Assembly (NCBI GenBank): GCA_937915825.1
Contig: CALGGT010000043.1
Coordinates: 1-56,673, forward strand
Source of the DNA: an uncultured Eubacterium sp.
Lineage (GTDB): Bacteria > Bacillota > Clostridia > Lachnospirales > Lachnospiraceae
Direction of reading: 5' to 3'
Length of the DNA stretch: 56,673 nt
The stretch's first letter is position 1; each line of letters begins with the position of its first letter. A program made the translations under genes and the position numbers. This document shows, in pieces, positions 1-56,673 of the stretch. The notes beneath the pieces are model-generated. The model was not told the DNA's origin and searched no databases. It saw nothing but the letters and a program-made list of their open reading frames with translations.

Positions 1-1
1 T

Positions 2-1153
2 CTTAAAAGAGCCTTTGAAACTGCACATCTTGTTCTCGGTGAACTAAAAGAGCAGCCTGAAATCATAATAGATGACAGCTATGAATATCCTGATGCTCCG
101 GCAGCTATGCTAAATGATGATACTATACCTGCCGAAATTGTCTTTGACCGGGCAACCAATCATGTATATCTTCCCAGGTCTGATTCAGGCAAAGCGATCC
201 ATATTGAACGCGAAACCTACAATGATATGAAAGAGCAGCTTAAAAGCAGTCCCTCAGCCAATCTGCACAAAATGCCGGAAAGAGAGACATCGGATTTCAG
301 GCAGAAAAAAGGCTACAAAAAACTGCTCGCCAATTACTCGGCATCATTAAAATCCACCAGAAATATCTTTGCCCGGATAAAAGAAGGAGAAAATATCAGT
401 GACTCTGAATTTGTTTCCGTTGTTGATACAGCCTTTGATATGGACAACGGCTCCTTTTCCCTTTTTGAATGGTTTAATATCATAAGAGACTTAAACGACC
501 CCATATATGCGCAGGGATTAAATGCAGCCCTTCTCTGCAGGGCCCTTGGAAAATGGCTCTCATTACCGGAGGCAGATTGCAACATCCTGGCGGTCTGCGG
601 TTTTCTGCATGATATCGGTAAACTTACAATTGATCCGGAAATCCTAAACAAACCCGGGGGGCTTAGTAATGACGAATTAACCATCATACGCTCTCATCCG
701 ATGGCAGGCTTTGATATGGTCAAAACTCTAGAAATAGATCCAAGAGTTAAAAAGTCCATTCTACAGCACCATGAAAGAAATGACGGCAGCGGTTATCCTT
801 TCCACAGAAAGCAGGATGAAATCCATCCCTTTGCTCAGATTACCGCTATCTGCGACGTGTATATAGCAATGACTTCCGGCAGAAGCCATCGCAAATCCCT
901 ATGCCCGTTTGATGTTATGCATGAGCTCGAAAAAACCGGAATGGCTGAGTTTAACGGCAGATATCTTTTCACCTTCCTTGAAAACATAGCTACCGCATAC
1001 CAAAAGAGTACGATAATACTTAATGACGGCAGATACGGAAGCATAGTAATGTTAAACCGTAACAACTATTCAAGCCCCGTAGTACAGCTCGAAGATGATA
1101 CCTTCATAGATCTCTCACAAACTCCGGAGCTTTACATAACAGGCATAAAATAA
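2..1153 (+). CDS. HD-GYP domain protein (putative c-di-GMP phosphodiesterase), 5'-partial
   Basis: HDIGK and HHERNDGSGYP motifs. The frame is open from position 2, so the true start may lie outside the window. Confidence 0.85.
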   Translation, partial: LKRAFETAHLVLGELKEQPEIIIDDSYEYPDAPAAMLNDDTIPAEIVFDRATNHVYLPRSDSGKAIHIERETYNDMKEQLKSSPSANLHKMPERETSDFRQKKGYKKLLANYSASLKSTRNIFARIKEGENISDSEFVSVVDTAFDMDNGSFSLFEWFNIIRDLNDPIYAQGLNAALLCRALGKWLSLPEADCNILAVCGFLHDIGKLTIDPEILNKPGGLSNDELTIIRSHPMAGFDMVKTLEIDPRVKKSILQHHERNDGSGYPFHRKQDEIHPFAQITAICDVYIAMTSGRSHRKSLCPFDVMHELEKTGMAEFNGRYLFTFLENIATAYQKSTIILNDGRYGSIVMLNRNNYSSPVVQLEDDTFIDLSQTPELYITGIK

Positions 1154-1182
1154 GACCGGAAAAATCCGGTCTTTTATTTATG
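1144..1182. terminator. Bidirectional intrinsic terminator between the convergent HD-GYP gene and murA
   Basis: AAGACCGGA-AAAA-TCCGGTCTT hairpin with A/T-rich flanks on both sides. Confidence 0.8.
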
Positions 1183-2470
1183 ATATTCTTAATGTAAACT
1201 TCTTAATCTCTTTTTCGGATGATACCTTTTCTATGTGAGCTCCAAGTCCTGCAAGTTTTTTCTCAAAATCCTCATATCCTCTTTCAACATAGTAAATATC
1301 ATCTACTACCGTAATGCCTTCTGCCGCAAGTCCGGCGATTACAAGAGCTGCTCCGGCTCTAAGGTCAGGCGCCGCAACCCGCGCTCCGGTATATTTCTCC
1401 ACACCGTTTATTATAGCAGTATTGCCTTCTACCTTGATACTTGCGCCCATTCTGGAAAGTTCATCCACATACCTGAAGCGGTTTTCAAATATGCTTTCCG
1501 TAACTATGCTTGTTCCTTCCGAAATAGCAAGTACCGTAGTAATCTGCGGCTGCATATCCGTAGGATATCCGGGATAGGCAAGTGTCATTACCTGGGTTGA
1601 ACGAAGAGGTTTTGATGCGACAACTCTTACCGCATCATCAAATTCTTCAACTTCGCAGCCCATCTCTATAAGCTTTGCACTTGTAGCCTCGAGATGCTTG
1701 GGGATAACATTTTTTACCATTACATCTCCCTTTGTGGCTGCTGCCGCAAACATAAATGTTCCGGCCTCTATCTGATCGGGTATGATTGAGTATTCTGTTT
1801 TATGGAGCTTTTCTACGCCCTGTACTCTTATTACATCAGTACCGGCGCCCTTAATATTGGCTCCCATACTGTTTAAGAAGTTTGCAACATCTACGATGTG
1901 AGGCTCTTTGGCAGGGTTTTCAATGATCGTTTTCCCCTCTGCCATGCTGGCTGTCATCATTAAGTTGATCGTTGCTCCCACACTGGGGCAATCTAAGTAA
2001 ATATGACTGGCCACCAGACGCTCCGCTCTGGCGTCGATCTTACCATTGTGGATGGTTACGGTTGCCCCTAATTGCTCGAATCCCTTCAAATGCTGATCAA
2101 TGGGACGGGAACCGATCTGGCATCCGCCCGGCAAAGCAACCACTGCCTTCTTGTATTTTCCTAACAATGCTCCTACCAGATAATAGGAACCACGGATCTT
2201 ACGGATGGTCTCCCCATCTACGTGGTAATCTTGAATGGTACTTCCATTGATGGTAACGGTGTGATTGTCCTTATATTCAACGATAGCACCAATGCTCTCC
2301 ATGGCTTCCAGTAAAACCTGAACATCCCGGACATCCGGAAGGTTCTCGATCGTTACCGGCTCATCTGCCATAACCGCAGCTACCAAAATTCCCAACGCCG
2401 CATTTTTCGCCCCCCCAATCGCGATTTCACCTTGTAACGGGGTGCCACCTTTAATGATATAACGTTTCAT
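1178..2470 (-). CDS. murA: UDP-N-acetylglucosamine 1-carboxyvinyltransferase
   Basis: GAKNA, PGGCQIGSRPIDQH (catalytic Cys), YPGYPTDMQ and DLRAGA motifs. Start trimmed to MKRYII. Confidence 0.95.
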   Translation of the reverse strand: MKRYIIKGGTPLQGEIAIGGAKNAALGILVAAVMADEPVTIENLPDVRDVQVLLEAMESIGAIVEYKDNHTVTINGSTIQDYHVDGETIRKIRGSYYLVGALLGKYKKAVVALPGGCQIGSRPIDQHLKGFEQLGATVTIHNGKIDARAERLVASHIYLDCPSVGATINLMMTASMAEGKTIIENPAKEPHIVDVANFLNSMGANIKGAGTDVIRVQGVEKLHKTEYSIIPDQIEAGTFMFAAAATKGDVMVKNVIPKHLEATSAKLIEMGCEVEEFDDAVRVVASKPLRSTQVMTLAYPGYPTDMQPQITTVLAISEGTSIVTESIFENRFRYVDELSRMGASIKVEGNTAIINGVEKYTGARVAAPDLRAGAALVIAGLAAEGITVVDDIYYVERGYEDFEKKLAGLGAHIEKVSSEKEIKKFTLRIS

Positions 2471-2499
2471 CCAAAAACTCCTATCTTCATGACTATTTC

Positions 2500-3069
2500 T
2501 TAGTTTTTTTTTCGAACCGAATAGCCAAACGTTCCAATTTTCTCTCCCAGCGGGCAATAGGCCCCGTGGGAATATGCAATCAAACCGGTGTCTTCCAGGT
2601 TGAATTTCCCGGAGTCCGTCATATATTCCTCACTGACTAATACGCCCACTACCTCTGCCATAAACATGTGATGGCTTCCTAACTTCAATACGTCTGTCAC
2701 CTTACACTCAATATTCACGGGGCTTTCTTCAATGATCGGCGCATATTCCAAATGCTTTGCCTCCCCCGGTGTAAGCTTCATTTCTTTAAATTTGTCCCAT
2801 TTTTCTCCGGAACGAACGCCGCACCAATCCGCTGCCCTTACCAGATCTCTGGTGGTAAGATTGATCACGAACTCTCCGGTATCCCGGATCAACTGGTAGG
2901 AATAACGAGAGGGACGAACCGATATGGATACCATAACCGGATCGGAACATATGGTTCCTGTCCAGGCAATGGTGAGTATGTTATTCTTCCCTTTTTTTGT
3001 GGCACAGCTGACCATAACAGCCGGCACGGGATATAACATATTTCCCGGTCTCCATTCCAACTTTGACAT
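2500..3069 (-). CDS. Flavin reductase / flavoredoxin family protein
   Basis: LYPVPAVMVS, SVRPSRYSY, GEFVINL, ECKV and GSHHMF motifs. Confidence 0.88.
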   Translation of the reverse strand: MSKLEWRPGNMLYPVPAVMVSCATKKGKNNILTIAWTGTICSDPVMVSISVRPSRYSYQLIRDTGEFVINLTTRDLVRAADWCGVRSGEKWDKFKEMKLTPGEAKHLEYAPIIEESPVNIECKVTDVLKLGSHHMFMAEVVGVLVSEEYMTDSGKFNLEDTGLIAYSHGAYCPLGEKIGTFGYSVRKKN

Positions 3070-3103
3070 AAGCCCCTCCTACCGGCATTCTTATAAGCAA
3101 ACT

Positions 3104-5827
3104 TTATAAACGAACTTTATAAGCAAATTTCTTTTCCAATTCGCTGTGGTCGCTTAGAAACTCATCCATTTCTTCGTATTGTCCTTCCAACACGATCACA
3201 ACCTGGTTGCCATATTGATCCATTAACTTGCTCAGTCTGGACACACTGATTTCGGACAATTTCGGGGCATTCATCACATAGATGCATCCACCCAGGAATT
3301 TCTCGATCCATTCTTCAATGTCTACTTCCTCAAAATCCTCTGCTGCAATCTTACCGATTCCGGTTGCCTCAAAGTAGTCCATCTTACGAAGCTCTTTAAA
3401 TAACCGCTTCGCCACAGCCAGGGAAATACCTTCTTCTCCCCCTGCCAGAGCAAAATGAATGGTTTGACCTTCCTCCCGCATTCGATAGATCGTGCCCTTT
3501 AACGTACAATATCCGATTCCATTGGGGGACAATTCTTCATAAACATTGGGCTTTAACAATGCATCGGTTTGTTCCAATGTTTGTTTTCGAACCTCTTGCT
3601 GCATATTCTCCAAACTTAAGGTTTTATCCAAACTCTCAACCGGTTGTTTCCTGGCGTTCATCATTTCCAGCTGTTGATCCAGGGTAACATCCATGGTATT
3701 ATACATATCCGGATGTTCTTTGCGCAACAGGTTCCGTTCCTGATCCATAATGTTTCCGATCTGTGCCCCCAAATGTTCTCTGGTCTTCTGCGCACGCAGA
3801 TCACTTTCCGTCACCATACTATTCTCATTCACTTCCATGGATTCCAAGTCCTTATCCAGGGAAGGGATCTCCGGTTCCTTATTCGTCGCTTCTTCTACTG
3901 GATCCGGTTCCGGTTCCGATTTAGGCTTAGGCGCCACCTCTGACTCTTGAGATATTTTTTCCTTTTTACGATTCTTCTTACGTTTATTCTTTTTGGAGTT
4001 TTTCTTCCTGCTGAAAGCAGGTTGTTCCTCGACGACCTCTTCTGCCAGGTTCGACTCCGGCTCTTCCGTTTTTTCCGCCGCTTTGGTCTCTTCCACGTCC
4101 GTCTGAGGCGTCTCCACTCCTTCTTCTTCTAATTGTTCTTCTTCCCGGACCTTTTCTTCTTCAGCCGCTTCTTCTTCAAATTCAGCCAGTGTTTCGGTTT
4201 CATCTTCCGGATCCGACTCAAAATCTTCTTCCTCTGAAAAAGGTTCTTCCCCTTCTTCCTCTCCACCGATCACTGTAAGTTCCGGCGTTTCCACAAGATC
4301 TAACACATCTTCCTGGGGTTCGTCTCCCTCTCCTTCTCCCCACTCTTCCTCGGAGATCCAGAAGAAATCAACGACTCTTTTCCAGAACCCTTTTTTCTTA
4401 GGCTTATCCGGTTCTGTATTTTCCCGTGGTTCATCGGAAGAATCCGGAATTTCATCCTTTTCCGAACCGGCCTTCAATTCCGCTACTCCAACGGACGCAA
4501 CCCCTTCCGTAATGGGCTCCGGTTCCGGTCCTTCCTCGGTTTCCGACTCTTCCTCTACTTCCATTTCGTTTTCCAGCTCTTCTTCAACTTCCGCTTCGGT
4601 TTCCGGCTCTTCCTCAGCTTCCGCTTCGTTTTCCAGCTCTTCTTCAACTTTCGCTTCTTTTTCCAACTCTTCCTCAGCTTCCGCTTCGGTTTCCGACTCT
4701 TCCTCTACTTCATCCTCAACTTCCACCTTAGATTCTTCTTCATCTACAAGTTCCTCTTGTGCTTCCTCTTCTTCCGCCTCGACAGGCTCCTCTGTTTCTT
4801 CTACAGATTCTGAAGTCGTCGGATCATGTTCTGCATCATCTGCATCCAGTTCTTCAGCTTCCTGGTCTGCCTCTTCACTTGATTGATCTTGACCCGACGT
4901 TTCCTCTGCCTCCGTATCTTCTTGAGCTTCCCCGGCAGCTTCTTTATCTTCTTCCAAAGGTTCCGGATCTTCCTGGTCAGCTTCTGGAGCTTCCGCGGCA
5001 GCTTCTTGAGCCTCCGTGACAGCTTCTTGCTCGTCTTTCGGATCTTCTGCCATTGCTTCTTGCTTTTCTTCCGCTGACTCATCCACCAACACCTCTTTCT
5101 CAGGTTGGATTCCTTCCGATACTCTAGCCTCCGATACGGTGGAAGGGGAGGAAATCTCTGTGATGGTAACCGGTGCCTGCGCCACACGAATATCGCTTTC
5201 CTCTTCCTCGTACATCTCAACATCCGGAATCTTTTCTTCCTCCGGCTTCTTCCAATCGGAACTTAAGCACCGTTCTCTTAATTCCATGGCTTTGTCAACG
5301 ATCTTACCGCTGCCAAACCATATTTTCACATCTTCACATTCTTTGATGCATAAATCCCTGAGTCCTTCCATCTCATAGAGCCGGGCCAGTTGATACCCCC
5401 ACTCCTCTGTATGCTCGTTCGCCTTTAATTCTTGCAGGATTTGGATCAACTCACTGCGGGAGGCTCCCTCGGCACACAACAAACGATATTTTAATTCATA
5501 GGTATCCAGGGAATATTTTGATTTCTTCTCATATTCATAAAAAAGCTCTCTTGCTTCCTCCGTATCTCCCATACTGATCAACAACAAAATTAAACGGTAT
5601 AAAGATGGCTTGGAGCCGGTTCTTTCATATACCGTGTAATATAGTTCTTTTGCCCGATCTAATTTTTCTGCTTTCAAAAACAATTCTGCAAACTCATAAA
5701 TATCATAAATAGACGGAATCTTTTGAAAATCTAACTCTTCAATTTCTTCCATCGCATCCAGGTATTGATTCTGATCGATCAAATCATGAATTTGTTCACA
5801 TCGAATATTAATATCATATCTTCCCAT
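3104..5827 (-). CDS. Large acidic protein: N-terminal TPR-like helices, long Glu-rich low-complexity middle, C-terminal degenerate AAA-like domain
   Basis: Long clean ORF. Start taken at MGRYDI. Domain layout read from the translation. Confidence 0.75.
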   Translation of the reverse strand: MGRYDINIRCEQIHDLIDQNQYLDAMEEIEELDFQKIPSIYDIYEFAELFLKAEKLDRAKELYYTVYERTGSKPSLYRLILLLISMGDTEEARELFYEYEKKSKYSLDTYELKYRLLCAEGASRSELIQILQELKANEHTEEWGYQLARLYEMEGLRDLCIKECEDVKIWFGSGKIVDKAMELRERCLSSDWKKPEEEKIPDVEMYEEEESDIRVAQAPVTITEISSPSTVSEARVSEGIQPEKEVLVDESAEEKQEAMAEDPKDEQEAVTEAQEAAAEAPEADQEDPEPLEEDKEAAGEAQEDTEAEETSGQDQSSEEADQEAEELDADDAEHDPTTSESVEETEEPVEAEEEEAQEELVDEEESKVEVEDEVEEESETEAEAEEELEKEAKVEEELENEAEAEEEPETEAEVEEELENEMEVEEESETEEGPEPEPITEGVASVGVAELKAGSEKDEIPDSSDEPRENTEPDKPKKKGFWKRVVDFFWISEEEWGEGEGDEPQEDVLDLVETPELTVIGGEEEGEEPFSEEEDFESDPEDETETLAEFEEEAAEEEKVREEEQLEEEGVETPQTDVEETKAAEKTEEPESNLAEEVVEEQPAFSRKKNSKKNKRKKNRKKEKISQESEVAPKPKSEPEPDPVEEATNKEPEIPSLDKDLESMEVNENSMVTESDLRAQKTREHLGAQIGNIMDQERNLLRKEHPDMYNTMDVTLDQQLEMMNARKQPVESLDKTLSLENMQQEVRKQTLEQTDALLKPNVYEELSPNGIGYCTLKGTIYRMREEGQTIHFALAGGEEGISLAVAKRLFKELRKMDYFEATGIGKIAAEDFEEVDIEEWIEKFLGGCIYVMNAPKLSEISVSRLSKLMDQYGNQVVIVLEGQYEEMDEFLSDHSELEKKFAYKVRL
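4537..4750. repeat. In-frame 30-bp (10-aa) degenerate tandem repeat, EAEAEEELEN-like
   Basis: Units such as ttccgcttcggtttccggctcttcctcagc and ttccgcttcgttttccagctcttcttcaac recur with period 30. Confidence 0.85.
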
Positions 5828-5864
5828 AATTCTAGAATCATCCTTAAAAAACATTAAATAAAAA

Positions 5865-6129
5865 TCCGTGCGCCTCACGTCGAATTACTCTGGTGGAACG
5901 TTACCGACACAGTTAACTCATTTCAGGCACCCTCACGACACATAAAAATCATCGCTTAGTGCTGCTTCATTCCTGACCTGACACGGTTCACAAGTTCCTA
6001 TTGCGCAAGACCCGAAAGTCAACGCCACTTGCACCGGGCAGCTTCCCTTCGAATAACCCTCTGTAAGACATCACCCCTGCTATAGCGGATTGCAGGTTCA
6101 GGGCACCGCTAACTCCCCGGCTGCACGGA
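5865..6129 (-). ncRNA. ffs: Large bacterial signal recognition particle RNA (scRNA)
   Basis: Minus strand has the Alu-domain start GGGGAGTTAGCGGTGCCCTGAACCTGCAATCCGCT and helix-8 motif GTGTCAGGTCAGGAATGAAGCAGCAC. The ends pair (TCCGTGC...GCACGGA). Confidence 0.95.
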
Positions 6130-6188
6130 AATGTTATAACGAATTTCACCTGTATGGCTCTTCAACGCACAAAGACCCATACTCTTAA

Positions 6189-6217
6189 AGTATAAAGGTT
6201 TTTTCGTAGCATGTCAA
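6189..6217 (-). promoter_or_regulatory. Sigma-A promoter of the SRP RNA
   Basis: TTGACA-17 bp-TATACT. Confidence 0.8.
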
Positions 6218-6244
6218 GTTTGTTATGGGATTTTATGCTAAATC

Positions 6245-6260
6245 GGCTGTGAATCGTAAC
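6245..6260. repeat. Isolated end motif of the dispersed structured element
   Basis: GGCTGTGAATCGTAAC, the exact reverse complement of 10875-10890 and identical to 15784-15799. Confidence 0.8.
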
Positions 6261-6319
6261 CGCCCCCATCATTGGGGCTGCCGCTGTTCCGCGGGAAAGT
6301 CTTTCCGAACCGTTCGGTC

Positions 6320-7153
6320 CTATTTTTTAAGATAAAATCGGGATAATTTCCCCGACAAATCCCAATCCAGTCGAAATACGGTTTTTATGATCCATATGAA
6401 AATAAATACCACCAACAGGGGGATCAGGCAAGATGTAACGATTAAAACCGCCAACGCCTCCAGCATATGATTTAAAATATTCTTCAATTCATCCATTTTT
6501 TCACTGGCGCCGTCCTTCACATTGGAAATAAGATTACTGAACCAGTTCTCGTTCGATGTATCCGAACTGTTTTCACTTTCCGATTGTTTGCTTTCCTCCT
6601 CTACGGAAGCCTCTGCCTGATCCAGGATCTCCTGAATGGAGGAACCGAAGTTCTTTTCAATATTTGACGATATCCCCACACTGATCGGGATGATCAACGC
6701 CAAGGCCACTCCAAAGAAGATCATTTTTCCACACCATTTTTGAAGGGTGTCCCTTTCCTTTCGGAACCAAGAGAAGGCAAGAACCAGTGTCGCAATGGGA
6801 ATCACCAACCGAAAGGAGATAAATCCAATGATGGTTAACATAAATTTTTCCAGATAGATTGCGCAGATCACAACTAGAAAATACGCACTGACATCTGCTA
6901 ATTTATCCGCAATCGGCGTACCTACATCCCCCGGGATCAAGGTGATCGCTGCGGATGACGCCGTTGAAACTCCTACTAATTTCAGCACTTTATCCTTGGA
7001 TTGATCTAGCGTGGTTGTAATCCGGGAATAGGTATCAATATTGGTGAGCTTATTCCCCAAAAAAATAAAGATCGTAACAGCGGCTGCTACGGATAAAATT
7101 ACAAAAATCCATTCTTTTCCTTGCGGCTTCCGAAGTGAACATTCATCTTTCAT
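6320..7153 (-). CDS. Hypothetical multi-pass membrane protein
   Basis: 277 aa with about five hydrophobic segments and a Ser/Glu-rich loop. No family recognised. Confidence 0.75.
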   Translation of the reverse strand: MKDECSLRKPQGKEWIFVILSVAAAVTIFIFLGNKLTNIDTYSRITTTLDQSKDKVLKLVGVSTASSAAITLIPGDVGTPIADKLADVSAYFLVVICAIYLEKFMLTIIGFISFRLVIPIATLVLAFSWFRKERDTLQKWCGKMIFFGVALALIIPISVGISSNIEKNFGSSIQEILDQAEASVEEESKQSESENSSDTSNENWFSNLISNVKDGASEKMDELKNILNHMLEALAVLIVTSCLIPLLVVFIFIWIIKTVFRLDWDLSGKLSRFYLKK

Positions 7154-7181
7154 TCTTATTCTCCGTTTCTTCTAAATTGAG

Positions 7182-7215
7182 AAAACCCCACAGAGAATCT
7201 AACTCTGTAGGGTTT
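7182..7215 (-). terminator. Terminator after rplL
   Basis: AAACCCTACAGAG...CTCTGTGGGGTTTT hairpin on the minus strand. Confidence 0.7.
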
Positions 7216-7239
7216 GTATCTTTCTTTTTTGACACGAAA

Positions 7240-7605
7240 TTATTTCAAAGTTACCTTAGCGCCTTCTGCTTCAACTTTCTCTTTAATCTCGTTTGCTTCG
7301 TCCTTCGAAGCGCCTTCCTTCAATACCTTGGGAGCTTCATCAACAACAGCCTTTGCTTCTTTTAAGCCAAGTCCGGTTACTTCACGAACAACCTTGATCA
7401 CTTTAACTTTGTTCGGTCCAACTTCTGTAAGCTCTACATCAAAGGAATCTTTTTCCTCTGCGCCGCCTGCTTCTCCGCCTGCTGCTGCTACTACAACACC
7501 TGCTGCTGCCGATACGCCAAACTCTTCCTCACAAGCTTTTACTAAATCGTTCAGCTCTAATACGCTCATTTTTTTAATCTCATCGATAAATTCTTGCGTT
7601 GTCAT
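7240..7605 (-). CDS. rplL: 50S ribosomal protein L7/L12
   Basis: [28 protein letters not shown]. Confidence 0.97.
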
Positions 7606-7649
7606 AATTATTCCTCCATTAAAATTTTTTTATCTGTTTGATTCTGAAA

Positions 7650-8276
7650 TTATTCTTCCGTTTTTTCTTCCGCTGCATCTTCTGCCGGTGCTTCCGCTGC
7701 TGCTTCTTCTGCCGGTGCTTCCGCTGCTGCCTCTTCCGCCGGTGCTTCCGCTTCTGCTTCTACCGGAGCTTCCTCTGCGGGAGCATCTTCTGCCGGTGCC
7801 GCCTCTGCGATCTGGTTAAGCACACGAGCAAAGTTGGTGATCGGGGATTGCAAACTTCCCAACAATTTGGAGATCAATTCGTCTCTGGAAGGGATCTTTG
7901 CCAATACCTGAATGCCATCCACATCATAGTAAGTTCCGCCAACGACCGCACTCTTAAACTCTAAAGATTCAATCTCTTTTACATATTTACTTAAGATACG
8001 TGCCGGCGCGGTTTCATCATCCTGGGAGAACGCCACTGCCGTAGGTCCTTCCAAATCTTTGGATAATTGTTCAAAATCGGTTCCTTCAAATGCACGAGTG
8101 AGCATGGTATTCTTATATACTTTGTATACAATACCTTCATCTCTCAACTCTTTACGAAGTTTGGTATCCTGCTCAACGGTTAATCCACGATAGTCAACCA
8201 AAACTGCAGCTTTCGCTTGATCCGAATAAGATTTGATCTCTTCGATGATGGGCTGTTTCAATTCAACCTTAGCCAT
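7650..8276 (-). CDS. rplJ: 50S ribosomal protein L10 with an Ala/Glu/Pro-rich C-terminal extension
   Basis: DYRGLTV, KVYKNT, LEGPTAVAF, and position before rplL. Confidence 0.96.
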   Translation of the reverse strand: MAKVELKQPIIEEIKSYSDQAKAAVLVDYRGLTVEQDTKLRKELRDEGIVYKVYKNTMLTRAFEGTDFEQLSKDLEGPTAVAFSQDDETAPARILSKYVKEIESLEFKSAVVGGTYYDVDGIQVLAKIPSRDELISKLLGSLQSPITNFARVLNQIAEAAPAEDAPAEEAPVEAEAEAPAEEAAAEAPAEEAAAEAPAEDAAEEKTEE

Positions 8277-8339
8277 GTTTTTACCTCCTTATTTATTTTT
8301 CCCGGGATCGCATCCCAGGTGAATACTGCCGGAGTTTAT

Positions 8340-8456
8340 AAAAAACCCCTTTCTTCCGCATGAGAAGAAAGGGGAATTATCATTCATTCCTTATACTCCT
8401 CGGTAGGCGGTGCAAAACACTTACATCAAATCTGATACCTACTGTCTACGGCAGTC
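8340..8456 (-). promoter_or_regulatory. Ribosomal protein L10 leader with attenuator hairpin
   Basis: CCGTAGACAGTAGGT...CCTACCGAGG motif followed by CCCCTTTCTTC...GAAGAAAGGGGTTTTTT, upstream of rplJ. Confidence 0.88.
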
Positions 8457-8553
8457 ATGTGTTATATTAACATACCGGTCTCCCGGTTGTCAACCTTTTT
8501 TTGAGAACTGTACGAATTTACCTGAGAACGGTCAGGAATTTCCTCGACTGTTT

Positions 8554-9246
8554 TTAAGCAAATTGCGCAGGATTAACCTTGATTCCAGGGCCCATGGTGC
8601 TGGCAATGGTTACGCTCTTCATGTACTGCCCCTTTGCGCTGGCAGGTTTTGCCTTTACGATCGCATCCATCAAAGTATCCAAATTCTCTTTTAATTGCTC
8701 CTCTGTGAAAGAAGCCTTACCAACCGGGCAATGGATAATGTTGGCTTTATCCAAACGATACTCAACCTTACCGGCTTTGATATCGTTTACTGCCTTGGTT
8801 ACATCCATGGTTACCGTTCCGGCTTTCGGGTTAGGCATTAAACCTTTCGGTCCCAATACACGACCCAAACGTCCTACAACACCCATCATATCCGGGGTTG
8901 CAACAACAACGTCGAAATCCAACCATCCTTCATTTTGAATCTTAGGAATCAACTCTTCGCCTCCGACGAAATCCGCTCCGGCTTCCTGTGCTTCATTTAC
9001 CTTATCGCCTTTTGCAAATACTAAGACGCGAACGGATTTACCGGTTCCATTGGGAAGAACAACTGCGCCACGAACCTGCTGATCCGCATGACGACCATCT
9101 ACGTTTAAGCGTACATGGGCTTCCACGGTCTCATCAAATTTAGCCGTAGCCGTCTTCTTAACAAGTGCAACAGCTTCCGTCACTTCATAAAGTACGGTTC
9201 TATCCACTAATTTTGCACTCTCTTGGTATTTCTTACCTTTTTTCAT
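8554..9246 (-). CDS. rplA: 50S ribosomal protein L1
   Basis: [29 protein letters not shown]. Confidence 0.97.
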
Positions 9247-9261
9247 TTTTATAACCTCCTA

Positions 9262-9300
9262 GTGGTGTTAACGAACTATCTTTGTGGATAAGTCTCCCAC
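9262..9300 (-). promoter_or_regulatory. L1-binding autoregulatory site upstream of rplA
   Basis: GTGGGAG...ACACCAC stem immediately before the AGGAGG RBS of rplA. Confidence 0.7.
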
Positions 9301-9358
9301 AACGTTTCATTTGTCCATTAAGTCTTTGCGATGCTTAAATTCGATTTTTATGAGATTC

Positions 9359-9784
9359 TCAATCTTTTACCGTGATTCCCATACTTCTCGCGGTACCAGC
9401 GATCATGCTGATGGCCGTCTCCATGCTTCCGGCATTTAAGTCCGGCATTTTAATTTCCGCGATCTTTTGCAACTCATCTTTGGTAATGGTTGCAACCTTT
9501 GCCTTATTCGGCTCTCCGGATCCTTTTTCAATCTTACAAGCCTTCTTCAATAATACAGCTGCCGGAGGAGTCTTCGTGATGAAGCTAAAGCTTCTGTCCG
9601 CATAAACGGTGATCACAACCGGAATGATCATTCCATCCTGATTTGCCGTTTGTGCGTTAAACTCCTTGGTAAACTGCGCAATATTAATTCCATGCTGTCC
9701 CAAAGCCGGTCCAACCGGGGGTGCCGGTGTAGCTTTACCAGCAGGAATTTGTAATTTTACATATCCTTCAACCTTCTTAGCCAT
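9359..9784 (-). CDS. rplK: 50S ribosomal protein L11
   Basis: [26 protein letters not shown]. Confidence 0.97.
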
Positions 9785-9825
9785 GTTACGTTTCCTCCTA
9801 AGTTAATTCTGTTTCTCAAAGTTTC

Positions 9826-10347
9826 TTAAACCAACTCAAACTCTGAGAATTTAAATTCCACATTTGTATTGCTTCCAAACAAGTCAATCTTGATCATGGC
9901 AATCTTCTTCGCCGGGTTCACCTCAGCGATCACACCATGAGAACCTTTCATGTATCCTTCTGTAATGGTTACATGGTCGCCGATACTGAACGGCACCTGA
10001 TCTGCCACTGCCAACGATTCCAGGCCGGCGAACTCTTCCTCCGTCAAGGGAACCGGTTTGGATCCAGGTCCTACAAAGCCGGTTACGCCACGGGTATTTC
10101 TCACCACATACCAAGTCTCATCGTTCATGATCATATGAACCAAAACATAGGCGGGGAACAACTTTTTCTGAACCGGTTGTTTCTTTCCGTCCTTGTCTTC
10201 CTTCATAACTTCTTGCGTGGGAATGCGGACTTCCAAGATCTCATCTTGCAGATTTCTGTGCTCGATCGTTTTCTCTAAGCCGTCCTTTACCTTGTTTTCA
10301 TAACCGGAATAGGTATGTACTACATACCATCTTGCCTGATCTGCCAT
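9826..10347 (-). CDS. nusG: Transcription factor NusG
   Basis: WYVVHTYSGYENKVK, VRNTRGVTGFVG, C-terminal KOW. Confidence 0.96.
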   Translation of the reverse strand: MADQARWYVVHTYSGYENKVKDGLEKTIEHRNLQDEILEVRIPTQEVMKEDKDGKKQPVQKKLFPAYVLVHMIMNDETWYVVRNTRGVTGFVGPGSKPVPLTEEEFAGLESLAVADQVPFSIGDHVTITEGYMKGSHGVIAEVNPAKKIAMIKIDLFGSNTNVEFKFSEFELV

Positions 10348-10362
10348 GTGTCATCCTCCTAA

Positions 10363-10563
10363 TTAAAGACCGATTGCACCTAAGCCCAGACGAATGAGCC
10401 AGTCAACCGCTGCAATAATTACACCAAGTACTAAAGAAACTACAATCACCAAAGTGGACTGATGGATCAATTCCTCTCTCTTCGGCCATGTACATCTCTT
10501 GAACTCAGCAGCCACTCGTTTGAAAAAAGCACCTTTTTTTGAAGTGTTCTCTGCTTCACTCAT
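10363..10563 (-). CDS. secE: Preprotein translocase subunit SecE
   Basis: EFKRCTWP motif plus one TM helix, between rpmG and nusG. Confidence 0.92.
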   Translation of the reverse strand: MSEAENTSKKGAFFKRVAAEFKRCTWPKREELIHQSTLVIVVSLVLGVIIAAVDWLIRLGLGAIGL

Positions 10564-10595
10564 GTAACAAACATCCTTTCTGTCAGGCCCCTACA

Positions 10596-10745
10596 TTACT
10601 TTGTTTCTTTATGTAATGTATGAGACTTGCAAAACTTGCAATACTTCTTGGTTTCCATTCTGTCGGGATGGTTTCTCTTCTCTTTCATTGTGGTGTAATT
10701 TCTTTGTTTACAAACGGTACACTCCAATGTAATTTTGGTACGCAT
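10596..10745 (-). CDS. rpmG: 50S ribosomal protein L33, zinc-ribbon type (missing from the ORF track)
   Basis: Hand translation [49 protein letters not shown], with a GGAGGTG RBS. Confidence 0.96.
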
Positions 10746-10825
10746 CATCTCACCTCCGCATCTGTTTTCTTGCATCTTTTCTTAAATTTAAGCATAAAAA
10801 AAAGACCTAATTCATCGCAACCACT

Positions 10826-10854
10826 AGAATATCACAGATTGCAACACCTGTCAA
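10826..10854 (-). promoter_or_regulatory. Sigma-A promoter of the rpmG-secE-nusG operon
   Basis: TTGACA-17 bp-TATTCT with an extended TG. Confidence 0.7.
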
Positions 10855-10874
10855 GGGATATTTTGCACTTTCTT

Positions 10875-11104
10875 GTTACGATTCACAGCCAGCATGGTAT
10901 AGACGCACAGATTGACAGCTTGCTGGCATATCTGGGCGGGTTATGCCATGCTGACTGGAATCTGTCACTTTTCACACATGACTGTGACTGCCGCAATCGC
11001 GGCGGTAGAGTCTTGCGCTTGATGCGTCGTGTCAGCTGGCTGTTCACGACCAAGAGCGCATAGCGTGTCACAGGAATGTGGGGAAAGTGGCTGTGAATCG
11101 TCAT
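10875..11104. repeat. Full-length copy 1 of the dispersed structured element (MITE/REP-like or ncRNA)
   Basis: Terminal inverted repeats GTTACGATTCACAGCC...GGCTGTGAATCGTCAT. Internal 11024-11065 is the exact reverse complement of 25843-25884. Confidence 0.85.
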
Positions 11105-11106
11105 TT

Positions 11107-12012
11107 TTATTCTTCTAATTGAAGCCCCTGCAGCAAACTTCCCAGTGACGTGGTAGCTTCCCCTTCATCGGAATATTCGATTTCCGGTTCTTCTTCGTTC
11201 CGTTCCACTTTGGTTTCATCTTCCAGCGCTTTCATACTTAAACGGATCTTGCCATCCTCCACATCTAAAACCTTTACATTTACCTTCATTCCCAGCTTTA
11301 CCACTTCATTGGGAGAATGCAAGAACTTATTGGTGATCTGGGAAATATGTACCAGACCGGTTAGGTCCGGACCAATCTCCACAAAGCAGCCGTAGGGCTC
11401 GATCCGTACCACTTCTCCTTCCGTTACAAAGCCTTTTTGCAGTGCCTGTAATTGTTTCTCATGCGCCTTAGCAGCCTGTTGTTTCTTCACTTCCTTCGCG
11501 GACAACACCAGACGATTTTGCTCTTCTTCCACGGTAATAACCTGAACGGATACTTTTTCCCCCACATAGGTTCCGGGGTCTTCTACATAGTGAAGATCCA
11601 GCTGAGAGGCGGGAATAAATCCACGAATCCCCTCTACATAGGTGATCACGCCGGAAGGAACCTCTTCTTTTACCGTTACTTCATAGATCTTTTGGGTCTC
11701 TCGCGCATCTCTCAACGCCTCCCAGGCCGTTTCGGTTGCCGCCTGCCTCAGGGAAGTAACAATTCTTCCTTCTTCATCCTCGTACAGGATCGTTACTTTC
11801 ACAAGATCTCCTACTTTCAACTCATCCATGGCATGAAAATCCGGATCGTTGGAATATTCTTCCTTCGGGATCACCCCGGTCTCATAGGAATGGAGGTCTA
11901 ACGTTACTTCCTCTTCTTCCACCTTAACGATCTCAGCCTGGATCACGTCCCCTTCTTTCCATTTATGAAAGGACGCGTTGATCTCTTCCTCAAAATCTTC
12001 CATTCGTTCCAT
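11107..12012 (-). CDS. S1 RNA-binding domain protein (three S1 domains, RpsA-like)
   Basis: GIRGFIPASQL, YGCFVEIG..LTGLVHISQI, KIRLSMK. Confidence 0.88.
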   Translation of the reverse strand: MERMEDFEEEINASFHKWKEGDVIQAEIVKVEEEEVTLDLHSYETGVIPKEEYSNDPDFHAMDELKVGDLVKVTILYEDEEGRIVTSLRQAATETAWEALRDARETQKIYEVTVKEEVPSGVITYVEGIRGFIPASQLDLHYVEDPGTYVGEKVSVQVITVEEEQNRLVLSAKEVKKQQAAKAHEKQLQALQKGFVTEGEVVRIEPYGCFVEIGPDLTGLVHISQITNKFLHSPNEVVKLGMKVNVKVLDVEDGKIRLSMKALEDETKVERNEEEPEIEYSDEGEATTSLGSLLQGLQLEE

Positions 12013-12878
12013 TATCGTTCCTCCTTCATATCCTTTAACTGATCCGCCAGTTTCCCAAACTCCGCAAGTCCTAATTTCTCTCCCCGGATCCGCTCATCCA
12101 GATGAATGGCCCGCAGTGCCCGGATCACTTCCTCTTTGGTATAATCCAACTCCCCGCTGCCAGAAATCCCGTTCACCAACGTTTTTCTCCGTTGGGCAAA
12201 CGAGGCCTTGATCAAGGAAAATAACAGCTTCTCATCCTTCACGACCACAGGCGGGGTTTCTCGTTTCACCAGCTTCATAACCACGCTGTCCACCTTCGGC
12301 TGCGGAATAAAGGAAGACGGAGGTACCAAGGTTTCAATGGTAGGTCGGGCGTAATACTGCACCGCCAATGAGATCGCACCACATTCCTTTGTTCCCGGCT
12401 CTGCCACCATGCGTTCCGCCACTTCTTTTTGCATCATCACCACCATTTCCTGAACGGGGTCCAAATCCTCCAGCAACTTCATAACAATGGGAGTTGTTAC
12501 ATAGTAAGGGAGATTTGCCACCACCTTCATCGGGTGATGATCCATAGATTCGGCCGAAATCTTTCGCAGATCCTGCTTTAAAATATCGCCCTCCAGCACC
12601 TGGAAATTCGGCCGATCCTGCAAATTTTCCTTCAGCACCGGAATCAGATCTTTATCAATCTCCACCGCCACCACCTTTTTGGCGATCTTGCAAAGTTTCT
12701 TCGTCATATTTCCCAGTCCGGGACCGATTTCTAATACATAATCCTCCCCGGTCACATCCGCCACATCTAAAATCTCATCCAGGATCCCCTCATGGATCAG
12801 AAAATTCTGGCCATACTTCTTTTTCGGCCGGATCCCGTGTTTTCTCATAACACGCCTGGTTTCATCCGCTTGACCCAT
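12012..12878 (-). CDS. rsmA: 16S rRNA dimethyladenosine transferase KsgA/RsmA
   Basis: KKYGQNFL, LEIGPGLG, VANLPYY, QRRKTL. Start at MGQADE after AAGGAGG. Confidence 0.95.
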   Translation of the reverse strand: MGQADETRRVMRKHGIRPKKKYGQNFLIHEGILDEILDVADVTGEDYVLEIGPGLGNMTKKLCKIAKKVVAVEIDKDLIPVLKENLQDRPNFQVLEGDILKQDLRKISAESMDHHPMKVVANLPYYVTTPIVMKLLEDLDPVQEMVVMMQKEVAERMVAEPGTKECGAISLAVQYYARPTIETLVPPSSFIPQPKVDSVVMKLVKRETPPVVVKDEKLLFSLIKASFAQRRKTLVNGISGSGELDYTKEEVIRALRAIHLDERIRGEKLGLAEFGKLADQLKDMKEER

Positions 12879-12888
12879 AATCCCCTCC

Positions 12889-13677
12889 TTACGGTTCGAT
12901 TTGATACATACGACAAGCATTGAGGTAGGTTTGCTCTGCCACTTCTTCCACAGAGATCTCCTTTAACGCAGCGATCCTTTGGATCACATAGGGAAGATAC
13001 CCCGAATCATTTCTCTTGCCACGAAAAGGAACTGGCGTTAAATACGGGCAATCCGTCTCCAGGATCAAATGTTCCAGGGGAATCTCTTCCACGACTTGTA
13101 CCAGCTTCCTGGCATTTTTAAAAGTAAGAACGCCGCCGATCCCCAGGTAAAAGCCTTTGGATACGTATTCCTTCGCCATTTCCACCGAATACGGATAACA
13201 ATGGATCACACCCCCGGCTTCCCATCCTTTTTCTTCCCATAGGATCCTCTTCGTATCCTCCGCTGCCTCTCTGGTATGGACCACGATGGGGAGATTTACC
13301 TTCTTAGCCAATTGGATCTGGGCGCGAAAGGCCTCTGCCTGTTCCTCTTTGGGAGAGGTCATCCAATGGTAATCCAGACCGATTTCTCCCACCGCCACCA
13401 CCAAAGGATCCTCGCTTTCTTTCTCTAAAAAAGAAAGGCTTTCCTCTTTCCACCCTTCCAGATTTTCCGGGTGATAGCCAATGGCCGCATACACCTCCGG
13501 GCAATCTCCGCCCCGGTAAGTTCTTGCCAACTCCATGGCATTCTCACTGGTTTCACGATCCACCCCTATGGTTACAAGGCGGGAAATTCCTTTGTCTTTC
13601 AGTCCTTTGATCAATTCATCCCGATCCTGATCAAAGGCTTCATCGTCATAATGCGAATGGGTATCAAATATACGCAT
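12889..13677 (-). CDS. tatD: TatD family hydrolase
   Basis: DTHSH, GEIGLDY, VVHTR, LETDCPYL, in the metG-tatD-ksgA context. Confidence 0.92.
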   Translation of the reverse strand: MRIFDTHSHYDDEAFDQDRDELIKGLKDKGISRLVTIGVDRETSENAMELARTYRGGDCPEVYAAIGYHPENLEGWKEESLSFLEKESEDPLVVAVGEIGLDYHWMTSPKEEQAEAFRAQIQLAKKVNLPIVVHTREAAEDTKRILWEEKGWEAGGVIHCYPYSVEMAKEYVSKGFYLGIGGVLTFKNARKLVQVVEEIPLEHLILETDCPYLTPVPFRGKRNDSGYLPYVIQRIAALKEISVEEVAEQTYLNACRMYQIEP

Positions 13678-13748
13678 ACGTTCCTCCTTATGATTTCGTA
13701 GGGTTCGCCACAACCATGACGAACCCTACGGAACCATTCTTATCTATC

Positions 13749-15707
13749 TTAGCAGATCTCCGCACCGGCCGGCATCGGTTGATCCGGGGTCATCAGGGCC
13801 AGATTCCCGTCCTGATCCTCTGCGCAAAGCAGCATTCCTTCCGATAACACACCTGCTAATTTCGCCGGTTTCAGATTCACCAAAACCATCACTTCTTTTC
13901 CTACCATATCTTCCGGGGAATAGAACTTCTTGATCCCGGAAACGATCTGTTTGATCTCACTGCCGATCTGAACCTTGGAACATAACAACTTCTTGGATTT
14001 CGGCACTTCTTCACACGCAAGGATCTTTCCAACCTGGAATTGCATTTTTCCAAAGTCCTCGAAGGTAATCTCCGGTTTCGGTTCCAGATCGATTCCTTCT
14101 TCCAGCCCCTGTTCCTTTCTGGCTTCTTCTTCCGCCTTTGCCTCTTCGGCCTGGATTTCATCCATAACTTCCTTCTCATCCAGACGGGCAAACAAAATCT
14201 CGGGTTTTTCCACAACCCGGGTTCCGGAAACATAATCCTCAAAACGAAGAGAATCGAAATCCGATGTTTCCCCATGGATCTGTTCCAGGATCTTCTCCGA
14301 TGTCTCCGGCATAAAGGACTCCAGCAAAATAGCACCCAGGCGGATTCCCGCAGTCAGGTTATACAACACCGTCGCCAAACGATCTTTCTTTTCTTCATCC
14401 TTGGCCAATACCCAGGGCTCTGTCTCATCAATGTATTTATTACAGCGCTTAAAGACGGTAAAGATCTCTGTGATGGCGTCTGCAACCCGAAGGGCGTCCA
14501 TTTTATCTGCCACCTTCTGAGGCGCCGCGGTGAGTACCCCTTTGAAATCGTCATCCACCTCTTCTTTTACGCCTTTGTCGCAAACCACTCCATCAAAGTA
14601 TTTTTGACTCATGGAAATCGTACGGTTTACGAGATTCCCCAGAACGTTGGCCAGATCCGAGTTATTTCGCTCGATCACCAATTCCCAGGTGATATTTCCA
14701 TCGTTTTCAAAAGGCATCTCATGCAATACAAAATAACGAACCGCATCCACACCAAATCGTTTCACCAGATCATCGGCGTAAATAACATTTCCTTTGGATT
14801 TACTCATCTTATCATTGTTCATTAACAGCCAGGGATGCCCAAACACCTGCTTCGGCAACGGCACATCTAGCGCCATTAAGATAATCGGCCAATAAATCGT
14901 ATGGAAACGGATAATATCTTTTCCGATCAGGTGAACGTCCGCCGGCCAGTATTTTTCATACAGATCTTTGTGATCTCCGTCTGCGTCATACCCAAGACCG
15001 GTAATATAGTTGCTTAACGCGTCAATCCAAACATATACAATATGGCCGGGATCAAATTCCACCGGGATCCCCCATGTAAAGCTGGTTCGGGACACACACA
15101 GGTCCTGAAGGCCGGGTTTTAAGAAGTTATTCACCATCTCATTCTTACGTGACTCCGGCTGAATGAACTCCGGATGCTCCTCAATATGCTTCATTAAGCG
15201 ATCCTGATATTTGCTTAGCTTTAAGAAATAGGCTTCTTCCTTGGCCGGCTGAACTTCTCTTCCGCAATCCGGACATTTCCCATCCACCAGCTGGGAGGTC
15301 GTAAAAAATGATTCGCAAGGCGTACAATACATGCCTTCATAAAACCCTTTATAAATATCTCCCTGCTCATAAAGCTTGGTAAATATCTTTTTCACTTGTT
15401 CTTCGTGATCCGGATCCGTAGTACGGATAAAACGATCGTAGGTGGTATTCATCATATCCCAGATCCCCTTCAACTCCGAAGATACCCGATCCACAAACTC
15501 TTTCGGTGTAATTCCACTTTCTTCTGCCTTTAATTGAATTTTTTGTCCATGCTCGTCGGTTCCGGTTTGAAAGCGAACATCATAACCTTGGAACCGTTTG
15601 AAACGGACAATGGCGTCTGCCAACACGATCTCGTAAGTATTTCCGATGTGGGGTTTCCCGGATGTATAGGCAATGGCCGTTGTAAGATAATAGGGTTTTT
15701 TTGCCAT
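13749..15707 (-). CDS. metG: Methionyl-tRNA synthetase with C-terminal tRNA-binding domain
   Basis: HIGN, GTDEHGQK, Zn knuckle, KMSKS. Start at MAKKPY after GGAGG. Confidence 0.97.
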   Translation of the reverse strand: MAKKPYYLTTAIAYTSGKPHIGNTYEIVLADAIVRFKRFQGYDVRFQTGTDEHGQKIQLKAEESGITPKEFVDRVSSELKGIWDMMNTTYDRFIRTTDPDHEEQVKKIFTKLYEQGDIYKGFYEGMYCTPCESFFTTSQLVDGKCPDCGREVQPAKEEAYFLKLSKYQDRLMKHIEEHPEFIQPESRKNEMVNNFLKPGLQDLCVSRTSFTWGIPVEFDPGHIVYVWIDALSNYITGLGYDADGDHKDLYEKYWPADVHLIGKDIIRFHTIYWPIILMALDVPLPKQVFGHPWLLMNNDKMSKSKGNVIYADDLVKRFGVDAVRYFVLHEMPFENDGNITWELVIERNNSDLANVLGNLVNRTISMSQKYFDGVVCDKGVKEEVDDDFKGVLTAAPQKVADKMDALRVADAITEIFTVFKRCNKYIDETEPWVLAKDEEKKDRLATVLYNLTAGIRLGAILLESFMPETSEKILEQIHGETSDFDSLRFEDYVSGTRVVEKPEILFARLDEKEVMDEIQAEEAKAEEEARKEQGLEEGIDLEPKPEITFEDFGKMQFQVGKILACEEVPKSKKLLCSKVQIGSEIKQIVSGIKKFYSPEDMVGKEVMVLVNLKPAKLAGVLSEGMLLCAEDQDGNLALMTPDQPMPAGAEIC

Positions 15708-15749
15708 GTTTGTTTCCTCCAATCAATTTACACATTTCGTACGCAATCT

Positions 15750-15778
15750 AGTATAAAAAAAATATTAGGAATTGTCAA
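15750..15778 (-). promoter_or_regulatory. Sigma-A promoter of metG
   Basis: TTGACA-17 bp-TATACT. Confidence 0.8.
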
Positions 15779-15783
15779 GTCGC

Positions 15784-15799
15784 GGCTGTGAATCGTAAC
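15784..15799. repeat. Isolated end motif of the dispersed structured element
   Basis: GGCTGTGAATCGTAAC, identical to 6245-6260. Confidence 0.8.
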
Positions 15800-15843
15800 C
15801 TTTCTTCCAGAGTCTGTCCTCCCAAAAAAGATCCAAGACATTC

Positions 15844-15878
15844 AAAAAAGGAGCCACAGCAAAATCCGTGGCTCCTCT
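15844..15878 (-). terminator. Intrinsic terminator closing the riboswitch transcription unit
   Basis: AGGAGCCACGG-ATTTT-GCTGTGGCTCC-TTTTTT on the minus strand. Confidence 0.8.
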
Positions 15879-15955
15879 AGTGAAAAAAAGAGGCGTTATT
15901 CAATCGTCTTCGTCATCATCCATATTCATATCATCCACCCGGTAGTCTATCCTAT

Positions 15956-15984
15956 AAAAAAACACCACCCGGACTGTGTGATGC
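15956..15984 (-). terminator. Riboswitch expression-platform terminator
   Basis: GCATCAC...GTGGTG stem followed by a T7 run, directly 3' of the aptamer. Confidence 0.65.
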
Positions 15985-15992
15985 TTCATCTT

Positions 15993-16066
15993 AGTGCAAC
16001 TGGCTGACATCTTACAGTCCCTATAGCTTTGCGTCACAAGCTTTCACTTGCTTTGCCTCTTATCTT
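15993..16066 (-). promoter_or_regulatory. c-di-GMP-I (GEMM) riboswitch aptamer
   Basis: Minus strand GGCAAAGCAAGT-GAAA-GCTTGTGACGCAAAGCTATAGGGACTGTAAGATGTCAGCCAGTTGC matches the GEMM consensus. Confidence 0.93.
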
Positions 16067-16105
16067 AAATTGTTCGTTTCTATGTTGTTTTCTTTTGATG
16101 GTTTT

Positions 16106-16134
16106 ATGATATCATAAATCCGGAAAAAAGTCAA
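16106..16134 (-). promoter_or_regulatory. Sigma-A promoter upstream of the riboswitch
   Basis: TTGACT-17 bp-TATCAT with an extended TG. Confidence 0.72.
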
Positions 16135-16161
16135 GAAAATCCTGACACTTTCCTAAAAATC

Positions 16162-16242
16162 GCACGATTTACAGCCCCCTACCCCAATTCTTGGGGCTCG
16201 CTATGGGCTCTTGGTCGTGAACAGCCAGCTGACACGACGCAT
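16162..16242. repeat. Truncated copy of the dispersed structured element
   Basis: ACGATTTACAGCC end motif plus a 48-bp module (16193-16240) differing by one base from 25837-25884. Confidence 0.85.
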
Positions 16243-16243
16243 G

Positions 16244-16277
16244 AAAAAGGGATCCTCCCGAAAAGGAGAATCCCTTT
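16244..16277 (-). terminator. Terminator of the multi-Ig surface protein gene
   Basis: AAAGGGATTCTCC-TTTTCG-GGAGGATCCC-TTTTT on the minus strand. Confidence 0.75.
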
Positions 16278-16303
16278 GATCTGCATTCTTACCCGAATGT
16301 TTC

Positions 16304-19300
16304 TTATTTGATCTTTGTCTTCTTCGGCAATTTGCTCTTCTTCAGCATCTTTTTGTATGCTTTCTTCTTGGAACCGGGAACTTTGATCTTTAATTTCTTC
16401 GCCGCTCCGGCAAATGCCTTCTTTCCAACGGAAACCAAAACTTTGGATCGAATCGTGATCTTCTTTAATTTCTTACATTTCACAAATGCCTTTTTCTTAA
16501 TGCTTTTCACTTTGGAACCGATCACAACACTCTTTAGTTTCTTTTGGTTCTTAAATGCCTTTTTCTCAATGGAAACCACATTGTAATTCTTTTGGTTGTA
16601 TTGAATGGAGGCCGGAACACTGAACTTCTTCAACTTTCCTTTTACGCCGATCAATCCAACGGTTCCTTCACCGATCACTTTGTATTTTCCATCGCCAACC
16701 CACATGGTAGTTTCTACCGCTTCCACCGATGCATCATAGGTTGCAGGACTTGTTGTTCCAGACGGTGCAGCCGGGGTGACAGACGCATTTGCACTTGCAG
16801 AAGGAACTGCACTTTCCCCAGGTGTCTCACTTCCTACAGGCGTCGGACTTGTAACAGGCGTTACACTTTCCCCGGGTGCTGCACTTTCCCCAGGTGTCTC
16901 ACTTTCTGTAGGTGCCGCGCTTTCCACTGTTCCCGAGGTTTCTTCGTTGGCATCGGTGGGCACAGGCGTTTCAACCGCAGGCACCCCCGAAGGAATTGCG
17001 GTGGGTACCACGTCAGGTACTGCCGTAGGTTCCTCACTGGACTCAACACCTGCCTCTTTTTCTTTGATCTCGCTTACACGATAGCCGGCATGGAGTTCAT
17101 TCATCATATAATAATATAAATAAGCGTAACTCCCGATGTTCGTGGGAATTAAACTGGAACTCTGTTCCGAGTAATTTTCACGGGTCATTCCCGCAAATCG
17201 TACCGCAAATGTTGCGGAATCTCCATCTAATTCAATGGTCTTACCGGCAACATCCTCACCATTCTCACCAAAGGAACAAACCACTTCTCCCTTCGAATTC
17301 AAAACATCCAGAGAAAGTTGTACATTCAACTCTTTTAATACCTCATTTTTAATAAGGATGGATACATCCTTATCAAAGGTAATCTGCAACGACTCTGCCC
17401 CCGCAACCTGATAAGTTTCAAACAGCGTTCCGATTACTTTTTCTATGTCCGCATCCCCTTCAACATCCTCGTATTGAAACAATAAGTCCGAAACATCGAA
17501 TGCCGGCAGATCTTCTTGGAGGCATGCATCCGAATCCAGGATTGCAAGCATGATCTTCGCAGAAGCACTGTTGTTTCTGGTATCTTGACACGTAACTTTC
17601 ACCATGGCAATTTGTACGCCGGGAGCCACCTGGATAAAATCTTTCTCATCTACCTGATATTCACAGGATAACGATTGAGAATCCAATATTCTTCGAGTTT
17701 TCGAGGTTTGAATGTTCCAAGTTACATCCGGGGTATCCGGAAACGCACAGGTTGCTTCAAGTTTCACGGTATCTCCCGGTTTTACGTATTGAGTTCCCGG
17801 CTCATCGCCCTGAATGGTTACCGATTGATTCCGAGACATGGCCAATACCTCTGCCTCATAAATCGCGGTGGATAAATCCGTTCGAACAACACAGACGTAA
17901 CGAACACCGGGTGCAAGATCGTCTTCATTCGGTAATACCGTTAAAACAGGTTTTGTTGCTCCGGTTATATTCGAAATCGTACCATCATCCTCCACTTTCT
18001 TCCATTGATACGTCGGCTCATTGCCAATGGAAGAAACAGCTGTCGCATCCATGGTCACTTTGCTTCCAAAGACAACCGCGAAGCTTTCTCTTCGAACGCG
18101 GTAAGCTTTCTCATCCTCTACATATTCGTCTGCCGGCGTTCCGGAAACAAAATCCCTGATTTTAGGATTCGAGGTGCTATATTTGGTAAGCTTACTGTAA
18201 AGATTATTCGGAACAAGACATCCTTCTTCTTCTGCCGAACTCATGACATAACCATCCAGCGTCGTCACATGATCCCGTTCCTCTTGATCCGCAAATGTTA
18301 AATAGTCATCGGGTCGCAAACATACATAATACTCAGCCGAATAGGATTCATTATGCTTGGTTATTATATAAACCCCATAATCCTCTTTCGTCACATTGGA
18401 GAACAAAATATTCGCCGACTTCGTATCCAGCATTGTTACATATCGATAGGAATCACGATCATACTTCTGAACCCTGTAATACACGTCAGAACCGGTGATC
18501 GCCTTCGCATCCGGAACAATATCGTTTACATTGATCTGAAGGCTCTCGCCAATTCCCACTGCAAACGGTTTATATCCTACATAGGAAACGATCGGGGACT
18601 TCTCATATATGGTATAATAACCACTGTTCACAGACTGATTTCCATTGCTGACAGCACAATAGTAGCCACAATGAAATGTATCTTCCGTCACCTCATCAAT
18701 GGTATAAACCGAACTGGTCGCTCCCTGGATCTCCACGATGGAATAATCCTCAAACACCTGATACCATTGATAATGAAGCTCTCCATTTACACAGTTGGCT
18801 GCCACGGACAAACTGACACTGTCTCCCAAAGACGCCTGCTTTGCAGTATGTCCGGTGTCCAATATATCAATCCCATAATCATCGCTAACTACAAACCCGG
18901 TAGATGCGGTGATCATTTGTTCGTTACCATTGCTATCTGTATAGGTAACATTTACAACCATCTGACCGCTTTGATCCGGATTCAGATCTTTTAAAACCAG
19001 TTCCTTTCCGGTTTCCTCCAATAAGGTTGGAATCGGATTCCCATTGTTATCATACATACCGTTGTTCGGATATAACAACCATTGATATTGAGGATTTGTC
19101 CCATTTCGAAATTCTACGGTAAAATGCGCTTCCTCCCCTTCCATAAACGCGTCTACTTCCTCGCCTGCTTCATTCACCACATACAGAGCGGCATTGGGAC
19201 TTCCGGTCACACTCCCAAATATGCTGATCGAATAGGTAAATACCTGATGGTCCACTTCCTCATCCTTTTTCTTGATCGTAACCTCACATAGATATTTCCC

Positions 19301-20251
19301 TGCATCTTCACTTTGTAATTTGACCAGCTTTAACGTATCTTTCGTCTCACCGTCAATTTTATTTTCCTCTTCCATTTGCCCCTTATACCATTGATAGGAC
19401 GCTGTATAATCCGTATCATTGATCTTTGTACTTACCTTAAGGATCTCAGTATCTCCTTCATTAACAGAGCGGTATGTCGTTCCAAGGGACTTAATGACAT
19501 AAGGCGTTTCTGTTTTATACTGGATGATGTAGTTTACCACCTGGACTTCAATCCCATCGCTAACCCTGCAATAGAATTGGGTCACATTCTCATCCGCATC
19601 GTATACATAATCCAACGTATCCTCTGTGGCGCCTGAAATACTCACATTCTCATCATTGATAACCTTGAACCATTGATACGTAATCTCCCCGCGGGTAGAG
19701 GATGCCTTTCCTTCCATATGAAGTTCTTCCTGGTCCTTGGGATTGGTTAAATAATTCGTGTCGGACGTTTCAAGGCTTAGGACTCCTGTTTTCGGAGTGA
19801 TCCCAAAATATATTTCTGCCACGGATATCTTCTCGTTGTCCGTATCCTGAAAATAATAATCACTTTCTTCCTCTAATTGATTGGTCACTTTGCAATAATA
19901 ACTTCCCCAGTTTGCCTGAGACGTAATTGTTATAGAAAAACTAGCTTCGGTTGCACCGTCGATTTTTTGATAACCGGCTCCCAACTCAAACTTATACCAT
20001 TGATAGGTTGTCTCGCAGGGAACAACGCCTCCACCAATCTGAAACACTTTCGATGAAACGCCTATTTCAGCGGTTTCCCCGATCTCTGCATGTACCTCCC
20101 GGTCCGTTGCAAGCGCAACACTTGCCACCACTTCCTCTTGTTCCGCCGCCTTTGCCGTTGTGGATATGGTCCCGGATACATCCGCGAGTGCAGTCACACA
20201 CAGCAAAACCAAGCTTAACGTGAAAGCTAAAACCCTCTTTTTTTGTTTCAT
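16304..20251 (-). CDS. Secreted/surface protein: signal peptide, about 8 Ig-like domains, CUB-like domain, Pro/Thr/Ser linker, basic BspA-type LRR tail
   Basis: Signal peptide MKQKKRVLAFTLSLVLLCVTALA, repeated YQW...YxC motifs, and SIEKKAFKNQKKLKSVVIG repeats at the C-terminus. GGAGG RBS. Confidence 0.85.
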   Translation of the reverse strand: MKQKKRVLAFTLSLVLLCVTALADVSGTISTTAKAAEQEEVVASVALATDREVHAEIGETAEIGVSSKVFQIGGGVVPCETTYQWYKFELGAGYQKIDGATEASFSITITSQANWGSYYCKVTNQLEEESDYYFQDTDNEKISVAEIYFGITPKTGVLSLETSDTNYLTNPKDQEELHMEGKASSTRGEITYQWFKVINDENVSISGATEDTLDYVYDADENVTQFYCRVSDGIEVQVVNYIIQYKTETPYVIKSLGTTYRSVNEGDTEILKVSTKINDTDYTASYQWYKGQMEEENKIDGETKDTLKLVKLQSEDAGKYLCEVTIKKKDEEVDHQVFTYSISIFGSVTGSPNAALYVVNEAGEEVDAFMEGEEAHFTVEFRNGTNPQYQWLLYPNNGMYDNNGNPIPTLLEETGKELVLKDLNPDQSGQMVVNVTYTDSNGNEQMITASTGFVVSDDYGIDILDTGHTAKQASLGDSVSLSVAANCVNGELHYQWYQVFEDYSIVEIQGATSSVYTIDEVTEDTFHCGYYCAVSNGNQSVNSGYYTIYEKSPIVSYVGYKPFAVGIGESLQINVNDIVPDAKAITGSDVYYRVQKYDRDSYRYVTMLDTKSANILFSNVTKEDYGVYIITKHNESYSAEYYVCLRPDDYLTFADQEERDHVTTLDGYVMSSAEEEGCLVPNNLYSKLTKYSTSNPKIRDFVSGTPADEYVEDEKAYRVRRESFAVVFGSKVTMDATAVSSIGNEPTYQWKKVEDDGTISNITGATKPVLTVLPNEDDLAPGVRYVCVVRTDLSTAIYEAEVLAMSRNQSVTIQGDEPGTQYVKPGDTVKLEATCAFPDTPDVTWNIQTSKTRRILDSQSLSCEYQVDEKDFIQVAPGVQIAMVKVTCQDTRNNSASAKIMLAILDSDACLQEDLPAFDVSDLLFQYEDVEGDADIEKVIGTLFETYQVAGAESLQITFDKDVSILIKNEVLKELNVQLSLDVLNSKGEVVCSFGENGEDVAGKTIELDGDSATFAVRFAGMTRENYSEQSSSLIPTNIGSYAYLYYYMMNELHAGYRVSEIKEKEAGVESSEEPTAVPDVVPTAIPSGVPAVETPVPTDANEETSGTVESAAPTESETPGESAAPGESVTPVTSPTPVGSETPGESAVPSASANASVTPAAPSGTTSPATYDASVEAVETTMWVGDGKYKVIGEGTVGLIGVKGKLKKFSVPASIQYNQKNYNVVSIEKKAFKNQKKLKSVVIGSKVKSIKKKAFVKCKKLKKITIRSKVLVSVGKKAFAGAAKKLKIKVPGSKKKAYKKMLKKSKLPKKTKIK

Positions 20252-20286
20252 AGAAATTCCTCCTTTATTTTTCCCCAATCCATTTG

Positions 20287-20330
20287 TTCCCTCACTCTCC
20301 CACGACTATTCCCTCACTCTCCCGCGACTA
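20287..20330. repeat. 22-bp tandem duplication in the 5' UTR of the multi-Ig gene
   Basis: TTCCCTCACTCTCCC(A/G)CGACTA x2, one mismatch. Confidence 0.9.
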
Positions 20331-20335
20331 CTGTC

Positions 20336-20364
20336 ACTTTACTAAAAAAAAGTTTCTTTGTCAA
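20336..20364 (-). promoter_or_regulatory. Putative sigma-A promoter of the multi-Ig gene
   Basis: TTGACA-17 bp (containing T8)-TAAAGT. Confidence 0.55.
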
Positions 20365-20505
20365 TCATTTTTCATAAATAATCGCAACGAATATCCTCAA
20401 AAAGCTGACCCTTCTTTTCAGATCGGGCCAGCCTTGAAGCGCGTAATATTTTGTGGTATTTTCATACGATCGACAATCGTAATGTTCGTTGTTACAAGTG
20501 TTAAA

Positions 20506-22683
20506 TCATAGGTGTAATACCCGATCCTTGATCTCCTGCGTCCTTCCCTGATTCCAGAATTGGGTTCCGATATAGCCGCAGGTTCTTCTGGCTACGGACA
20601 TCCGGTTCTGATCCCGGTTTCCACAGTTCGGGCATTCCCAAACCAGCTTCTTATAATCATCTTCCACAATGGAGATCTCCCCGGAATAACCACACACTTC
20701 ACAATAATCACTTTTGGTATTCAATTCCGCATACATAATGTTATTGTAAATGTGTTTCATCAAGGCCAAGACCGCAGGGATGTTATTCTGCATATTGGGA
20801 ACTTCCACATAACTGATCGCTCCGCCGGGACTGAGTTTCTGAAATTCAGACTCGAAGGATAATTTATCGAACGCATTCACTTCTTCTTGCACATGAATGT
20901 GGTAGCTGTTGGTGATATAATTCTTGTCGGTAACGCCGGGAATGATTCCGAAACGACGCTGCAAACACTTGGAGAACTTGTAGGTCGTGGATTCCATCGG
21001 CGTTCCATATACGGAATAACTAATGTGCTCCGCTTCTTTCCATTCTTTGCATTTATCGTTCAAACGCTGCATAACCGAAAGCGCAAATTTTCTTCCTTCT
21101 TCCGAAGTATGAGATTTTCCGGTCATACGAACACACATCTCATACAATCCCGCATATCCCAAAGAAATCGTAGAATATCCATTATATAGGAGTTTATCGA
21201 TCTTCTCACCTTTCTTCAAGCGGGCCAACGCTCCGTGCTGCCACAGGATCGGCGCTACATCTGAGCGGGTTCCCAACAGGCGTTCATGACGACAACGCAA
21301 CGCTCGATGGCATAACTCCAAACGCTCCTCTAAAATATCCCAGAACTTATCCATATCTCCGTTGGAAGAACAAGCCACATCCACCAGGTTAATGGTAACA
21401 ACTCCCTGGTTAAATCTTCCATAGTATTTATGGGAACCATCCGGATTTCTTTGCGCGTCTTCCACAGTCAGGAAGGAACGGCATCCCATACAGGTATAGA
21501 TATCCCCTTGCTTTAATTCCCGCATGACCTTGGCAGAAATATAATCCGGAACCATTCTCTTCGCCGTACATTCCGCGGACAGTTCGGTTAAATACCAGAA
21601 TTCGGAATCCTCGGAAATATTATCCTCATCCAAAACGTAGATCAATTTCGGGAATGCCGGTGTGATCCAGATTCCTTTTTCATTCTTAACACCTTGCAAT
21701 CTCTGGTTCAAAACCTCTTCGATCAACAAAGCCAGATCCTTACGGGTCTGCCCCTCAACCTCATCCAGATACATGAACATGGTGACAAAAGGCGCCTGAC
21801 CATTACAGGTCATCAACGTGATCAATTGATACTGAATGGTTTGGATTCCTCTTTTGATCTCGTCCAACAATCGCATATGAACGATCTCATTCACGCTATC
21901 ATCCTCTGCCGGAATTCCTAAGGTTGCATATTCCCGCATAACATCTTTTTTAATCCTTTGACGGCTGACATCTACAAAGGGAGCTAAATGAGCCAATGAG
22001 AAGGATTGTCCCCCGTACTGATTGCTGGCAACCTGGGCAACGATCTGCGTGGTAACATTACACGCCGTATAAAAAGAATGAGGTCGCTCGATCATGGTTT
22101 CCGAAATAACCGTGCCGTTTTGCAGCATATCCTCTAAGTTGATCAGATCACAATTGTGCTCTCTTTGGGCATAATAATCGGAATCGTGAAAATGGATCAC
22201 TCCTTCTTCATGGGCTTTCACGATCTCTTCCGGTAACAAAAGTCTCATGGTTAGGTCTTTGCTGACTTGTCCTGCCATATAATCTCTTTGTGTCGAGTTG
22301 ATCTTGGCATCTTTATTGGAGTTTTCCTGAATCACTTCTTCATTGTTGCAATCGATCAGGGAAAGGATCTCACTGTCCGTTGTATTGGACTTTCTTGAAA
22401 TCTCCCGGCGAAAACGGTAACGAACGTATTTCTGAGCCACTTCATAAGCGCCCTCTTCCATAATACCGATTTCCACCAAATCCTGAATATATTCCACATG
22501 TGCTGCGTGTTGTGCCTCTGATAAACGATCCACAACACGATGGGTAATGTCGGCGATCTGCATAACCGTCATTTGCTTTTCTTCCGATACTTCTGCATTC
22601 GCTTTCTTAATTGCATTCATGATCTTGCTGTCATTAAACTCTACTTCCTCTCCATTTCTTTTAATGACTCTTGTTTTTATCAT
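20506..22683 (-). CDS. nrdD: Anaerobic (class III) ribonucleoside-triphosphate reductase
   Basis: N-terminal ATP cone (VIKRNG), MGCRSFL, TPMES, YITNSYH, CxxC...CxxC, and the RRTCGYI glycyl-radical loop. Confidence 0.95.
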   Translation of the reverse strand: MIKTRVIKRNGEEVEFNDSKIMNAIKKANAEVSEEKQMTVMQIADITHRVVDRLSEAQHAAHVEYIQDLVEIGIMEEGAYEVAQKYVRYRFRREISRKSNTTDSEILSLIDCNNEEVIQENSNKDAKINSTQRDYMAGQVSKDLTMRLLLPEEIVKAHEEGVIHFHDSDYYAQREHNCDLINLEDMLQNGTVISETMIERPHSFYTACNVTTQIVAQVASNQYGGQSFSLAHLAPFVDVSRQRIKKDVMREYATLGIPAEDDSVNEIVHMRLLDEIKRGIQTIQYQLITLMTCNGQAPFVTMFMYLDEVEGQTRKDLALLIEEVLNQRLQGVKNEKGIWITPAFPKLIYVLDEDNISEDSEFWYLTELSAECTAKRMVPDYISAKVMRELKQGDIYTCMGCRSFLTVEDAQRNPDGSHKYYGRFNQGVVTINLVDVACSSNGDMDKFWDILEERLELCHRALRCRHERLLGTRSDVAPILWQHGALARLKKGEKIDKLLYNGYSTISLGYAGLYEMCVRMTGKSHTSEEGRKFALSVMQRLNDKCKEWKEAEHISYSVYGTPMESTTYKFSKCLQRRFGIIPGVTDKNYITNSYHIHVQEEVNAFDKLSFESEFQKLSPGGAISYVEVPNMQNNIPAVLALMKHIYNNIMYAELNTKSDYCEVCGYSGEISIVEDDYKKLVWECPNCGNRDQNRMSVARRTCGYIGTQFWNQGRTQEIKDRVLHL

Positions 22684-22738
22684 CCTTCCTAACACTCCTT
22701 ACATCTTGGTTTTTGCCTGTTTCTTTTATTCTACAAAG

Positions 22739-22786
22739 TTCGAAAATGTTGTGAATGACCTTCTCCTCTTCCACAACATGTTGTGT
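22739..22786. promoter_or_regulatory. Tandem NrdR boxes
   Basis: Palindrome CCACAACATGTTGTGT (22771-22786) and a weaker copy 32 bp away, upstream of nrdD. Confidence 0.75.
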
Positions 22787-22827
22787 TTATATCATATCAC
22801 TTCGTCCAAACGATGTAAAGAGTTTTT

Positions 22828-25104
22828 TTATTTTTTTTGAAAGAAGTTTAACCGTAGGGCATTGCTGACAACACAAACACTGGAAAGGCTCATGGCAAAG
22901 GCCCCGAACATAGGAGTAATGCTCCATCCAAGCAGATGGATCCAGGCACCGGCCGCCAAAGGAATCCCTATGATATTATAAATAAACGCCCAAAACAGAT
23001 TTTCATAAATATTCCGGATGGTCTTCTTACTTAGCCGGACCGCTGTCACAACATCTTGTAGCTTACTGTGAACCAAAACCACATCCGCCGCATCCATGGC
23101 AATGTCCGTTCCGGCACCGATCCCAACTCCTACATCTGCCGTCGTTAAGGCCGGCGCGTCATTGATCCCATCTCCCACCATCATGATCTTCCCTTCCTTC
23201 TTAAGTTCCCTTATTTTCTGTTCTTTTTCCCCGGGCAAAACATTTCCGATCCACCCATCCACCTGAACTTCATCGGCAACTTTTTTTGCGCTCCCTTCGC
23301 TGTCTCCAGTGATCATCACAACCTTAATTCCCAATTCCTTCAGCCCGGCAATGGCTTCCTTACTGTCTTCTTTCACCCTGTCTTCAATGGCCAGAGCCCC
23401 CAGATATTGTTCACCTTTTCTATAATAGATCACAGACATCCCTTGGGATTCCATTTGGTAATGTTTTTCCAATTCTTCCGGATTTTTTAACAGTCCCACT
23501 TCCTCCGGTTCCACCAGAAACCCATAATTACCTCCTTTGACCCTCTCACCTTCACAAATCCCTTCTACGCCCTTCCCGGGAACTTCTCGAAAGTTTTGGA
23601 TCTCCTGCCCGAGGATGTTCCCATAATCGGTAACAGCCTGAGCCAACGGATGTTTGCTGGGAGCCTCCACTCCCTTTGCCAAGGAGATCAGTTCTTCTTC
23701 TAGAACCCCTGCCGCTGGAAAGACCCTGGTTACGTTCGGCTTCCCTTCCGTAATGGTTCCGGTTTTGTCCAAGGCACAGATCTTAACTTTCCCGGTCATT
23801 TCCAAAGCCTCTGAAGTTTTAAACAAAATACCATTCCGGGCTCCCACACCATTTCCTACCATAACAGCCACAGGAGTTGCCAGACCCAGCGCGCAGGGAC
23901 AACTAATAACGAGCACAGCAATCCCTCGTTCCAGAGCAAAAGCCAGATCCGCCCCTGTAAAAAGCCAGATCATAAAGGTAAGGACCGCGATCCCCATGAC
24001 AATGGGCACGAAGATTCCGGACACCCGGTCGGCAATTTTGCTGACCGGTGCCTTCGTCGCCGTGGCGTCGTTTACCATCTGAATGATCTTAGCTATCGTC
24101 CGTTCCTCGCCAACCCGTGTAGCTTTGCAGGTTAAAACGCCGGATTGGTTCATGGTAGCCGTGCTAACCGGATCCTCGGGATATTTTCCTTTGGCCAAAG
24201 GCTCTCCGGTTAAAGCCGACTCATCCACAAAGCTCTCCCCTTCCAGAACCGTTCCATCCACGGGAATCCACTCCCCGGGATGCACCACATAAAGGTCTCC
24301 CACACTCACCTGATCCACCGGCACGGTGATCTCCTCCCCCTCCCGTAGAAGGTGAGCTGTTTTCGGCGCCAGCTCCATCAACCCCTTTAACGCGTTGGTC
24401 GTTCGTCCTTTGGAAATCGCCTCTAAGAGTTTCCCCACGGTGATCAAGGTAAGGATCATCGCCGCCGATTCAAAATACAACAGGTGGTAGGATTCCATGG
24501 TTTCTACCATATCTCCCTGATTGACCGTTACCGTCATACGGATCAGAACGTACGCACTCCACAAATACGAAATTCCGGACCCTAAGGAAACCAGTGTATC
24601 CATATTAAGAGCCCCGTGAAAGATCCCCTTCCAGCCATTTATGAAAAAGCGCTGGTTGATCACCAAAACAACGGTAGCTAGCAGCATTTGCCAAATTCCC
24701 AGTCCGAGATAATTCCCCTCGAGAGAGGGAAATACCGGCCAGTTCCACATATGGTGCCCCATGGACACATACATTAACGGCAGTAAAAATACCAGCGAAG
24801 AGATCAAATACATCACCTGTGCCTGAATCTCATCCTTTGGACCGCCTTCGATCCCATCGGTATCAAAGGTATCTTGCTCCTGTCCCACGGAAACCTTCTT
24901 TTTACTTTTCATGGGTTTTGCCCCATACCCCGCCTTTTTCACTGCCTTTCTAATCTGGTCCGGAGAAGCCGTCCCTTCCACTGCCATGGAGTTGGTTAAA
25001 AGATTGACCGTACAACGCTCCACGCCATCTACCTTAGACACAGCCTTTTCCACACGGGCACTACAGGCCGCGCAATGCATCCCCGTTACTTTATATTGAT
25101 CCAT
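22828..25104 (-). CDS. copA: Cu(I)-exporting P1B-type ATPase
   Basis: GMHCAAC HMA domain, TGE, CPC, DKTGT, HP, GDGINDAP, and YN/MSLSS P1B-1 signatures. Start at MDQYKV. Confidence 0.92.
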   Translation of the reverse strand: MDQYKVTGMHCAACSARVEKAVSKVDGVERCTVNLLTNSMAVEGTASPDQIRKAVKKAGYGAKPMKSKKKVSVGQEQDTFDTDGIEGGPKDEIQAQVMYLISSLVFLLPLMYVSMGHHMWNWPVFPSLEGNYLGLGIWQMLLATVVLVINQRFFINGWKGIFHGALNMDTLVSLGSGISYLWSAYVLIRMTVTVNQGDMVETMESYHLLYFESAAMILTLITVGKLLEAISKGRTTNALKGLMELAPKTAHLLREGEEITVPVDQVSVGDLYVVHPGEWIPVDGTVLEGESFVDESALTGEPLAKGKYPEDPVSTATMNQSGVLTCKATRVGEERTIAKIIQMVNDATATKAPVSKIADRVSGIFVPIVMGIAVLTFMIWLFTGADLAFALERGIAVLVISCPCALGLATPVAVMVGNGVGARNGILFKTSEALEMTGKVKICALDKTGTITEGKPNVTRVFPAAGVLEEELISLAKGVEAPSKHPLAQAVTDYGNILGQEIQNFREVPGKGVEGICEGERVKGGNYGFLVEPEEVGLLKNPEELEKHYQMESQGMSVIYYRKGEQYLGALAIEDRVKEDSKEAIAGLKELGIKVVMITGDSEGSAKKVADEVQVDGWIGNVLPGEKEQKIRELKKEGKIMMVGDGINDAPALTTADVGVGIGAGTDIAMDAADVVLVHSKLQDVVTAVRLSKKTIRNIYENLFWAFIYNIIGIPLAAGAWIHLLGWSITPMFGAFAMSLSSVCVVSNALRLNFFQKK

Positions 25105-25184
25105 AGGTCCCCTCCTTGTCCCTTTCCTTTTTCCTTTCCTATTATAGATTTTATGGTTCTCCTCTGTCAAGCCGCTTTCACTTT

Positions 25185-25296
25185 TCTTTTCCTTATCCTA
25201 ATCAAAGCAGTTTCCCTTCTCTTTTCCTTATCCTAATCAAAGCACTTTCCCTTCTCTTTTCCTTATCCTAATCAAAGCACTTCCCTTCTCTTCCTT
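25185..25296. repeat. 35-bp tandem repeat, about 3 copies
   Basis: CCTTATCCTAATCAAAGCA recurs at 25191, 25226 and 25261 with no spacers. Confidence 0.92.
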
Positions 25297-25298
25297 CA

Positions 25299-25326
25299 TT
25301 GACATTCCCACGGTTTTTGATATAAT
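25299..25326 (+). promoter_or_regulatory. Consensus sigma-A promoter
   Basis: TTGACA-16 bp-TATAAT with an extended TG. Confidence 0.8.
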
Positions 25327-25496
25327 GATGTCAAGGTCTGAAGATAAAGCAGTGCTTGTGCTTGCACAAATGCACGGTTTTATCTGAGGACCGCTAAAAC
25401 ATGAGCAAGTAGCCATTTACGCAGTAAATGCGCGGATTGCGAATGTTTTTAGCACGACGTGAATTGCGCAGCAATAAAGTCGTGCGTTGACATCAT
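25325..25496 (+). ncRNA. Four-stem (four-way junction) structured element, possibly of the Clostridiales-1 motif type
   Basis: Closing stem ATGATGTCAA/TTGACATCAT encloses three contiguous hairpins (25335-25392, 25393-25453, 25454-25483). Family assignment and strand are from recall, not a search. Confidence 0.6.
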
Positions 25497-25508
25497 GGGC
25501 AGATAAAT

Positions 25509-25558
25509 TCAAGGTCTGAAGATAAAACAGTGCTTGCGCTTGCACAAATGCACGGTTT
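25509..25558. repeat. Second copy of the 50-bp segment 25331-25380
   Basis: TCAAGGTCTGAAGATAAA(G/A)CAGTGCTTG(T/C)GCTTGCACAAATGCACGGTTT, two mismatches. Confidence 0.92.
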
Positions 25559-25593
25559 GGCGATACCACGCAACAACACACAAGGAGGCGGAC

Positions 25594-25779
25594 ATGGATA
25601 AGCAAACGATCACCAATCGCATTCGAGAAATCATTAATGCAGAGCAGGATTACGACCGGGAAAAAAAGGCCAGTATGCAGGGTCGGATTGACCGCGCCGA
25701 TAAGATCTACCAGGTGGTACTCCTGGTATTCGGATTAGGCTTTTGGGTTGTTATGATCCTGAAGATGTTTTTACACTAA
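25594..25779 (+). CDS. Small protein (61 aa) with a C-terminal transmembrane helix
   Basis: AAGGAGG RBS. Charged N-terminal helix followed by the hydrophobic IYQVVLLVFGLGFWVVMIL. Confidence 0.75.
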   Translation: MDKQTITNRIREIINAEQDYDREKKASMQGRIDRADKIYQVVLLVFGLGFWVVMILKMFLH

Positions 25780-25804
25780 GGATCCGGCAGGAGACGTTAT
25801 AATT

Positions 25805-26026
25805 GTTACGATCCAACGCTCCCTGTCCTCATTCTCGGGGCTCGCTATGCGCTCTTGGTCGTGAACAGCCAGCTGACACGACGCTTCCAGTGCAAGGCTC
25901 TATTGCCGCATTTCCGGCTGCCCCAATCATGCAGGGACAGGTTGCTGATTCGTCGGTCTGGCATGGCATCGCTTTTGAAAGCAAACTTTCCAGCGATGCC
26001 ATGCCAGACCGACGGTGAATCGTAAC
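25805..26026. repeat. Full-length copy 2 of the dispersed structured element, in opposite orientation to copy 1
   Basis: GTTACGATCCAACG...CGGTGAATCGTAAC ends, shared 42-bp core, and a perfect 23-bp internal stem CGTCGGTCTGGCATGGCATCGCT/AGCGATGCCATGCCAGACCGACG. Confidence 0.85.
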
Positions 26027-26056
26027 GAGAGAGGGCAAATATTTTTCAAAAATTTC

Positions 26057-26085
26057 TTGCATTCTTTTTTTAATCATGTTACAAT
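26057..26085 (+). promoter_or_regulatory. Sigma-A promoter of rpsF-ssb-rpsR
   Basis: TTGCAT-17 bp-TACAAT with an extended TG. Confidence 0.75.
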
Positions 26086-26106
26086 TAAAGTCCGTGATAT
26101 GAATCA

Positions 26107-26170
26107 TGATTCCTTGTTCTCGGTCTGAACTTCGGTTCGGATGAAGAGAGCCAGAGACCAAAAGGAGGTG
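26107..26170 (+). promoter_or_regulatory. Probable S6:S18 autoregulatory leader
   Basis: TCCTT can pair with the AAGGAGG RBS. Internal hairpin TCTGAAC-TTCG-GTTCGGA. Located upstream of rpsF. Confidence 0.55.
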
Positions 26171-26179
26171 CAAGCAACG

Positions 26180-26467
26180 ATGAATAAGTACGAATTGGCT
26201 TTAGTTGTTAGTGCAAAAGTAGACGACGAAGTAAGAAACGCTACTGTAGAGAAAGCAAAAGCTTATATCACAAACTTCGGCGGAACCATCACCAATGTGG
26301 ATGACTGGGGCAAAAAACGTTTAGCCTATGAAATCCAAAAGATGACCGAAGGCTATTATTACTTCATTCAGTTCGACGCAGAGTCTGAGACTCCCGGCGA
26401 GTTGGAGCAAAGTTTACGAATTCTTGACAACGTGCTTCGTTACTTATGCGTAAAACAAGAGGCATAA
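26180..26467 (+). CDS. rpsF: 30S ribosomal protein S6
   Basis: MNKYE, WGKKRLAYEI. Confidence 0.97.
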   Translation: MNKYELALVVSAKVDDEVRNATVEKAKAYITNFGGTITNVDDWGKKRLAYEIQKMTEGYYYFIQFDAESETPGELEQSLRILDNVLRYLCVKQEA

Positions 26468-26484
26468 GAAGGAGGTAACTTTGA

Positions 26485-26943
26485 ATGAATAAAGTAATCT
26501 TAATGGGAAACTTAACACGTGATCCCGAAATTCGTTATTCCAGAAATGATAATTCGTTGGTAATTGCGAGATTTAGTATTGCGGTAAACCGCCGGTTTGC
26601 CCGCCAGGGAGAAACCGATGTGGATTTCTTCAACTGTACGGCATTCGGAAAACAGGCAGAGTTTGTAGAAAAATATTTCAAACAAGGCTCTCGCATGCTT
26701 CTGACCGGTAGGATCCAAAACGACAATTATACCAACAACAGTGGAGAAAAAGTATATTCGGTTCAGATCATTACAGAAGAAATCGAATTTGCGGAGCGCA
26801 AATCTCACGCGGATAATCACGGATCCGCCGATGTATTTTCACAAGCTCCTCAGGAACCGGTAAAACCGAATGCTCCCACTGATGTGGATGAGGATTTCTT
26901 AAACATCCCCGATGGTGTAAAAGATAATTTACCCTTTAGCTAA
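26485..26943 (+). CDS. ssb: Single-stranded DNA-binding protein
   Basis: [15 protein letters not shown], acidic tail ending LPFS. Confidence 0.96.
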
Positions 26944-26984
26944 AAAACGCCAACGAATCCAACGATCCAAAGGAGGATATTTCA

Positions 26985-27245
26985 ATGGCTTTTACAAAAG
27001 GAAACGGTGATTCTTCCAGAAGAAGAGGACCCCGTAGAAGAAAAAAAGTTTGTGCATTTTGCTATGACACAGAGGCAGATTTCATCGATTACAAAGATAC
27101 TGCAAAGCTTAGAAGATACGTATCTGAGCGCGGTAAGATTCTTCCCAGAAGAATCACCGGAACCTGTGCAAAACATCAGCGTTCTTTAACCAGTGCTATC
27201 AAGCGTGCTCGTCATATCGCATTAATGCCTTACACCGTAGATTGA
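26985..27245 (+). CDS. rpsR: 30S ribosomal protein S18
   Basis: [24 protein letters not shown]. Confidence 0.97.
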
Positions 27246-27301
27246 TCCCATCACCGGATGAATGAAATCGGTAGATGAACGGAAACGGTAGATGAATATA
27301 C

Positions 27302-27345
27302 AGTCGATTGATCCTGTCATAAGGATCAATCGACTTTTTTCTTTT
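27302..27345 (+). terminator. Terminator after rpsR
   Basis: AGTCGATTGATCCT-GTCATA-AGGATCAATCGACT followed by a T run. Confidence 0.88.
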
Positions 27346-27402
27346 CTTTTCAGGAAATCTGTGGTATAATATATTGGGTATTTTGCGAAGGAGGTGAGGC
27401 GT

Positions 27403-29451
27403 ATGAATCAAGGAAAGATCAAAGGAACATTACGTGCCTATTTACTATGGCCCTTACTCTTATCCGCCCTGTTTTTGATCGCCAACGTGACGGTTTATTT
27501 TTTCAACGTCCGGGCCGGTCTGATCGTTAGCGGATTTTTTGCCGCGTACCTGATCGGCATCCTCGTAGTATTTTTCGTTCTGCGTAACCGTCTGCTTCAG
27601 GATCTGTTAGGCTATGCCATTGACTACAATCAAACCATGAAGGGACTCTGTTCTCAATTCCAGGAACCCTTGCTGATCACAGACGTTAACGGCAATTGCC
27701 TATGGTATAATCAGTTATTCCAGACCAAGTTTTTGGACAACAAGAAGGCGACGGCGCCTGTGGATTCCTATATTCCGGAATTAACCAATAATACGTATCC
27801 GGAGAAAATGGATAAGAATTCCGATGTTCATTTTGTTAAGGATGAAATTTATTACAATACAACCATTAAGAAGGTGCATATTAACCAGATTTCCGGTTCT
27901 GCTACCGCCTCTTCCACTCTTGGCATTGGAGAATATTTCTATCTATTTCTCTTCTCCGATGAAACCGAGATCGTTCATTACATCAGGGAGAATCAGGAAG
28001 AGCGCCTGGATATGGGATTTTTATACATTGATAACTACGATGAATCCCTGGATCCCTTAGATGAGGTTCGCCGGTCTCTTCTCGCCGCATTGATCGATCG
28101 GAAGATCAACAAATACATGTCCAAGCACGACGCGATTTCTAAGAAGCTGGAAAAAGACAAATACATCGTGTTCTTCCGCCATAAATATTTAAAACAAATG
28201 CAAGCGGATAAATTCTCCATCGTTGATGAGATCCGAAACATTGAGGTAAATGAAGGCAGTTCCATTACCATTAGTTTGGGAATTGCCGTATTAAATGATA
28301 TCTATTTAAAGAAACAGGAATACGCCCGAAGCGCCATTGATATCGCGTTGGCCCGCGGGGGAGATCAGGTGGTTGTCAAGACCAAGGATAATCTTCTCTA
28401 TTATGGCGGTAAGCGGATGCAGCAAGAGAAGAACACCCGGGTGAAAGCCCGTGTCAAGGCTCATGCTCTTCGAGAATCCATCTTGGCGGCCGATCAGGTT
28501 CTGATCATGGGACATCATCTACCGGATGTGGATGCCGTAGGAAGTGCCGTGGGCATTTACCGGATTGCTAAATCCCTGGAAAAACCGGCCCACATTATTG
28601 TTAATAACGTAACTTCTTCCCTGCGCCCGGCGATTCAGACCTTCACGGATAACGCCAATTATGAAGAGGATATGTTTATAAAAGGGGATCGGGCGAATGA
28701 GATTATGACCTCCGATACCCTGTTGGTAATCGTGGATGTAAACCGTCCTTCCTATACCGACGAACCTTCCCTGGTTACCAATGCGAAACATCTGGTGGTA
28801 CTGGATCACCACCGTCAAGGGGCCGAAACATTCGTGAATCCTACCCTCTCCTATGTAGAACCCTTTGCTTCTTCCGCTTGCGAGATGGTAGCGGAAATCC
28901 TGCAATACGTAGGGGACGAAGTTAAGATTACCGCTGCTGAGGCAGACATTCTGTATTCCGGTATCATGCTGGATACCAACAATTTTATGAACAAACCCGG
29001 CGTCCGTACCTTTGAAGCGGTTGCGTTTCTTCGCAGGAAGGGTGCCGATATTATGCGAATCCGTAAAATGTTCCGCTCCGATATCTCCGAATATAAGGTA
29101 CGGGCAGCTGCCATTCAGAATACGGAAATCTTCATGGATCACTATGCCATTTCCATTTGCAAGGGAGAAGAATTGGAATCCCCTACGATCGTGGCTTCCA
29201 AAATCGCGAATGAGCTCCTGGATGTGATTAACGTAAAGGCATCTTTTGTCCTGACGGAATTTAATGGCAAAGTATTTATCAGTGCCCGTTCCATTGACGA
29301 GGTGAATGTACAGCTGATCATGGAACGTTTGGGAGGTGGCGGTCATTTAAATTCTGCCGGAACACAGATTGATGGAATCACCTTACAAGACGCAGCCGGA
29401 CGTGTACGCAACACTCTACAACTAATGAAAGAAGCAGGTGACTTAGAATGA
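27403..29451 (+). CDS. gdpP: c-di-AMP phosphodiesterase GdpP/YybT (TM-PAS-degenerate GGDEF-DHH-DHHA1)
   Basis: Two TM helices, [28 protein letters not shown], in the rpsR-gdpP-rplI-dnaB order. Confidence 0.92.
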
Positions 29452-29897
29452 AAGTAATTCTCTTAGAAGACGTTAAATCCCTTGGTAAGAAGGGGGAAAT
29501 CGTAAATGTAAATGACGGCTATGCCAGAAACTGTATTTTAAAGAAGAATTTAGGATTGGAAGCAACCAATAAAAATCTGAACGATTTAAAGCTTCGTAAG
29601 AAAAATGACGATAAGATCGCCGCTCAAAATCTTCAGGATGCCAAGGATTTAGCCGACAAGATCAAAGACTTAACCGTGGAGATCTCTATGAAAACAGGGA
29701 AAGATGGGCGTTCCTTCGGCTCGGTTTCCACCAAGGAAATCTCCCAATTGGCCAAAGAGCAATTCGGTCTGGATCTGGATAAGAAAAAAATGCAATTAAA
29801 AGAACCGATCAAGGCCTTGGGAACTTACCACGTTCCCATTAAACTTCACCCCAGTGTTACAGGGGAACTTACCGTACATGTGCGAGAAAAGGAGTAA
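29448..29897 (+). CDS. rplI: 50S ribosomal protein L9
   Basis: [26 protein letters not shown]. Confidence 0.97.
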
Positions 29898-29900
29898 CTC

Positions 29901-31250
29901 ATGGAGGAAGGAATTCGTCGAACTCTCCCCAATGATATGGAGGCGGAGCGTTCGGTTATCGGCGCGATTCTCATGGATGCCGATACCGTGGAATATGCCA
30001 TTGACCATTTACAGGCATCTGACTTCTACCACCCGGCATACCGTCAGATTTTTTCAGCCATGGTGGCCCTGAATCAGGAAATGTCGCCCATCGATATCAT
30101 TACCGTCCAAAACAAATTACGGGAAATGGATACACCGGAAGATCTGATCTCTTATCAATTCCTATCGGATATTTTCTCTTCGGTTATCACGTCTGCGAAT
30201 ATCAAACATCACATCCGCATTGTAAAAGATAAGTCCTTATTACGTAGTCTGATCCGCACCACGGAACAGGTGACCAACGAGTGCTATGAAGCCGCCGACA
30301 CCACGCAGGCGATTTTTGCTCATGCGGAAAAAAATATCTTTGACGCCCTGCAAGACCAGGGCAGCAGTGATTTTACTTCCATTACCGACCTATCTTTGGA
30401 AGCCTTAAAAGAAATTCAGAAAACGGCGGAAAATCCGGGAAAACTCACCGGTCTTTCCACTGGTTTTATTGACTTAAACGGGATGACTGGCGGACTTCAG
30501 CCCTCCAACCTGGTATTGATCGCCGCCCGCCCTTCCATGGGAAAAACCGCATTGGCGCTAAATATCGCGGACGCGGTTTCCGTGCGCGGGAATCATACAA
30601 CCGCTATTTTCAGCCTGGAGATGGCCGCCTCTGAGGTAGTAAAAAGAATGATCTCCACCAACGCGAAGGTGGATGCCGTCTCCATCCGCGACGGGAATTT
30701 ACAGCAAAAACAATGGGAAGACCTAACAGACAGTGTGATTCAGATCGGTGATTCTTCCCTTTTTATTGACGATACCGCCGGAATCAGCATTTCCAAAATG
30801 CGTTCCAAATGTCGAAAGCTGAAATTGGAAAAAGGGCTGGATCTGATCATCATCGATTACCTGCAGCTCATGAGTTCCGATGAAAAACGAGTGGAATCAA
30901 GGCAGAATGAGATCAGTAATATTTCCCGTTCCTTAAAAGCCTTAGCCCGGGAAATGAATTGTCCGGTCATTGCCCTCTCTCAGCTTAGTCGATCCGTTGA
31001 GACCAGGAAGGGAGACAATCACAGACCGATCCTTTCTGACCTCCGTGAGTCCGGTGCCATCGAACAGGATGCCGATGTCGTTATGATGATCTACCGCGAC
31101 GATTATTATAACAAAGATTCGGAAGAAAAAGGCATTGCCGAGATCATTATCGCCAAGCAGCGTAACGGCCCGGTGGGCACCGTCAAACTAAAATGGGAGC
31201 CCAGACATACCCGCTTTTATAATTTAGAAAAAAAAGAATATCATCCGTAA
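29901..31250 (+). CDS. dnaB: Replicative DNA helicase
   Basis: ARPSMGKT, IDYLQL, LSQLSR, DLRESGAIEQDAD, KQRNGP. Confidence 0.97.
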   Translation: MEEGIRRTLPNDMEAERSVIGAILMDADTVEYAIDHLQASDFYHPAYRQIFSAMVALNQEMSPIDIITVQNKLREMDTPEDLISYQFLSDIFSSVITSANIKHHIRIVKDKSLLRSLIRTTEQVTNECYEAADTTQAIFAHAEKNIFDALQDQGSSDFTSITDLSLEALKEIQKTAENPGKLTGLSTGFIDLNGMTGGLQPSNLVLIAARPSMGKTALALNIADAVSVRGNHTTAIFSLEMAASEVVKRMISTNAKVDAVSIRDGNLQQKQWEDLTDSVIQIGDSSLFIDDTAGISISKMRSKCRKLKLEKGLDLIIIDYLQLMSSDEKRVESRQNEISNISRSLKALAREMNCPVIALSQLSRSVETRKGDNHRPILSDLRESGAIEQDADVVMMIYRDDYYNKDSEEKGIAEIIIAKQRNGPVGTVKLKWEPRHTRFYNLEKKEYHP

Positions 31251-31478
31251 TTTTGACACATTTTTTCGTTATATTTATTTAAGAAATAAGGAAGGCATAT
31301 CACAATCCCCTAAAAATCGCAATTTATCGTACTTTAACAGATTCTGAAAGTTTCATATTTTCCTAATTTGTTGCTTGCTTTTTTTTGGTGAAAATGATAT
31401 AATGTTCCTACAGTGTTGCTTTTCGCATTGTTAATATTTACCAATGCGAACATAAAAAATAAAGGAGGAAGAATTTTT

Positions 31479-32417
31479 ATGTTCTCACAAGTATGTAAGA
31501 AAATCATGGCGACGACTCTTGCGGTTGCTATGGTTGCATCTGCTGCAAGTGTCATTAGCACTGCAGACACTGCTTCTGCTGCAAAAGCAAAGTTAAGCAA
31601 GACAAAAGTAACTATCAGTATGGGCGAAGGCATGAAATTAAAAGCCAGCGCAAAAGCGAAATGGTCCACCAGTGACAAACTTGTTGTTTCCATCAACAAG
31701 AAAAAAGGTAAGTCCGTTAAGATCAAAGGAATCAAAAAAGGTTCTGCTACGATTACCGCAAAGATCGGTTCTGAGACCAAAACTTGTAAAGTAACCGTAG
31801 GCAGCGCTAAGTCCGGTAAGGTCATTTATGATCTTGCTAAGGAGACCGGATCTAACTCTGAAACCGGTGAATCCTATGCACCTCCTGTTAAATGTCCTTA
31901 CAGCGAATTCAAATACAGCTCTTTCCGTATTTGGTTATGTCAGGCTTCTTTGTATGATCCTGCTAACTCCGATGTAACGGATTATCGTGGAGTTAAATTG
32001 AATTTCATGGTGAAATTAAAGAACAGCGGTAAACATGACTTGGCTGAGTTAGGCTTCTGCTTGAACTACACCAAGGGTGGTACAGACGGTTCTTATCCTT
32101 TCGTTTATCATGTCATTGATAAGAAACTTCGTGCTAAGATTGCTAAGAAAGCAAATAAAAAATGGAGCTTGGCTACGGTTAAGAAAGATAAGCAGCATAG
32201 ACATTGTACCGTTAAAGCTGGTACCGTTAAGAAAGGTAAGACTTACACATTTAAGTTCTCTTACACCATTCCCAGCGATGCTATGAACGGTGACAAGGAT
32301 CCTGATACAGGAATCAACTATCCGATCATGTTCTATATCCCGAACTTGAAGGATAACTGTCCTTATACTACTGGTGATGAAATTACAGTTCAAAAATGTA
32401 AGATCTCTGTAGCATAA
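31479..32417 (+). CDS. Secreted Lys-rich protein with a Big_2 Ig-like domain and an unassigned C-terminal beta-rich domain
   Basis: Signal peptide ending ASA, KWSTSDKLVVSI...GSATITAKIG Big_2 pattern, AAGGAGG RBS. Confidence 0.8.
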   Translation: MFSQVCKKIMATTLAVAMVASAASVISTADTASAAKAKLSKTKVTISMGEGMKLKASAKAKWSTSDKLVVSINKKKGKSVKIKGIKKGSATITAKIGSETKTCKVTVGSAKSGKVIYDLAKETGSNSETGESYAPPVKCPYSEFKYSSFRIWLCQASLYDPANSDVTDYRGVKLNFMVKLKNSGKHDLAELGFCLNYTKGGTDGSYPFVYHVIDKKLRAKIAKKANKKWSLATVKKDKQHRHCTVKAGTVKKGKTYTFKFSYTIPSDAMNGDKDPDTGINYPIMFYIPNLKDNCPYTTGDEITVQKCKISVA

Positions 32418-32442
32418 TCAAAAAGGATTTAGAAAGAAATTT

Positions 32443-32479
32443 AAAAGGATGTCCTTTCTATAGAAAGGGCATCCTTTTT
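32443..32479. terminator. Bidirectional terminator between the secreted-protein gene and dnaJ
   Basis: AAAAGGATGTCCTTTCTA/TAGAAAGGGCATCCTTTTT inverted repeat. Confidence 0.85.
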
Positions 32480-32488
32480 GATGATAAT

Positions 32489-32568
32489 GTTGCAATTCAC
32501 AACCTGCATGATGTTGCGATTTACAGCCAGCATGGCGCAACCGCACCGGTTGACCGCTGTTGGCTGCA
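32489..32568. repeat. Degenerate fragment of the dispersed element with a duplicated end motif
   Basis: GTTGCAATTCACAACCTGCATG then GTTGCGATTTACAGCCAGCATGG...CGCACCGGTTGACCGCT, aligning with 10875-10920. Confidence 0.7.
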
Positions 32569-32572
32569 TTTT

Positions 32573-33706
32573 TTACAACCCTAGTTTTTTCTTCTTCTTT
32601 CCATCCAAACTTTCCTGGAATTCCTGAAGCTTTTTCTTCTGATCTCTGGACAGCCCTTTGGGCACATCCACTTCTAAGGTCACATAATGGTTTCCCCGAT
32701 ATTTTCTTTGCAATACCGGCATTCCCTTTCCTTTTAATCGAACGGTGCTGCCGCTTTGGGTTCCGGCCTTTACGGTATAAGCTACCTTACCGTCAATCGT
32801 AGGAACCTCAATCTCCCCGCCCAGAACTGCAGTCGCGTAAGGAATACGCTCGGTGGAATAGATATCATCCCCTTCTCTCTGGAAGTGATCATTCCGCTTG
32901 ATCAATACAACGACGGACAAATCTCCTCTGGGACCGCCATTTAATCCGGGTTCTCCCTTTCCGCGAATTCGAATGCTCTGTCCATGATGGATCCCGGGCG
33001 GAATGGTTACCACGCAATTTACATTCTTCTTAACAAAGCCCTCGCCCCGACAATCCGAGCACTTCTCACGAAGGATGGTACCCTTTCCTTTACAGTCGGG
33101 ACAGGTGCTGATATTCTGTATCGTTCCCAAAAAGGTTTTCTGAGTGGTGTAGACCTGACCTTTGCCACCACAGGTAGAACAGGTCTCCGGCTTGGTCCCA
33201 GGCTTTGCTCCGGAGCCGTTACAGGTGGAACAGGGTTCCTTCAAAGGAAGCGTCATTTCCTTATCCATTCCTGTACAAGCTTCTTCCAATGTGATTTCCA
33301 CCCGGGTTTCCACGTTGGCACCTCGCATGGGTGCATTCGGGTCTCTTCTTCTGCCTCCGCCGAAAATATCACCAAAGCCGCCAAAGCCGCCAAAACCGCC
33401 GCCACCACCGAAGATGTCGCCGAAAATATCAGAAAAGTCCATACCGGAGAAATCAAAGCCGCCACCGCCGGCACCTCCCTCAAAGGCAGAATGTCCGAAC
33501 TGGTCATATTGACGACGTTTTTCCGCATCACTTAAGACCGCATAAGCCTCCGATGCTTCTTTGAATTTTATTTCCGCTTCCTTATCTCCAGGGTTTACGT
33601 CCGGGTGATATTTCTTTGCGAGATTTCTATATGCTTTTTTTATTTCCGCGTCGTCTGCGTCTTTCCCGACGCCCAGGACTTCATAGTAATCTCTCTTATC
33701 AGCCAT
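32573..33706 (-). CDS. dnaJ: Chaperone DnaJ
   Basis: J domain HPD, G/F-rich region, four CxxCxGxG repeats. Confidence 0.97.
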
Positions 33707-33778
33707 TTTATCCTCCAATTCCGTATAAGGGCTCCAGATTTACACCTGGAGCCCCAAACTTCCCATCTTGATCATCAA

Positions 33779-35707
<1,929 letters not shown>

Positions 35708-35747
35708 TCACAAAATGTTTTTCTCTTTTTCGATTACTTTTGATCTA

Positions 35748-36446
35748 TTAATTAACAACCTTTACCATGGAATGCCGTACCACCGTATCGTGATACCTAT
35801 ACCCTTTTTGGAATTCTTCCACGACCAGGTTGGCGCCCTGCTCCTCGTCTTCCTCATGCATCACCGCATTATGAAGATTCGGATCAAATTCTTTGCCAAC
35901 GGCTTCAATGGGGGTAACCCCTAGCTCTTCCAGGGAATCGGTCATTTGCTTATACACCGCTGCCATTCCCGTTACAAATCCGCTTCCTTTCTCCTCTTCC
36001 GGGATCATTTCCAGACCCCGTTCAAAGTTATCTACCACCGGCAATAATTTCTCGATCACCGACTTCGCTCCCATTTCAAACATCCCGGCCTTTTCTTTTT
36101 CCGAGCGATTGCGGAAATTCTCAAACTCCGCCATATTCCGAAGCAGGCGATCCTCCAACTCCTGAATCTTTGTATCCTTCTTATCCTTCTTATTTTTCTT
36201 ATCTTTCTTGTCTTTCTTATCCTTTGAATCCTTCTCCCCGGATGTCTGATCCCTGACGTCCTCTCCCTCTTCTTCGGTCTCCTGAGATACTTCTCCTTCG
36301 GTCTTCCGGGTCACATCCTCGTTCGTCTCCGGAACCGCTTCCTCTTCCACATCCCGGATCGGATCGCTTCCCGAAACTTCTTGTCCAGCCATTTCCTCCG
36401 GATCCTGTATTTCCACTTTTTCCTGTTCTTTGTTTTCCTCAACCAT
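35748..36446 (-). CDS. grpE: Nucleotide exchange factor GrpE
   Basis: AEFENFR, LLPVVDNFERG, FDPNLHNAV, QKGY. Confidence 0.96.
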   Translation of the reverse strand: MVEENKEQEKVEIQDPEEMAGQEVSGSDPIRDVEEEAVPETNEDVTRKTEGEVSQETEEEGEDVRDQTSGEKDSKDKKDKKDKKNKKDKKDTKIQELEDRLLRNMAEFENFRNRSEKEKAGMFEMGAKSVIEKLLPVVDNFERGLEMIPEEEKGSGFVTGMAAVYKQMTDSLEELGVTPIEAVGKEFDPNLHNAVMHEEDEEQGANLVVEEFQKGYRYHDTVVRHSMVKVVN

Positions 36447-36461
36447 GACTTATGATCCTTT

Positions 36462-37541
36462 CTACTTCTTTTTTTCAATCTGCTTGGGAGCTTCTTTAAA
36501 AATATCATCCAACTGCTGCATACAGCTCTCCAGGGTTGATACGACTTTTTTATAATTCATTCGTTTCGGACCAACGATTCCAATCTTTCCATAAACCCCC
36601 TCGCGGATCCGATAGGTCCCGGTTACCACCGAGCAGTCCTTCATGGATTCAATGGGGGATTCGTCACCGATATATACCTGAATCTCATGTTCCTCTCCAT
36701 TCACGTCCATATAATCGTCATTCACCCATGCCTGCAATTTTTGTTTTTCCTCAAACGTGGTAAGAAGGGAAGCCATCTTCTCTTTGTCACTCAACTCGGG
36801 ATATTTTAAAATATTGGTAGCCCCGGATGTATAAATCTCCGACGTATCTTCCGCGCTAAGAGCCTCACCAATGGACTCTAACACACTCCCCGCCAGATCT
36901 CCATATTCACCGGCTTTATCCCGGATCTGCTGCATGATCTGCAGATTGATCTCCGTAACATCCAGTCCATTCAACGCCGCGTTAATAATGAAATTCAATT
37001 GAGCGATCACATTGTCATCCACCGATTCTTCCAGGGAAATGATCCGGTTGGTTACGTGATTGTTATCCAGTACCAAGATCATTAAGACCTGGGCATCCGA
37101 CATGGGATTTAACTGAATAAACTTAATCTTTTTATGCTTATATTTGGGCTTGCTGACCATGGTGGTGTAGTTGGTATTCTCTGCCAAAAGCTTCGCCAGC
37201 CTCTGAAGCATCTGATCCATTTGATCGATCTGATCCGACCGGTCGATCAAAACCTGGTCGGAATCCTCCTCATTCGACTTGGAATTCTCTTCTCGATTCT
37301 CAAGCAGCTCATTGACATACATACGATAAGCAAGATCGGAAGGAATTCGCCCCGCCGAAGCATGGGGCTGTAAGATATATCCCATTTCTTCCAGGTCGGC
37401 CATTTCATTCCGGATCGTCGCCGAGCTTAGATTCAGATCCGTATATTTGGAAACAGTTCTGGACCCTACCGGCTCTCCGGTTTCAATATAGGTACGAAGG
37501 ATTGCTTCCAGAATCTTCTTTTTTCTCTCATCTAATTCCAC
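36462..37541 (-). CDS. hrcA: Heat-inducible repressor HrcA
   Basis: EPVGSR, SSATIRNEMADLE, HASAGRIP, GPKRMNY. GTG start inferred from an AGGAG RBS. Confidence 0.94.
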   Translation of the reverse strand: MELDERKKKILEAILRTYIETGEPVGSRTVSKYTDLNLSSATIRNEMADLEEMGYILQPHASAGRIPSDLAYRMYVNELLENREENSKSNEEDSDQVLIDRSDQIDQMDQMLQRLAKLLAENTNYTTMVSKPKYKHKKIKFIQLNPMSDAQVLMILVLDNNHVTNRIISLEESVDDNVIAQLNFIINAALNGLDVTEINLQIMQQIRDKAGEYGDLAGSVLESIGEALSAEDTSEIYTSGATNILKYPELSDKEKMASLLTTFEEKQKLQAWVNDDYMDVNGEEHEIQVYIGDESPIESMKDCSVVTGTYRIREGVYGKIGIVGPKRMNYKKVVSTLESCMQQLDDIFKEAPKQIEKKK

Positions 37542-37578
37542 ACAAACACTCCTCTCCATCCGGTGTGTTTCCCATTTA

Positions 37579-37605
37579 TTAGCACTCATCCATCACGAGT
37601 GCTAA
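37579..37605. promoter_or_regulatory. CIRCE operator
   Basis: Perfect TTAGCACTC-N9-GAGTGCTAA upstream of hrcA. Confidence 0.97.
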
Positions 37606-37619
37606 TATCATCTAACATA

Positions 37620-37648
37620 AAGATAACACCCCTGACAACAATTGTCAA
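37620..37648 (-). promoter_or_regulatory. hrcA promoter overlapping a hairpin (probable terminator of the upstream LRR gene)
   Basis: TTGACA-17 bp-TATCTT lies inside the inverted repeat AACACCCTTGACAA...TTGTCAGGGGTGTT. Confidence 0.7.
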
Positions 37649-37677
37649 GGGTGTTTTTTAAAAAAGAGTAAAATTCC

Positions 37678-37752
37678 GTTATAATTCACCGTCGATTTGA
37701 TTAGACATTGCTGAAAAGCTTGCTTTTCAATGGGATGTCATGTCCGATCAAC
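37678..37752. repeat. Decayed copy of the terminal hairpin domain of the dispersed element
   Basis: GTTATAATTCACCGTCGATTTGATTAGACATTGCTGAAAAGCTTGCTTTTCAATGGGATGTCATGTCCGATCAAC aligns without gaps to the reverse complement of 25952-26026. Confidence 0.75.
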
Positions 37753-40700
37753 TTACTTCACTTTAATCTTAATGGTCTTCTTCTTACCGTTATCCGTTGA
37801 AGCAGTAATCTTAACCTTTCCTTTGGCTACCGCGGTTACCACGCCATATCCGTCAACGTTCGCAACCGAACCATTGGAAGTTGCCCAGGTGATCGTAGAT
37901 GTCGCAGCTGCCGGTTTGAATTTTGCCAATAAGCAAAGGGTCTTCCCGACTTTCACTTTCTTCTTACCTTTGATCTTAACCTTCTTGGCTTTCTTATTCT
38001 TCTTAACAACTTTAACGGTAATCTTCTTGGTCAACCGTTTATGATCTCCGTTATAGGCGGTTAATAATACTTTAAATTTTCCGGGCTTCTTAGCCGTGAC
38101 CAATCCTTCCGGCGTAACAGATCCTTTCTTGTTTTTCTTTGCTGAGAATTGGAAGGTGTCCGTTGTATCATTCAGATTGGTGGCAAACTTGGACAGTTGC
38201 ACACTGGTGCCCTTCTTTACAATGACCTTCTTGGTATTACCGGTCGGAGCTTTAATACTTAATTTCTTAACCGGCTCCGTTACCTTCACACTGCAGGAAG
38301 CGGTTTTTCCGGAAATCGTATCCTTCGCTGTAATGTTACAGCTTCCTTTGGCAACAGCCGTAATGGTTCCGTCCGCTGCTACCTTAGCTACCTGATCATT
38401 GTTGGTGGAATATTCAAGGTTTGTCTTCACGCCTGCAGGCTCGCTGCTCGCCGTTACCTTCTTCGTCTTTCCAACATCCAGGGATACCTCTTGATCGGAT
38501 AACGTAAGTCCGGTAGCCTTCATATAAACCTCCACGTCCACCACTTGCTTCTTATTACCACCCTGAATGGTTAACGTCGTAGTTCCGGCTCCTACCGGTT
38601 CAATGGTTACCGAAGCTTTCCCGTTATCCATGGAAGTTCTCTTCGAGACTTTAATAACCGATTCATCTCCCACCGTGTATTCTAAAAAGTCGGTGGTAGG
38701 ATAAGGTAAATATTCAACATTGAATGTAATATAAGCGGTCTTATCCTTATCGATGGAAATCTTATTGGCACCGTTTGCATATTCCAAACCATTGGCTTTT
38801 ACTTCGATGGAATCAATCGGTGTTTTCTCCTGGAGCACAGCTACGGTACAGGTTGCGGTTCTTCCGGAAGCAACTGCCTTGGCCGTAATATTTACGGTGC
38901 CGCTTCCATGAGCCGTGATCGTGCCGGTAACCGGATCCACGGTTGCAATGTCTTCATCACTGGAAGAATAAAGCACCTGATCCTTGTAGGCCGGATTCAC
39001 ATTGTCGTATTTTGAATCAAAACCTAAATTTGCAGTTAAGGTCGCCTGATCCCCGGAAGCCAAACCTAACTTGGTATCGGACAGTTCAATCTTATTGGCA
39101 GGAGCCAAAACACGAACTTCCAATTTATTCTGAACATTTTCGCCATAGCTTGCAACCAGATTGGTAATTCCCGGATTTACCGGTTTTACCGTTACGGTAC
39201 TGGTTGCCTGGTCTGTATTTACCTCCGGGTCACTGACCGTTGCTGCGTTTTCATCTTCTACCGTCCAGCTGATGATGTCCGTCGTATTCTTCGGTCCGTA
39301 TTTGGCTTGAATTCTTTCACCATTGGTACTTTCACTATTCATATAAAGGATGGAATCCACAATACGGGAATTGTTCATGGTAAACTCATCAATGGGCAAC
39401 TCATCCACTTTCACGGAATAGTTTTGTGAGATCGAAACTCTCAGATCTAATTTGTTTAAATCATGCAAGTATACAGAGCCGGTTACCGTGAGGTCTACAT
39501 CCCCCTTTTCTTTTCCGTAAAGAACCAGGTTGTTGGTCTCCCAGGTAATTCCCATACGGTACAATTCTCTTAATTCCTTAAATTGGCTTTCACTTAACAC
39601 TTTCACATAGCGATTGGAATCCATCTCTACGATATTCGCGGCATTTTGAATGTCCTCTTTATCGGTTAAAGACATGGATACCAAGGCCGGTTCAAATTTG
39701 GTAAAGCAATAGAACGGAAGCTTGGTTGCCTGATCGAATACCACTGTAGCTGTATCGTTGGGCTTGGAAGCAATTAAGGATAATCCATTCTCACGTCCGC
39801 AATAACCAGAGAACAACGTCTTCGCCCAAACAGCCGTTACCGGTAAGGTAATGTTGGTTAACTGAATACAATCTTTAAATGCATTATCACCAATGCCAGC
39901 CACTTCCTCCGAATCATAGCCCCAGGAAAAGGTTCGCAAATTGGAACAGGATTCACAAAGATTATTCTTCAATTGGGTCACCGTCTTGGGTATGGTTAAG
40001 TTGTTCACGTTACTTCTTGCAAATGCGCTGTCCCCGATTTCGGTCAGGCTCGTTGCGGATGTAGTATCCACTTTGGTCAGACCGGAGAAGGTTTTGCAAA
40101 TATTATCTTCCTTGTTCGCCGTAGTATTCTGGCTGGTTCCATAGAAAGCAGCGTTTCCAATGGTCTCCAGATTGGAGTTCACCGACAGTCCATACATCGA
40201 TTTACAACCATTGAACGCGTTGGCTCCGATGGTCGTTAATTGGGAAGGAAGGATGAAATCTTTTCCGTTATTGAACGTATCCAGATTGTAGCATCCATAA
40301 AATGCACTCTCTCCAATGCTTTCAACCTGATCGGTCAGATTCAATTCCTTCAGCCCGGTAAACGTAACCTTTTCCGGGTTGTAAACGCCATCCCCGTCCA
40401 CATTGTCCTGACCCTTGTTGAAACTATCATTGTATTCGTGACCTTCATTGTAGTTTTTTGAATACCATCCACACTCGGCACACATGTATTTGGGAATTTC
40501 TTTTAATCCCGTTCCAATGGTCATAGACTCCATCGTCTTATTATTATAGAATGCATAATCCCCAATGGACCAGGTGGAATCCGGAATGATCACTTTCTGA
40601 ATTCCGCCATTCGGAAAACCATTAATGGTAAGACCATAATCCTTGGTTGTCTTATATTTCGGATCTTCACCCACATCCGTGGAAAAACTAGATGCCTCAG

Positions 40701-42381
40701 AGAAAGCGCGATCTCCGATTTTTTCTACTTTTCCGGGAATTTTAATGGTCTGATCCACTTTCGTAACACTGGCACCATATATGGTATCCAACGACTTACA
40801 ATTGGCAAACGCGTACTCATCGATGTCGGTTAAGCCATCCGGCAATTGTACTTCTTTTAAATACGGGCATGCATAATAAAAATCGTATTGAACGCCATTG
40901 ACCGTTTCCGAATAGAGAAAATCCTTATTTCCGAAACAGTTCTTTGTGATTTCTTTTACCAAACTTCCTTTTTCAAAGGTAAGCTTGGTCATGTTGTAAT
41001 TTCCCATAAAGCACCCTTCGCCGATGTATTCTACATTGGCAGGAATATTCATGGTAAGGGCCGGGGTCGCCGCAAACGCATAATCACCCAGGCTTGTTAG
41101 ATCCGGCATTGCTTTCAGGAAGTCCGTATTAAAAATACGACAGGAATTGAACGCACCCTTATCGATTTTCTTCACCTTGGATGTATCCGATCCCGAGAAA
41201 GAAATCGTTACATTCGGCGTAATCCGATAGTCCATCACGAAATAGTCGCGATCGCTTCGAACATGTTCGCCGGAACTGAATGCATTAACCGGAATCTCTT
41301 CCACATTGCTGGAGATTACCAAATTCTTAAGATAATAGGTTCCCTCGAAACATCCCTGCTCCAGTTTGGTTATGGAAGACGGCATATTTACATCCTCAAT
41401 ATAAGAATTTTTAAATGCTTCTTTTCCAATGGTTGTGACATTTTTAGGAAATACAAACCCTTCCGATAAATTGGAATTGGCAAAGCAGTTGTCTTTAATG
41501 GTCGTAATCTTCGTATTGCTTAAATTCATGCTGGGAATTCCGGAATAATCAAAAGCTCCTGCCTCAATGGAGGATACACTATCCGGTAAAATATTCCCTT
41601 TTTTTCCATTTACAATAAAGGTTAAAAAGTTGGTTTTATTAAACGCATTTTCTTCAATCGTTGTTAAATTGCTGTCACAGATCGTTACCACATTCAAAGA
41701 ATTACAGTTTTGATACAGAGACTGGGGCACGGTATTCTTACCGGTTCCGGTAATCACCGGAACTTTTGCTTCGGTAATCGCCGCACATCCGTTGAATGCG
41801 TTATTCCCCAACGTTTCCACTGTATCCTTGAGCGTTGCTATGGAATCATCTGTTAAATGTTCACAAGCAGCAAAAGCTTTGGAGCCGATTCGAGTTACAT
41901 GACTGAGGTCAATATCTTCCAGGCTGGTACATTCATTAAATGCCGATTCTCCAATGGATGTAACCCCCGCCGGTAACTTTACAGTTTTTAAATTACTGCA
42001 TTGATTGAATTCGAAATCCTTAATCTCGGTTGCCTGGCAGGCAGACGCATCTACCTCCGTAATATTGCGGGCATAACCGATACCGGATAAATCCTTTACA
42101 TCGGCAGGTACCGAAAAGGTTCCACTCAGTTTTTTTAGATCACTATAGCTAAAGTCGGTTCCTTCTTTCCCGGTACTCGTCTGTAATTGTCCGATCACGT
42201 AAGATAACAAACTTCCATCCGGTATCAGGTCGGCATCTACCTTGGTGGTATCTGTAATCGTACCACTGAACGCCTGTACCTTGACCGGGGCCGGTTTCGA
42301 ATAGACCGTCGGGAAGGATAGCGCCAAGGCCAATGCCAGGGCCATTCCACTCTTTGCCAGTTTCTTCGCGTCAATTCTCAT
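37753..42381 (-). CDS. Large BspA-type leucine-rich-repeat surface protein with C-terminal Big_2 domains
   Basis: Signal peptide, many IGxxAFxxCxxL repeats, YSSSDEDIATVD-type Big_2 repeats, Lys-rich C-terminus. Start at MRIDAKK after AAAGGAG. Confidence 0.9.
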   Translation of the reverse strand: MRIDAKKLAKSGMALALALALSFPTVYSKPAPVKVQAFSGTITDTTKVDADLIPDGSLLSYVIGQLQTSTGKEGTDFSYSDLKKLSGTFSVPADVKDLSGIGYARNITEVDASACQATEIKDFEFNQCSNLKTVKLPAGVTSIGESAFNECTSLEDIDLSHVTRIGSKAFAACEHLTDDSIATLKDTVETLGNNAFNGCAAITEAKVPVITGTGKNTVPQSLYQNCNSLNVVTICDSNLTTIEENAFNKTNFLTFIVNGKKGNILPDSVSSIEAGAFDYSGIPSMNLSNTKITTIKDNCFANSNLSEGFVFPKNVTTIGKEAFKNSYIEDVNMPSSITKLEQGCFEGTYYLKNLVISSNVEEIPVNAFSSGEHVRSDRDYFVMDYRITPNVTISFSGSDTSKVKKIDKGAFNSCRIFNTDFLKAMPDLTSLGDYAFAATPALTMNIPANVEYIGEGCFMGNYNMTKLTFEKGSLVKEITKNCFGNKDFLYSETVNGVQYDFYYACPYLKEVQLPDGLTDIDEYAFANCKSLDTIYGASVTKVDQTIKIPGKVEKIGDRAFSEASSFSTDVGEDPKYKTTKDYGLTINGFPNGGIQKVIIPDSTWSIGDYAFYNNKTMESMTIGTGLKEIPKYMCAECGWYSKNYNEGHEYNDSFNKGQDNVDGDGVYNPEKVTFTGLKELNLTDQVESIGESAFYGCYNLDTFNNGKDFILPSQLTTIGANAFNGCKSMYGLSVNSNLETIGNAAFYGTSQNTTANKEDNICKTFSGLTKVDTTSATSLTEIGDSAFARSNVNNLTIPKTVTQLKNNLCESCSNLRTFSWGYDSEEVAGIGDNAFKDCIQLTNITLPVTAVWAKTLFSGYCGRENGLSLIASKPNDTATVVFDQATKLPFYCFTKFEPALVSMSLTDKEDIQNAANIVEMDSNRYVKVLSESQFKELRELYRMGITWETNNLVLYGKEKGDVDLTVTGSVYLHDLNKLDLRVSISQNYSVKVDELPIDEFTMNNSRIVDSILYMNSESTNGERIQAKYGPKNTTDIISWTVEDENAATVSDPEVNTDQATSTVTVKPVNPGITNLVASYGENVQNKLEVRVLAPANKIELSDTKLGLASGDQATLTANLGFDSKYDNVNPAYKDQVLYSSSDEDIATVDPVTGTITAHGSGTVNITAKAVASGRTATCTVAVLQEKTPIDSIEVKANGLEYANGANKISIDKDKTAYITFNVEYLPYPTTDFLEYTVGDESVIKVSKRTSMDNGKASVTIEPVGAGTTTLTIQGGNKKQVVDVEVYMKATGLTLSDQEVSLDVGKTKKVTASSEPAGVKTNLEYSTNNDQVAKVAADGTITAVAKGSCNITAKDTISGKTASCSVKVTEPVKKLSIKAPTGNTKKVIVKKGTSVQLSKFATNLNDTTDTFQFSAKKNKKGSVTPEGLVTAKKPGKFKVLLTAYNGDHKRLTKKITVKVVKKNKKAKKVKIKGKKKVKVGKTLCLLAKFKPAAATSTITWATSNGSVANVDGYGVVTAVAKGKVKITASTDNGKKKTIKIKVK

Positions 42382-42401
42382 TTTTGAGCTCCTTTCTTTT
42401 C

Positions 42402-42911
42402 TCATAATACTTCATATCCCATTCCTTTCATCATGGAAGGAAGCGGATTGTATTGCTGCACTTGCATAATGACTTGATTGGTTCGACAATTCGCCGCCAC
42501 GTCATGTACCCCTACAATACTCTTTAACGAACCTAGGATCGCCAGGAGCGACCATATGATCACCAGGGCCGATACCGCGCCTAAACAAAGACCCAGCATT
42601 TTATTTAACCCTTCTTTGATCTTTAGATTGTCCGATACATTCAAGGCTTTTAGCAGAATGCTGATTCCTACAAAGGCAAGAATATAAACAATCAGAAGAC
42701 CAATGCCTTTGGCATCTCTTGTTCCTTCCGGAAAAGCGCCTCCCAGCATTCCACCTAATCCAATGGCAAGAGAAATTGCCAATATGTTTTTGATCAGAAT
42801 ATAAATACTGACCAAAAATCCCCTTTTCGAACCCATAAATACACTGCAGATCAAAATGACCGCAAAGATCATTTCAAAGATGTCATCGGTAATGGACCAA
42901 AACATATGCAT
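42402..42911 (-). CDS. CvpA family membrane protein
   Basis: GSKRGFL and LNKMLGLCLG motifs with four hydrophobic segments. Confidence 0.75.
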   Translation of the reverse strand: MHMFWSITDDIFEMIFAVILICSVFMGSKRGFLVSIYILIKNILAISLAIGLGGMLGGAFPEGTRDAKGIGLLIVYILAFVGISILLKALNVSDNLKIKEGLNKMLGLCLGAVSALVIIWSLLAILGSLKSIVGVHDVAANCRTNQVIMQVQQYNPLPSMMKGMGYEVL

Positions 42912-42961
42912 TCACCTCTTTTTCTTAATTGTCCTGCCGGTTCCCTATATCCTGACGATAC

Positions 42962-42999
42962 GCTTACTATATGCTTACTATATTTCTACTATATGCTTA
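42962..42999. repeat. 11-bp intergenic tandem repeat
   Basis: GCTTACTATAT, about 3.5 copies. Confidence 0.8.
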
Positions 43000-43006
43000 G
43001 AATCCT

Positions 43007-44206
43007 CTATGCGTTTTCCGAAATCCGGATTCTCTTAATCGTTGAGGAATCCATTAAATAATACTGATCGTCCTTCCATGCCGGAAGAAACGCGTCAATG
43101 TCTCTTCCAAAATCAAAGGAAGCTTTTAATTTTCCATTCATTCGCATGATCCGACATTCCTGCCGGTCTTTAAATAGAATCTCCCGATCGCAAACGATCA
43201 TTTCTTCATAAGAAAAAGTGATCGGAGTTTCTTTTTGCAGTTTCCCCCTGGCATTGTATAAATGCAGGGTCTTTCCTTCTTTTTGATCGTCCTTTCCGGT
43301 GACCAAAACCAGATGGTCCTCTCGGAAATCCGCGCTGGCAATGACTTCCTTAAAGGATTCTGATACCACTTTTTTTGGTTGTTTCATGTTCGAATAAATG
43401 AAAAAACCTTTTTCTCCCAAAACCAGCACCCGATCCGAATCCAAATAATGAATGCCGCCAACCATGGTGTTTCCCAGGCTTTCCCCGCCCATCATATTAT
43501 TTTGATCTTGTCCGACTTTGGAAAAATTATAAAAGCAAAGTTTTGTTTCAATCTGAGATCCCTTGACTTCCATATAGGACACCACCATGCTCTCCCCATC
43601 CGGAGACAGATCATAATCCAGCGGATATCCATTATCGCTGACATTGGTGGGAATTTCCACACGCACCCTGGCTTCTCCGTCTTCCACGCGGTAAACCGTG
43701 ATCACATTGGAATCCGTGTCCTGAAGAAGAACCACCACATCCCCGGAAGACGTTACTCTGGCTCTTCCAATGGGATAATCGGTTTCCACATGGATCTCTC
43801 CACTGTCTTCTCCTTTTTTCTCATCCCCGCCATAGCGATAGAATTGTTTGGCACCGATATCCGTAACCAACACATAATCTCCTGCCGTTTGTACATCCGG
43901 ATTTTCCATTTCATATCCACCATTCCAAACATCCTCTCCCTTGTCGTTGACCAGGGAAATTCCATCCTTGCTGTATTTTAACAGCTGGTTTTGAAAGGTT
44001 TGATAGGTTACACCGTTGCTGTCTTTCCGTTCCCGTTCCTGCTCTACTTTATAAGCATGAAACACCCGATTCATGTAAAAATAGGACGCCGTTACGATTC
44101 CAGCAATGGCAATCATTACGCCTACGCCGATCAGCACCGGAAGGATCCTTTTCTTCCCTTGCTTATCTTTCTTGAAGAAAAATATATTTTCAAATACATG
44201 CTTCAT
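43007..44206 (-). CDS. Membrane-anchored, probable beta-propeller protein (DUF5711-like)
   Basis: N-terminal TM anchor, LLKYSKDG and GYPLDYDLSPDG motifs. Family name from recall. Confidence 0.7.
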   Translation of the reverse strand: MKHVFENIFFFKKDKQGKKRILPVLIGVGVMIAIAGIVTASYFYMNRVFHAYKVEQERERKDSNGVTYQTFQNQLLKYSKDGISLVNDKGEDVWNGGYEMENPDVQTAGDYVLVTDIGAKQFYRYGGDEKKGEDSGEIHVETDYPIGRARVTSSGDVVVLLQDTDSNVITVYRVEDGEARVRVEIPTNVSDNGYPLDYDLSPDGESMVVSYMEVKGSQIETKLCFYNFSKVGQDQNNMMGGESLGNTMVGGIHYLDSDRVLVLGEKGFFIYSNMKQPKKVVSESFKEVIASADFREDHLVLVTGKDDQKEGKTLHLYNARGKLQKETPITFSYEEMIVCDREILFKDRQECRIMRMNGKLKASFDFGRDIDAFLPAWKDDQYYLMDSSTIKRIRISENA

Positions 44207-44260
44207 GTTCTATCACCAAATGGATCTCTTATCCAAATTCTCACATCCTGTAAAGAGTCT

Positions 44261-44857
44261 CTAAATCTCCGTACGTCCACGTAACGCCCGATACAACGTT
44301 ACTTCATCAATATACTCCAGATCTCCTCCTACCGGAACGCCGCTGGCAATTCTGGTCACTTTGATCCCGGCCGGTTTCACCAATTTACTGATATACATAG
44401 CCGTCGCCTCACCCTCCAGGGAAGAATTCGTAGCAATGATCAGTTCCTTCACATCCGTTTGAAGTCTTGTCATTAATTCCTTCAAACGAATATCCGCCGG
44501 CGTAATTCCCAACCCGGGGTTGATCGCTCCCTGCAGCACATGGTAAACGCCATGATATTGACCAGTTTTCTCATAGGCCATTAAATCCCTGGTATTTTCC
44601 ACTACCATAATGGTGCTGTGATCCCTCTTGGCATTGGCACAGATCGGACACTCTTCTCCATCCGTTAACGTAAAACAGGTTTTACAGGGATGGATATTTT
44701 TCCTGGCATGAAGCATATGATCCGATAATTTTTCCACCCGTTCCATGGGCATAGAAAGAATGTAAAATGCCAGCCGCTGTGCCGACTTGTTCCCGATTCC
44801 CGGTAAGGAAGCCAGTTCCTGCACCAGCTCATCGATTTCATTTGTGTAGGTATTCAT
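44261..44857 (-). CDS. recR: Recombination protein RecR
   Basis: LPGIGNKSAQRLA, C4 zinc finger, EGEATA, GVPVGGDLEYID. Confidence 0.97.
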   Translation of the reverse strand: MNTYTNEIDELVQELASLPGIGNKSAQRLAFYILSMPMERVEKLSDHMLHARKNIHPCKTCFTLTDGEECPICANAKRDHSTIMVVENTRDLMAYEKTGQYHGVYHVLQGAINPGLGITPADIRLKELMTRLQTDVKELIIATNSSLEGEATAMYISKLVKPAGIKVTRIASGVPVGGDLEYIDEVTLYRALRGRTEI

Positions 44858-45207
44858 TAGAATGGCAACCCTCCGCCAAGATTCATGCCTCCGGTCAAAG
44901 AAGACATGGATGCCTTTTTATGCTCATCCAATTGACGCAGAGCCTCATTGGTTGCTGCTACGATCAAATCTTCCAGCATTTCCACATCCTCGGGGTCGAC
45001 TGCGTCTGGATCCAATTTTACGGACAAGACTTCCCCTTTTCCACCGACTTTGACGGTAACGGCTCCGCCGCCGGCTGCTGCCTCAAATTCCTTTTCTTCC
45101 AATTCCTTTTGCTGTTGTTCCATTTGACGCTGCATCTTCTGTGCCTGCTTCATCAATTGATTCATGTTTCCGGGCATACCGCCTTGAAAACCTCCACGCT
45201 TTGCCAT
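44857..45207 (-). CDS. ybaB: YbaB/EbfC nucleoid-associated protein
   Basis: MKQAQKMQ, DPEDVEMLEDLIVAA, between dnaX and recR. Confidence 0.94.
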   Translation of the reverse strand: MAKRGGFQGGMPGNMNQLMKQAQKMQRQMEQQQKELEEKEFEAAAGGGAVTVKVGGKGEVLSVKLDPDAVDPEDVEMLEDLIVAATNEALRQLDEHKKASMSSLTGGMNLGGGLPF

Positions 45208-45244
45208 GGTTTCTACCTGCCTTTCCTCTTTTTAATTTTATCGA

Positions 45245-46801
45245 TTATTGTTCTTCGATCACCACGTGACTTCCCTGGATTCTTGCAAGGATCCGATCCA
45301 ATCCAGGCTCGCGGTCTGCATTCTGGATGACACGGGCCTTGATCCGAACCTCTTTTCCCACCTTTCTTTCGATGGCTTCCTTCAGTTCGTCCATATGACT
45401 TTGGATCAGCTCGATCTTCGTGATCGAAGGATCCCCGAATACCAGTTCTCCTCCCTCATCTACATACAAAGACGTCTCCCCGTATACTTTCTTGACCAGG
45501 TCCGGCAAATCTTTCAGGATTTCCATTCGATGCTCCACAAATTCCTTTGCCTCTTCCGGTAAGATCAATTCTTTTTTCGGAGGGGGTAAAACATCTTCCT
45601 CCTTCGTATCTCCCTCTATGATAACATTTCTTTTTGGCAAAAAATCGCCATTTTGTATTTTTTCTTCCAGATTTTTAATCCGGTTGGTTAACGACTCCAG
45701 ATCCTGTTCCATCTCAGGCTTTGCCAATCTTAACACGGTTACCTCAAATAATGTTCGTTTTGCCTGCTCATAGCGCATCCGATTGGAGGCTTCCGACAGA
45801 ACTCGAAGATATCTGAAAATAACCGGCATCTCGACATTCTTAGCCAATTCCTTTAATTGTTCCAGGCTTTGCGTATCCATTTCCACCAGCTGTTCCGGAT
45901 TCGAGGTATTCTTCACCATCATCATATCCCGGTAATAACCGATCAATTCATCTAAGAATAAGCCGATGTCCTTCCCTTCTCTTACCACCTGATCCGTAAT
46001 GGTAAGAAGCCCTTCGGTATCGCATTCATTGAGCGCTATGGCAAATGCGTTGTAAATCTCCTTATCCACAGCCCCCAAAGCCTTCAGGACTTTCTCGTAA
46101 GTAAGCTTCTCGCCGTAATAGAACGAGACACATTGTTCCAGTAAACTCAACCCGTCCCGCAGCGCTCCATCCGCTTTTTTGCCAATATAGAACAAAGCCT
46201 CATCCTCTGCTTCGATCCCTTCTTCGTCCAAAAGTTCCCGTAAACGCTTGGCTATGGTTTCCGGCGTGATCCGGTGAAAATCGTAGCGCTGACACCGGGA
46301 ACGGATGGTCAACGGCAATTTATGGGCCTCGGTTGTCGCCAATATAAATACCAAATAGGACGGCGGTTCTTCCAATGTTTTTAACAGAGCATTAAACGCA
46401 CTGCCGGTTAACATATGAACCTCGTCGATGATGTATACCTTAAATTTCCCCACCGTGGGAGCATATTGTACTTCTTCAATGATCTGTCTTACATCCTCCA
46501 CTTTGTTATTGGAAGCCGCATCGATCTCGATCACATTCATGGAGTTTCCAGCCGCGATCTGCTTACACATCTCACATTCCCCACAGGGACCATTCGGCCC
46601 TGGATTCTCGCAGTTAATGGCCCGGGCCAGGATTTTAGCCGTAGTCGTCTTTCCGGTTCCTCTTGTCCCGCAGAACAAATATGCATGCCCCAGCCGATCA
46701 GAAGCCAGCTGATTCTGTAAGGTTTTTACAATATGATCCTGCCCCTTTACTTCCGCAAAATGATCCGGTCTGAATTTTCTGTAAAATGCCTGATACGCCA
46801 A
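45245..46801 (-). CDS. dnaX: DNA polymerase III subunit gamma/tau
   Basis: GTRGTGKTT, IDAASN, DEVHML, SRCQ. TTG start. Confidence 0.96.
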   Translation of the reverse strand: MAYQAFYRKFRPDHFAEVKGQDHIVKTLQNQLASDRLGHAYLFCGTRGTGKTTTAKILARAINCENPGPNGPCGECEMCKQIAAGNSMNVIEIDAASNNKVEDVRQIIEEVQYAPTVGKFKVYIIDEVHMLTGSAFNALLKTLEEPPSYLVFILATTEAHKLPLTIRSRCQRYDFHRITPETIAKRLRELLDEEGIEAEDEALFYIGKKADGALRDGLSLLEQCVSFYYGEKLTYEKVLKALGAVDKEIYNAFAIALNECDTEGLLTITDQVVREGKDIGLFLDELIGYYRDMMMVKNTSNPEQLVEMDTQSLEQLKELAKNVEMPVIFRYLRVLSEASNRMRYEQAKRTLFEVTVLRLAKPEMEQDLESLTNRIKNLEEKIQNGDFLPKRNVIIEGDTKEEDVLPPPKKELILPEEAKEFVEHRMEILKDLPDLVKKVYGETSLYVDEGGELVFGDPSITKIELIQSHMDELKEAIERKVGKEVRIKARVIQNADREPGLDRILARIQGSHVVIEEQ

Positions 46802-46820
46802 TTTCTACATCCTCTCATTC

Positions 46821-47891
46821 TTAGTCACCAAAGCTGATCCCCATCGCCCGGATCTCCCGTACGATGGAAGACTCCGGATCCACCATTTTTAACTGACCGG
46901 CTACTTCTTGCAAAGGAACGCTGGTAATATCGTTGTTTTGAACTGCCACCATTTTCCCGTAATCTTCCTGGATGATCAATCCGGCCGCAGCCGCTCCCAA
47001 ACGAGTGGATAACACACGATCATACGGACAGGGACTTCCCCCACGCTGCGCGTGTCCCGGAACCGTGATGCGAATTTCCTGACCGGTACGTTCCGCAATC
47101 TGGGCACCGATTTCGTAGGATACGCTGGGATAGGGATTATTTTTTAATTTTCTCTTATATTCCTTCTTGGGCAAAGCCGCGTCATCCTTAGAAATCGCTC
47201 CCTCTGCCACGGCTAAGATGGAAAATCTTTTTCCCTTTTTCTCCCGCTGTTGCACCGCATCGACCACTCGATCAATCTCATAGGGAATCTCCGGAATTAA
47301 AATCACATCCGCTCCTCCCGCGATGCCAGCATGAAGGGTTAGCCATCCCACCTTATGCCCCATAACTTCTACAATAAACACACGACCGTGGGAATACGCG
47401 GTGGTATGAATCTTATCAATGCAATCGGTCGCAATATCTACCGCACTTTGGAATCCGAACGTCATATCCGTTCCCCAAATATCATTGTCAATGGTCTTCG
47501 GCAGACCTACGACGTTCAACCCCTCTTCCCGAAGGAGGTTGGCCGTTTTCTGGGTTCCGTTCCCTCCAAGGATCACCAGGCAATCCAAACCCCAATCCTT
47601 GTAATTCTTCTTCATGGCTTCCACTTTGTCTAGGCCATTCTCATCCGGTTTTCTCATATGCTTAAAAGGCTGTCGGGAAGAACCCAAGATCGTTCCTCCT
47701 GTGGTTAGAATCCCTGCAAAATCAGAGCTTTCCATCTTGCGAATATTTCCATAGATCAATCCCTTATATCCATCTAAAATACCATAGATCTCATAGTCCC
47801 CATTGGCGTATAAGGTCTTTGCCACACCACGCATGGTTGCGTTCAAAGCCTGACAATCCCCGCCACTGGTTAAGAAAGCTACCTTTTTCAT
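46821..47891 (-). CDS. pfkA: 6-phosphofructokinase
   Basis: TSGGD, GGTILGSSR, PKTIDND, EVMG. Confidence 0.92.
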   Translation of the reverse strand: MKKVAFLTSGGDCQALNATMRGVAKTLYANGDYEIYGILDGYKGLIYGNIRKMESSDFAGILTTGGTILGSSRQPFKHMRKPDENGLDKVEAMKKNYKDWGLDCLVILGGNGTQKTANLLREEGLNVVGLPKTIDNDIWGTDMTFGFQSAVDIATDCIDKIHTTAYSHGRVFIVEVMGHKVGWLTLHAGIAGGADVILIPEIPYEIDRVVDAVQQREKKGKRFSILAVAEGAISKDDAALPKKEYKRKLKNNPYPSVSYEIGAQIAERTGQEIRITVPGHAQRGGSPCPYDRVLSTRLGAAAAGLIIQEDYGKMVAVQNNDITSVPLQEVAGQLKMVDPESSIVREIRAMGISFGD

Positions 47892-48032
47892 ACCACATAC
47901 TCTCCTTTCTTTTTATCAATACAATCTCATTACATTATACATTATTTCCCCACTACATTTCAATATATTTTTACAAACCTCCCCACATCTTCACGAAGGG
48001 TTTCAGCCGGTGATCGATCTCTCCAACTGAGT

Positions 48033-48066
48033 AAAAAAGGCTCTGCCGCCGATCGCCGCAGAGCCC
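48033..48066 (-). terminator. Terminator after nfnB
   Basis: GGCTCTGC...GCAGAGCC-TTTTTT on the minus strand. Confidence 0.8.
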
Positions 48067-48109
48067 TGGATTCATTCTCAAAGCATCAAAATGTAAAAAT
48101 TCCTGTTTT

Positions 48110-49510
48110 TTATTCTTTGCCTTTGATGTATTCATCAATCGCCTTTGCTGCTTCTTTTCCGGCACCCATAGCCAGGATCACCGTCGCCGCACCGGTTACC
48201 GCATCTCCTCCGGCATACACACCATCGCGGGTGGTTTCTCCTTTCTCGCTCTTCGTGATCAGACAACCACGGTTATTGGCATCCAAACCAGGCGTTGTGG
48301 AACGGATCAAAGGATTCGGGCTGGTACCGATGGACATGATCACACAGTCAACGTCCAGCACAAATTCGGAACCCTCTACCGGAATCGGACGTCTTCTTCC
48401 GCTGTCGTCCGGCTCTCCTAATTCCATTTGGATGCAGCGCATTCCGCTTACCATACCGTCTTCGTCGCCTAAGATCTCAACCGGATTGTGCAAGGTTTTG
48501 AAGATCACGCCTTCCTCCTCTGCATGCTCCACTTCTTCTTTTCTGGCCGGTAACTCTTCCATACCACGACGATACACAATGTAAACATGTTCCGCTCCCA
48601 GACGCAACGCGCTTCGAGCCGCATCCATGGCTACGTTTCCACCACCGACAACCGCTACATTCTTCGCGTGTTGGATCGGCGTCTTACTTCCTTCGACGTA
48701 AGCTTTCATTAAGTTGATACGGGTTAAGAATTCGTTGGCGGAATAAACACCCTTTAAACTTTCTCCCGGAATGTTCATAAATCTGGGAAGTCCGGCACCG
48801 GAACCAATGAAGATTCCCTCGTATCCCATATGGAATAATTCGTCAATGGTCAATACTTTACCGATCACCATGTTGGTTTGTACATCCACTCCGATATCAA
48901 TTAAGTTCTGGATCTCATTTTGCACGATCTTCTTGGGCAAACGGAATTCCGGAATTCCGTATACCAAAACGCCGCCGGCCAAATGAAGGGCTTCGAAGAT
49001 GGTTACCTCATAACCGATCTTTGCCAGATCACCGGCAGCCGTAAGTCCACTGGGGCCGGCTCCGATAATCGCAACCTTGTGACCATTCTTCTCGGGGATC
49101 ACCGGTTTTTCCTGATTATGTTCCCGATGATAATCGGCTACAAAACGTTCCAAACGACCGATTCCAACCGGTTCACCTTTGATCCCCCGGATGCATTTCC
49201 CTTCACATTGAGACTCCTGGGGACATACACGTCCACAAACCGCCGGTAGAGAAGAGGACTCGGAAATGATCTGATAAGCCCCTTCAATATCCTCATTCGC
49301 CAGTCTCTCAATAAACGCCGGGATATGGATCTTGACCGGGCAAGCGCTGACACAAGGCATATTTTTACAATTCAAACAACGGCGGGCTTCATTAAAAGCC
49401 ATCTCCTTTGTATAACCCAACGCAACCTCGTCAAAATTTTTATTTCGAACGTTCGGATCCTGGGTGGGCATGGGACATTTATTCATATCCATATTACGCT
49501 GTACTGCCAT
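48110..49510 (-). CDS. nfnB: NfnB/SudA-like (GltD-family) large subunit of NADH-dependent ferredoxin:NADP+ oxidoreductase
   Basis: RCLNC..CVSACP, CGRVCPQESQCE, two Rossmann motifs, paired with the small subunit. Confidence 0.85.
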   Translation of the reverse strand: MAVQRNMDMNKCPMPTQDPNVRNKNFDEVALGYTKEMAFNEARRCLNCKNMPCVSACPVKIHIPAFIERLANEDIEGAYQIISESSSLPAVCGRVCPQESQCEGKCIRGIKGEPVGIGRLERFVADYHREHNQEKPVIPEKNGHKVAIIGAGPSGLTAAGDLAKIGYEVTIFEALHLAGGVLVYGIPEFRLPKKIVQNEIQNLIDIGVDVQTNMVIGKVLTIDELFHMGYEGIFIGSGAGLPRFMNIPGESLKGVYSANEFLTRINLMKAYVEGSKTPIQHAKNVAVVGGGNVAMDAARSALRLGAEHVYIVYRRGMEELPARKEEVEHAEEEGVIFKTLHNPVEILGDEDGMVSGMRCIQMELGEPDDSGRRRPIPVEGSEFVLDVDCVIMSIGTSPNPLIRSTTPGLDANNRGCLITKSEKGETTRDGVYAGGDAVTGAATVILAMGAGKEAAKAIDEYIKGKE

Positions 49511-49512
49511 AA

Positions 49513-50355
49513 TTAGTTAACCTCCTTCGTCAACAAATTGCATGCTTCTTCTCTCGCATGTGCTTCAAAGTCTCGATACATACTTCCACGGTGCATCGCC
49601 TCATCAAAGTCGACCAAATGTCCGTCAAAGTCCGGTCCGTCTACGCATGCAAATTTCGTTTCTCCCCCTACCGTCAAACGACAACCGCCGCACATTCCCG
49701 TTCCGTCGATCATGATCGGGTTCATGCTGACCATGGTCTTAACGTCGTATTTCTTCGTGGTTAATGCTACGAACTTCATCATGATCACCGGTCCAATGGC
49801 AATCACTTCATCAAATTCTGCGCCATCCTGGATCAATTTCTCTAAGGGAGCGGTAACAACCCCCTTCTCTCCGTAACTTCCATCGTCGGTCATCATAATA
49901 AAATGATCACTCACCGCTTTAAATTCATCTTCTAAAATGACCAGATCCTTGTTACGGAATCCAACGATCGATGTTACCTCTACGCCTAATTCATGAAGCT
50001 TCTTGGCAACCGGATAAGCAATGGCACATCCAACTCCACCACCTACCACCGCAACTTTCTTCAGGCCGTCGGTGTGAGTAGGCTGTCCCAGGGGCCCTAC
50101 AAAATCATGCAGGCAATCTCCCTCTTCCAGTGTATCCAATTCCATGGTTGCGCCACCGACGATCTGATAGATAATGGTTACCGTACCAGCTTCTCGATCA
50201 TAGTCTCCAATCGTAAGGGGGACTCTTTCACTATCTTCCTTCGCGCGGAAAATAATAAATTGTCCGGGCTCCGCCTTCTTCGCGATCAGCGGTGCTTGAA
50301 TGACCATCTTGGTTACCGTCGGATTCAAATGCTCTTTTTTAACGATTTCAAACAT
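49513..50355 (-). CDS. nfnA: NfnA/SudB-like small subunit (FAD, 2Fe-2S)
   Basis: ERVPLTI, GGGVG, DGTGMCGGCR...CVDGPDF. Confidence 0.87.
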   Translation of the reverse strand: MFEIVKKEHLNPTVTKMVIQAPLIAKKAEPGQFIIFRAKEDSERVPLTIGDYDREAGTVTIIYQIVGGATMELDTLEEGDCLHDFVGPLGQPTHTDGLKKVAVVGGGVGCAIAYPVAKKLHELGVEVTSIVGFRNKDLVILEDEFKAVSDHFIMMTDDGSYGEKGVVTAPLEKLIQDGAEFDEVIAIGPVIMMKFVALTTKKYDVKTMVSMNPIMIDGTGMCGGCRLTVGGETKFACVDGPDFDGHLVDFDEAMHRGSMYRDFEAHAREEACNLLTKEVN

Positions 50356-50519
50356 GACTTCATTCCCTCTCTTATTTTTTATTTTAGAAGAATTTCTCTT
50401 CTTAATTTCCTAGGTTCTGCTTTCACAACTTCTTTACAGGTTCATAACCGGTTCTTTCCAGAAATTCCCACAGGTTCCTTTCCGAATTTTCCGGGTTTCT
50501 TCTGTTCTTTATCTTCTTA

Positions 50520-50569
50520 TTGAGAAAAATTATCAACTAAATTATAACATGACTTTATGTTCCATGCAA
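50520..50569 (-). promoter_or_regulatory. nfnAB promoter with an adjacent imperfect palindrome
   Basis: TTGCAT-17 bp-TATAAT (50569-50541), and TTGAGAAAAATTATCAA at 50520-50536. Confidence 0.7.
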
Positions 50570-50689
50570 GAATAACTTTTACGCAGCGGTAACCGCAAAA
50601 AAAGAATTGCCCCCTTCCCAATTGCAACCGGCACAATTCTATGGTAAAATGTAGGTGCAAAACTAATTTTAGAAAGAGAGTGATGATTT

Positions 50690-51541
50690 ATGGAACCATG
50701 CGTTCACGATTGTTCTTCCTGTCAGGTGGATTGTTCCAGCCGAAAACCGGAAGATATGATTGCGAAACCACATAAAAAGAGTCGGATCAAAAAAGTGATC
50801 GGCGTCGTCAGCGGGAAAGGCGGCGTTGGCAAATCCATGGTAACGGAATTGTTGGCCGTTGCCTTCTCTAGGCAAGGGTATCATTGCGGTATTTTAGATG
50901 CCGACGCAACCGGTCCTTCCATTCCCAAGGCATTTGGGATCACCGAACGGGCCAAAGGAAATAAAGATGGTCTCTATCCGGCTACAAGTCCGGGGGGAAT
51001 TGATGTTATGTCCGTCAACTTATTGCTGGACGATGACACCACCCCTGTTCTTTGGCGGGGACCGGTCGTTGCCGGAGTGATCACCCAATTTTGGACGGAC
51101 GTTATCTGGGAGGACATTGACTACCTGTTTATCGATATGCCACCGGGAACGGGAGATGTTTCCTTAACCGTTTTCCAATCCATTCCCATTGACGGAATCG
51201 TCATGGTTACCACTCCTCAGGATCTGGTATCCATGATCGTAGCCAAAGCAGTAAACATGGCAGAAACCATGAATGTACCGATTTACGGCATCATTGAGAA
51301 TATGAGCTATGTTACCTGTCCGGACTGCGGCAGGCGCCTTCACATCTTCGGTGAAAGCCACAGCAAAGAACTGAGCGAAGAATATGGCCTGCTTACACTG
51401 GCCCATCTCCCTCTGGATCCGGATCTTGCTCATCATGTAGATCAGGGAACCATTGAAGAAGTGGATCCTGCCGGATATTTAGCAGATGCCATTCAGGTCA
51501 TTCAAAACACGGATTTCAGAAAGGAAGAAACCTCACTATGA
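50690..51541 (+). CDS. Mrp/NBP35 family Fe-S carrier ATPase
   Basis: GKGGVGKS, DMPPGTGD, ENMSYVTCPDC, and an N-terminal Cys cluster. Confidence 0.93.
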   Translation: MEPCVHDCSSCQVDCSSRKPEDMIAKPHKKSRIKKVIGVVSGKGGVGKSMVTELLAVAFSRQGYHCGILDADATGPSIPKAFGITERAKGNKDGLYPATSPGGIDVMSVNLLLDDDTTPVLWRGPVVAGVITQFWTDVIWEDIDYLFIDMPPGTGDVSLTVFQSIPIDGIVMVTTPQDLVSMIVAKAVNMAETMNVPIYGIIENMSYVTCPDCGRRLHIFGESHSKELSEEYGLLTLAHLPLDPDLAHHVDQGTIEEVDPAGYLADAIQVIQNTDFRKEETSL

Positions 51542-52191
51542 TGAATTCAACGCTTCCCATGTGTTATATCTTTGGGGCCGGTGACTTCACCCCTTGCCCC
51601 ATCACCTTGAAGACCAACGATCACGTGATCGCTGCCGATGGCGGATACGATCATCTGGTTCAATTAGGGCTTCGGGCAGATGTGGTATTAGGGGATTTTG
51701 ACTCGGTTACATCCACCGATGTCTGGGCGGATGATTTTATCGAGAAGATCACCTATCCCGTTAAAAAAGATGACACCGACATGATGTTGGCGGTGAAACT
51801 TGGTCTTTCCCGTGGTTATAAACAGTTTTCCATTTACGGTGGTCTGGGCGGTCGCCTGGATCATACCATTGGAAACATTCAGGTATTATCCTATCTGGCC
51901 AAACAAGGCGCACAGGGAATCTTATACCACAAAGATCAATGCGCCACCGTGATCGCGTCGGGAAGCTTTATTTTGGATAAATCCAAAGGCGGGACCATTT
52001 CGGTCTTTTCCCTTTCCGATGAATGCACCAATGTTTGCATCAAAGGCCTGGAATATGAAGTCAAAGGTCTTACCTTAACCAACACATTTCCCCTGGGCAT
52101 CAGCAATGAAGCAACCGGAAAAAAAGGAATCATCAGCCTTTCCTCCGGTCTGCTTTTGATCATGTGGCAGCCCTACGAGGAGAATTCATAA
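51538..52191 (+). CDS. thiN: Thiamine diphosphokinase
   Basis: IAADGG, GDFDS, KDDTD, GGRLDH, GISNE. Confidence 0.93.
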   Translation: MMNSTLPMCYIFGAGDFTPCPITLKTNDHVIAADGGYDHLVQLGLRADVVLGDFDSVTSTDVWADDFIEKITYPVKKDDTDMMLAVKLGLSRGYKQFSIYGGLGGRLDHTIGNIQVLSYLAKQGAQGILYHKDQCATVIASGSFILDKSKGGTISVFSLSDECTNVCIKGLEYEVKGLTLTNTFPLGISNEATGKKGIISLSSGLLLIMWQPYEENS

Positions 52192-52240
52192 GAAGGAATC
52201 CGGCCACACAGAGTCCGGCTAATGCCTGCCACGCATAAAG

Positions 52241-53269
52241 TTAACAAATTCTTGGAAGGCCTTCTCCCTGCAAAATATCCATTTCGCGCACACCGCCGAT
52301 TTCGGTATGAAGCAGGAGGCGGCCTTTTTTCTCATTCTTCGAATTCTCATGATCCGGATTTTCTCGAACCGTCCCTAACAAGCAGGCATTTTCCCCATAG
52401 CGGGAACTGCGGATGATCTTCAACGCTTCCTCCGCCTGGTCTTCCGGCAGGATCGCCACCATTTTCCCTTCATTTCCCATATACAAAGGATCCAGCCCCA
52501 AAAGACCGGCAAACTGTTCTACATTCCCCTGAATCGGGATTTTCTCTTCATAAATATCGAATACGCATGCACTGGCATCCGCAAGCTCCTTTAACACCGT
52601 TCCTAAGCCACCCCGGGTCACATCCCGCAGAGTGTGAACGTCCACTCCTCCCGCCAGAAGATTGGAAACCATCTGATTTAAAGGCGCCACATCGCTTTCA
52701 ATGGACGAATCGATGGACATTCGGTGAGATAGAATCGCTCCGTGGTGGTCCCCCATGGTTCCACTAACTAAGATCGCGTCCCCGGGTTTGGCTCCCGCGG
52801 CCTTAATGTCCATCCCTTCCGGAATTTCCCCGACCCCAGCCGTGTTAATCAGAAGTCCTCCATTTCCTTCGATGACTTTCGTGTCCCCGGCTACGATGGT
52901 AACGCCGGCTTCCCTGGCCGTCTTCGCCATGGATGTTACCACCCGCTCCAGGGTTTTCAATGACAAACCTTCCTCCAGAATGTATCCGCAGGTTAAATAT
53001 TTCGGGATGGCTCCCCGCATTAACAGATCGTTGACCGTGCCGCACACACTTAGTCTCCCAATATCTCCCCCTCGAAATTCCAAAGGAGTTACCACGAAAC
53101 TGTCGGTAGTAACCGCAATCTTTTTGTATCCTTCTACAACAGCGCTGTCTTCCATTTCCTTTAGTACGGGATTATCAAACGCCTTGGCAAAGATTTTCTC
53201 GATCAGCTCTTCGGTCGCCACGCCCCCGCTTCCATGAGCCATTACAATCTGTTCTTCCATTTCTCCCAT
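52241..53269 (-). CDS. hypE: Hydrogenase maturation protein HypE
   Basis: MAHGSGG, TTDSFVV, RDVTRGG, C-terminal LPRIC. Exact start uncertain. Confidence 0.94.
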   Translation of the reverse strand: MGEMEEQIVMAHGSGGVATEELIEKIFAKAFDNPVLKEMEDSAVVEGYKKIAVTTDSFVVTPLEFRGGDIGRLSVCGTVNDLLMRGAIPKYLTCGYILEEGLSLKTLERVVTSMAKTAREAGVTIVAGDTKVIEGNGGLLINTAGVGEIPEGMDIKAAGAKPGDAILVSGTMGDHHGAILSHRMSIDSSIESDVAPLNQMVSNLLAGGVDVHTLRDVTRGGLGTVLKELADASACVFDIYEEKIPIQGNVEQFAGLLGLDPLYMGNEGKMVAILPEDQAEEALKIIRSSRYGENACLLGTVRENPDHENSKNEKKGRLLLHTEIGGVREMDILQGEGLPRIC

Positions 53270-53369
53270 TTTTCTATTTCTCCCTTCTCTTTTCCATTCA
53301 TCCTTGTATCCATGGATCTGTGTATCCATGGACCCTTACATTCATGGATCCTTGCACGATCCTTCTATC

Positions 53370-54434
53370 TTATCCTTGCATCAGATAATGGGAACGACAG
53401 CTCCCCTCATCGGAAACCATACAAGCCCCCTGGGGATGCAACGGAGTACAAACCGTTCCAAACAAAGAACACTGAGACGGCTCCTTCTTTCCCATCAATA
53501 CCTGGGCACAGCTGCACAAAGGATTTAACGGCGCATCTTCATCGAGCCCTTCACTTCCCGCGTCGTATTCCTCCCATTCCGTTCGAAGTTTCAGACCGGA
53601 ATCTGGCACCGCTCCCATGCCCCTCCAAACCGCGTCACACGGCTCAAAATATTTTTCCACCCGGGCTCTGGCCACAGGATTTCCTTCCCTGGTCACTACC
53701 GCGGGATAATAATTTTTTACAACCCCCTGTCCATAATGCTTTACAATTCCATATAGGGCGATCATCAGCTCTTTTCCCTGAAAACCGGCCACACCAAAAG
53801 GCAGATGATATTTTAGGGCAAGGGGTTCAAACGCCTGATACCCCGTCACCACTGCCACGTGCCCCGGCGCAAGAAACCCATTCAGATCCGTATCCTGACT
53901 GCATAAAAATTGAATGACTTCCGGCATGGTCTTTAACGACGTTAAAAGGGAAATATTCCGAATCTTGCGTTTTCTCGCCTGTTCCAGCAACATGGCGTAA
54001 ACCGGGATGGTGGTCTCAAACCCGATCGCTGCAAAAACAAATGTTACGTTGGGATCATTCTGCGCCAAAGACAGCGCATCCATGGGAGAATACACCATCT
54101 CCACCTGCCCCCCTTCCCCTTTGACCTCCTGCAGACTCTTCCTGCTTCCCGGCACTCGCATCAGATCCCCGAAGGTAACAACGCAAGTATTTGGTTCCAG
54201 AGAAAGTTCGATCAATCGGTCAATATAAGCGGTAGGCGTTACGCAAACCGGACAGCCCGGACCTGAGATCAAATGGATGTTGGGAGACAAAAGACCGGGA
54301 ATCCCATTTTTCATAATCGCACCGGTATGACTGCCGCAAACCTCCATAATGTTCATTGGTGGTCCGTCATATTCTTTTAAAAAATGAAGAATGGCAGAAA
54401 ATTTTTCTTCTGCCTTTCTTACTTCCTCCATCAT
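53370..54434 (-). CDS. hypD: Hydrogenase maturation protein HypD
   Basis: MEVCGSHT, GPGCPVC, GFETT, PGHV, GACMVSDEGSC. Confidence 0.96.
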   Translation of the reverse strand: MMEEVRKAEEKFSAILHFLKEYDGPPMNIMEVCGSHTGAIMKNGIPGLLSPNIHLISGPGCPVCVTPTAYIDRLIELSLEPNTCVVTFGDLMRVPGSRKSLQEVKGEGGQVEMVYSPMDALSLAQNDPNVTFVFAAIGFETTIPVYAMLLEQARKRKIRNISLLTSLKTMPEVIQFLCSQDTDLNGFLAPGHVAVVTGYQAFEPLALKYHLPFGVAGFQGKELMIALYGIVKHYGQGVVKNYYPAVVTREGNPVARARVEKYFEPCDAVWRGMGAVPDSGLKLRTEWEEYDAGSEGLDEDAPLNPLCSCAQVLMGKKEPSQCSLFGTVCTPLHPQGACMVSDEGSCRSHYLMQG

Positions 54435-54649
54435 AGACCTCCGATCTCCGTCATTAACTCCTGGATCTCTTTTGCTTCATCCATGGACATTTTCTGTAGG
54501 ATACAACCAGCATGTACCAGCACATAGTCGCCGATGGCTATATCCACAAGACCCGCCTGGGCCTTAACAAGATTACCCGAAAAATCCACCCAGGCCGTAT
54601 CCGATTCTTTTTCAATCTTTTTTACCATTCCCGGCAATGCAACACACAT
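54431..54649 (-). CDS. hypC: Hydrogenase chaperone HypC
   Basis: MCVALPG start after GGAGG, GDYVLVHAG. Confidence 0.94.
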   Translation of the reverse strand: MCVALPGMVKKIEKESDTAWVDFSGNLVKAQAGLVDIAIGDYVLVHAGCILQKMSMDEAKEIQELMTEIGGL

Positions 54650-54699
54650 CTTAAACCTCCAATTTCTAAAACAATTTCTAATAAAATCCGTCGATTTGA

Positions 54700-54765
54700 A
54701 CGATCCAACAATTCCAATCATTCCAGCAATTCCAGCGATTCCAGCGATCTCAGCACTCCAACGAT
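54700..54765. repeat. Degenerate 9-bp tandem repeat at the hypF/hypC junction
   Basis: ATTCCAGC(A/G)-like units repeated about 6-7 times. Confidence 0.7.
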
Positions 54766-56641
54766 TCCTCCGACGGCACCTGATACGCGTTCAACCAAAG
54801 CTGTCCCAGGGCCAATCCCCCATCACCGGCCGGAACCAATTCATTCATAAAAATATCTTCTTCTCTTTGTCCCATCTTTTCAAACTCCCGATATACCTCA
54901 TTGGTTAGAACTTGATTGTACCACGTTCCACCACTTAGCGCAATCTTTTTGTCCCGTCCTACTTCCTGAGATAAGAAAACCACCCCCTTCGCCAACATTT
55001 TATGAAAAAAGGCTGCCAGCACCTCTTTTTTATACCCCAACGACATTTGTAGATATATGAAACAAAGCAGATTTGCTGTCCTTAGAAAGGGCACTTCTCC
55101 TTTTTCGATAAAATGCTGATTTAACAAGTTATACTTATTTATTAAATCTTGGTGTAACTCTGAATTATCCCGCAAACCCGCTCTGGCAGCGTCTTCCAGC
55201 ATTTGAGCACTTTCTCCCTCATAAGAATTCCGTTTGCTGATCTCTAATGCGCAACTGACTCCGTCAAACAGTCGCCCGGTGGAGGTAGAACGGATTCGAT
55301 TCACCTGATTGGCATTGGCAGCCAGTGCCAGTGTTACACCATATTCATGCTCCGGTAAAATATCCTCCCGATTTAAATACCCTCGTTCCAGGCCATGAGC
55401 CAGGTAACTAAAAAGAACTAAGTTTCCATCTTTTGCTGCCTGGTCACCGCCGGGTAGAAGGACCGGTTCCAAAGAGCCAACCCTTTTCCAACCGTTCCTG
55501 GTTACATGAAGAACTTCCCCGCCCCACACACTGTGATCGGGTCCATAACCGGTTCCATCCAAAGCAATCCCCAAAACATCCTCCAGACGATGTTCCGCCA
55601 TAACAGAGGCAATATGAGCCACATGGTGTTGGGCGTGGGATCTTTTACATTCGGTTCCTTCCGACATTTTCGCGTAATACCCCGGGTGTAAATCTTCCAC
55701 GGATTCCACCGGCTGCACTTCGTAAAGCTTATAAAATGCCTTCATGCCGGCAATTCTCGAATTTCTAGCCTTCTCATCTTCCAAATCTCCAAAGTGTCCA
55801 CTCAAATAGGCAGCTTTTCCATATCCCAGGGCAAATACCGCTTTTAAATCTCCTCCCTGGGCGATCACAGGCCGATCCAAGGACTTAGGAAGTAAAACCG
55901 GCTCCGGCACCATACCTCTGGCACGTCGAATGATTTGAAATTTTCCAGGATTTCCCTGAATTCCGCCCTTTTCCTGGAAGATCGAATCATCCAGAGGCAT
56001 CCGGATCTTTCGGTCGTGACCAATGGCATACGCCGCTCCCCCATCTTGTAAAACCTTTCGAACTTCTTCTTCCCCGGTTACCAGGGGCTCTCCTCCCCGG
56101 TTGCAGCTGGTCATGATCAAGGGAGAAACCTCCTGCAGCAACAAGATCTGAAGGGGGTGAGAAGGCAACATAGCTCCGATCCGTGAGCTGTTCCCAAGAA
56201 CTCCCTCTCCCAATCGTTTCCCCTGTTCTTTTTTAGGCAAAAGCACGATGGGGCGTGCCGGTGACTTTAAAAGATCTTCCGCTTCCCGGGAAACCTCTGC
56301 ATATTCCCGTACATCCTCAACGTTTGCGAATAAAACCGCAAATGGCTTATTCTCTCGCATTTTATAGTTCCGGATCTCACCGGCCCCCTGCGTTTTTAAG
56401 GCATCGGCGCACAAATGATATCCCCCTACCCCTTTTAGGGCGATCACGCCACCTTTTTTTAGGATTTCTACGCCTTTTTTAAGGATTTCTTCACCGTTAT
56501 CCTTGTCGTTCGTAAGATCTCCCTCATCCTTTGTTTCCGTTATTGTAGAACCATCCGGGTTGATCCCGACCAGTTTCGGCCCACAATGGGCACAGGCAAT
56601 GGTTTGGGCATAGCGTCTTATATCTCCGGGCTTTTCGTATT
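54750..56641 (-). CDS. hypF: Carbamoyltransferase HypF, 5'-partial
   Basis: KGVGGYHL, DLHPGY, QHHVAH, DGTGYG, GDGGLALGQ. The frame stays open upstream of the ORF-track start (YEKPGDIRRYAQTIACAHCGPKL) up to the adapter. Confidence 0.94.
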
Positions 56642-56673
56642 AGATCGGAAGAGCACACGTCTGAACTCCAGTC
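56642..56673 (+). other. Illumina TruSeq adapter (sequencing artefact)
   Basis: AGATCGGAAGAGCACACGTCTGAACTCCAGTC at the sequence end. Confidence 0.98.

Follow-up and report, generated by a model that had tools for sequence, protein, structure and literature searches.

The window, that is, the whole 56,673-nt stretch of DNA that was analysed, carries on its minus strand a c-di-GMP-I riboswitch unit that is flanked by two genes lying outside it. Downstream of the unit is metG, which encodes methionyl-tRNA synthetase (13749–15707, minus strand; Pfam matches to tRNA-synt_1g at 8.3e-116, Anticodon_3 and tRNA_bind) and has GGAGG ahead of its ATG at 15707. The first-pass annotation had given metG a separate promoter, and one is indeed present at 15778–15750 on the minus strand (TTGACA-17-TATACT, 11 of 12 matches). 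Upstream of the unit, a gene for a 1324-aa surface-type protein with Ig_3 and BspA-type LRR_5 domains occupies 16304–20278 (minus strand) and, as read from the sequence, ends in its own terminator near 16243–16273. The description of the riboswitch unit as having no ordinary gene was upheld: ahead of its last terminator there is no ORF beyond those of 9 or 29 aa, and a downstream gene controlled in cis was thus not found.

Several other RNA elements and repeats were noted in the window. One copy of an intergenic repeat of ~77 bp (consensus start TTGAAGCGTCGTGTCAGCTGGCTGTTCACGACC) sits between the terminator of the upstream gene and the riboswitch promoter, at 16164–16240 (minus strand), with further copies in the window at 11019–11109 (plus strand) and 25818–25884 (minus strand). 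The 1.85-Mb genome gave 24 BLAST hits to this repeat at 83–100% identity, including copies on contigs C98, C41, C17, C37, C54 and others; some copies are arranged as tandem pairs ~160 bp apart, and contig ends account for 8 of the hits. The repeat has a conserved GUCGUG...CACGAC hairpin and no Rfam match. Rfam hits above cut-off elsewhere in the window were a Clostridiales-1 RNA at 25326–25495 (plus strand, 117 bits), a large SRP RNA at 5866–6128 (minus strand, 174 bits) and an L10 leader at 8331–8469 (minus strand, 67 bits).

Promoter, aptamer and terminators of the riboswitch unit

The unit begins with the sigma-A-type promoter that had been annotated for it, at 16134–16106 on the minus strand, which consists of a TTGACT -35 box, a 17-nt spacer and a TG-extended TATCAT -10 box (10 of 12 matches). 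Because the scan returned 3 promoter-like sites in 1 kb against 1.6 +/- 1.3 expected, the case for this promoter is one of quality and position and not of statistics. A terminator-like hairpin (GTCAGGATTTTCTTGAC) with a T-run at 16130–16146 (minus strand) overlaps its -35 box.

The GEMM aptamer, which the first-pass annotation had called intact and had proposed to check by covariance model, was confirmed as c-di-GMP-I (GEMM-I) at 15992–16067 on the minus strand. It scored 56.7 bits with Rfam model RF01051 against a gathering score of 35, covering model positions 1–87 of 87, with an E-value of 1.7e-8 when the whole window was searched and 1.9e-10 for 621 nt. The core is present, comprising GGCAAA, a GNRA-capped P2 whose tetraloop is GAAA in the alignment to the RF01051 consensus, GACGCAAAGC, and a short P3 closed by CAGCC; only two pairs are non-standard relative to that consensus. 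The 3' half of the aptamer is nearly identical to that of five aptamers in the genus that have genes behind them. No other Rfam family reached its cut-off between 15700 and 16320.

Two intrinsic terminators follow, as had been annotated. The first (T1, 15956–15987, minus strand) is a hairpin of -10.3 kcal/mol followed by seven T, with ACAGUCC (15977–15971) in its loop. The second (T2, 15844–15878, minus strand) has a 13-bp stem of -26.2 kcal/mol and a T-run. The distance from the end of the T1 T-run to the T2 stem is 77 nt, in agreement with the earlier estimate of about 75 nt. Both terminators were called from ViennaRNA folds; a simple terminator scan listed the hairpin at 16146–16130 as its sole site and missed T1 and T2, probably because the stems of both extend into their T-tracts. 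The spacer between T1 and T2 folds more poorly than shuffled sequences (z = +2.12; equalled or bettered by 199 of 200 shuffles), so it holds no second structured element. A second aptamer within the spacer was likewise rejected, given this folding result and the lack of any Rfam match at cut-off. The T1–T2 segment had no match in the 60 other genomes searched. The repeated CCGGGTGG pointed out in the first-pass annotation does occur in T1 (15965–15972) and just before the small ORF (15935–15942), but may be a chance repeat, because the same 521 nt hold three further exact 8-nt direct repeats. The window contains 5 copies against 1.5 expected, a number reached in 3 of 100 shuffles, and the repeat was not considered a compelling signal.

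In minimum-free-energy folds, the 5' strand of P3 (GGGACUGU, 16014–16021, minus strand) is predicted to act as an antiterminator arm by pairing with ACAGUCC in the T1 loop. Together with a GAUGU/GCAUC pairing, this structure would displace P3 and T1 alike, and it appears in the folds from transcription of position 15971 onward. In silico, therefore, the expression platform would compete with the aptamer, as a c-di-GMP-I riboswitch platform should. Since the predicted antiterminator excludes both P3 and T1, and bound ligand would hold P3 closed so that T1 forms, the unit may be taken for an OFF switch in which c-di-GMP leads to termination at T1. OFF behaviour is also what has been reported for class I riboswitches of Clostridioides difficile (PMC11477304). 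The ligand is presumably made in this genome, as nine GGDEF matches were found in it. No decay is visible in the promoter, the aptamer or T1, which fits a recent deletion of the controlled gene and equally fits retention of the unit for a function.

The acidic reading frame and the riboswitch-controlled Big_2 family

The only coding potential in the unit is the acidic micro-ORF MNMDDDEDD (15929–15900, minus strand), whose frame is open back to an ATG at 15989 to give 29 aa; both frames had been recorded in the first-pass annotation and both are present. The micro-ORF forms part of a 15900–15944 segment (minus strand) that is best read from its sequence as the 3' stump of a deleted cargo gene, retaining the last 14 codons and the stop (YRVDDMNMDDDEDD*). 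The genome has only two c-di-GMP-I aptamers, and the best non-self match to this tail in the genome is the C-terminus of the gene behind the other one, the only other riboswitch-controlled gene present. This second unit lies on contig C68 (C68:7864-8878, minus strand; locus L002 562-1576), with its aptamer at C68:8803-8878 (53.9 bits). The gene behind this aptamer encodes a secreted protein of 285 aa, which has a signal peptide, a lysine-rich stretch, two Big_2-like domains (Pfam Big_2, 6.2e-8) and a polyacidic linker and ends in ...VYVYDVDDIDDDDDDEDDDD*.

The similarity between the two tails extends over 14 low-complexity codons. In a genome-wide blastn-short search the best non-self hit of the remnant was to the 3' end of the C68 gene, with 21 nt aligned at 90.5% identity up to the stop codon of both, and a genome-wide tblastn search matched YRVDDMNMDDDEDD with YDVDDIDDDDDDED at an E-value of 0.19. 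With so short a sequence of low complexity, the E-values of the tail matches (0.19 and 1.5) are weak, and neither is significant alone. Such tails are rare, with only 4 of 147,392 stops in the six frames of the genome preceded by at least 8 D/E in 11 codons, and 2 of these 4 sit behind the two aptamers of the genome. Similarly, of 3,629 frames of at least 100 aa, only 3 have D or E at 6 or more of their last 8 positions. The relic was missing from the 377 hits at E <= 1000 of a profile HMM that had been built on the C-terminal 45 residues of 10 family members.

The C68 protein belongs to a family with Big_2 domains and an acidic tail, of which 11 members were found among the 12 loci fetched from the genus. 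All 11 have the acidic tail, placed after ...TV(I/Y)DD or ...TVKPD(D/E); within the last 8 residues, the D/E count is 6 or more in 7 of them, 5 in 1 and 3 in the other 3. The segment in the window shows the same arrangement, an acidic C-terminal tail that directly follows ...V(I/Y)DD and runs up to the stop codon. The window locus is called a relic because it lacks the signal peptide and the Big_2 domains. An orthologue of the C68 gene in genome G077 (locus L052) is likewise found behind a c-di-GMP-I aptamer. The family member examined in genome G028 has a plain promoter.

The C68 unit and its G077 orthologue resemble the window unit in aptamer type, with a short P3 and a 3' half that is one position apart, in their order of promoter, aptamer and terminator with T-run, and in the acidic tail that stands immediately before the stop codon of the cargo protein. 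They differ in having a full gene of 285–301 aa where the window retains about 14 codons. As read from the alignment, the P2 stems of the window and C68 aptamers differ by paired changes, and the two riboswitch units of the genome are therefore likely to be old paralogues and not the result of a recent copy. The secreted Big_2 family with its polyacidic linker and tail is thereby linked to c-di-GMP control in two species, which fits the known bias of c-di-GMP switches toward surface and adhesion functions.

Across the genus, 8 of 72 genomes contained a c-di-GMP-I aptamer. One copy, truncated by a contig end, was left out as not assessable; each of the 10 other assessable aptamers is followed, within 166 nt, by the start of an ORF of 175 aa or more. 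At none of these 10 loci, from a survey of 72 genus genomes (71 besides that of the window), does metG lie downstream. Comparison of the region upstream of metG in relatives, which the first-pass annotation had suggested as a way to find a lost gene, did not yield one: the genes upstream of metG vary across 29 loci from other genomes, and a cruder motif scan of metG loci from these other genomes found no GEMM core there. In the closest metG relative, genome G074, the ORF upstream of metG is not significantly similar to the LRR protein of the window (E 0.88). Identity at the MetG N-terminus reaches no more than 90% among the genus representatives compared. A junction of contigs C158 and C154 that would join the family gene to metG in genome G028 was discarded, a tRNA gene being found after that family gene. 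Exact-pattern scans of metagenome contigs with T1 and with T2 gave no match, and so no strain with an intact gene, in a collection that may omit records near the genome of the window.

Proposed origin of the unit and competing explanations

Taken together, the riboswitch upstream of metG has probably lost the gene that it controlled while keeping the last 14 codons and the terminator of that gene. A deletion of roughly 0.8 kb or more would have taken away the ribosome-binding site and, almost in full, the gene or genes downstream. It is a deletion that we infer and have not observed, as the search turned up no relative in which the ancestral gene is still intact here. What was lost is most likely a paralogue from the secreted family, whose proteins combine a lysine-rich N-terminus with two Big_2 domains and an acidic tail. 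What remains would be the promoter, the aptamer, the T1 terminator/antiterminator platform, the last 14 codons with their stop, and T2, presumably the terminator of the lost gene. Gene loss would fit the small size of the genome, which at 1.85 Mb and 96% completeness is the smallest of those listed for the genus with a completeness of >=90%. The identity and number of the deleted genes are uncertain, because the aptamer and platform are slightly nearer to the riboswitch of a GGDEF gene in genome G088 (66 of 76 and 36 of 45 positions identical, respectively) than to those of C68 (62 and 29). These similarities were judged too weak to name the nearest riboswitch lineage.

On the same reading, the promoter would still be active today. 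Without c-di-GMP, GGGACUGU of P3 would pair with ACAGUCC in the T1 loop and polymerase would read ~110 nt on, to T2; with c-di-GMP, the aptamer would keep P3, T1 would form and a transcript of ~145 nt would be released. In either state there would be no translation product and the unit would serve no present function, with T2 likely shielding metG, which is driven by its own promoter. The unit is thus probably an evolutionary leftover rather than a new kind of regulator. The first-pass annotation had offered a deleted-gene remnant, a c-di-GMP-gated sRNA or micropeptide, and a ligand-sponge RNA; the remnant gains from the in-frame acidic tail that matches the riboswitch-controlled Big_2 family at the stop codon, and the others have nothing specific in their favour.

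It is nevertheless conceivable, if unlikely, that the unit works as a c-di-GMP-gated small RNA, whether it was exapted from the relic or has never been coding, with a short isoform ending at T1 and a long one at T2; it would act either through base pairing of the spacer, which is GA-rich and unstructured, or as a sponge that buffers c-di-GMP. The promoter, aptamer and platform are all intact, the nine GGDEF matches indicate a source of ligand, C. difficile has class I riboswitches that lack a gene or control an RNA (PMC6200980, PMC11477304), and other families of the order contain gene-less units that appear to be conserved. A conserved RNA body or an identifiable partner, as a riboswitch-gated regulatory RNA should have, was not found here, however: the T1–T2 segment is without homologue in the genomes searched, the spacer is unstructured, and the coding ancestry of the unit already explains an in-frame acidic tail that ends at a stop codon. 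The ORFs on the opposite strand are Ser-rich and polar with no hydrophobic, toxin-like ORF among them, which rules against a toxin-antitoxin pair of type I. A CsrA sponge acting through GGAUGA motifs was also dismissed, as a PF02599 search of this 96%-complete genome found no CsrA and the motifs follow from GAT codons. A related and equally doubtful proposal is that the leader, having lost its cargo, has been kept as a constitutive c-di-GMP-binding RNA whose length is set by the ligand at ~145 nt (T1) or ~255 nt (T2), and which would buffer the ligand or act in trans through the unstructured GA-rich spacer. If true, the locus would be a snapshot of a riboswitch leader under exaptation into a small-RNA gene.

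Translation of MNMDDDEDD or of the 29-aa frame as a riboswitch-controlled micropeptide appears very unlikely. Small proteins under class I c-di-GMP riboswitches are described in C. difficile (PMC13724677, PMC11477304), and GGTGG stands 5 nt ahead of the ATG at 15929; as a Shine-Dalgarno sequence, however, GGUGG matches poorly, no comparable site precedes the 29-aa frame, whose start falls within the T1 flank, the unit shows no conservation across the 60 other genomes, and the known small proteins are 58-aa and membrane-associated, compared with a 9-aa polyanion here. It is just as hard to credit the unit with tuning metG, whether by read-through of a dual-terminator platform like that of Bc1 or as a leader-peptide attenuator. 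Two terminators in one c-di-GMP-I platform are documented (PMC11218506) and the unit has the same orientation as metG, but T2 and metG are separated by a promoter with 11 of 12 matches, whereas a Bc1-type platform would have both terminators in one leader that runs on to its gene with no promoter in between; T2 is moreover very stable. The terminators are separated by 77 nt rather than the 28 bp of Bc1, two Met in nine codons do not make a Met-rich leader, and the association with metG recurs neither at the 10 other assessable genus aptamers nor, as a GEMM core, at the 29 metG loci.

The remaining explanation, that a full gene between T1 and T2 was collapsed in the metagenome assembly, is highly improbable. 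The genome is a draft of 107 contigs and the related gene is rich in GAT/GAC repeats, yet the sole repeat flanking the junction is 8 nt long. Such a collapse, which the first-pass annotation had wanted excluded by read mapping, is made unlikely by a separately assembled Logan contig from run X1. It spans 15836–16027 with 0 differences and more than 31 nt on each side of the junction, and runs from T2 across the relic and T1 into the aptamer. This contig, from a run of depth ~4 that may be the source sample of the window itself, excludes an assembler-specific collapse, not a minority variant. A Logan contig from a second run, X2, covers 15956–16110. A search for sequencing runs that hold the sequence listed none of RNA.

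Other gene-less units and comparison with known systems

Thirty c-di-GMP-I aptamer loci were sampled across the order, of which 29 were assessable; at 10 of these 29, no ORF of 60 aa or more starts within 200 nt. Three loci (L073, L077 and L078) belong to a single genus from another family of the order, one locus in each of three species. Their aptamers score 86–89 bits and are followed in the same way (1–330 nt downstream) by a terminator, a stretch of ~130 nt in which UUGGGGGA/GGGGAG motifs recur, and a second terminator. Their genomic contexts differ and they have no same-strand ORF of at least 45 aa; possible ORFs of 17–25 aa beginning LVF... were seen by eye only. Two further loci (L076 and L080), from two species of another genus, carry 3–4 hairpins of the form ATATCC-(U)CCCCCC-UAUU-GGAUAT past the riboswitch terminator, ~60–480 nt downstream. 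These hairpins have C-rich, anti-Shine-Dalgarno-like loops and are interleaved with GC-rich hairpins, a terminator closes the array, and the motif occurs nowhere else in the two genomes (4 of 4 exact hits). The array is a candidate c-di-GMP-gated sRNA, and both sets of units seem more promising than the window unit as true c-di-GMP-gated RNAs. At another locus (L089), a c-di-GMP-I aptamer is followed ~1.1 kb downstream by a pemK RNA motif (2729–2825, plus strand, 63.3 bits); no ORF of 60 aa or more starts within 390 nt of this aptamer.

If its origin is as proposed, the window unit is a clean and datable-looking case of how an orphan riboswitch arises, in which the sensor and the terminator outlive the gene and a stump of 14 codons still tells what kind of cargo was lost. 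It also cautions that a gene-less riboswitch need not mean a new class of sRNA, and it suggests a simple test for other orphans, namely to look between the platform and the terminator that follows for relics of coding sequence. Riboswitches of the c-di-GMP-I class that lack a gene are already known, and the stranding of one is in itself unsurprising; no paper was found that describes a coding stump behind a c-di-GMP riboswitch.

Among known systems, Bc1 of Bacillus thuringiensis resembles the window unit in that a class I aptamer is followed by two intrinsic terminators (PMC11218506). In Bc1 these are 28 bp apart and lie in the leader of real downstream genes, whereas in the window 77 nt separate the T1 T-run from the T2 stem, a coding relic lies between the terminators and a promoter comes after T2. 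The RCd11 and RCd12 antitoxins of C. difficile show that a riboswitch can gate a non-coding transcript instead of an mRNA (PMC11477304); they differ from the window unit, for which no antisense toxin ORF, conserved RNA body or CsrA was found.

The closest parallel is with the gene-less class I riboswitches of C. difficile. McKee et al. reported 5 of 12 class I riboswitches of this species to be without a detectable downstream coding sequence (PMC6200980), and a 2024 review describes an orphan between CD2517 and CD2517.1 as well as two riboswitch-driven antitoxin RNAs and small proteins (PMC11477304). The riboswitch-controlled small proteins have since been tied to sporulation (PMC13724677). 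Like the window unit, the gene-less cases are clostridial, combine an aptamer with a terminator platform in a transcription unit of their own, with no coding sequence behind. Some of them were later assigned to antitoxin RNAs or small proteins, neither of which was seen in the window. The window unit differs from these orphans in that a recognisable cargo stump and a terminator remain, which point to a concrete origin.
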